Assembly (NCBI GenBank): GCA_964534385.1
Contig: CAZHOA010000001.1
Span: 1-25,214 of the forward strand
Direction: 5' to 3'
Length of the DNA stretch: 25,214 nucleotides
Origin: an uncultured Candidatus Saccharibacteria bacterium
Lineage (GTDB): Bacteria > Patescibacteriota > Minisyncoccia > 2-02-FULL-40-12 > IGHO2-01-FULL-4-A
Shown here: piece after piece, positions 1 through 25,214 of the stretch
Layout: every line of letters begins with the position of its first letter
How positions within the stretch are numbered: position 1 is the first letter of the stretch
Program-made: the position numbers and the translations under genes
Notes under the pieces: generated by a model
Seen by the model: only the letters and a program-made list of their open reading frames with translations
What the model was told of the DNA's origin: nothing
The model's database searches: none

Positions 1-29
1 CACCATCACCAACGGTTTCGGATACAGTT

Positions 30-614
30 ATGGCTTCGCCAGAATCGCCCGCGCCTTCTTCGTCGGTCACTGCGACGCCACTACCAAAAGTAGTGAAAGC
101 AGAGATAGTCACCACGAAAGGTGCTATTGATCTAGAATTGTACTCAGATGTTGCACCGAAGACCGTGGCCAACTTTGTAAAATTAGCTCAGTCCGGCTTT
201 TATAATGGTACCAAGTTTCATCGCGTCATTCCTGATTTTGTTATCCAGGGCGGTGATCCGCTATCCAGGACCGATGATGCTCGAGTCGGTACTGGCGGAC
301 CAGGTTACACCTTTGAAGATGAGATTAATCCCAAATCACTCGGCGTTGCTGATGCGATTATCAAACAACTCGAAACAAAAGGCTATGTCTACAACTACAA
401 ATTAAAATCATTGCCGGTCGTGCCCGGTGTGATTGCTATGGCCAATTCGGGTCCTAATACCAACGGCAGCCAATTCTTTATTGTTACAACCCAACCCCAA
501 CCTCATCTCAACGGACTGCATACCGTATTTGGAAGAGTTGTGAAAGGCATGGATGTTGTACTCAAAATTACTCAGGGCGATGTCGTATCCAATATTACAA
601 TAGGGACAAAATAG
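30..614 (+). CDS. Cyclophilin-type peptidyl-prolyl cis-trans isomerase, probably 5'-truncated by the window edge
   Basis: Cyclophilin motifs: [58 protein letters not shown]. The frame is open from base 3 (PSPTVSDTV before the Met), so the true start probably lies upstream. Confidence 0.93.
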
Positions 615-619
615 ACCCT

Positions 620-841
620 ATGAAAATCTTTGTTACGGTACGGCCTAATAAAAAGACAGCACACATTGAAGAAATAGCCCCGACGGAATTTCGTGTAGAT
701 GTTGATGCGCCGGCTATACATGATCAAGCCAACAGACGTCTCGTTGAGTTGTTGGCAGACTATTTTCAGATACCGCGTTCAGCGGTATCTATTGTTGTCG
801 GCCACTATGCGCGTAAGAAAATAGTCGAAATCAAAAAATAG
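620..841 (+). CDS. DUF167/YggU family small protein
   Basis: 73 aa with the family pattern V.V.P...K....I, V.APA...AN..L...LA..F.IP.S.V.I..G...R.K.V.I. Confidence 0.85.
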   Translation: MKIFVTVRPNKKTAHIEEIAPTEFRVDVDAPAIHDQANRRLVELLADYFQIPRSAVSIVVGHYARKKIVEIKK

Positions 842-893
842 GATCCCGTCCACCAACTTGTGCTGTACATTTTTTATAGTATAGTAAATACAT

Positions 894-2360
894 ATGCCTA
901 AAAAGACAGACAAAAAATATATTATTACCGGAGAACATTTTTATAAATTTATTCAATGTCCGCATTGGATCTGGTACGACATCTATGGTGACGAGACAAA
1001 AAGGGGAACGATACCGCCGCTTGTTGAGATGCTCCACAAAGATGGTATCAAGCACGAGCAAAATATGCTGACATCGCGTAGTTTCGAAGAAATCAAACCG
1101 GAACTATTTCGCGATTTGGACGAAGCTTTCCTAGCGACGCTTGAATTAATGCGTCAAGGCAAAAATATATATCACGGCGTCCTGATGGATGAGCATTGGG
1201 TTGGAATGCCCGATTTACTCGAAGCCCGCCCGGGCAAATCTCAGCTAGGTGATCACTATTACGTGGCCTACGACATCAAAAATAGCCAAGATATCAAAGA
1301 CGATTACAAATTCCAACTCGTTTTCTATAGCCTGGTATTAGAGCGTTTGCAGGGTGTCCGTCCTAAAGAAGCATATGTTATCAATTCAGAAGGCAAGGAG
1401 CGATCTTTTCTTGTCGAAGATTTTTTGGAACAGTTTCATTTGTCTCTGGATACTATTGAGAAGATTTTAGACGGAGAAAAGCCGGCTCCCTTTCTCAAGA
1501 GCGGGTGCCGTCGCTCACCCTGGTTTTCATTATGTCTTGACGAAACCAAAGATTGCGATGATGTATCGTTGATCTACCGCCTGAGCCAGAATGACCAACG
1601 CCGTCTCTACGATGCCGGTATCAAGACCGTGCACCAGTTTGCCGAAATGGGTACCGATGCACTGCAAGGCATGTTCGAAGACTGGAGCTACGACAAGATC
1701 GTTCGTTTTCACAATCAAGCGCTCGTTTTGGTTAATCAAGAGCCGATCGTTCTCAAAAAGTCCACGTTTCCCGAAGTCGCCAATGAGATTTACTTTGATA
1801 TTGAATCTGATCCAACTGAGAGTATCGATTACTTATTGGGTTTGTTAATCAAAAAAGGCACCGGCCAGACCCAATACAAATATTTTCTAGCGAATAATCG
1901 GGAAGATGAGAAGCGTATCTGGGAAGAGTTTCTGAATTTTATTGAGAAGATCGACGATTTTGTGATCTATCATTATTCATACTATGAGAGAGAGGTATTT
2001 AAACGTCTGGGCAATAAATACGGCATTACCCACGAACTTGATCAGAAATTTCAAAACAATACCATCGACCTGCATCAGAGGGTTATTGAGTCGGTGGTCT
2101 TGCCACTTTACTTTTATAGCTTAAAGGACATCGGGCGTTATCTTGGTTTCGATTGGCGAGCTGAGGATGCCGGCGGTGCCCAATCAGTTGTCTGGTATAA
2201 CGAATGGCTCAACACACAAGACAAGAAAATTATAGACAAAATCTTGGATTACAACGAAGATGATGTACGCGCCACGTTACACGTCAAAGAATGGCTGGCC
2301 CAACAAAAACCTCGTACCAGCCGCGAAAAAATACCCGCGGAGCTCTTGGATGAGAAATGA
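894..2360 (+). CDS. TM0106-family RecB-like putative nuclease with a C-terminal RNase H-like exonuclease domain
   Basis: N-terminal PD-(D/E)xK-like motif (GMPDLL...YDIK...FQLVFY) and Cys cluster (CPH...GCRRSPWFSLC). C-terminal YFDIE, YHYSYYE, IDL, YSLK and YNEDDV motifs. Confidence 0.8.
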   Translation: MPKKTDKKYIITGEHFYKFIQCPHWIWYDIYGDETKRGTIPPLVEMLHKDGIKHEQNMLTSRSFEEIKPELFRDLDEAFLATLELMRQGKNIYHGVLMDEHWVGMPDLLEARPGKSQLGDHYYVAYDIKNSQDIKDDYKFQLVFYSLVLERLQGVRPKEAYVINSEGKERSFLVEDFLEQFHLSLDTIEKILDGEKPAPFLKSGCRRSPWFSLCLDETKDCDDVSLIYRLSQNDQRRLYDAGIKTVHQFAEMGTDALQGMFEDWSYDKIVRFHNQALVLVNQEPIVLKKSTFPEVANEIYFDIESDPTESIDYLLGLLIKKGTGQTQYKYFLANNREDEKRIWEEFLNFIEKIDDFVIYHYSYYEREVFKRLGNKYGITHELDQKFQNNTIDLHQRVIESVVLPLYFYSLKDIGRYLGFDWRAEDAGGAQSVVWYNEWLNTQDKKIIDKILDYNEDDVRATLHVKEWLAQQKPRTSREKIPAELLDEK

Positions 2361-2429
2361 GACTTCAGGCACTCGGTGATTAATATCCCTTCGTTAAACA
2401 CATTGCCTCACCTCCATTTCCCATACGCA

Positions 2430-2459
2430 TTGACATTTCCGCCATCCCAATGCTAAACT
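2430..2459 (+). promoter_or_regulatory. Sigma70-type promoter of paralog 1 (TTGACA-N18-TAAACT, extended -10 TGc)
   Basis: TTGACA at 2430-2435, TAAACT at 2454-2459, SD GGAGGTG before ATG 2495. The same boxes and spacer length recur at 25008-25037 (-). Confidence 0.8.
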
Positions 2460-2494
2460 CGGACAAGTTCATTTTACAATCCCGGAGGTGACTC

Positions 2495-3208
2495 ATGGTT
2501 GCCAATCCTCATCTCATTGAAGACCCGACTCCAACCACTGCCCAAATACAACAGTTCTTTGATCTGATCCACTCAGGAAGATTGGATCGCGATGCTTTGC
2601 AAGCCATGCTTGATCGTTATGCTGATGAAAGTAACCCAGCAGAAATCACATCTGAAAATATTATTGCAGTACCACAGGAATCTCGTACAGATTTCCATAC
2701 ACTAAGACCGGCTCAACAACTAACCAGCTGGATTACCATCTGGAAAACGATTCAACTCGGCACTGGTCTTAAAGATGCCAACGCCTTTCTGGAAGCTTTG
2801 GACAGTAACGGCTGCAAAGCTTCCAATTGGGGCAAGAAAATTCTCGGCAAGCCAGCCTTCAGGGTTGCCAAGAAGAAAACCGAGGTTGACCTCGTGAATC
2901 TCTCGGTCGCTGAACTCGGTTTCAAAGATGGAGCAACCATCAACGATATTTACGAGCGAGCCATAAGCCTTGGTTTACAGCTTTGCCCCAATGAAGTCGG
3001 TCCCCAGTTGCGTCTGCAGTACAGGGACCAACCCAAGGGTGAGTGGGTATTAGTCGCAATGGAACCAATAGCTGATTCGGACGGCAGCCTCAGCATCTTC
3101 GATGTCGAACGTGACGGCGGTGATCTGTGGTTGGGTGCTCACGACGGTAGCCCTGACCGCTTCTACGGTAGCTACCGCCGTTTCGTGTTCGTTCTGCCTC
3201 GCAAGTAA
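2495..3208 (+). CDS. Putative DGR variable (target) protein, paralog 1: shared N-terminal module plus C-terminal CLec-like domain
   Basis: N-terminus MVANPHLIEDPTPTTAQIQQFFDLIHSGR is shared with 24340-24972. The C-terminal domain (LGFKDGAT..IY.RA..LGLQLCPNEVGPQLRLQY.DQP.GEW...AMEPI.DSDG...FVF) resembles CPR DGR-target families (recalled, not searched). 36 of the last 44 codons end in C/T. Confidence 0.65.
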   Translation: MVANPHLIEDPTPTTAQIQQFFDLIHSGRLDRDALQAMLDRYADESNPAEITSENIIAVPQESRTDFHTLRPAQQLTSWITIWKTIQLGTGLKDANAFLEALDSNGCKASNWGKKILGKPAFRVAKKKTEVDLVNLSVAELGFKDGATINDIYERAISLGLQLCPNEVGPQLRLQYRDQPKGEWVLVAMEPIADSDGSLSIFDVERDGGDLWLGAHDGSPDRFYGSYRRFVFVLPRK

Positions 3209-3212
3209 TCTG

Positions 3213-3265
3213 CCCTTAATCCTTTGAACCTTTGGTTTCCTTGGACCCTTAGTACTTTGTCCTTG
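3213..3265 (+). repeat. Degenerate ~8-nt periodic repeat (core like CCTTTG/CCCTTA) just after the stop of paralog 1
   Basis: Cores at about 3213, 3221, 3229, 3239, 3246, 3254 and 3261: ccctta, cctttg, cctttg, ccttg, ccctta, actttg, ccttg. Confidence 0.55.
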
Positions 3266-3285
3266 GAAGCCGTAATTTAAAAAAT

Positions 3286-3317
3286 GCCCTGTGTATAATG
3301 CACGGGGCTTTCTTTTT
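3286..3317 (+). terminator. Hairpin with T-tract (intrinsic terminator; possibly also a DGR target hairpin)
   Basis: gccctgtgta-taa-tgcacggggc stem (two G-T pairs), flanked by an A-run upstream and tttcttttt downstream. Confidence 0.7.
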
Positions 3318-3529
3318 GTGCTACACTCAAAAATGGAAGTAGGTGAATACGCCGACGGTTACGGCTTTCGGCTACCGAACCCAGTATCCATACATCCAGA
3401 ATATCTCCGACTACGGTTTGGGATAGCGTGGCGTATGCAGAAACTTCAAAAATTGAAGATACTTGGTAAGAAGTGCTAGGGCATTATAGATGCCGAATAC
3501 GATTAGAGTGAGAATCCACTCAACGATAA

Positions 3530-3558
3530 TTGACTTTTTGGTTTAAATACGCTATAAT
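3530..3558 (+). promoter_or_regulatory. Sigma70 promoter TTGACT-N17-TATAAT
   Basis: Near-consensus boxes with a 17-nt spacer; AAGGAG SD before ATG 3599. Confidence 0.75.
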
Positions 3559-3598
3559 TTTACTAGAACAAAAAATATTTAAAAAAGGAGCGTGACGC

Positions 3599-4237
3599 AT
3601 GAGAGTGAGTATAGCGTTGGTTTCGAGTTCCTCGCCCGTGAATACGATTAGCGAGGAGTTGTCGCGAAAGTCTGCCAGCCTGTCGGTTGGCAATCCTATA
3701 ATTCTTAATGGAGCAGAGTGTGTTCCACACGTTTCAATTTTTCAGTTGGATGTTGAAAGGCATCGATTGGGCGAACTGAAAGATATAGTGAAGAGTATTT
3801 TGCAAACTCATCGACATATCCAGCTTAAGTTTAGCGGGGTCGAACTGGAAAACAAAAACTGGCTCTTTTGGAGCTTGGAGTTTTCTCAGAGGCTTAAAGA
3901 GCTCCACGAAGAAATCGTCACTCGATGCGCGCCGATTAGGCGGGCGAATATCGAGCTCGGCGGCAGAGGTAAATACCTCGATGGTGTCGCAGGCTTGATG
4001 CATGAGAGGTACGGCTACCCGCACGTGATGGAGTTATATAAGCCGCACATCACTCTCCAGGTGATCCAACGGAGTGAGTTGGAAAGGTCTCAAATCCAAG
4101 AGCTCCTCGGTAAACACGCAGGTGTCGAGTGGCAACCAACCCATGTTATCATAGCCGAGGTTGGCCCACAGGGACGCATCAGTCGCACTGGGCTGAAAGC
4201 AGCTTTGAAACTTCCAACGACGACCGATCGCACTTGA
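3599..4237 (+). CDS. 2H phosphoesterase superfamily protein (2'-5' RNA ligase / cyclic phosphodiesterase-like)
   Basis: Two HxS/T motifs, PHVSI and PHITL, spaced as in 2H enzymes. Confidence 0.75.
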   Translation: MRVSIALVSSSSPVNTISEELSRKSASLSVGNPIILNGAECVPHVSIFQLDVERHRLGELKDIVKSILQTHRHIQLKFSGVELENKNWLFWSLEFSQRLKELHEEIVTRCAPIRRANIELGGRGKYLDGVAGLMHERYGYPHVMELYKPHITLQVIQRSELERSQIQELLGKHAGVEWQPTHVIIAEVGPQGRISRTGLKAALKLPTTTDRT

Positions 4238-4250
4238 AGCGATAATACAC

Positions 4251-4275
4251 ACGGACACCCCCCAGGGGTGTCCGT
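4251..4275. terminator. GC-rich perfect hairpin (terminator or REP-like)
   Basis: acggacacccc-cca-ggggtgtccgt, 11-bp perfect stem, followed by ttaactttt. Confidence 0.55.
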
Positions 4276-4349
4276 TTAACTTTTATAACCAGCTCTTGAT
4301 TTATTTTTTTATATATCGTATTATCAAATTTCAAGGTAAACAAAGACCT

Positions 4350-5702
4350 ATGTCATTTCGTGTAAAATCAATTCTCATACTGATCATTGCTGTGGGCGTT
4401 GCCCTTTTTGTATATCCTCAGGCATTCAATCGCACAGCTGATTTCCTGAACGCCAAGCTCCATCGTGAACAATCCAAAATTAAATTCCCTCACTTTTTCG
4501 CCGTTCCCGGTTTCCGCCTGGGACTTGACTTGTTGGGCGGTACGCACCTGGTATATCAGGCTGATTTAAAGAATCTCTCAGCCGGCCAGAACGCCAAAGA
4601 TGCTATGGATGGCGTGCGAGATGTTATCGAACGCCGCGTCAATCTGTTCGGCGTTGCCGAACCTCTGGTTCAGGTGGAGGGATCCGATCGTCTCGTGGTT
4701 GAGTTGGCCGGTATTAAAGACGTCAATCAAGCCATTCAATTGATCGGTCAAACGCCATTTTTGGAATTCCGTGAACAGCGCCCTAAAGCCGACACGGATG
4801 CCATTCTGGCCGCTCAAAAGTTAAAACAGCGACTGAACGAAGATCCCTATTTTGTGCCGAGTGCGTTGACCGGCAAATATCTACAACATTCACAAGTTCT
4901 TTTTGATCCGACCAGCTATTTGCCCCAGGTATCATTGGATCTCACCAGTGAAGGCGCCAAAATCTTTGCTGATTTGACCAAAAAGAATTTGGGCAAACCT
5001 CTGGCAATCTATCTTGACGGAACGCCTATCAGCGCGCCCATTGTTCAGAGTGAGATTACCAATGGCAAAGCGGTGATCTCCGGACATTTTACACCTGAGC
5101 AAGCCAAACAATTGGCTGACAGATTGAATGCCGGTGCTTTGCCCGTGCCCATTAACCTCATCTCTCAAGAGACCATCGGAGCCTCATTAGGTCAAGCTTC
5201 GCTGACGCAATCCCTCAAGGTTGCCGGCTATGGCTTGATTTTTGTGGCGCTGTTCATGATTGTGCTCTATAGGTTGCCCGGTGTTGTTTCGGTGGTCGCT
5301 TTGTTGATCTATGTTGTCTTGGTTCTGGCAATCTACAAGCTCATTCCAGTCACGCTCACATTGTCAGGCATTGCTGGGTTTGTATTATCTCTTGGTATTG
5401 CTGTTGATGCCAATATTCTTATCTTTGCGCGTATGCGTGAGGAATTAAAGGAAGGCAAGACGTTAGCCCAAGCCACGCGCGAAGGTTTCCGTCGAGCCTG
5501 GTTCTCTATTCGCGACAGTCATATCACTACACTGTTGGGTGCTGTGATTTTGTATATTTTTACAACTTCAATTGTCAAAGGTTTTGCGTTGACGCTTGGC
5601 ATTGGCGTGGTATTGAGTCTGTTTACGGCAACTGTGATCGTTCGTCTTTTTTTGGAAAACTTTACTTCTGGCTGGTTTGAACGACATCGCTGGCTATTTT
5701 AA
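4350..5702 (+). CDS. secD: Protein translocase subunit SecD
   Basis: LGLDLLGGTHLVY, VIERRVNLFGVAEP, GALPVP, IAGFVLSLGIAVDANILIF.R.REE, I.DS..TTL, KGFA.TL.IG motifs. ATG 4350 is preferred over the TTG at 4296. Confidence 0.96.
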   Translation: MSFRVKSILILIIAVGVALFVYPQAFNRTADFLNAKLHREQSKIKFPHFFAVPGFRLGLDLLGGTHLVYQADLKNLSAGQNAKDAMDGVRDVIERRVNLFGVAEPLVQVEGSDRLVVELAGIKDVNQAIQLIGQTPFLEFREQRPKADTDAILAAQKLKQRLNEDPYFVPSALTGKYLQHSQVLFDPTSYLPQVSLDLTSEGAKIFADLTKKNLGKPLAIYLDGTPISAPIVQSEITNGKAVISGHFTPEQAKQLADRLNAGALPVPINLISQETIGASLGQASLTQSLKVAGYGLIFVALFMIVLYRLPGVVSVVALLIYVVLVLAIYKLIPVTLTLSGIAGFVLSLGIAVDANILIFARMREELKEGKTLAQATREGFRRAWFSIRDSHITTLLGAVILYIFTTSIVKGFALTLGIGVVLSLFTATVIVRLFLENFTSGWFERHRWLF

Positions 5703-5704
5703 CT

Positions 5705-6589
5705 ATGAAACCTATCTATACAATTGGCTTCGTCATTTCGATCAGTCTAACGATTGCGGCGCTTGTTGTCATTGCTCTGTACGGTCTCCGCTTTGGCGCG
5801 GATTTTCGGGGCGGTTCGGTGCTGGAGTTGTCATTCCAAAGCAGACCGGAACAGCTATCGGATATTACCCAGGTACTCACAACGATACCCGAGGCTCACA
5901 ATGTTAGCGTTAGCCCGTTGGGTGACAAGAATGTGTTGATTCGCCTTGACCCGCTATCAGAAGCCGATCACCAGAAAATACTCAGCACATTATCACAGAA
6001 ATTCGGCACCATATCCGAACTGCGTTTTAATTCCATCGGTCCGACGATCGGCAATGAATTAAAGCAAAAAAGCCTGACGGCCATCAGTGTTTTGCTGATC
6101 GCCATTGTGATCTATATAGCTTTTGTGTTTCGCAAGCTCTCTATTGTGATTTCACCCTGGGCCATGGGTATTGCCACTATTATGGCGCTAATTCATGATC
6201 TCGCCATCCCCATAGCTGTTTTTTCGATACTCGGACGCTATTACGGTATTGAGATCAGCGCTGTGTTTGTTGCCGCGGCGTTGACAATACTTGGGTATTC
6301 TGTCTCGGATTCAGTCGTTGTGTTAGATCGTATGCGTGAGAATATTCTGCGTTTCGGGCGCAAAGAGAGCTTCCCGAACCTGGTGCATATGAGTATTATG
6401 CAAACATTGACACGTTCGCTTAACACAACGTTTAATACGCTATTATCTCTGTTTGCCGTGTATTTTTTTGGGGGTGAGTCAATCCGATATTTCGCGTTGG
6501 CGTTGATTATCGGCATAGCTCTGGGTGCCTATTCATCGATCTTTGTCGCTTCGCCGATTTTGGTATGGTGGAAAGGCCAGAGGAGCTGA
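5705..6589 (+). CDS. secF: Protein translocase subunit SecF
   Basis: GADFRGGS, SIGPTIG.EL, HD, LTILGYSVSDSVVVLDRMREN, TLTRSLNT, GAYSSIFVASP motifs; directly follows secD. Confidence 0.96.
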   Translation: MKPIYTIGFVISISLTIAALVVIALYGLRFGADFRGGSVLELSFQSRPEQLSDITQVLTTIPEAHNVSVSPLGDKNVLIRLDPLSEADHQKILSTLSQKFGTISELRFNSIGPTIGNELKQKSLTAISVLLIAIVIYIAFVFRKLSIVISPWAMGIATIMALIHDLAIPIAVFSILGRYYGIEISAVFVAAALTILGYSVSDSVVVLDRMRENILRFGRKESFPNLVHMSIMQTLTRSLNTTFNTLLSLFAVYFFGGESIRYFALALIIGIALGAYSSIFVASPILVWWKGQRS

Positions 6590-6714
6590 TGAGTCGTGTG
6601 TATAACCGGAGGTGTTGACTTATTTATTTGCTTGTGATATTTTATATTTTAAGGTGAATATCTACATAATTTAGGTGATTTCTTAGACATATACTAAGGA
6701 ATATATTTCATACA

Positions 6715-7773
6715 ATGGTTACCACAGATTTCAAAAGAACAATTAAGACAGTGGTCGTGCAGCTGATCGCGGTTTTGAATGCGCGCAATCGTGAGGTCGT
6801 TTCACGCAGGTTTGGCTTGAAATCAGGCCAGAAACAGACACTTGAGTCAATCGGCCAGATTTACGGCATTACTCGTGAGCGCGTCCGTCAAATTGAGGAG
6901 ACATCGCTCAAAGCGATCCGTGATAGTTTACAGTCGGAGTTTAGCCCCAAGATACAGCCGTTTGTGTCATTGGCGCACACGATTATTGACGAATCAGGCG
7001 GTGTTATGCAGGAGCAAGATTTGTTCCGGACATTCTTCGGCAATGCCAAGAATACTGCTGCTAATGCTTCGTTAGTTTTCTTGATGATTCTTGACAACCG
7101 CTTGAAACGCTATCAGGAAGACGAAGACTTTAATACATTCTGGAGCGTCGACGAAGCCCGACAAAAGGTATTTTTCAATGTCGTTGCCAGTTTCATCAAA
7201 AACCTCGAAAAGCGCAACACGCCCGTTGAAGAGTCGCAAGTTGTCCAGCTATGCACTGAAGCTTCGATGTATTTCAAGGAGCCGCCGGCTAAGATCGCCT
7301 CTCTGATATTTGCAATTTCCAAGGACATCGACCGTAATGTATTCAACCAGGTCGGTTTGACCAGTTGGCCGGAAATTCGTCCTCGCGGCGTTCGTGATAA
7401 ATCCTACCTCGTACTCAAGCGTGCTACTCAACCCAAGCATTTCCGTGATATTACCCGTCTGATCAATAGTTATAAATTTTCCAAAAATGTTGCCAATGTC
7501 CAAACAGTTCACAACGAACTGATCAAAGACAAGCGCTTTGTTCTGGTAGGTCGCGGCATGTACGGATTGACCGAATGGGGCTATGCGCGTGGTACTATTA
7601 AAGAACTGATCGTCGACCTGTTAAAAGAAAAAGGTTCGATGCACAAAGAGAAGATTATCGCGCATGTAATGTCTGTCAGATTCGTGAAGCAAAACACTAT
7701 TGTTCTCGGATTGCAGGATAAACGGCTATTCAATCACGATGAACGCGGGCATGTATCATTACGCAAAGCCTAA
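6715..7773 (+). CDS. Sigma70 region-4 HTH plus HARE-HTH (RNAP delta-like) DNA-binding protein
   Basis: N-terminal RRFGL....TLESIGQIYGITRERVRQIE (sigma r4). C-terminal RDKSYLVLK....PKHFRDIT..IN...VHNELIKDKRFVLVGRGMYGL.EW (HARE-HTH-like). No sigma region 2 is recognisable. Confidence 0.75.
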   Translation: MVTTDFKRTIKTVVVQLIAVLNARNREVVSRRFGLKSGQKQTLESIGQIYGITRERVRQIEETSLKAIRDSLQSEFSPKIQPFVSLAHTIIDESGGVMQEQDLFRTFFGNAKNTAANASLVFLMILDNRLKRYQEDEDFNTFWSVDEARQKVFFNVVASFIKNLEKRNTPVEESQVVQLCTEASMYFKEPPAKIASLIFAISKDIDRNVFNQVGLTSWPEIRPRGVRDKSYLVLKRATQPKHFRDITRLINSYKFSKNVANVQTVHNELIKDKRFVLVGRGMYGLTEWGYARGTIKELIVDLLKEKGSMHKEKIIAHVMSVRFVKQNTIVLGLQDKRLFNHDERGHVSLRKA

Positions 7774-7777
7774 CACC

Positions 7778-7810
7778 AACAATACCTCCTACAGCGAGGT
7801 ATTGTTTTTT
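7778..7810 (+). terminator. Intrinsic terminator
   Basis: aacaatacctc-ctacagc-gaggtattgtt, 11-bp stem plus T-run. Confidence 0.8.
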
Positions 7811-7842
7811 GAAACGGATTATTTTCTGCTATACTATTACTA

Positions 7843-9105
7843 ATGCCTATTGTTGATATCTCAAGTATTCTTGGCTTACTTCTTGGTATGATCAGCTCGT
7901 TTAGTTGGATATTATATATCCTTGTTTTTGTGTTGCTTTTTCTGCTTACAGTCGATGCTTTGTTATTTTATCAGCAATTGAAATACAAATCAGCCATTCA
8001 ATGGTCGCTACTTGAGATCAATATTCCTCGACAGATTATGAAGGGCCCCAAGGCAATGGAACAGTTTTTTAATGCACTCTACAGCTTGCGCAATGCACCG
8101 GGCAATCTCCGCGAGACATATTACGAGGGCCAGGTCACCAAACCATTCAGTCTCGAAGTTGCCGCTATGAATGGCAAGACCGTGTTTTATTTGCGCGTAC
8201 CGACTAATCTCAAGATCGCTGTCGAAGCTATTCTGTACGGGCAATATCCCGATATAGAAATCTATGAGGGATTGGATTATGTCGATCGATTGCCTTCGAC
8301 ATTCAGCGAACTGGAATCAATCGGCTATGACCTATTTGGCATTGAACTATCACTAGGAAAGGAAGATCCGTTTCCGATCAAGAACTACGAATTATTCGAA
8401 ACAAAAGAAGGCGATGAGCGATTGATAGATCCTATGGCGACACTCCTGGAAGTATTTGGCAAACTCCAACCCGAAGAGTCTCTATGGCTGCAGATTATCG
8501 TCAAACCGGCCAGTGATGACTGGAAGAAACGTGGTCAGGAGATCCTCAAGGAGATCAGAATGAAGAGTCAACAAGCTGCGGTTCCCGGCCAAGCTGCCAT
8601 GAATTTGCGCACACCTGGTGAAGATTTGAGATTAAAGCTGATCGAGAAAAAACTATCACAGCCGGGTTTCGATACTATGATTCGCTATGTTTATCTGGCG
8701 CCGAAGGCTATGTTTAATAATGCGATCCCAAATAGCGCTGTGTATGCCTATTTCAATCAATTTGTTTCTGAATTGAACGGCTTTAAAAAGAACAGTAGTA
8801 CTGCCACGCGCGTTTCGCCGTGGACATTTCCCTACACAGTTCAGATGGCACAACGGCTCCAGGAACGCAAACAGGCATTTCTTGCTGTCTATCGCAATCG
8901 CGAACACAAAGAAGATACCTGGATCGGCAAAAAACTTAAAAGCAGCTTCTGGTATTCACATCATGCCGGACAGAAAAGCTCTATTTTTAGCAGTGATGAG
9001 CTGGCTACGTTTTATCATATGCCGACCGATGTTGTTCTCACGGCACCGGTCATGCAACGCATCGAAAGCAAACACGTCTCGCCGCCGGCTAATTTACCAA
9101 GTTAG
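7843..9105 (+). CDS. CPR-type membrane-anchored protein usually associated with VirD4/VirB4-like ATPases (DUF8128-like)
   Basis: N-terminal TM helix, then LLEI.IPR...K.PKAMEQFF..L, FSLE.......FY..VP, YPD.EI..., W.QII..P motifs (family recalled, not searched). Confidence 0.55.
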   Translation: MPIVDISSILGLLLGMISSFSWILYILVFVLLFLLTVDALLFYQQLKYKSAIQWSLLEINIPRQIMKGPKAMEQFFNALYSLRNAPGNLRETYYEGQVTKPFSLEVAAMNGKTVFYLRVPTNLKIAVEAILYGQYPDIEIYEGLDYVDRLPSTFSELESIGYDLFGIELSLGKEDPFPIKNYELFETKEGDERLIDPMATLLEVFGKLQPEESLWLQIIVKPASDDWKKRGQEILKEIRMKSQQAAVPGQAAMNLRTPGEDLRLKLIEKKLSQPGFDTMIRYVYLAPKAMFNNAIPNSAVYAYFNQFVSELNGFKKNSSTATRVSPWTFPYTVQMAQRLQERKQAFLAVYRNREHKEDTWIGKKLKSSFWYSHHAGQKSSIFSSDELATFYHMPTDVVLTAPVMQRIESKHVSPPANLPS

Positions 9106-9106
9106 G

Positions 9107-9135
9107 TTGACAAATATCTAGATATTTTGTAGTAT
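9107..9135 (+). promoter_or_regulatory. Sigma70 promoter TTGACA-N17-TAGTAT with a 16-bp perfect palindrome (9112-9127) in the spacer
   Basis: aaatatctagatattt is self-complementary and fills the spacer. Confidence 0.7.
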
Positions 9136-9154
9136 CGCATTATCGTATTTTAAA

Positions 9155-9508
9155 ATGGAGGCGGAGATAGGAATGTCTATAATGTGGATCGTATTAGGTC
9201 GTGATCCGACCGAAAGCAAAGCTATAATGATCATCAATGGGATCAGTGGCGAGCATCAGGAACTAACCAAATCCAAAGCCATAGAGGATGTGCTGTTCAA
9301 TTTGCAGGATGACCAGGATTTTACTGGCTGGCTTTTGACTGCGTTACCTTTTACGGAAGAGGACCAGACTGATATGGAATTGATTACGGAAATGGATCAA
9401 TGTCTGCAGGAACTCAATGTTCCGTTAGAGGATAGACCTGAAGTAATTAAAATATTAGCCCAAGCTCTCAAAGACGCATTTGAGCTTGAAGAAAAACACG
9501 GCAACTGA
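9155..9508 (+). CDS. Hypothetical small acidic protein (start possibly 9173)
   Basis: 117-aa ORF with its own promoter, GGAG SD before ATG 9173 and a downstream hairpin; 26 D/E versus 8 K/R. Confidence 0.6.
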   Translation: MEAEIGMSIMWIVLGRDPTESKAIMIINGISGEHQELTKSKAIEDVLFNLQDDQDFTGWLLTALPFTEEDQTDMELITEMDQCLQELNVPLEDRPEVIKILAQALKDAFELEEKHGN

Positions 9509-9533
9509 ACCGCACATATCCGCGGTTTTTATT
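9508..9533 (+). terminator. Short terminator-like hairpin
   Basis: aaccgc-acatatcc-gcggtt followed by tttattt. Confidence 0.5.
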
Positions 9534-9574
9534 TGGGCGAGTATCTAAGGAGCGCTACTGTTATTGCATCTGCA

Positions 9575-11416
9575 TTAGCGCTCTCGACGATCGATATCAT
9601 CATCGTCATCTTTTGGACGTGTTGGTTCGTTAATGACGTTCTTTAGCATCTGACGCAAGGAGTCGGTGTCGACTTTGGCTTGCGGCTTGTTTTGAGATGG
9701 CTGAGAAGATCGTTTGAATGGTTGTGGCTCGCGTTGTGCAAGAGAATGTAACGACATTGGCTGTGATGGCCTGGGCCTGTCATTTTCTGGTCGCGCATTG
9801 TCTGCTCTAGGAGGCATGGGCATGGTCTGTCGTTGAGGAGTATCCACTGGACGCCGAGGTGGTGCCGGCGGTAATGGTCGTGCAGGTCGATCAGATTGTG
9901 AACGCTCACCGTCGCGATTGTCACGCTCACGATACGGCCGAGTATCCTGATAATCCTGATCTGGATAGGGGGCTCGAGCGGGACGATTAGTGTAACTGCC
10001 TTGGCTCGACGTTGGTCGTCGTGGACGATCTGACGGGTAATCTCGGGATTCGCGTTGAGGTTTTCTGAAATCATCCTGCGGACTACCTCCTGGGGTACTA
10101 CTAGCGAACATACCACTCCATTCGGCAATTTCCTGTTCGACTTGGGCGCGTGGTTTGGCGAACTGTTGTCGTGAATTTTCGATCACTTGAGCTTTGGTAA
10201 CCGGAGAATCGTCTGTGTGTATCGGTGCCAAGGTACCGGCTGAAAAAGGACGGGACGACAGGCCATCGATCATCAGCTTGAGATAGATAGAGCGATTGGG
10301 CAAATTAACCAAATCTTCCATGACCAGATCCGGCGCATATTGTTTTTCGAGAAATTCTGCATCCGGTGCGCCGACGCGAAACGTAATCATAGTACCGACG
10401 TTGCCAAAGATGGCATCGCGTACCTTGGTGCTCGTATCGGTCACTAGTTGACCAATAAATTGATGAGAGATTACCAAACCGAGACGATATTTGCGGGCCT
10501 CCGACAGAACCGACGCGAATGAATCGGTGGCAAAATTCTGGAATTCGTCGACAAAAAGCAGGAAAGGTTTGCGGTCGGCAATGTTGGCAATCTTAACGCG
10601 CTCCATAGCGGTCAACTGGATCTTGGTAATGAGCATGGCGCCGATCAAGGCGGAGTTGTCTTCGCCGATGCGGCCCTTCGATACGTTAGCCAGAAGAATC
10701 TTGCTTTCATTCATCACGCGCTCAATATCCAGAGTGCTCTTCGGCTGTCCGACAATATTGCGAATCAAATGTGTCGACAAAAATTGACCGACTTTGTTTT
10801 GAATCGGCGCGATGGCCTCGGTGCGGAATTTATCCTGGTACTGTTCATATTCGGTAACCCAGTAGGCTTTGACGACCGGGTCCTGAATATTATCGACGAT
10901 CTCGCGGCGAAATTGTTTATCCACCAATAATCGAGGAATACCAAGTAATGTCATATTCGGTGTGTCCAACAAAGCCAAGACAGCATTACTTAAAATATAT
11001 TCCATTCTCGATGACCAGACATTGGCCCAGATTTTGGTAAAGATAGCCATGAGGCCGGACGATACGAGATGCTTGTACTCGGTACTCTTGACTTCGAGCA
11101 CATTAAAACCAACCGGATATTCGGTATCGGCGGGATTGAAATAGATGACGTCTTTTTGGCGTTCAGGCGGAATGTGTTCTAATAGATCTTCGACGAATTC
11201 GCCGTGCGGATCAACGAGCGCCAAACCGCGCCCGGCTCGAATGTCCTGGATAGCCAGGTTCTTGAGTAGAGTCGATTTACCGGTACCTGTCTGGCCGATC
11301 ACGTACATGTGTTGGAAGCGGTCTTCGTTGTCGCTCCGAATGCCGAAAACCTGTTCTTTGCCGCGAAAATTAGTCTTGCCAAAATAGACAATAGAATTAT
11401 CTTTTGGGACATCCAT
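9575..11416 (-). CDS. VirB4/VirD4/TraD-HerA-like P-loop ATPase (type IV secretory conjugative DNA-transfer family) with a long low-complexity C-terminal tail
   Basis: HMYVIGQTGTGKST (Walker A), LVDPHGE, LFVDEFQNF (Walker B), SEARKYRLGL..SHQ, IFGNVGT...FRVG..DAE. Confidence 0.85.
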   Translation of the reverse strand: MDVPKDNSIVYFGKTNFRGKEQVFGIRSDNEDRFQHMYVIGQTGTGKSTLLKNLAIQDIRAGRGLALVDPHGEFVEDLLEHIPPERQKDVIYFNPADTEYPVGFNVLEVKSTEYKHLVSSGLMAIFTKIWANVWSSRMEYILSNAVLALLDTPNMTLLGIPRLLVDKQFRREIVDNIQDPVVKAYWVTEYEQYQDKFRTEAIAPIQNKVGQFLSTHLIRNIVGQPKSTLDIERVMNESKILLANVSKGRIGEDNSALIGAMLITKIQLTAMERVKIANIADRKPFLLFVDEFQNFATDSFASVLSEARKYRLGLVISHQFIGQLVTDTSTKVRDAIFGNVGTMITFRVGAPDAEFLEKQYAPDLVMEDLVNLPNRSIYLKLMIDGLSSRPFSAGTLAPIHTDDSPVTKAQVIENSRQQFAKPRAQVEQEIAEWSGMFASSTPGGSPQDDFRKPQRESRDYPSDRPRRPTSSQGSYTNRPARAPYPDQDYQDTRPYRERDNRDGERSQSDRPARPLPPAPPRRPVDTPQRQTMPMPPRADNARPENDRPRPSQPMSLHSLAQREPQPFKRSSQPSQNKPQAKVDTDSLRQMLKNVINEPTRPKDDDDDIDRRER

Positions 11417-11548
11417 GACGGTATTATACCATATATATCCAAAAAGAAACCACCTCAGGGTCCCGCTGAACTGGGGCCTTTAAATTTTGACTAATTTTAA
11501 TATTTATGTTTAAATTAAGGGCAGTATTATTTGAAGGAGGGATTGATA

Positions 11549-12016
11549 ATGCAATTCACAAAAACGATATCTCCGCAAGGACTTTCCGTGTGGCACAATG
11601 AAGATCATACAGTAGAAGTGATTTTTATGTTTGAGGACGGATTTATGGTACAGATCGTAGACAAGATAACAGGAATTCCAGTCACCGGTTTATTGTTCAA
11701 ATCGAAGTCCGATCCGTATCTTAGATTTTTGAAAGATGTACATAAGAAAGCCCGAGAATATTTTCAAGACGATATCCATCGAGTTCGTGGCGAACGTCTT
11801 GTTATCCAAGCATCGTATCTTGTGATCGCAACCTGGGATAGTGGCGTTCACCTTTACCTGTATGATCCGTTGTTTAACATGTTGCCCACGATAGCCTTTG
11901 GTGTTGAACCTCAGCCAATAGACTATTCATATCTGCATGGCGATCAGCTCTTGGATATTATTGAGGCCGTCGAGCTCGTATATAGCGAGGAGGCTGTAAC
12001 TCAGTCTGCAACGTAA
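11549..12016 (+). CDS. Hypothetical protein
   Basis: AAGGAGG SD before ATG 11549, TTGACT promoter-like box upstream, terminator downstream; no family recognised. Confidence 0.6.
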   Translation: MQFTKTISPQGLSVWHNEDHTVEVIFMFEDGFMVQIVDKITGIPVTGLLFKSKSDPYLRFLKDVHKKAREYFQDDIHRVRGERLVIQASYLVIATWDSGVHLYLYDPLFNMLPTIAFGVEPQPIDYSYLHGDQLLDIIEAVELVYSEEAVTQSAT

Positions 12017-12044
12017 ACCAGTATCAAATTATGACTGGTTTTTT
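12015..12044 (+). terminator. Intrinsic terminator
   Basis: aaaccagt-atcaaattatg-actggttt plus T-run. Confidence 0.7.
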
Positions 12045-12082
12045 ATTGTACGGACAGTTTCACCAGGCTCGACTTTTTCTCA

Positions 12083-12110
12083 TTGAACTTTTGCCTATAT
12101 GTGGTAGTAT
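12083..12110 (+). promoter_or_regulatory. Putative tRNA promoter TTGAAC-N16-TAGTAT
   Basis: The boxes lie 13 nt upstream of the tRNA 5' end. Confidence 0.5.
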
Positions 12111-12123
12111 AACGATGAGAATA

Positions 12124-12196
12124 CCGCCCTTAGCTCAGTTGGTAGAGCAGCTCCCTTTTAAGGAGATGGTCGTAGGTTCGAATCCTACAGGGCGGA
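12124..12196 (+). tRNA. tRNA-Lys (anticodon TTT), CCA not encoded
   Basis: Acceptor stem CCGCCCT/AGGGCGG, D arm GCTC-AGTTGGTA-GAGC, anticodon loop CT-TTT-AA, T arm GTAGG-TTCGAAT-CCTAC. Confidence 0.95.
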
Positions 12197-12520
12197 CAGC
12201 GAAGCTGTACGACCTGAGTAAGCCAATTTTTTGGCTTACGTTAGGATTCGAAGGGCGGAACGATGATATGATCACCAGATCATATCCGTGAGCCCGGTCT
12301 GAACCCAGCGTGAGCGACGGCGAACGCTGAGGTGAAGAAGAATCCTACAGGGCGGACAGCGAAGCTGTACGACCTGAGTAAGCCAATTTTTTGGCTTACG
12401 TTAGGATTCGAAGGGCGGAACGATGATATGATCACCAGATCATATCCGTGAGCCCGGTCTGAACCCAGCGTGAGCGACGGCGAACGCTGAGGTGAAGAAG
12501 AATCCTACAGGGCGGACAGC
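12181..12520 (+). repeat. Two identical 160-bp tandem units plus a third 20-bp tRNA 3' fragment
   Basis: 12181-12340 equals 12341-12500 base for base; aatcctacagggcggacagc occurs at 12181, 12341 and 12501. Confidence 0.95.
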
Positions 12521-12680
12521 TAGATAATACACAACAGAACTGGAAGCTCCTTCAAGATAAAGAAGCGGCTTTGCTGGGTCTAACATAAGTTTTTGATTGA
12601 ATAGCGTGGGGTTCGAACCCAATATCCATAGCCTTGCATTTATACTTCGAAGTATGCTATATTTACCCTGTGCTTGTGGG
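12521..12680 (-). pseudogene. Probable C-terminal remnant of a large serine recombinase reading into the tRNA att site
   Basis: Minus-strand frame ...LWILGSNPTLFNQKLMLDPAKPLL...AVRPVGF. It resembles the C-terminus of CPR recombinases (recalled) and runs into the complement of the tRNA 3' end. No catalytic domain is present. Confidence 0.4.
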
Positions 12681-12722
12681 GCGTCAGCCCTATTCGGCTC
12701 ATACTTAAGCCGAAGGCAGGCA

Positions 12723-12757
12723 TAACAAAAAATCCGCATTTGGCGGATTTTTTGTTA
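12723..12757. terminator. Bidirectional intrinsic terminator
   Basis: taacaaaaaatccgc-atttg-gcggattttttgtta, 15-bp perfect stem overlapping the stop of 12755-13234. Confidence 0.85.
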
Positions 12758-13234
12758 GTCTTCGTCTGGGTTGCCTTTCATTCTTGAAAGTAACTTTATA
12801 TCCCTATATTGGTTAGTGGTCCAATTTGGTATCACACTCCAGAAATGTTTTATTCCATTATCTCCAACTTGTCTGACAATAACCTTGATTTTAAAACCAT
12901 CCATTATAGCTATTAAGCCCCAATATTTTACGACTTTGGACTCCCGGACCTTTTTCTTGAATTTCTTTACAGTAAATTCTTTTACACTTTCTTCATACTC
13001 TTGAAAGGTTGTTGTTCTAATAACCAAATCCTTTGCCTTCGGTAGAAGTTTCAACTTGGTAATCTGCCTTTCCCTGTCACGCTCGGTGCGGTCAGATTTG
13101 TAAATCAAATGATTAAATCCATCAGCACTGAAAAATACAAAATCGTTAAAGGCGGGGCATAAAACCTTGCCTATCTTTTTATAAAAGTTTTCTGAATCTT
13201 GTCTAATTTTTTCGTAATTCGATGTATCTTGCAT
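12755..13234 (-). CDS. Basic protein with probable PBECR/RelE-like (barnase-EndoU-colicin-RelE) nuclease fold
   Basis: Pattern Y.KIG.V.CPA....V.F...GFNHL..K...R....Q..KL.LL..A..., V.VIV..VG......FWSVIP; family recalled from CPR genomes. Confidence 0.45.
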   Translation of the reverse strand: MQDTSNYEKIRQDSENFYKKIGKVLCPAFNDFVFFSADGFNHLIYKSDRTERDRERQITKLKLLPKAKDLVIRTTTFQEYEESVKEFTVKKFKKKVRESKVVKYWGLIAIMDGFKIKVIVRQVGDNGIKHFWSVIPNWTTNQYRDIKLLSRMKGNPDED

Positions 13235-13416
13235 GTTCGATTATCTTAGTAGTTTTAGTTTTTATATGCAACTTAAATTCACTCTGCCGAAACGGAAACA
13301 TTGATTGAGCAGCTTATAAAAGATAAAATAAACCCATAATTATTCTGTTATATGTAACGTTTTTATTTCTGTAGTATCCGAATAAAAACACCGATCGAGG
13401 TCGGTGTTGGATAGGA

Positions 13417-13767
13417 TTAGGAGCCTGCCAATGCTCTTTTAATATCTTGCAGGATAATATTAATTTCACTATCATCACACGTTAATTCTCTGAAATCGGG
13501 CGTATCGCCATATCTCTTGATGGCAGCCATAATCGTTCCATCGTTAAGACATTCTATATCGGCACATCCATGCTCTGATTGAAAAACAAGCCCTACGCCG
13601 CCTTCAACTGAAGCGATGATGCGCTGGGGTTGGATGATTGATAACGATTTTTCCAGGATATAACGCGCATGAGTTATAGCTTTTTCATGTGGCGGCTCTG
13701 CACCATAGCTATCCCAATCTGGCTTGAGATTTTCTATTTTCTTAATTTGCATCTCAAAATCAGACAT
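13417..13767 (-). CDS. Hypothetical protein of the 'WDSYGA' type
   Basis: LKPDWDSYGAEPP...AI..A..., I.ASVEGGVGLVF, DIECLNDG. Similar motifs occur in accessory/toxin-neighbourhood proteins (recalled). Confidence 0.55.
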   Translation of the reverse strand: MSDFEMQIKKIENLKPDWDSYGAEPPHEKAITHARYILEKSLSIIQPQRIIASVEGGVGLVFQSEHGCADIECLNDGTIMAAIKRYGDTPDFRELTCDDSEINIILQDIKRALAGS

Positions 13768-13945
13768 GAATCTACCATCCTTTGTATTGAATTTTTGAAA
13801 ACAGTTCGACTGCTTACATTAAACACCATTTTTTTTATAGTCAAATCTGGCGATTTCGTATCGAATTACGTCGGGGCGGACATCTAGATACTGCAAAGTT
13901 TTGATTGAAGAGACGTAGCAGCGCTCGATATGATATACTACTGCT

Positions 13946-14518
13946 ATGGAAAAGGGGGAAATACTAAAACAACAAGTAGCAAATGAGTCTACTCCTTCCG
14001 ACTCTCAAATGCCTAATCATCACATTGAGATGTTAGATAAATCAGACGAAAACACGTTTCAGCAAATATATGAGATCGAGAAGGAGGTGTCTACGGGAAA
14101 TATGCTACTTAGTGAAGCTGATTTACGATCTGTGATGGAAAAGGCAGATACGATCACAATTGTCATACGAGATGAGGGAAATAGAGTATTAGGTTTCGTA
14201 GTTGGTTTACCAAATAGCGAAGTCTATGAAGAGCTACAAAGCGATGACCCAGATTTTAAATCAGATCCCAGATATCTTTATATTTACGATTTGGCTATTG
14301 GTCGTCAGAAGAGAAGTCTAGCGAATTTTCTTAACCTCATTAGAAAATTGATGCAAACAGCATCATCCAAAAATTTTAGTGGTCTCTCAATGCATACTAG
14401 GGTCAGCGAAGGATTAAGTGAAATTCTTCAAAAAAGATACGGTGCTAAAAAGGTCAGAACTATAGATAATTGGCAAAGTTACGGGGAGCCCTTCGATTAT
14501 CTAGAGTTTCATTTTTGA
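13946..14518 (+). CDS. GNAT-fold acetyltransferase-like protein
   Basis: TIVIRDEGNRVLGFVVG, YLYIYDLAI, L..LMQTA...NFSGLSMH..., L...YG pattern typical of the GNAT beta4/alpha3/beta5 elements. Confidence 0.55.
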   Translation: MEKGEILKQQVANESTPSDSQMPNHHIEMLDKSDENTFQQIYEIEKEVSTGNMLLSEADLRSVMEKADTITIVIRDEGNRVLGFVVGLPNSEVYEELQSDDPDFKSDPRYLYIYDLAIGRQKRSLANFLNLIRKLMQTASSKNFSGLSMHTRVSEGLSEILQKRYGAKKVRTIDNWQSYGEPFDYLEFHF

Positions 14519-14538
14519 AAGTCATAAAAATATAAACC

Positions 14539-14676
14539 ATGTTCATACCGAAAATCATATTTCGTTACGCGTATCCGTTGGATCAAGATAGGCGGATGCT
14601 ATTTAAGAATAAAAATTTGGGCGAATACCCGGAAAAGATTATCGAAGAATTTCAGAGCACAACTCGATTGCCTTGA
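14539..14676 (+). pseudogene. Short, probably truncated ORF (MFIPKIIFRYAYPLDQDRRMLFK...; 45 aa)
   Basis: Protein-like ORF whose TGA stop coincides with the TTGACA -35 box of the next gene. Confidence 0.3.
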
Positions 14677-14702
14677 CAAGAAGCTATTAAAACTGTTATA
14701 TA
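14673..14702 (+). promoter_or_regulatory. Sigma70 promoter (TTGACA...TGt-TATATA) for the HD gene
   Basis: TTGACA at 14673-14678; GGAGG SD before GTG 14740. Confidence 0.55.
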
Positions 14703-14739
14703 CGCTGAATAGCTCGTTAAAAATTATAGAGGAGGCGAT

Positions 14740-15924
14740 GTGAGATACAGAGATAATTTATATGGTGAGTGGGAACTGCCGGAATATTTGACAAAATTAG
14801 CAGCGACGCGGGAGATGGTGAGATTGCGCAATATTACCCAATCGGTCTTGCCTAATGATTTGACGCCATTTGGACCGATACCGAGTAGGTTTCACCATGG
14901 TTTGGGTGTGGCGCGATTGGCTGTCGAGGTATTAAAGAATAACCCGGAACTCTCGGATTACAATTTAATTTTGCCGATTGCTGCATTGTTGCATGATGCC
15001 GGCAATTCGCCGCTGTCGCATTTGGGCGAACACTTTCTAAAGGAGAGTACCGGCCATGATGGTGAATCATTTTTAGCCGTGATGCTCGATGGTTCCGAAA
15101 CGGAAAAAATACTAAAAGAGTATGGTATTGATGTGAGCTATATCAGCCAATTTGTCTCCGGACTGAAAAAACCGCATTCCACTGTTTTGAACGGTTCGAT
15201 GGATATTGATAATATCGACAATGTCGGACGACACAATATGGCGGCGCATCTTCATGCAGAGTCGTTTGATGCGTTACAGATTGCTTCGCATTTTAGGTAT
15301 GATCAGCGCCATGAGCTGTGGTTTCTGTGCGATCAGGATACTGTCTGGACGGAATGTCAAAAATGGCAGAACGCACGCGCGACCGTGTATCATTTTATTT
15401 ATAGCATTCCGAATCTCACAATAGCCATGATGGTTTATCGAGCGGTTGAAATTGCGTTTTGTGAAGGTGAGCTGAAAAAGGATTTTTTCTTTTTTAATGA
15501 TCATGAAGCTATTGCATATCTGCACGCAACGTGCAACAAACGCACGCAGCATCTCATAGAAAAAGTAAGGCGCTGGCAATGGTATGATGAGATTGTCTCG
15601 CTAGCCACTCAAAAGCCATCGGAAGGCTTTAAGGATTTGGCTACGCATTGGCGAGGCAGACAGTTTGTTGCTGATTCGGTGTGCGCATACTTTGGTATAG
15701 AACTTGAGAACTTGTGCGCTTACGTTGGCAGAGGAAATGACAAAAGAAATATTACAGTTCCCTTTATCGCAGAGAGCGGCGCTGTTCGATATGACACCAG
15801 TGACAGTGAACCGCTGTATCGTTTAAAAATCTGGGTAGCGCCAAATATATCAGTAGATCGACAGACGATTCAGGACTTCGTTTCAAATTTGGTGCACTAT
15901 CAGGTTGCTGAACATGCGCCATAG
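14740..15924 (+). CDS. HD-domain phosphohydrolase, dNTP triphosphohydrolase (SAMHD1/YdhJ-like) type
   Basis: RL.NITQ, SRFHHGLGV, AALLHDAGNSPLSHLGE, DIDNIDNV motifs (H...HD...D). Confidence 0.8.
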   Translation: MRYRDNLYGEWELPEYLTKLAATREMVRLRNITQSVLPNDLTPFGPIPSRFHHGLGVARLAVEVLKNNPELSDYNLILPIAALLHDAGNSPLSHLGEHFLKESTGHDGESFLAVMLDGSETEKILKEYGIDVSYISQFVSGLKKPHSTVLNGSMDIDNIDNVGRHNMAAHLHAESFDALQIASHFRYDQRHELWFLCDQDTVWTECQKWQNARATVYHFIYSIPNLTIAMMVYRAVEIAFCEGELKKDFFFFNDHEAIAYLHATCNKRTQHLIEKVRRWQWYDEIVSLATQKPSEGFKDLATHWRGRQFVADSVCAYFGIELENLCAYVGRGNDKRNITVPFIAESGAVRYDTSDSEPLYRLKIWVAPNISVDRQTIQDFVSNLVHYQVAEHAP

Positions 15925-15963
15925 TCAATTGGACTAGTTGCTCCATTTCTCAGTACACATTAA

Positions 15964-15990
15964 AAAGCCCTTATGGGGGCTTTGTTTTTT
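15964..15990 (+). terminator. Intrinsic terminator
   Basis: aaagccc-ttatgg-gggcttt followed by gtttttt. Confidence 0.65.
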
Positions 15991-16221
15991 GCTGGCATCA
16001 ATCTAGCTAGGCTTTTTGAGGGGAAACATTGATGTCGAAGACACCGTCAGAGCTTACGTCGATCCCGTTTATCTTTGTAGTCCAGGGTTCCGGAGGGGCA
16101 GTTAAAAGATCCGCGACCGTCTGTAAAATTTCGATAACATGTTGATAGGTCGATTGTGCGTGGGCTTGCAATGGTATTATAATGAAAATATATTATGTTT
16201 AGTCCTCGTAAAAAATATACT

Positions 16222-17127
16222 ATGCTCATGAACAAAAGAACTCTCGTTACGTTAGCGGTTTTCGTTGCAGTCATCGTTATTGTCTGGATCGGTATACAAC
16301 ATTTGCCGATTAGACCGACGGTCGAATCATTGAAAAGCAAAGCTGCCAACACTACCACCTTTCCCGATATAGCAGCTTTTGCGGCCAGTGGAACAGACAG
16401 CTCGTGTACCATTCCATCAGCATGCGAAGATTTCCGTGGCTATAGCTGTCGCCGTGGTGCTATTAGGATCATCGCCAGCTTGTGTTATGGACAGCAAGAG
16501 GGCACATGTGATGATGAGAAGAATGATCTTTTTGAGTGTAATAAGCAGGGCGGGGATTGCTCTGATGAGTTTGACGTCTACTCCGAATGTATGCAGGATT
16601 ACAAAAGCAGCGAAGCCGGTCAACGCTGCTTAGCTAAAACCAAGAATCGTACCGCTGCCGAATATACACAAGCAAAAGCAAAATACAATTACGCCTCATG
16701 CAACAAAGCCATCTCTGATCTCGCCAAACAGCAACCGGCATACCAGCCTATCGATGGGAAAGCAGTACTGAAATGTATTGATGATACCTATGCTGATTCT
16801 CAAAAGGCCAGTAGTATCTGCGGTGATTGGTTCCGAAATTATGGTCGTCGAGATTGTCCCAATGCCATCGCCGCTTATTGTCAAAATCTCCTAGACAAAA
16901 ATCCGCCGTCCTCAGCATGCAACTTCAAACGCGTTGAGAATGTTATTACGGGCTGCTCATGGGCAAGTTGTTTTAGTGAGCAATATGCCAAGGGCCGTGC
17001 TCAGGCTGGGGCTGTGACACCGCTCCAAGATCGCCAGATCCGCCTTGAAGCCTATCACCAATGTCTCGGTATTGATGTCTCGAATTTTCAAGCAACCTGT
17101 GATATGGTATGCACTACGGATTTCTAA
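16222..17127 (+). CDS. Membrane-anchored or secreted cysteine-rich protein
   Basis: Basic N-terminus plus hydrophobic helix (KRTLVTLAVFVAVIVIVWIGI), then 20 Cys in about 240 aa. The start could be 16195, 16222 or 16228. Confidence 0.7.
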   Translation: MLMNKRTLVTLAVFVAVIVIVWIGIQHLPIRPTVESLKSKAANTTTFPDIAAFAASGTDSSCTIPSACEDFRGYSCRRGAIRIIASLCYGQQEGTCDDEKNDLFECNKQGGDCSDEFDVYSECMQDYKSSEAGQRCLAKTKNRTAAEYTQAKAKYNYASCNKAISDLAKQQPAYQPIDGKAVLKCIDDTYADSQKASSICGDWFRNYGRRDCPNAIAAYCQNLLDKNPPSSACNFKRVENVITGCSWASCFSEQYAKGRAQAGAVTPLQDRQIRLEAYHQCLGIDVSNFQATCDMVCTTDF

Positions 17128-17198
17128 GAACTTATTTAGTGGAGGGAAGATAATGTGTTTAAAGGAAAAGTACCATTCACCAAGCTGAATACACGATA

Positions 17199-17227
17199 TT
17201 GACGTGATATCATTGCTGTGCTATGAT
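17199..17227 (+). promoter_or_regulatory. Sigma70 promoter TTGACG-N17-TATGAT (extended -10)
   Basis: Near-consensus boxes about 200 nt upstream of the ABC gene. Confidence 0.65.
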
Positions 17228-17234
17228 GCATACC

Positions 17235-17339
17235 ATGGTTTATACCAACCGCCAATTGTATCAAATTCCCTTGTCCTTAAAGGGCATAGTGATTGCAGGT
17301 CTATCTGACCAAGGCGTTTTTGATGTGGTTATATTCTAA
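17235..17339 (+). CDS. Candidate leader peptide (34 aa uORF)
   Basis: MVYTNRQLYQIPLSLKGIVIAGLSDQGVFDVVIF*. The ATG is 8 nt past the -10 box (leaderless position) and the stop is followed by a hairpin. Confidence 0.3.
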   Translation: MVYTNRQLYQIPLSLKGIVIAGLSDQGVFDVVIF

Positions 17340-17433
17340 TCTCTCTCAAGAACACCTCGGCTAGGTAGATGAGGTGTTCTATACGTACTATCTCTCACCT
17401 CGTACCTTAACAACTCAACAAAAAGGAGGCCAC

Positions 17434-19203
17434 GTGCAAAAGACAAATCGGCAGACTCTTGCCGTGTTCTGGCGTCACGCGATGCAATACCGGTTAATGG
17501 TATCAATAATTACCATCGGTATTTTTGTGGTTATTGTTTGCGATACGGTCAAGCCGTTGGTGTACAAGCAATTCTTTGACACCCTGTTCGGTACAAACGT
17601 TGACAAAGTCGATCAAGCAACGCACTACTTCTGGTACATCATTCTGCTGACGCTGATCAATCAACTGGTCTGGCGGGTTATCTGTCTGGCTAACAATTAC
17701 TTCCAGCCGCGAGTGATGTCTGATCTGTTGAATACCTGTTTCGAATATGTGCAGGGACATTCATATACGTTCTTTACGAATCATTTCGTGGGCAGTCTAG
17801 TAACGCGAATTCGACGCTATCAAGGCGCATTTGAATCGATCGCCGATCAATTGTGCTGGAACCTGATCATAACAGGCTTGCGGATTGTGTTCATTTTCGC
17901 CGTTCTGTTCTACAAATTATGGATCCTAGGCATTATTATGCTGATTTGGACCATCATCTATCTTGTTTTTGCCTATGCCTATTGTACGTTCAAATTAAAG
18001 TACGATATCGCCAAGGCAGCACAGGAAACGAGAACGACGGGATATATCAGCGACGTTCTCACGAACAACCTGAATATCAAATTGTTCGTTACCGAAGCTA
18101 TTGAGATCAAAATATTTCACAGCATAACCGAGAAATTATTCCAACTGCGAAAAAAGAGCTGGGATATTGGACAATACGCTGAGCTCTTCCAGAGCATCTC
18201 AATGGTAGTGCTCGAATTCCTGTTAATTAGAACGGGGATTCACTACTGGCAAAAAGGTTGGCTGACGATTGGTGACCTGGTGATGCTTACATCGTATGTA
18301 CGTGATATGTCCCACCAGCTGTGGGATGTCGGCAGAAGTATTCGTACGATTTACGAGGCTTTGGCTGATGCTGAGGAGATGACCCAGATTCTCTATACGC
18401 CGTATGAGATCGTCGATGAACCGGATGCACAGGATCTGCAGGTCACTGAAGGGTGCATAGAATTCCAGAATGTATGTGTTCAATATGACGGCGAAACTGA
18501 TGTGCTCAAAAATCTAAATCTTACCATACGACCCGGGGAGCATGTTGGTATTGTCGGTCCATCAGGCGGCGGTAAGTCCACTATCACGAACGTATTGACG
18601 GGTCTTGTAAAATTAAAAAATGGCCGCATTCTCATTGATGGTCAGGATATTAGTCTAGTGACCCAGGATAGTTTACGAAAAAATATATCGCTCGTTTCTC
18701 AAAACACGCAGCTATTTTATCGCAGCTTACGGGACAATATTGCGTATGGCTGTCCTGATGCTACTGATGAGGAGATTATTGCTGCTTCAAAAGCCGCGCA
18801 ATGCCATGATTTCATTCAGGCCCTATCACACGGTTATGCGATGCTGGTAGGTGAACGCGGAATAAAATTATCAGGCGGCCAGCGACAGCGTATTGCTATT
18901 GCCCGCGCGATTCTGAAAAATGCGCGGATCTCGGTTCTCGACGAGGCTACCAGTAGTCTTGATTCAAAGGCAGAATATCTGATTCAAGATGTATTACAGG
19001 GTCTTATCGAAGGCAGGACTACGATATGCGTTGCACATCGTCTTTCGACTATCATGAACGCCCACCGCATTCTCGTGGTCAATGAGGGTCAGATCTGTGA
19101 AGAAGGCACTCATGAAGAACTTATTCAAATGCCAAATGGCATATATCAAAAGCTCTGGAACATTCAGGCCGGTGCATATGACGGTCTGTCGATAAAATTA
19201 TAA
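17434..19203 (+). CDS. ABC exporter, fused permease/ATPase (MsbA/MdlB-like)
   Basis: N-terminal TM helices, Walker A GPSGGGKST, LSGGQRQR signature, LDEATS, AHRL. GTG 17434 follows an AAGGAGG SD. Confidence 0.92.
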   Translation: MQKTNRQTLAVFWRHAMQYRLMVSIITIGIFVVIVCDTVKPLVYKQFFDTLFGTNVDKVDQATHYFWYIILLTLINQLVWRVICLANNYFQPRVMSDLLNTCFEYVQGHSYTFFTNHFVGSLVTRIRRYQGAFESIADQLCWNLIITGLRIVFIFAVLFYKLWILGIIMLIWTIIYLVFAYAYCTFKLKYDIAKAAQETRTTGYISDVLTNNLNIKLFVTEAIEIKIFHSITEKLFQLRKKSWDIGQYAELFQSISMVVLEFLLIRTGIHYWQKGWLTIGDLVMLTSYVRDMSHQLWDVGRSIRTIYEALADAEEMTQILYTPYEIVDEPDAQDLQVTEGCIEFQNVCVQYDGETDVLKNLNLTIRPGEHVGIVGPSGGGKSTITNVLTGLVKLKNGRILIDGQDISLVTQDSLRKNISLVSQNTQLFYRSLRDNIAYGCPDATDEEIIAASKAAQCHDFIQALSHGYAMLVGERGIKLSGGQRQRIAIARAILKNARISVLDEATSSLDSKAEYLIQDVLQGLIEGRTTICVAHRLSTIMNAHRILVVNEGQICEEGTHEELIQMPNGIYQKLWNIQAGAYDGLSIKL

Positions 19204-19228
19204 GCTTTCCCACAAGGAAAGCTTTTTT
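19202..19228 (+). terminator. Intrinsic terminator
   Basis: aagctttcc-cacaa-ggaaagctt plus T-run. Confidence 0.75.
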
Positions 19229-19273
19229 AATACCCAACATAGCAATTTGTCTGTTGTGCTTTTTTAGGCTATT

Positions 19274-20683
19274 ATGAAATTTATGAGAACGTACGTAAAC
19301 GATACGCCAAAACATCCTGGCGGCAAGGTCGAACTCTACGGCTGGATACACAACCGTCGCGATCACGGTAAGCTGATTTTTATTGATGTGCGTGATCGCA
19401 CCGGCCTCGTTCAGGTTGTTTTTGAGCCATCCAGCTCCGGCTATGCCAATGCCGAAAAGGTACGTTCAGAATGGGTTGTGAAGATCACTGGAATCGTCCA
19501 GGCACGTCCGGAGCGGATGATCAACAAAGACATCGAGACCGGTACCATCGAGATCCATGGCGATACTGTGGATATCATTTCAGAGGCGGCGACGCTGCCA
19601 TTTGAGATTGACAAGGATACTCGTGCCATCAATGAGGAAACGCGTTTGAAATATCGCTATCTTGATTTGCGCAGTCAGCGCATGGCGCACAATATACGTT
19701 TGCGCGACAAGGTGACTCAGCTCGTACGAGATTATTTTCATCGTAATGATTTTATTGAGATCGAAACGCCGATTCTAACCAAGACATCACCCGAGGGAGC
19801 ACGCGACTTTCTGGTACCTTCGCGCCTGCAACCGGGCAAATTCTACGCTTTGCCGCAATCACCCCAGCAATACAAGCAATTGTTAATGATTGCCGGTTTT
19901 GAACGGTATTTCCAGATTGCGCACTGTCTTCGCGATGAAGATTTGCGGGGCAATCGCCAGCTTGATCATACCCAGATCGACATGGAGATGTCGTTTGCGA
20001 CTGAACAGGACGTTCGGGATATGATGGAAGGTTTGATGATTCACGTCGCTGAAGCATGCGGCAAGAAAATTTGGCAGAAACCGTTCCCGGTCTTTACTCA
20101 CGAAGAAGCCATGCGACGATTCGGAGCCGATAAATTCGATCTCAGAGAGGACTCATCAGATCCTGATACGCTGGCGTTCGCGTGGGTGATTGATTTCCCT
20201 TTGTTTGAGATTGATGAGTGGGATGCGTCGCTGACCGGACAGAAGCGGCTGACGTTTGCCCACAATCCATTTTCAGCACCCAAAGCAGAGCATGTGGATA
20301 AGTTAATGCGCGGTGAGGATTTAGAAAACCTGCGCGCTCAGCAATATGATCTCGTATGCAACGGCGACGAGATGTTTTCCGGCGGTGTGCGTATTTCAGA
20401 TCCAAAAGTCCAGAGGAAAGTGTTTGAGATCATGGGCCTCACCCCGGAACAAACCGAGGAACGCTTCGGTCACCTGATCGAAGCCTACACCTATGGCGCG
20501 CCGCCACATGCCGGTGCCGGTCAAGGTTTGGATCGTTTAGTGATGCTCTTGGCTCACGAACCCAATATTCGCGAAGTTATGGCGTTTCCTGTGACATCAT
20601 CGGGCCAAACATCAGTCATGGACGCTCCCTCTCCAACATCACCGGCGCATCTCAAAGAGTTGCATCTCAAAGTTGTTGATTAA
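19274..20683 (+). CDS. aspS: Aspartyl-tRNA synthetase, short form lacking the GAD insertion
   Basis: RRDHG..IF.D.RDRTG OB fold, RLKYRYLDLR, PEGARDF, ALPQSPQQYKQLLMIAG.ERYFQ, AQQYDLVCNG.E, GAPPHAG...GLDRL. Confidence 0.96.
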   Translation: MKFMRTYVNDTPKHPGGKVELYGWIHNRRDHGKLIFIDVRDRTGLVQVVFEPSSSGYANAEKVRSEWVVKITGIVQARPERMINKDIETGTIEIHGDTVDIISEAATLPFEIDKDTRAINEETRLKYRYLDLRSQRMAHNIRLRDKVTQLVRDYFHRNDFIEIETPILTKTSPEGARDFLVPSRLQPGKFYALPQSPQQYKQLLMIAGFERYFQIAHCLRDEDLRGNRQLDHTQIDMEMSFATEQDVRDMMEGLMIHVAEACGKKIWQKPFPVFTHEEAMRRFGADKFDLREDSSDPDTLAFAWVIDFPLFEIDEWDASLTGQKRLTFAHNPFSAPKAEHVDKLMRGEDLENLRAQQYDLVCNGDEMFSGGVRISDPKVQRKVFEIMGLTPEQTEERFGHLIEAYTYGAPPHAGAGQGLDRLVMLLAHEPNIREVMAFPVTSSGQTSVMDAPSPTSPAHLKELHLKVVD

Positions 20684-20730
20684 TCTGAGTTGATTTCAGC
20701 TCATGTACGGATACAATAAATAGATAAGCA

Positions 20731-21675
20731 ATGTCGAAAGTTTATTCACTAGTCGCATTTTTTTTGCTTGTTGTCGCCATCGGCTGTGGTCTTTTTTATT
20801 TTTACTATTATGTGTCGCCACAGCACGAGTTGAGTGCCAAATTACCTCAGTCTTTGACTCAAAGTGCCAATGCCGAGGCTTTTGTGTTACCGATTACCCA
20901 GCCCAACTATTTGCCGATACGCGATTTCAACGTAGCTGAACCGATCATCAATGCAAAAGCATCGGGATTGTATGATGTAGAAGCTGACAAATTTCTCTAC
21001 ACCGCGCAGGTCACCAGACATCTGCCCATCGCTTCTATTACAAAATTAATGACCAGTGTTGTGGTTCGCGAGCATTTTGATCTGAATAAAGTCATTACTA
21101 TCACAAAAGACAGCGTCAATGTCGATGGTAATGGTGCTGATTTGAACGTACACGAACAATTAACCGGCCATGATCTATTGCGGATGATGCTCATTAAATC
21201 GTCCAATGATGCCGCATATGCTTTCGCCCATGCTGCCCAGGAACAATCCATCGATCTTGTCACGGCCATGAACGACAAGGCAAAAGAATTAGGCATGTAC
21301 GATACCAAGTTTCTTGATCCTGCAGGACTTGACGACACGGCCTATTCTACGGTAGAAGATCTAGTACGTTTAACGCGATATATAGCCACGAAACATCATG
21401 ATCTGTGGTCAATTATGACCACGCCGAGCGATGATATAATCGCTTTTGATGGTACATTCTCTCATCATATCGTCAACACTGATCAATTACTTGGCCAGAT
21501 TCCCCATATTATCGGGGGCAAGACAGGCTTTACCAATCTGGCTATGGGTACGATGCTACTGGTAGTTTCTCAGGAGAACGACACGCTGATCAGCGTTGTT
21601 TTGGGAACGAAGGATCGTTTTGCGGAAACGAAACATCTAATTGACTGGGCTAAAACGGCATATCGCTGGGAATAA
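20731..21675 (+). CDS. D-alanyl-D-alanine carboxypeptidase (peptidase S11, DacA-like)
   Basis: N-terminal TM helix; SxxK (ASITKLMT), SxN (SSNDAA), KTG (GGKTGFT). Confidence 0.92.
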   Translation: MSKVYSLVAFFLLVVAIGCGLFYFYYYVSPQHELSAKLPQSLTQSANAEAFVLPITQPNYLPIRDFNVAEPIINAKASGLYDVEADKFLYTAQVTRHLPIASITKLMTSVVVREHFDLNKVITITKDSVNVDGNGADLNVHEQLTGHDLLRMMLIKSSNDAAYAFAHAAQEQSIDLVTAMNDKAKELGMYDTKFLDPAGLDDTAYSTVEDLVRLTRYIATKHHDLWSIMTTPSDDIIAFDGTFSHHIVNTDQLLGQIPHIIGGKTGFTNLAMGTMLLVVSQENDTLISVVLGTKDRFAETKHLIDWAKTAYRWE

Positions 21676-21678
21676 TAT

Positions 21679-22776
21679 ATGGATCCAACATCTGCAAGTG
21701 TTATCACTACGACCCATCTTTTTACCATATTCAACGTGGTGCGTATTTTTGTTTTGGCAACTGCTTCTTTTTTTCTGACGCTCATATTGACACCATTATG
21801 GTACTACATATTAAAAAAATATCGTTGTGGCAAACAGCTGCGAGCCGAGGGCGCGCCTATCTTTAATAATCTTCACAAAAACAAAGAGGGGACGCCAACG
21901 ATGGGCGGAGTGTTGATCTGGTTCAACGTCCTTCTGTTGACGGCTATATTTTGGTTTCTTCACAATCACTTCGACGGTTTCTGGTCGCGTGTTAATTTCT
22001 TATCACGTCCGCAGACGTGGCTACCCGTCGGTGCGCTCTTTGTAGCGGCCATTTTTGGTTTGCTAGATGATATCCTGGGTATTATGCGGATCGGACCAAA
22101 AGGCGGCGGCCTCATGATGCGCTATCGGGTAATCTTATACACCATTGTTGCGTTAGGCGGTGCCTGGTGGTTTTATTTCAAGTTAGGTTTTAATGAGATT
22201 AATATTCCCTTTTATGGCGATATTTCAATTGGCTGGCTCTACATTCCGTTTTTTATATTCATCCTGGTAGCGACATCATTCTCGGCCAATGAGACGGACG
22301 GCCTCGATGGCTTGGTCGGCGGCGTCTTCTTGATCATGTTCGGTGCGTATGCGGCCATAGCTTTTGTCCAAGGCAGGATGGATCTGGCCGTTTTTATCGC
22401 GGCTATTGTGGGCTCGCTGGCGGCATTCTTGTGGTACAACATATTCCCAGCCAAGTTTTTTATGGGCGATACCGGTTCGATGTCGCTTGGCGTGGTACTC
22501 GGGATTATCGCCATGTTGACGCAAACGCCGTTTCTTTTAATTCCTATCGGCGTTATTTTCATTATCGAATCCGGTTCGGTGATTATACAAATTACCTCAA
22601 AGAAGCTCCGCCATAAAAAGATATTCCTTTCTACACCGATACATCATCATTTTGAAGCCAAGGGCTGGCCAGAAACGCAAGTTACAATGCGCTTCTGGAT
22701 GATTTCAGCTGTCGGCGCCATCGTCGGATTGATTATCTTTCTCGTTGATTCAAAAATTCCACCACTTCTACATTAG
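21679..22776 (+). CDS. mraY: Phospho-N-acetylmuramoyl-pentapeptide transferase
   Basis: K.GTPTMGG, GLLDD, N.TDGLDGL, PAK.FMGDTGS, PIHHHFE.KGW.E.QV..RFW. Confidence 0.96.
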   Translation: MDPTSASVITTTHLFTIFNVVRIFVLATASFFLTLILTPLWYYILKKYRCGKQLRAEGAPIFNNLHKNKEGTPTMGGVLIWFNVLLLTAIFWFLHNHFDGFWSRVNFLSRPQTWLPVGALFVAAIFGLLDDILGIMRIGPKGGGLMMRYRVILYTIVALGGAWWFYFKLGFNEINIPFYGDISIGWLYIPFFIFILVATSFSANETDGLDGLVGGVFLIMFGAYAAIAFVQGRMDLAVFIAAIVGSLAAFLWYNIFPAKFFMGDTGSMSLGVVLGIIAMLTQTPFLLIPIGVIFIIESGSVIIQITSKKLRHKKIFLSTPIHHHFEAKGWPETQVTMRFWMISAVGAIVGLIIFLVDSKIPPLLH

Positions 22777-22828
22777 ATTTTTAAAAAGTCAACTTCTAGG
22801 CTGAGGCTCAGAGACATATACTAGCACT

Positions 22829-23923
22829 ATGCCAAAAACAGGTCATTGCGCCAGGGCGATCATTGTTTGTACCATAGTCTTGGTGTGCGTTGGACTGGTG
22901 ATATTGTCATCGGCCGGCGTTATTGAGGGTCAAAAACGTTTTCACAGCGCGTATTATTACGTTTTTCATCAGATACTGTATGGGGTGTTGCCCGGTCTGC
23001 TGCTCTTCTATATTTTCTCGCGCATTCCATATCAGATCTGGAAAAAAGCGGCCTTGCCTATTTTGCTCATCGCAATCGCCGGTCTGGTATTAGTTTTCAT
23101 GCCGTATCTTGGCGTCACGTTAAAGGGCGCACATCGCTGGATTCTGTTTTATGGTGTTCAAATACAACCGTCTGAATTCCTGAAGTTTGCGCTGATTGTT
23201 TATCTAGCCGCTTGGTTCGCATCCAAAGAGAAACTCATTGACAACATTTCGTATGCCGTTATTCCTCTGATTATAATTTTATCTTTTATTACACTATTGC
23301 TGTTACTGCAGCCGGATATAGGCACGCTGGGTATTATTATCTCGATAGTACTGTCTGTGTATTTTTTTGCGGGTGCCAAACTGTCGCATTTTGCCACTCT
23401 TGTTTTTGTATTTTTGGCACTGATGGTTCTCCTCGGTTTTCTGGCGCCGTATCGTTACGATCGCATCAAGGCATTTATTTCACCAAGTGAAGACAAACAG
23501 GGCGTGTCGTATCACATTAACCAAGCGCTGGTTGCCATAGGCTCGGGCGGCGTTTTCGGACTGGGTTTTGGGCAAAGCCAACAAAAAAAAGATTACCTCC
23601 CAGAACCGGTGGGCGATTCTATTTTTGCTATTTTTGTTGAAGAGATGGGATTCGTTGGTGCATGTTTTCTACTCGGCATCTTTATGAGCCTTTTAACATA
23701 CATGACAATCGTCGCATTCAAAACGCCCGATATTTTCGGGCGTTTACTGATCCTCGGCAGTGCTATATGGATCTTTGGCCAGGTATTTATCAACATTGCA
23801 GCTATCACAGGTCTCATTCCGCTTACAGGTTTGCCATTGCCGTTCATCAGTTTTGGCAGCTCCTCACTCGTTACGATCTTGAGTGCCCTGGGTATATGTA
23901 CCAATGTCGCTCGGAATGTATAG
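22829..23923 (+). CDS. ftsW: SEDS peptidoglycan polymerase, FtsW/RodA family (probably FtsW)
   Basis: GA.RWI....IQPSEF.K, QPD.GT, R..AF..P..D, AIGSGG..GLG.GQS.QK..YLPE...D.IFA...EE.GF, G.P.PFISFG.SS; lies next to mraY. Confidence 0.88.
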   Translation: MPKTGHCARAIIVCTIVLVCVGLVILSSAGVIEGQKRFHSAYYYVFHQILYGVLPGLLLFYIFSRIPYQIWKKAALPILLIAIAGLVLVFMPYLGVTLKGAHRWILFYGVQIQPSEFLKFALIVYLAAWFASKEKLIDNISYAVIPLIIILSFITLLLLLQPDIGTLGIIISIVLSVYFFAGAKLSHFATLVFVFLALMVLLGFLAPYRYDRIKAFISPSEDKQGVSYHINQALVAIGSGGVFGLGFGQSQQKKDYLPEPVGDSIFAIFVEEMGFVGACFLLGIFMSLLTYMTIVAFKTPDIFGRLLILGSAIWIFGQVFINIAAITGLIPLTGLPLPFISFGSSSLVTILSALGICTNVARNV

Positions 23924-23979
23924 AGAAACTACAAAAATATTTCCGCCGGTTTAGGCTGTAAAAATACATCTAACAGGCA

Positions 23980-24258
23980 TTAATTGACGGCCGGATGTGC
24001 AGAACGATGGATCAATTTACTGATACGAGACTTGAGGCGATCCGCCGTATTGTCTTTGATTGTGTTGGTCTTTGCGGCCTTATCGAGCGCCTTGAATACC
24101 TTTGGTAATAGCTCTTTGGCGCGGTCAAAGGACTGTATTGCAACAGAAGAGCGCAGCTCTTTGATCAGACTGCGGTACTTGTGTTTGCGCTTGATATTGA
24201 AGGCTTGTTTGCGCTTTGATTGGCGCAAGGCCTTTTGGGCTGAAGTTGTATTTGGCAT
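23980..24258 (-). CDS. rpsT: 30S ribosomal protein S20
   Basis: MPNT.SA.KALRQS.R....N, LDKAAK...I..N.A.R.KSR. Confidence 0.95.
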   Translation of the reverse strand: MPNTTSAQKALRQSKRKQAFNIKRKHKYRSLIKELRSSVAIQSFDRAKELLPKVFKALDKAAKTNTIKDNTADRLKSRISKLIHRSAHPAVN

Positions 24259-24310
24259 AATAGGATAGTCTACTATATAAAATAATGTTAGGCAAGGCTG
24301 GGGATATGCA

Positions 24311-24341
24311 ATAAAAAATCCTGGGGTTAAGAGCCAGGATT
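24311..24341 (-). terminator. Hairpin plus T-tract immediately after the stop of paralog 2
   Basis: Minus strand: aatcctgg-ctcttaacc-ccaggatt followed by ttttatt. Confidence 0.7.
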
Positions 24342-24972
24342 ACTCTGCGCGTACCACAGAAGGGCTGTTAGAACCGAAGTCAAGGCCGAGCCAAAGGTAG
24401 CCCCAGCCCCAGCCCCAGCCGCCGCGGTTGAAATACAAGTAGCGAACGTAGAGGTTGCCGCCCGAGCGGTAGATTGTACCCCAGAAGAAGATGTACCTTG
24501 TATTGCCATTCTCATCTCGTTTCCAATATTCAGGTATTAATTCTTTATGAGCCAACAGATAGTCAAGAACATTGGCTGGCAGGACTGAGATATCCGCCAA
24601 TTCTTCCTTAAGTCTATGCCCCTGGATATATCTGCCACTTCGTTGATTTTGTGACACAAAAAAGCGTACCTGTGTCGGGTCAAACGCCCATAATCCTCTG
24701 GCTCGACTTAGTATTTGGTCTTCGGGTCTGATGCTCCAGCCCTCGGGTATGAATGGCTTAGTATCGAGATCGATTACGTGATCAGTGGTGGTATCATTCT
24801 GCACGGGAACAATGACATGATTTATCGGTGGCTCTCTGTCACTGCCATATTGTAACAAAATCGTCTGCATTATATCTTTATCGATCCTGCCTGAGTGAAT
24901 TAAATCGAAGAAGCGTTGTATCTGGGCAGTGGTTGGGGTTGGATCTTCAACCAACTGAGGATTGGCGACCAT
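24340..24972 (-). CDS. Putative DGR variable (target) protein, paralog 2: shared N-terminal module plus a different C-terminal CLec-like domain
   Basis: N-terminus MVANPQLVEDPTPTTAQIQRFFDLIHSGR. The C-terminal IDLD..PFIP.GW, ANVLDYLL.H.ELIPE.WK, FFWGTIYR..G.LYVR.L...W.W...WL..D pattern resembles CPR DGR-target families (recalled). 32 of the last 42 codons end in C/T. Confidence 0.68.
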   Translation of the reverse strand: MVANPQLVEDPTPTTAQIQRFFDLIHSGRIDKDIMQTILLQYGSDREPPINHVIVPVQNDTTTDHVIDLDTKPFIPEGWSIRPEDQILSRARGLWAFDPTQVRFFVSQNQRSGRYIQGHRLKEELADISVLPANVLDYLLAHKELIPEYWKRDENGNTRYIFFWGTIYRSGGNLYVRYLYFNRGGWGWGWGYLWLGLDFGSNSPSVVRAE

Positions 24973-25007
24973 GAATCACCTCCGGATTTGTAAAATGAAC
25001 TTGTCCT

Positions 25008-25037
25008 AGTTTAGCATCACCACGAAAGAAATGTCAA
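25008..25037 (-). promoter_or_regulatory. Sigma70-type promoter of paralog 2 (TTGACA-N18-TAAACT)
   Basis: Same boxes and spacer length as 2430-2459, with a diverged spacer centre. Confidence 0.8.
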
Positions 25038-25061
25038 TTAATCTTTGAGCGACCGGCGTAG

Positions 25062-25112
25062 GCGAACCCTTTTGAGAGACGTCGCTGTGCGACGCGGGTC
25101 AAAAGGGTTCGC
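25062..25112. repeat. Nested inverted repeat, REP-like
   Basis: gcgaacccttttga (25062-25075) / tcaaaagggttcgc (25099-25112), 14-bp stem, with an inner cgtcgc-tgt-gcgacg hairpin. Confidence 0.7.
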
Positions 25113-25166
25113 GAAGCTTGGGTTGAGTTAGTGGAGGTTAGGTGCTGTGCCCAAGGTAATCTAAGT

Positions 25167-25196
25167 TTGATAAAATAATTGAAAACTGTATATAAT
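25167..25196 (+). promoter_or_regulatory. Possible promoter TTGATA-N18-TATAAT for a gene starting at the window edge (ATG 25203)
   Basis: Consensus -10 box; the downstream gene is cut off by the window. Confidence 0.35.
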
Positions 25197-25214
25197 TGGT
25201 GGATGCTGTATGGT

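What the first reader, a model, noticed from the sequence alone, without database searches (positions are those of the whole stretch)
12242..12259. The element carries an antisense copy of the tRNA T-loop fused to a sense acceptor-stem copy
Seen: taggattcgaa (12242-12252; again 12402-12412) is the exact reverse complement of tRNA bases ttcgaatccta (12177-12187). It is immediately followed by gggcgga, which matches the 3' acceptor strand. Inference: the pre-tRNA trailer can refold onto the T arm and acceptor (processing control), or the element encodes its own target-recognition sequence, which would be an unusual guide-like feature.
Basis: partly seen in the sequence, partly recalled or inferred. 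Interest (0 to 1): 0.6.

Follow-up and report, generated by a model that had tools for sequence, protein, structure and literature searches.

The report
Host-matched arm of tRNA-trailer element
The antisense copy of the tRNA T-loop is real: it is the host-matched closing arm of a small, protein-less, folded element that sits behind tRNA genes throughout ultra-small (Patescibacteria) bacteria and has the same design as the unexplained E. coli RtT repeats. The adjacent "acceptor copy" is a coincidence.

Summary
The sequence is as described. TAGGATTCGAA (12242-12252, again at 12402-12412) is the exact reverse complement of tRNA-Lys(UUU) bases 12177-12187, and GGGCGGA follows it.

It belongs to a ~140-nt ORF-less structured element that is present twice as a perfect 160-bp tandem. 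Each unit ends in a 21-nt copy of the tRNA 3' end.

A covariance model finds the family in 85 of 105 genomes of the order, in 59 of 151 sampled from the class, and in many named Patescibacteria MAGs. There are 1-19 copies per genome, behind nearly every kind of tRNA.

The antisense segment co-varies with the host tRNA:
- 6.6 of 9 Watson-Crick (WC) pairs against 4.6 of 9 when elements and tRNAs are permuted.
- In an independent set, 10.5 of 12 against 8.1 of 12.

It forms the closing helix of a three-helix fold with strong covariation support.

GGGCGGA is not an acceptor copy. It is the 5' strand of helix P2 and does not follow the host acceptor.

No Rfam family matches. E. coli RtT (RF00391) has the same layout, including an anti-T arm followed by GAGAA and a copied tRNA 3' end.

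My reading is an inserted, co-transcribed trailer element whose closing helix imitates a tRNA end. The mechanism is not proven.

This scan has already reported the same family on many other genomes.

The parts
12124..12197 (+). tRNA-Lys(UUU), the host gene. CCA is not encoded; C74 is at 12197.
   Evidence: ARAGORN. Rfam RF00005, 71.5 bits.
12177..12187 (+). T-loop plus the first four bases of the T-stem 3' strand of the tRNA. This is the sequence the antisense arm complements.
12180..12200 (+). First copy of the 21-nt tRNA 3'-end repeat GAATCCTACAGGGCGGACAGC. This copy lies within and just after the tRNA.
   Evidence: the repeat finder family D2.
12196..12215 (+). Linker. It holds the mini-hairpin acagc-gaa-gctgt and then cgacct, an imperfect complement of the acceptor 3' strand.
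   Evidence: Sequence. An acceptor complement of 6 nt or more is seen in only about 18% of family members, against 1.8% of permuted pairs.
12215..12350 (+). Element copy 1 (core matched by covariance model R1).
   Evidence: 131.8 bits, E 1.6e-37.
12218..12239 (+). Helix HP1 (gtaagcc-aatttttt-ggcttac).
   Evidence: All 9 pairs show compensatory changes (helix 1).
12242..12252 (+). Anti-T arm, the subject of the finding. 12242-12249 pairs with 12340-12347. GAA (12250-12252) complements T54-C56 of the real tRNA only.
12253..12295 (+). Helix P2. gggc (12253-12256) pairs with gccc (12292-12295), acg with cgt, and the apical hairpin is gatatgatc/gatcatatc.
   Evidence: (helices 4-8).
12298..12338 (+). 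Helix P3, with the conserved apical GAGCGACGGCGA.
   Evidence: (helices 9-11).
12340..12360 (+). Second copy of the tRNA 3'-end repeat. It is the 3' strand of the closing helix of copy 1.
12375..12510 (+). Element copy 2, 100% identical to copy 1. Its anti-T arm is at 12402-12412.
12500..12520 (+). Third copy of the tRNA 3'-end repeat. The different sequence that follows it begins at 12521.

Best explanation
**What it is.** 12242-12252 is the host-matched 'anti-T arm' of an RtT-like tRNA-trailer element.

**The element.** It is a ~140-nt protein-less insertion placed directly behind the tRNA, in the same orientation. It ends in a copy of tRNA positions 56/57 to 73/74.

**The fold.** On the tRNA-sense strand the element forms HP1 and then a junction that encloses helices P2 and P3. 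That junction is closed by the anti-T arm pairing with the T-loop/T-stem-3' part of the copied tRNA end.

**Why the arm matches its host.** Every copy's arm matches its own host tRNA because its pairing partner is a copy of that tRNA.

**The 'acceptor copy'.** The following GGGCGGA is the 5' strand of P2, not an acceptor copy.

**How it works (inferred, not shown).**
- The element is co-transcribed with the tRNA.
- The closing helix, followed by a free acceptor-3' strand and discriminator, imitates a tRNA 3' end.
- The tRNA 3'-end processing enzymes therefore cut after each copy. This would release the tRNA and unit-length structured RNAs. The annotated E. coli RttR RNA ends exactly at its copied CCA, which fits this picture.

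**How it got there.** By insertion. The native tRNA tail now lies behind the distal repeat.

**The tandem.** The two identical units arose recently, either by recombination between the 21-nt repeats or by a second insertion.
For: **Shown here**
1. Exact complementarity that is not chance.
2. A conserved fold:
   - RNAalifold on 8 homologs gives 33 of 41 pairs with compensatory changes.
   - On 85 distinct copies, 91.5% of cells are paired against 65.8% in shuffles.
   - 40 of 41 pairs show double changes.
   - The covariation score is 0.661 against 0.209, reached by 0 of 500 shuffles. Slid controls reach at most 0.085.
   - G-U pairs number 154 against 59 A-C, so the tRNA-sense strand is the folded one.
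3. The anti-T arm tracks the host. It gives 6.6-6.7 of 9 WC pairs against 4.6 of 9 permuted, and 10.5 of 12 against 8.1 of 12 in an independent phylum-wide set. Hosts include Lys, Val, Arg, Ser, Gly, Asp, Pro, Thr, Gln, Leu, Ile, Tyr, Glu, His, Ala, Trp, Cys, Met and Phe.
4. The P2 5' strand is independent of the host acceptor.
5. It is an insertion:
   - The repeat boundaries are sharp: C56 on the left in 54 of 70, and 1-3 nt past N73 on the right. The median length is 20 nt.
   - The distal repeat is followed by CCA as often as native genes are (24 of 120; native 6 of 26).
   - The sequence after the proximal copy rarely is (3 of 70).
   - Occupancy differs between close relatives. tRNA-Ala(CGC) is empty in G000 and filled in G001.
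6. E. coli RtT has the same layout. It reads GGGGAAGGAT-GAGAA ... GAGT-AATCCTTCCCCCACCACCA. Rfam's consensus closing helix pairs the anti-T arm with the copied end. The annotated RttR ends at the copied CCA.
7. No ORF or recurrent neighbouring gene was found.
Against:
- In about 20 of 122 copies a terminator-like hairpin lies between the tRNA and the element. That would reduce co-transcription.
- The GAA after the arm co-varies with T54-C56. These bases are present only in the real tRNA, not in the copied end. The cases are TGC to GCA in three orthologous tRNA-Tyr copies, TCC to GGA, and TCC to GGG. A pure intra-element closing helix does not explain this.
- Where the real tRNA and the distal copy differ, the arm fits the real tRNA better in 15 cases and the copy better in 8.
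- Nothing explains why P2-P3 is so strongly conserved in sequence.
- The alignments used for counting were fitted to the model's structure, which inflates the paired percentages.
Confidence: 0.45

Rival explanations
1. A DNA-level target-site mimic or guide. The element is a non-autonomous integrative or mobile element. Its single strand folds so that the anti-T arm plus the copied tRNA end imitate the T-loop half of the tRNA gene, in the manner of CTX-phage attP or integron attC. A recombinase acting in trans would exchange strands at C56|G57, and the GAA would test homology with the target's TTC. In this genome the only candidate recombinase is a Xer-type enzyme.
For: - The left repeat boundary is sharp at C56|G57.
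- GAA co-varies with T54-C56 of the real tRNA, which lies outside the copied segment.
- The arm fits the real tRNA better than a decayed distal copy in 15 cases against 8.
- Identical or diverged tandem arrays recur in independent genomes.
- A different ~200-nt element with its own antisense T-loop and repeat occupies the same tRNA-Tyr site in sister genomes.
- Copy number is patchy and variable.
- G000 encodes one tyrosine recombinase, Xer-like.
- The repeat geometry equals that of T-loop-class tRNA integration. This last point is from my own knowledge of Williams 2002, which I did not read here.
Against: - A jump to a new tRNA species would need the arm and the carried tRNA end to be rewritten together, and no mechanism for that is known.
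- Nearest-neighbour identity between copies is mostly 65-80%, so there are no recent bursts apart from the tandems.
- No element was found among 150 candidate loci from IMG/VR.
- G000 has no reverse transcriptase (RT), IS110, IS200 Y1 or TnpB-type gene, though the assembly is only 89% complete.
- No circular or single-stranded form has been observed.
- An earlier check within this scan put a similar bold reading at 1 in 100.
Confidence: 0.2
2. Processing control. In the precursor transcript the arm invades the real tRNA's T-arm while the distal copy completes the tRNA body. This gives two alternative folds that would gate or delay tRNA maturation.
For: - The MFE of tRNA plus one unit is exactly this domain-swapped fold: -111.6 kcal/mol, z = -8.4.
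- The arm is complementary to positions 54-65 of the real tRNA, including 54-56, which the distal copy lacks.
Against: - The tRNA is transcribed and can fold 45-100 nt before the arm exists, and tRNA folds are very stable. The MFE ignores kinetics and tertiary structure.
- Only 2 of the 26 assembled tRNA genes of this genome carry the element, and occupancy varies between relatives. It is therefore not a general maturation requirement.
- Terminator-like hairpins separate tRNA and element in a subset of copies.
Confidence: 0.12
3. An inert scar: leftover attL/attR debris from an integrase-carrying island or prophage that once sat in tRNA-Lys, with no structure or function of its own.
For: - Direct repeats of tRNA 3' ends are the classic footprint of integration.
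- A 1.35-kb island bounded by a further degenerate copy follows directly after the array.
- Displaced tRNA fragments from other islands are common upstream of family members.
Against: - A scar would not be conserved as a ~136-nt fold with compensatory changes in 40 of 41 pairs across a whole phylum-level group.
- A scar would not keep P2-P3 at about 90% identity between copies at different tRNAs.
Confidence: 0.03

Closest known systems
RtT RNA / RttR, the 178-bp repeats behind tyrT-tyrV of E. coli (Rfam RF00391)
   Same: - It sits directly behind a tRNA on the same strand and occurs as tandem units.
- Each unit ends in a copy of the tRNA's last ~19 nt.
- There is an internal segment antisense to the T-loop/T-stem 3' strand (GGGGAAGGAT), followed by GAGAA. 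The same GAGAA occurs in many Patescibacteria copies.
- The antisense arm and the copied end form the closing helix of Rfam's consensus.
- The function is unknown.
   Different: - RF00391 does not match the window or its genome at E up to 10 and up to 1 respectively.
- My model R1 scores the RtT units at only 7.9 bits.
- The interior topology differs: one branched domain in RtT, against HP1 plus P2 plus P3 here.
- The locus examined here lies behind tRNA-Tyr. Of 14 control genomes only E. coli matched. I did not survey other tRNAs or other enterobacteria.
- The family here serves almost every tRNA type across Patescibacteria.
- The RtT region overlaps a tiny annotated ORF (tpr). No ORF is present here.
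Integrative elements that recombine in the T-loop of tRNA/tmRNA genes (tyrosine-integrase islands, prophages; integrase-less CIME-type remnants)
   Same: - A direct repeat runs from the T-loop to just past the tRNA 3' end.
- The tRNA stays intact and the native tail is displaced downstream.
- Tandem arrays occur.
   Different: - The element is only ~140 nt, with no integrase or any other gene.
- It has a conserved single-strand fold and an antisense arm, which att sites of such elements are not known to need.
- One family serves about 20 different tRNA species.
Folded single-strand recombination sites (integron attC; CTX-phage attP used by XerCD)
   Same: - Length of 60-140 nt, with structure conserved more than sequence in the arms.
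- An inverted copy of the target core pairs with a direct copy.
- Array formation occurs.
- Dependence on a host recombinase is conceivable, and G000 has a single Xer-type enzyme.
   Different: - No recombination has been shown.
- The interior (P2-P3) is strongly conserved in sequence.
- The elements are dispersed at tRNA genes rather than next to an integrase platform or at dif.
EBS-IBS pairing of group II introns and guide loops of IS110 bridge RNAs
   Same: Each copy carries an internal segment complementary to the sequence flanking its own insertion site.
   Different: - No intron domains or Rfam intron match.
- No RT or IS110 recombinase in the genome.
- A 20-nt target duplication is present, which those elements do not make.

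Membership tests
RtT RNA (Rfam RF00391) | Match to the Rfam covariance model at or above its gathering score (45 bits) | tested here: not met
   No RF00391 match in window 12100-12760 at E up to 10, nor in the whole genome at E up to 1. The same model scores the E. coli units at 133-137 bits.
RtT RNA (Rfam RF00391) | Layout: behind a tRNA, unit ends in a copy of the tRNA 3' end, closing helix formed by an antisense T-arm segment with that copy, tandem units | tested here: met
   Window. E. coli.
RtT RNA (Rfam RF00391) | A processed RNA product with ends at the tRNA-like termini | not testable with these tools
For E. coli only the annotation of rttR was seen.
tRNA-targeting integrative element (T-loop class) | Direct repeat from the T-loop through the tRNA 3' end, flanking the inserted DNA | tested here: met
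   21-nt repeat at 12180, 12340 and 12500. Family-wide boundaries are C56 and N73 plus 1-3 nt.
tRNA-targeting integrative element (T-loop class) | An integrase gene inside the element | tested here: not met
   The 139-nt spacers hold no ORF. There is no recurrent neighbouring gene in 43 loci. The only tyrosine recombinase of G000 lies on another contig and is Xer-like.
MITE / IS200-IS605 miniature derivative (PATE) | A cognate transposase family in the genome (Y1 TnpA) and a short fixed target without long duplication | tested here: not met
   No PF01797 or PF07282 match in G000, which is 89% complete. The duplication is ~20 nt and differs by host tRNA.
IS110-type bridge-RNA element | DEDD/IS110 recombinase | tested here: not met
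   No PF01548 match in G000.
Retroelement (group II intron, retron, DGR template) | Reverse transcriptase in the genome; intron or msr RNA models | tested here: not met
   No PF00078 match in G000. No Rfam intron or retron match.
Folded single-strand att site (attC / CTX attP type) | Recombination of the folded strand by IntI or XerCD | not testable with these tools
   Only the anatomy is compatible: inverted plus direct copy of the target core, a strand-specific fold, and one Xer-type gene.
tRNA-like RNA (tmRNA tRNA-like domain, YrlA, viral TLS) | A T-loop motif and a paired acceptor stem | tested here: not met
   The T-loop is replaced by P2-P3. An acceptor complement of 6 nt or more is present in only about 18% of copies. 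ARAGORN and Rfam report no tmRNA or tRNA there.

The most novel reading that the evidence does not exclude
The anti-T arm, with its GAA, would be a rewritable address: a ~12-nt guide inside a conserved scaffold. It would direct insertion of a protein-less element behind whichever tRNA gene it matches, by base-pairing with the T-loop region of the gene as RNA or as folded single-stranded DNA. A host enzyme such as the single Xer-type recombinase would do the strand exchange at C56|G57. That would be a new class of guide-bearing mobile element, with E. coli RtT as a fossil relative.
Probability: 0.1. Interest if true: 0.85.

Novelty: new variant of a known kind. Interest (0 to 1): 0.5.

Why it matters
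If the reading holds, one small folded element has colonised the tails of nearly every kind of tRNA gene across a huge, poorly understood bacterial group. It would do so without harming the tRNA, and each copy carries an arm written to match its host.

It also links that family, by design, to the E. coli RtT repeats, whose function is still described as unknown. Comparative data from thousands of copies could then be brought to bear on that old puzzle. The matched arm gives a clear experimental handle: mutate the arm or the copied end, then read out RNA processing, tRNA levels, or excision and insertion.

For annotation, these units should not be called tRNA pseudogenes or att scars.

Tried and rejected
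- **Chance.** Rejected.
- **Known RNA family.** No Rfam family matches at gathering score or at E up to 10, apart from the tRNA itself.
- **'Sense acceptor copy'.** Tested across the family and rejected.
- **Universal acceptor-complement strand before HP1 (a full tRNA-like top half).** Only a minority of copies have it. In many of those it is the 3' arm of a terminator-like hairpin that includes the tRNA's own acceptor strand.
- **Cis-encoded protein.** No ORF in the element, and clustering the flanking ORFs of 43 loci gave only synteny genes.
- **Viral carriers.** Two IMG/VR pattern scans returned 150 loci, all chance matches by the covariance model. This tests only exact-motif carriers.
- **RT, IS110, IS200 Y1 and TnpB-type genes.** None found in G000.
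- **Lineages by tRNA type or by genome.** A nearest-neighbour analysis was uninformative: 86 of 122 nearest neighbours shared neither genome nor acceptor, and identities were 65-80%.
- **Empty-versus-filled site comparison.** For tRNA-Tyr in one genus, the 'empty' genomes turned out to hold a different element. For tRNA-Ala in G000 and G001, the flanks were not homologous.
- **Second DR-flanked locus, G000:C46.** It is an artefact of a run of N.
- **TIGR-Tas guide arrays of CPR bacteria.** Considered and dismissed. Those are 36-nt units with 9-nt spacers, a different anatomy.

Full report
**1. Observation**

Window 12124-12196/7 is tRNA-Lys(UUU) without an encoded CCA. TAGGATTCGAA at 12242-12252 and at 12402-12412 is the exact reverse complement of 12177-12187, which is the T-loop plus four bases of the T-stem 3' strand. 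GGGCGGA follows it, and this equals the acceptor 3' strand plus discriminator. The 18-mer occurs only at these two places. With up to 2 mismatches allowed, none of 100 shuffles produced a match.

The two occurrences exist because 12180-12520 is a perfect 160-bp tandem repeat of 2.1 units at 100% identity. It consists of three copies of the 21-mer GAATCCTACAGGGCGGACAGC, the tRNA 3' end from G57 onward, separated by two identical 139-nt spacers.

**2. What the spacer is**

Related small genomes (0.5-1 Mb) hold homologous spacers behind tRNAs. Earlier notes on this genome call it a groundwater Patescibacteria.

- Eight homologs behind tRNA-Lys, tRNA-Val and tRNA-Arg align. RNAalifold predicts HP1 and then a junction closed by the antisense segment paired with the downstream tRNA-end copy. 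The junction encloses helices P2 and P3. Of 41 pairs, 33 show compensatory changes.
- A covariance model (R1) finds the family in:
  - 24 of 26 genomes of the family;
  - 85 of 105 genomes of the order, which is 43 of 49 genera, with 1-19 copies each;
  - 59 of 151 genomes sampled from the class.
- A motif scan of species-representative genomes followed by R1 gave 96 true copies. These lie in MAGs labelled Kaiser-, Taylor-, Yanofsky-, Nomura-, Portnoy-, Uhr-, Magasanik-, Komeili-, Kuenen-, Gribaldo- and Woesebacteria and Paceibacterota. A few TPA records carry other labels, which I did not check.
- On 85 distinct copies the stored structure has 91.5% of cells paired, against 65.8% in shuffles. 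Compensatory changes occur in 40 of 41 pairs. The covariation score is 0.661 against 0.209, reached by 0 of 500 shuffles. Slid controls reach at most 0.085. The alignment was fitted to the model, which favours the structure.
- G-U pairs outnumber A-C mismatches 154 to 59, so the folded strand is the tRNA-sense strand, either as RNA or as that single DNA strand.
- Rfam has no matching family.

**3. The antisense arm**

In 122 copies from one family of genomes the element lies on the tRNA's strand, with a median of 14 nt between the tRNA end and the model start. Eighty-one copies have an ARAGORN tRNA within 100 nt. Ninety-six have a tRNA or an upstream copy of the tRNA end. Most of the rest follow displaced tRNA fragments or contig ends. 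The hosts cover nearly all isoacceptor types.

The arm matches its own host:
- Positions 57-65 give 6.6-6.7 of 9 Watson-Crick pairs, against 4.6 of 9 for permuted element-tRNA pairs.
- In the independent phylum-wide set, positions 54-65 of the real tRNA give 10.5 of 12 against 8.1 of 12, and many copies are 12 of 12.
- T-loop variants are mirrored: TTCGATT by AATCGAA, TTCGACT by AGTCGAA, TTCAAAT by ATTTGAA. The arm is therefore truly antisense and not a sense T-stem copy.
- A common variant has GAGAA in place of TCGAA, which would place tandem G-A opposite G57-A58.

**4. The 'acceptor copy'**

The 7-mer after GAA is CGCCGGA in 49 of 120 distinct copies. CGGCGGA, CAGCGGA and others follow in frequency. 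Its identity to the host's acceptor strand is 2.69 of 7, against 2.67 of 7 for permuted hosts. Lys-hosted copies carry CAGCGCA or CGCCGGA as well as GGGCGGA, and GGGCGGA also occurs at non-Lys hosts.

The first four bases pair with a partner about 40 nt downstream, 12253-12256 with 12292-12295 in the window, with compensatory changes CGCC/GGCG, GGGC/GCCC and CAGC/GCUG. The match to the acceptor in this window is therefore a coincidence.

**5. It is an insertion**

- The repeat is sharply bounded. Identity starts at C56 in 54 of 70 cases and ends 1-3 nt after the discriminator. The median length is 20 nt.
- The distal copy is followed by CCA in 24 of 120 cases, close to the 6 of 26 seen for tRNA genes of this genome. 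The proximal copy is followed by CCA in only 3 of 70.
- Distal copies are often followed by a terminator.
- So the distal copy plus its flank looks like the native tRNA tail, and the sequence after the proximal copy belongs to the element.
- Only tRNA-Lys(UUU) and tRNA-His(GUG) carry the element among the 26 tRNA genes assembled in this genome. The same-genus genome G001 has 7 copies, including one at tRNA-Ala(CGC), which is empty here.
- Tandem pairs, identical or diverged, recur in other genomes.
- In one genus tRNA-Tyr carries this element in three genomes and a different ~200-nt element in three others. That second element has its own antisense T-loop (GATTTGCA) and its own tRNA-end repeat.
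- The P2-P3 core stays about 90% identical between copies at different tRNAs, while HP1, the arm and the repeat differ.

**6. RNA level or DNA level?**

For an RNA-level role:
- The covariation is strand-specific and G-U pairs are tolerated.
- Distal copies that have drifted often keep wobble pairing with the arm.
- The orientation relative to the tRNA is fixed.
- E. coli offers an analogue (section 7).

For a DNA-level role as a target-site mimic or guide:
- The crossover-like boundary at C56|G57 is sharp.
- GAA co-varies with T54-C56, which only the real tRNA has. The cases are TGC to GCA at tRNA-Tyr, TCC to GGA, and TCC to GGG. That is three independent events and no counter-example among non-TTC hosts.
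- The arm fits the real tRNA better than the distal copy in 15 cases against 8.

The genome encodes one tyrosine recombinase, which is Xer-like. It has no RT, IS110, IS200 Y1 or TnpB-type gene, though the assembly is only 89% complete. No copy was found among 150 candidate loci of IMG/VR. Expression data could not be reached.

The thermodynamic fold of tRNA plus one unit is a domain-swapped structure. The arm pairs with the tRNA's own T-loop and the distal copy completes the tRNA body.

**7. Closest known**

A look-up of earlier notes of this scan showed that the same family has been reported many times on other Patescibacteria genomes. It also pointed to the E. coli RtT repeats. I tested that lead on E. 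coli K-12.

- Each RtT unit behind tyrT/tyrV reads GGGGAAGGAT-GAGAA ... GAGT-AATCCTTCCCCCACCACCA.
- Rfam's RF00391 consensus closes the RNA by pairing the antisense arm with the copied tRNA-Tyr end.
- The annotated RttR RNA ends exactly at the copied CCA.
- The layout is therefore the same, down to the GAGAA.
- RF00391 does not match the window or its genome, and R1 scores RtT at only 7.9 bits. The window's element is thus not a member of RF00391 by the model test, although it is built like one.
- A 2024 preprint (doi 10.1101/2024.07.17.603846) still describes RtT's mode of action as unknown and notes raised coverage of the region in circular-DNA-enriched libraries under stress.

**8. Verdict**

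- The antisense arm is a genuine, host-matched, family-wide feature.
- The acceptor copy is a coincidence.
- The best reading is an inserted, co-transcribed RtT-like trailer element whose closing helix imitates a tRNA end (confidence 0.45).
- A DNA-level guide or att-mimic role remains a serious rival (0.2).
- I found no published description of the Patescibacteria family in five full-text searches. The design, however, is that of a known though unexplained RNA, and this scan has already met the family repeatedly. I therefore rate it a new variant of a known kind, of moderate interest.

Noticed in passing
window 12505-12530 and 13862-13893: A fourth, degenerate copy of the tRNA-Lys 3' end (atcgaattacgtcggggcggacatctagata) lies 1.35 kb downstream. 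It shares the flank 'ctagata' with the sequence after the third repeat.
   Followed up: partly
window 9575-11416 (-): A 613-aa ORF just upstream of the tRNA matches type IV secretion coupling protein domains: TrwB_AAD_bind at 2.8e-13, plus TraG-D_C and T4SS-DNA_transf.
   Followed up: no
L169:1309-1508(-), L171:1303-1508(-), L175:1304-1508(-) (G017, G020, G023): A different ~200-nt structured element follows tRNA-Tyr in three genomes of one genus. It has its own antisense T-loop (gatttgca against the unusual T-loop tgcaaat) and ends in a copy of the tRNA end (ctaccgcccccac). Its 3' module recurs elsewhere, both behind tRNA-Pro (L180) and away from tRNAs (L181, L187).
   Followed up: partly
G000:C21 (minus strand), about 340 nt downstream of tRNA-Gly(CCC): A short ORF reads like a GIY-YIG nuclease by eye. 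I ran no domain search on it. It is bracketed by a repeat of the tRNA-Gly 3' end (ccccttacccgctcaaaa / ccccttacccggtcaaaa), so it may be a protein-coding cassette using the same kind of site.
   Followed up: no
G000, all 26 assembled tRNA genes: In 25 of 26 genes C follows the discriminator. CAA is the commonest triplet at positions 74-76 (8 genes), and only 6 genes encode CCA.
   Followed up: partly
L038:78-158 (G019) and L039 (- strand) 415-500 (G023): Partial tRNA-Lys copies carry a 31-nt insert of two mini-hairpins (tcagccNNNNggctga-tccgccNNNNggcgga) in the anticodon loop. This may be another small insertion type.
   Followed up: no
e.g. L147, L127, L146, L155 and G000:C21, just after the tRNA: Terminator-like hairpins behind tRNA genes often use the tRNA's own acceptor 3' strand as the base of their 5' arm.
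   Followed up: no
L052, L079, L113 and others, upstream of the element: Displaced tRNA 3' fragments that start in the anticodon loop are preceded by a shared motif (gatatagtccacMcc...tggattNgtg). This is probably the right end of an integrase-borne island family that targets the same tRNA genes.
   Followed up: no
window 12606-12620: A T-arm-like fragment, gtggggttcgaaccc, lies 90 nt after the array. ARAGORN calls no tRNA there.
   Followed up: no
G000:C46 (minus strand), 1088-1187: A run of N separates tRNA-Arg(UCU) from a second partial copy of it. This is a scaffold gap or a withheld stretch, not an element.
   Followed up: yes
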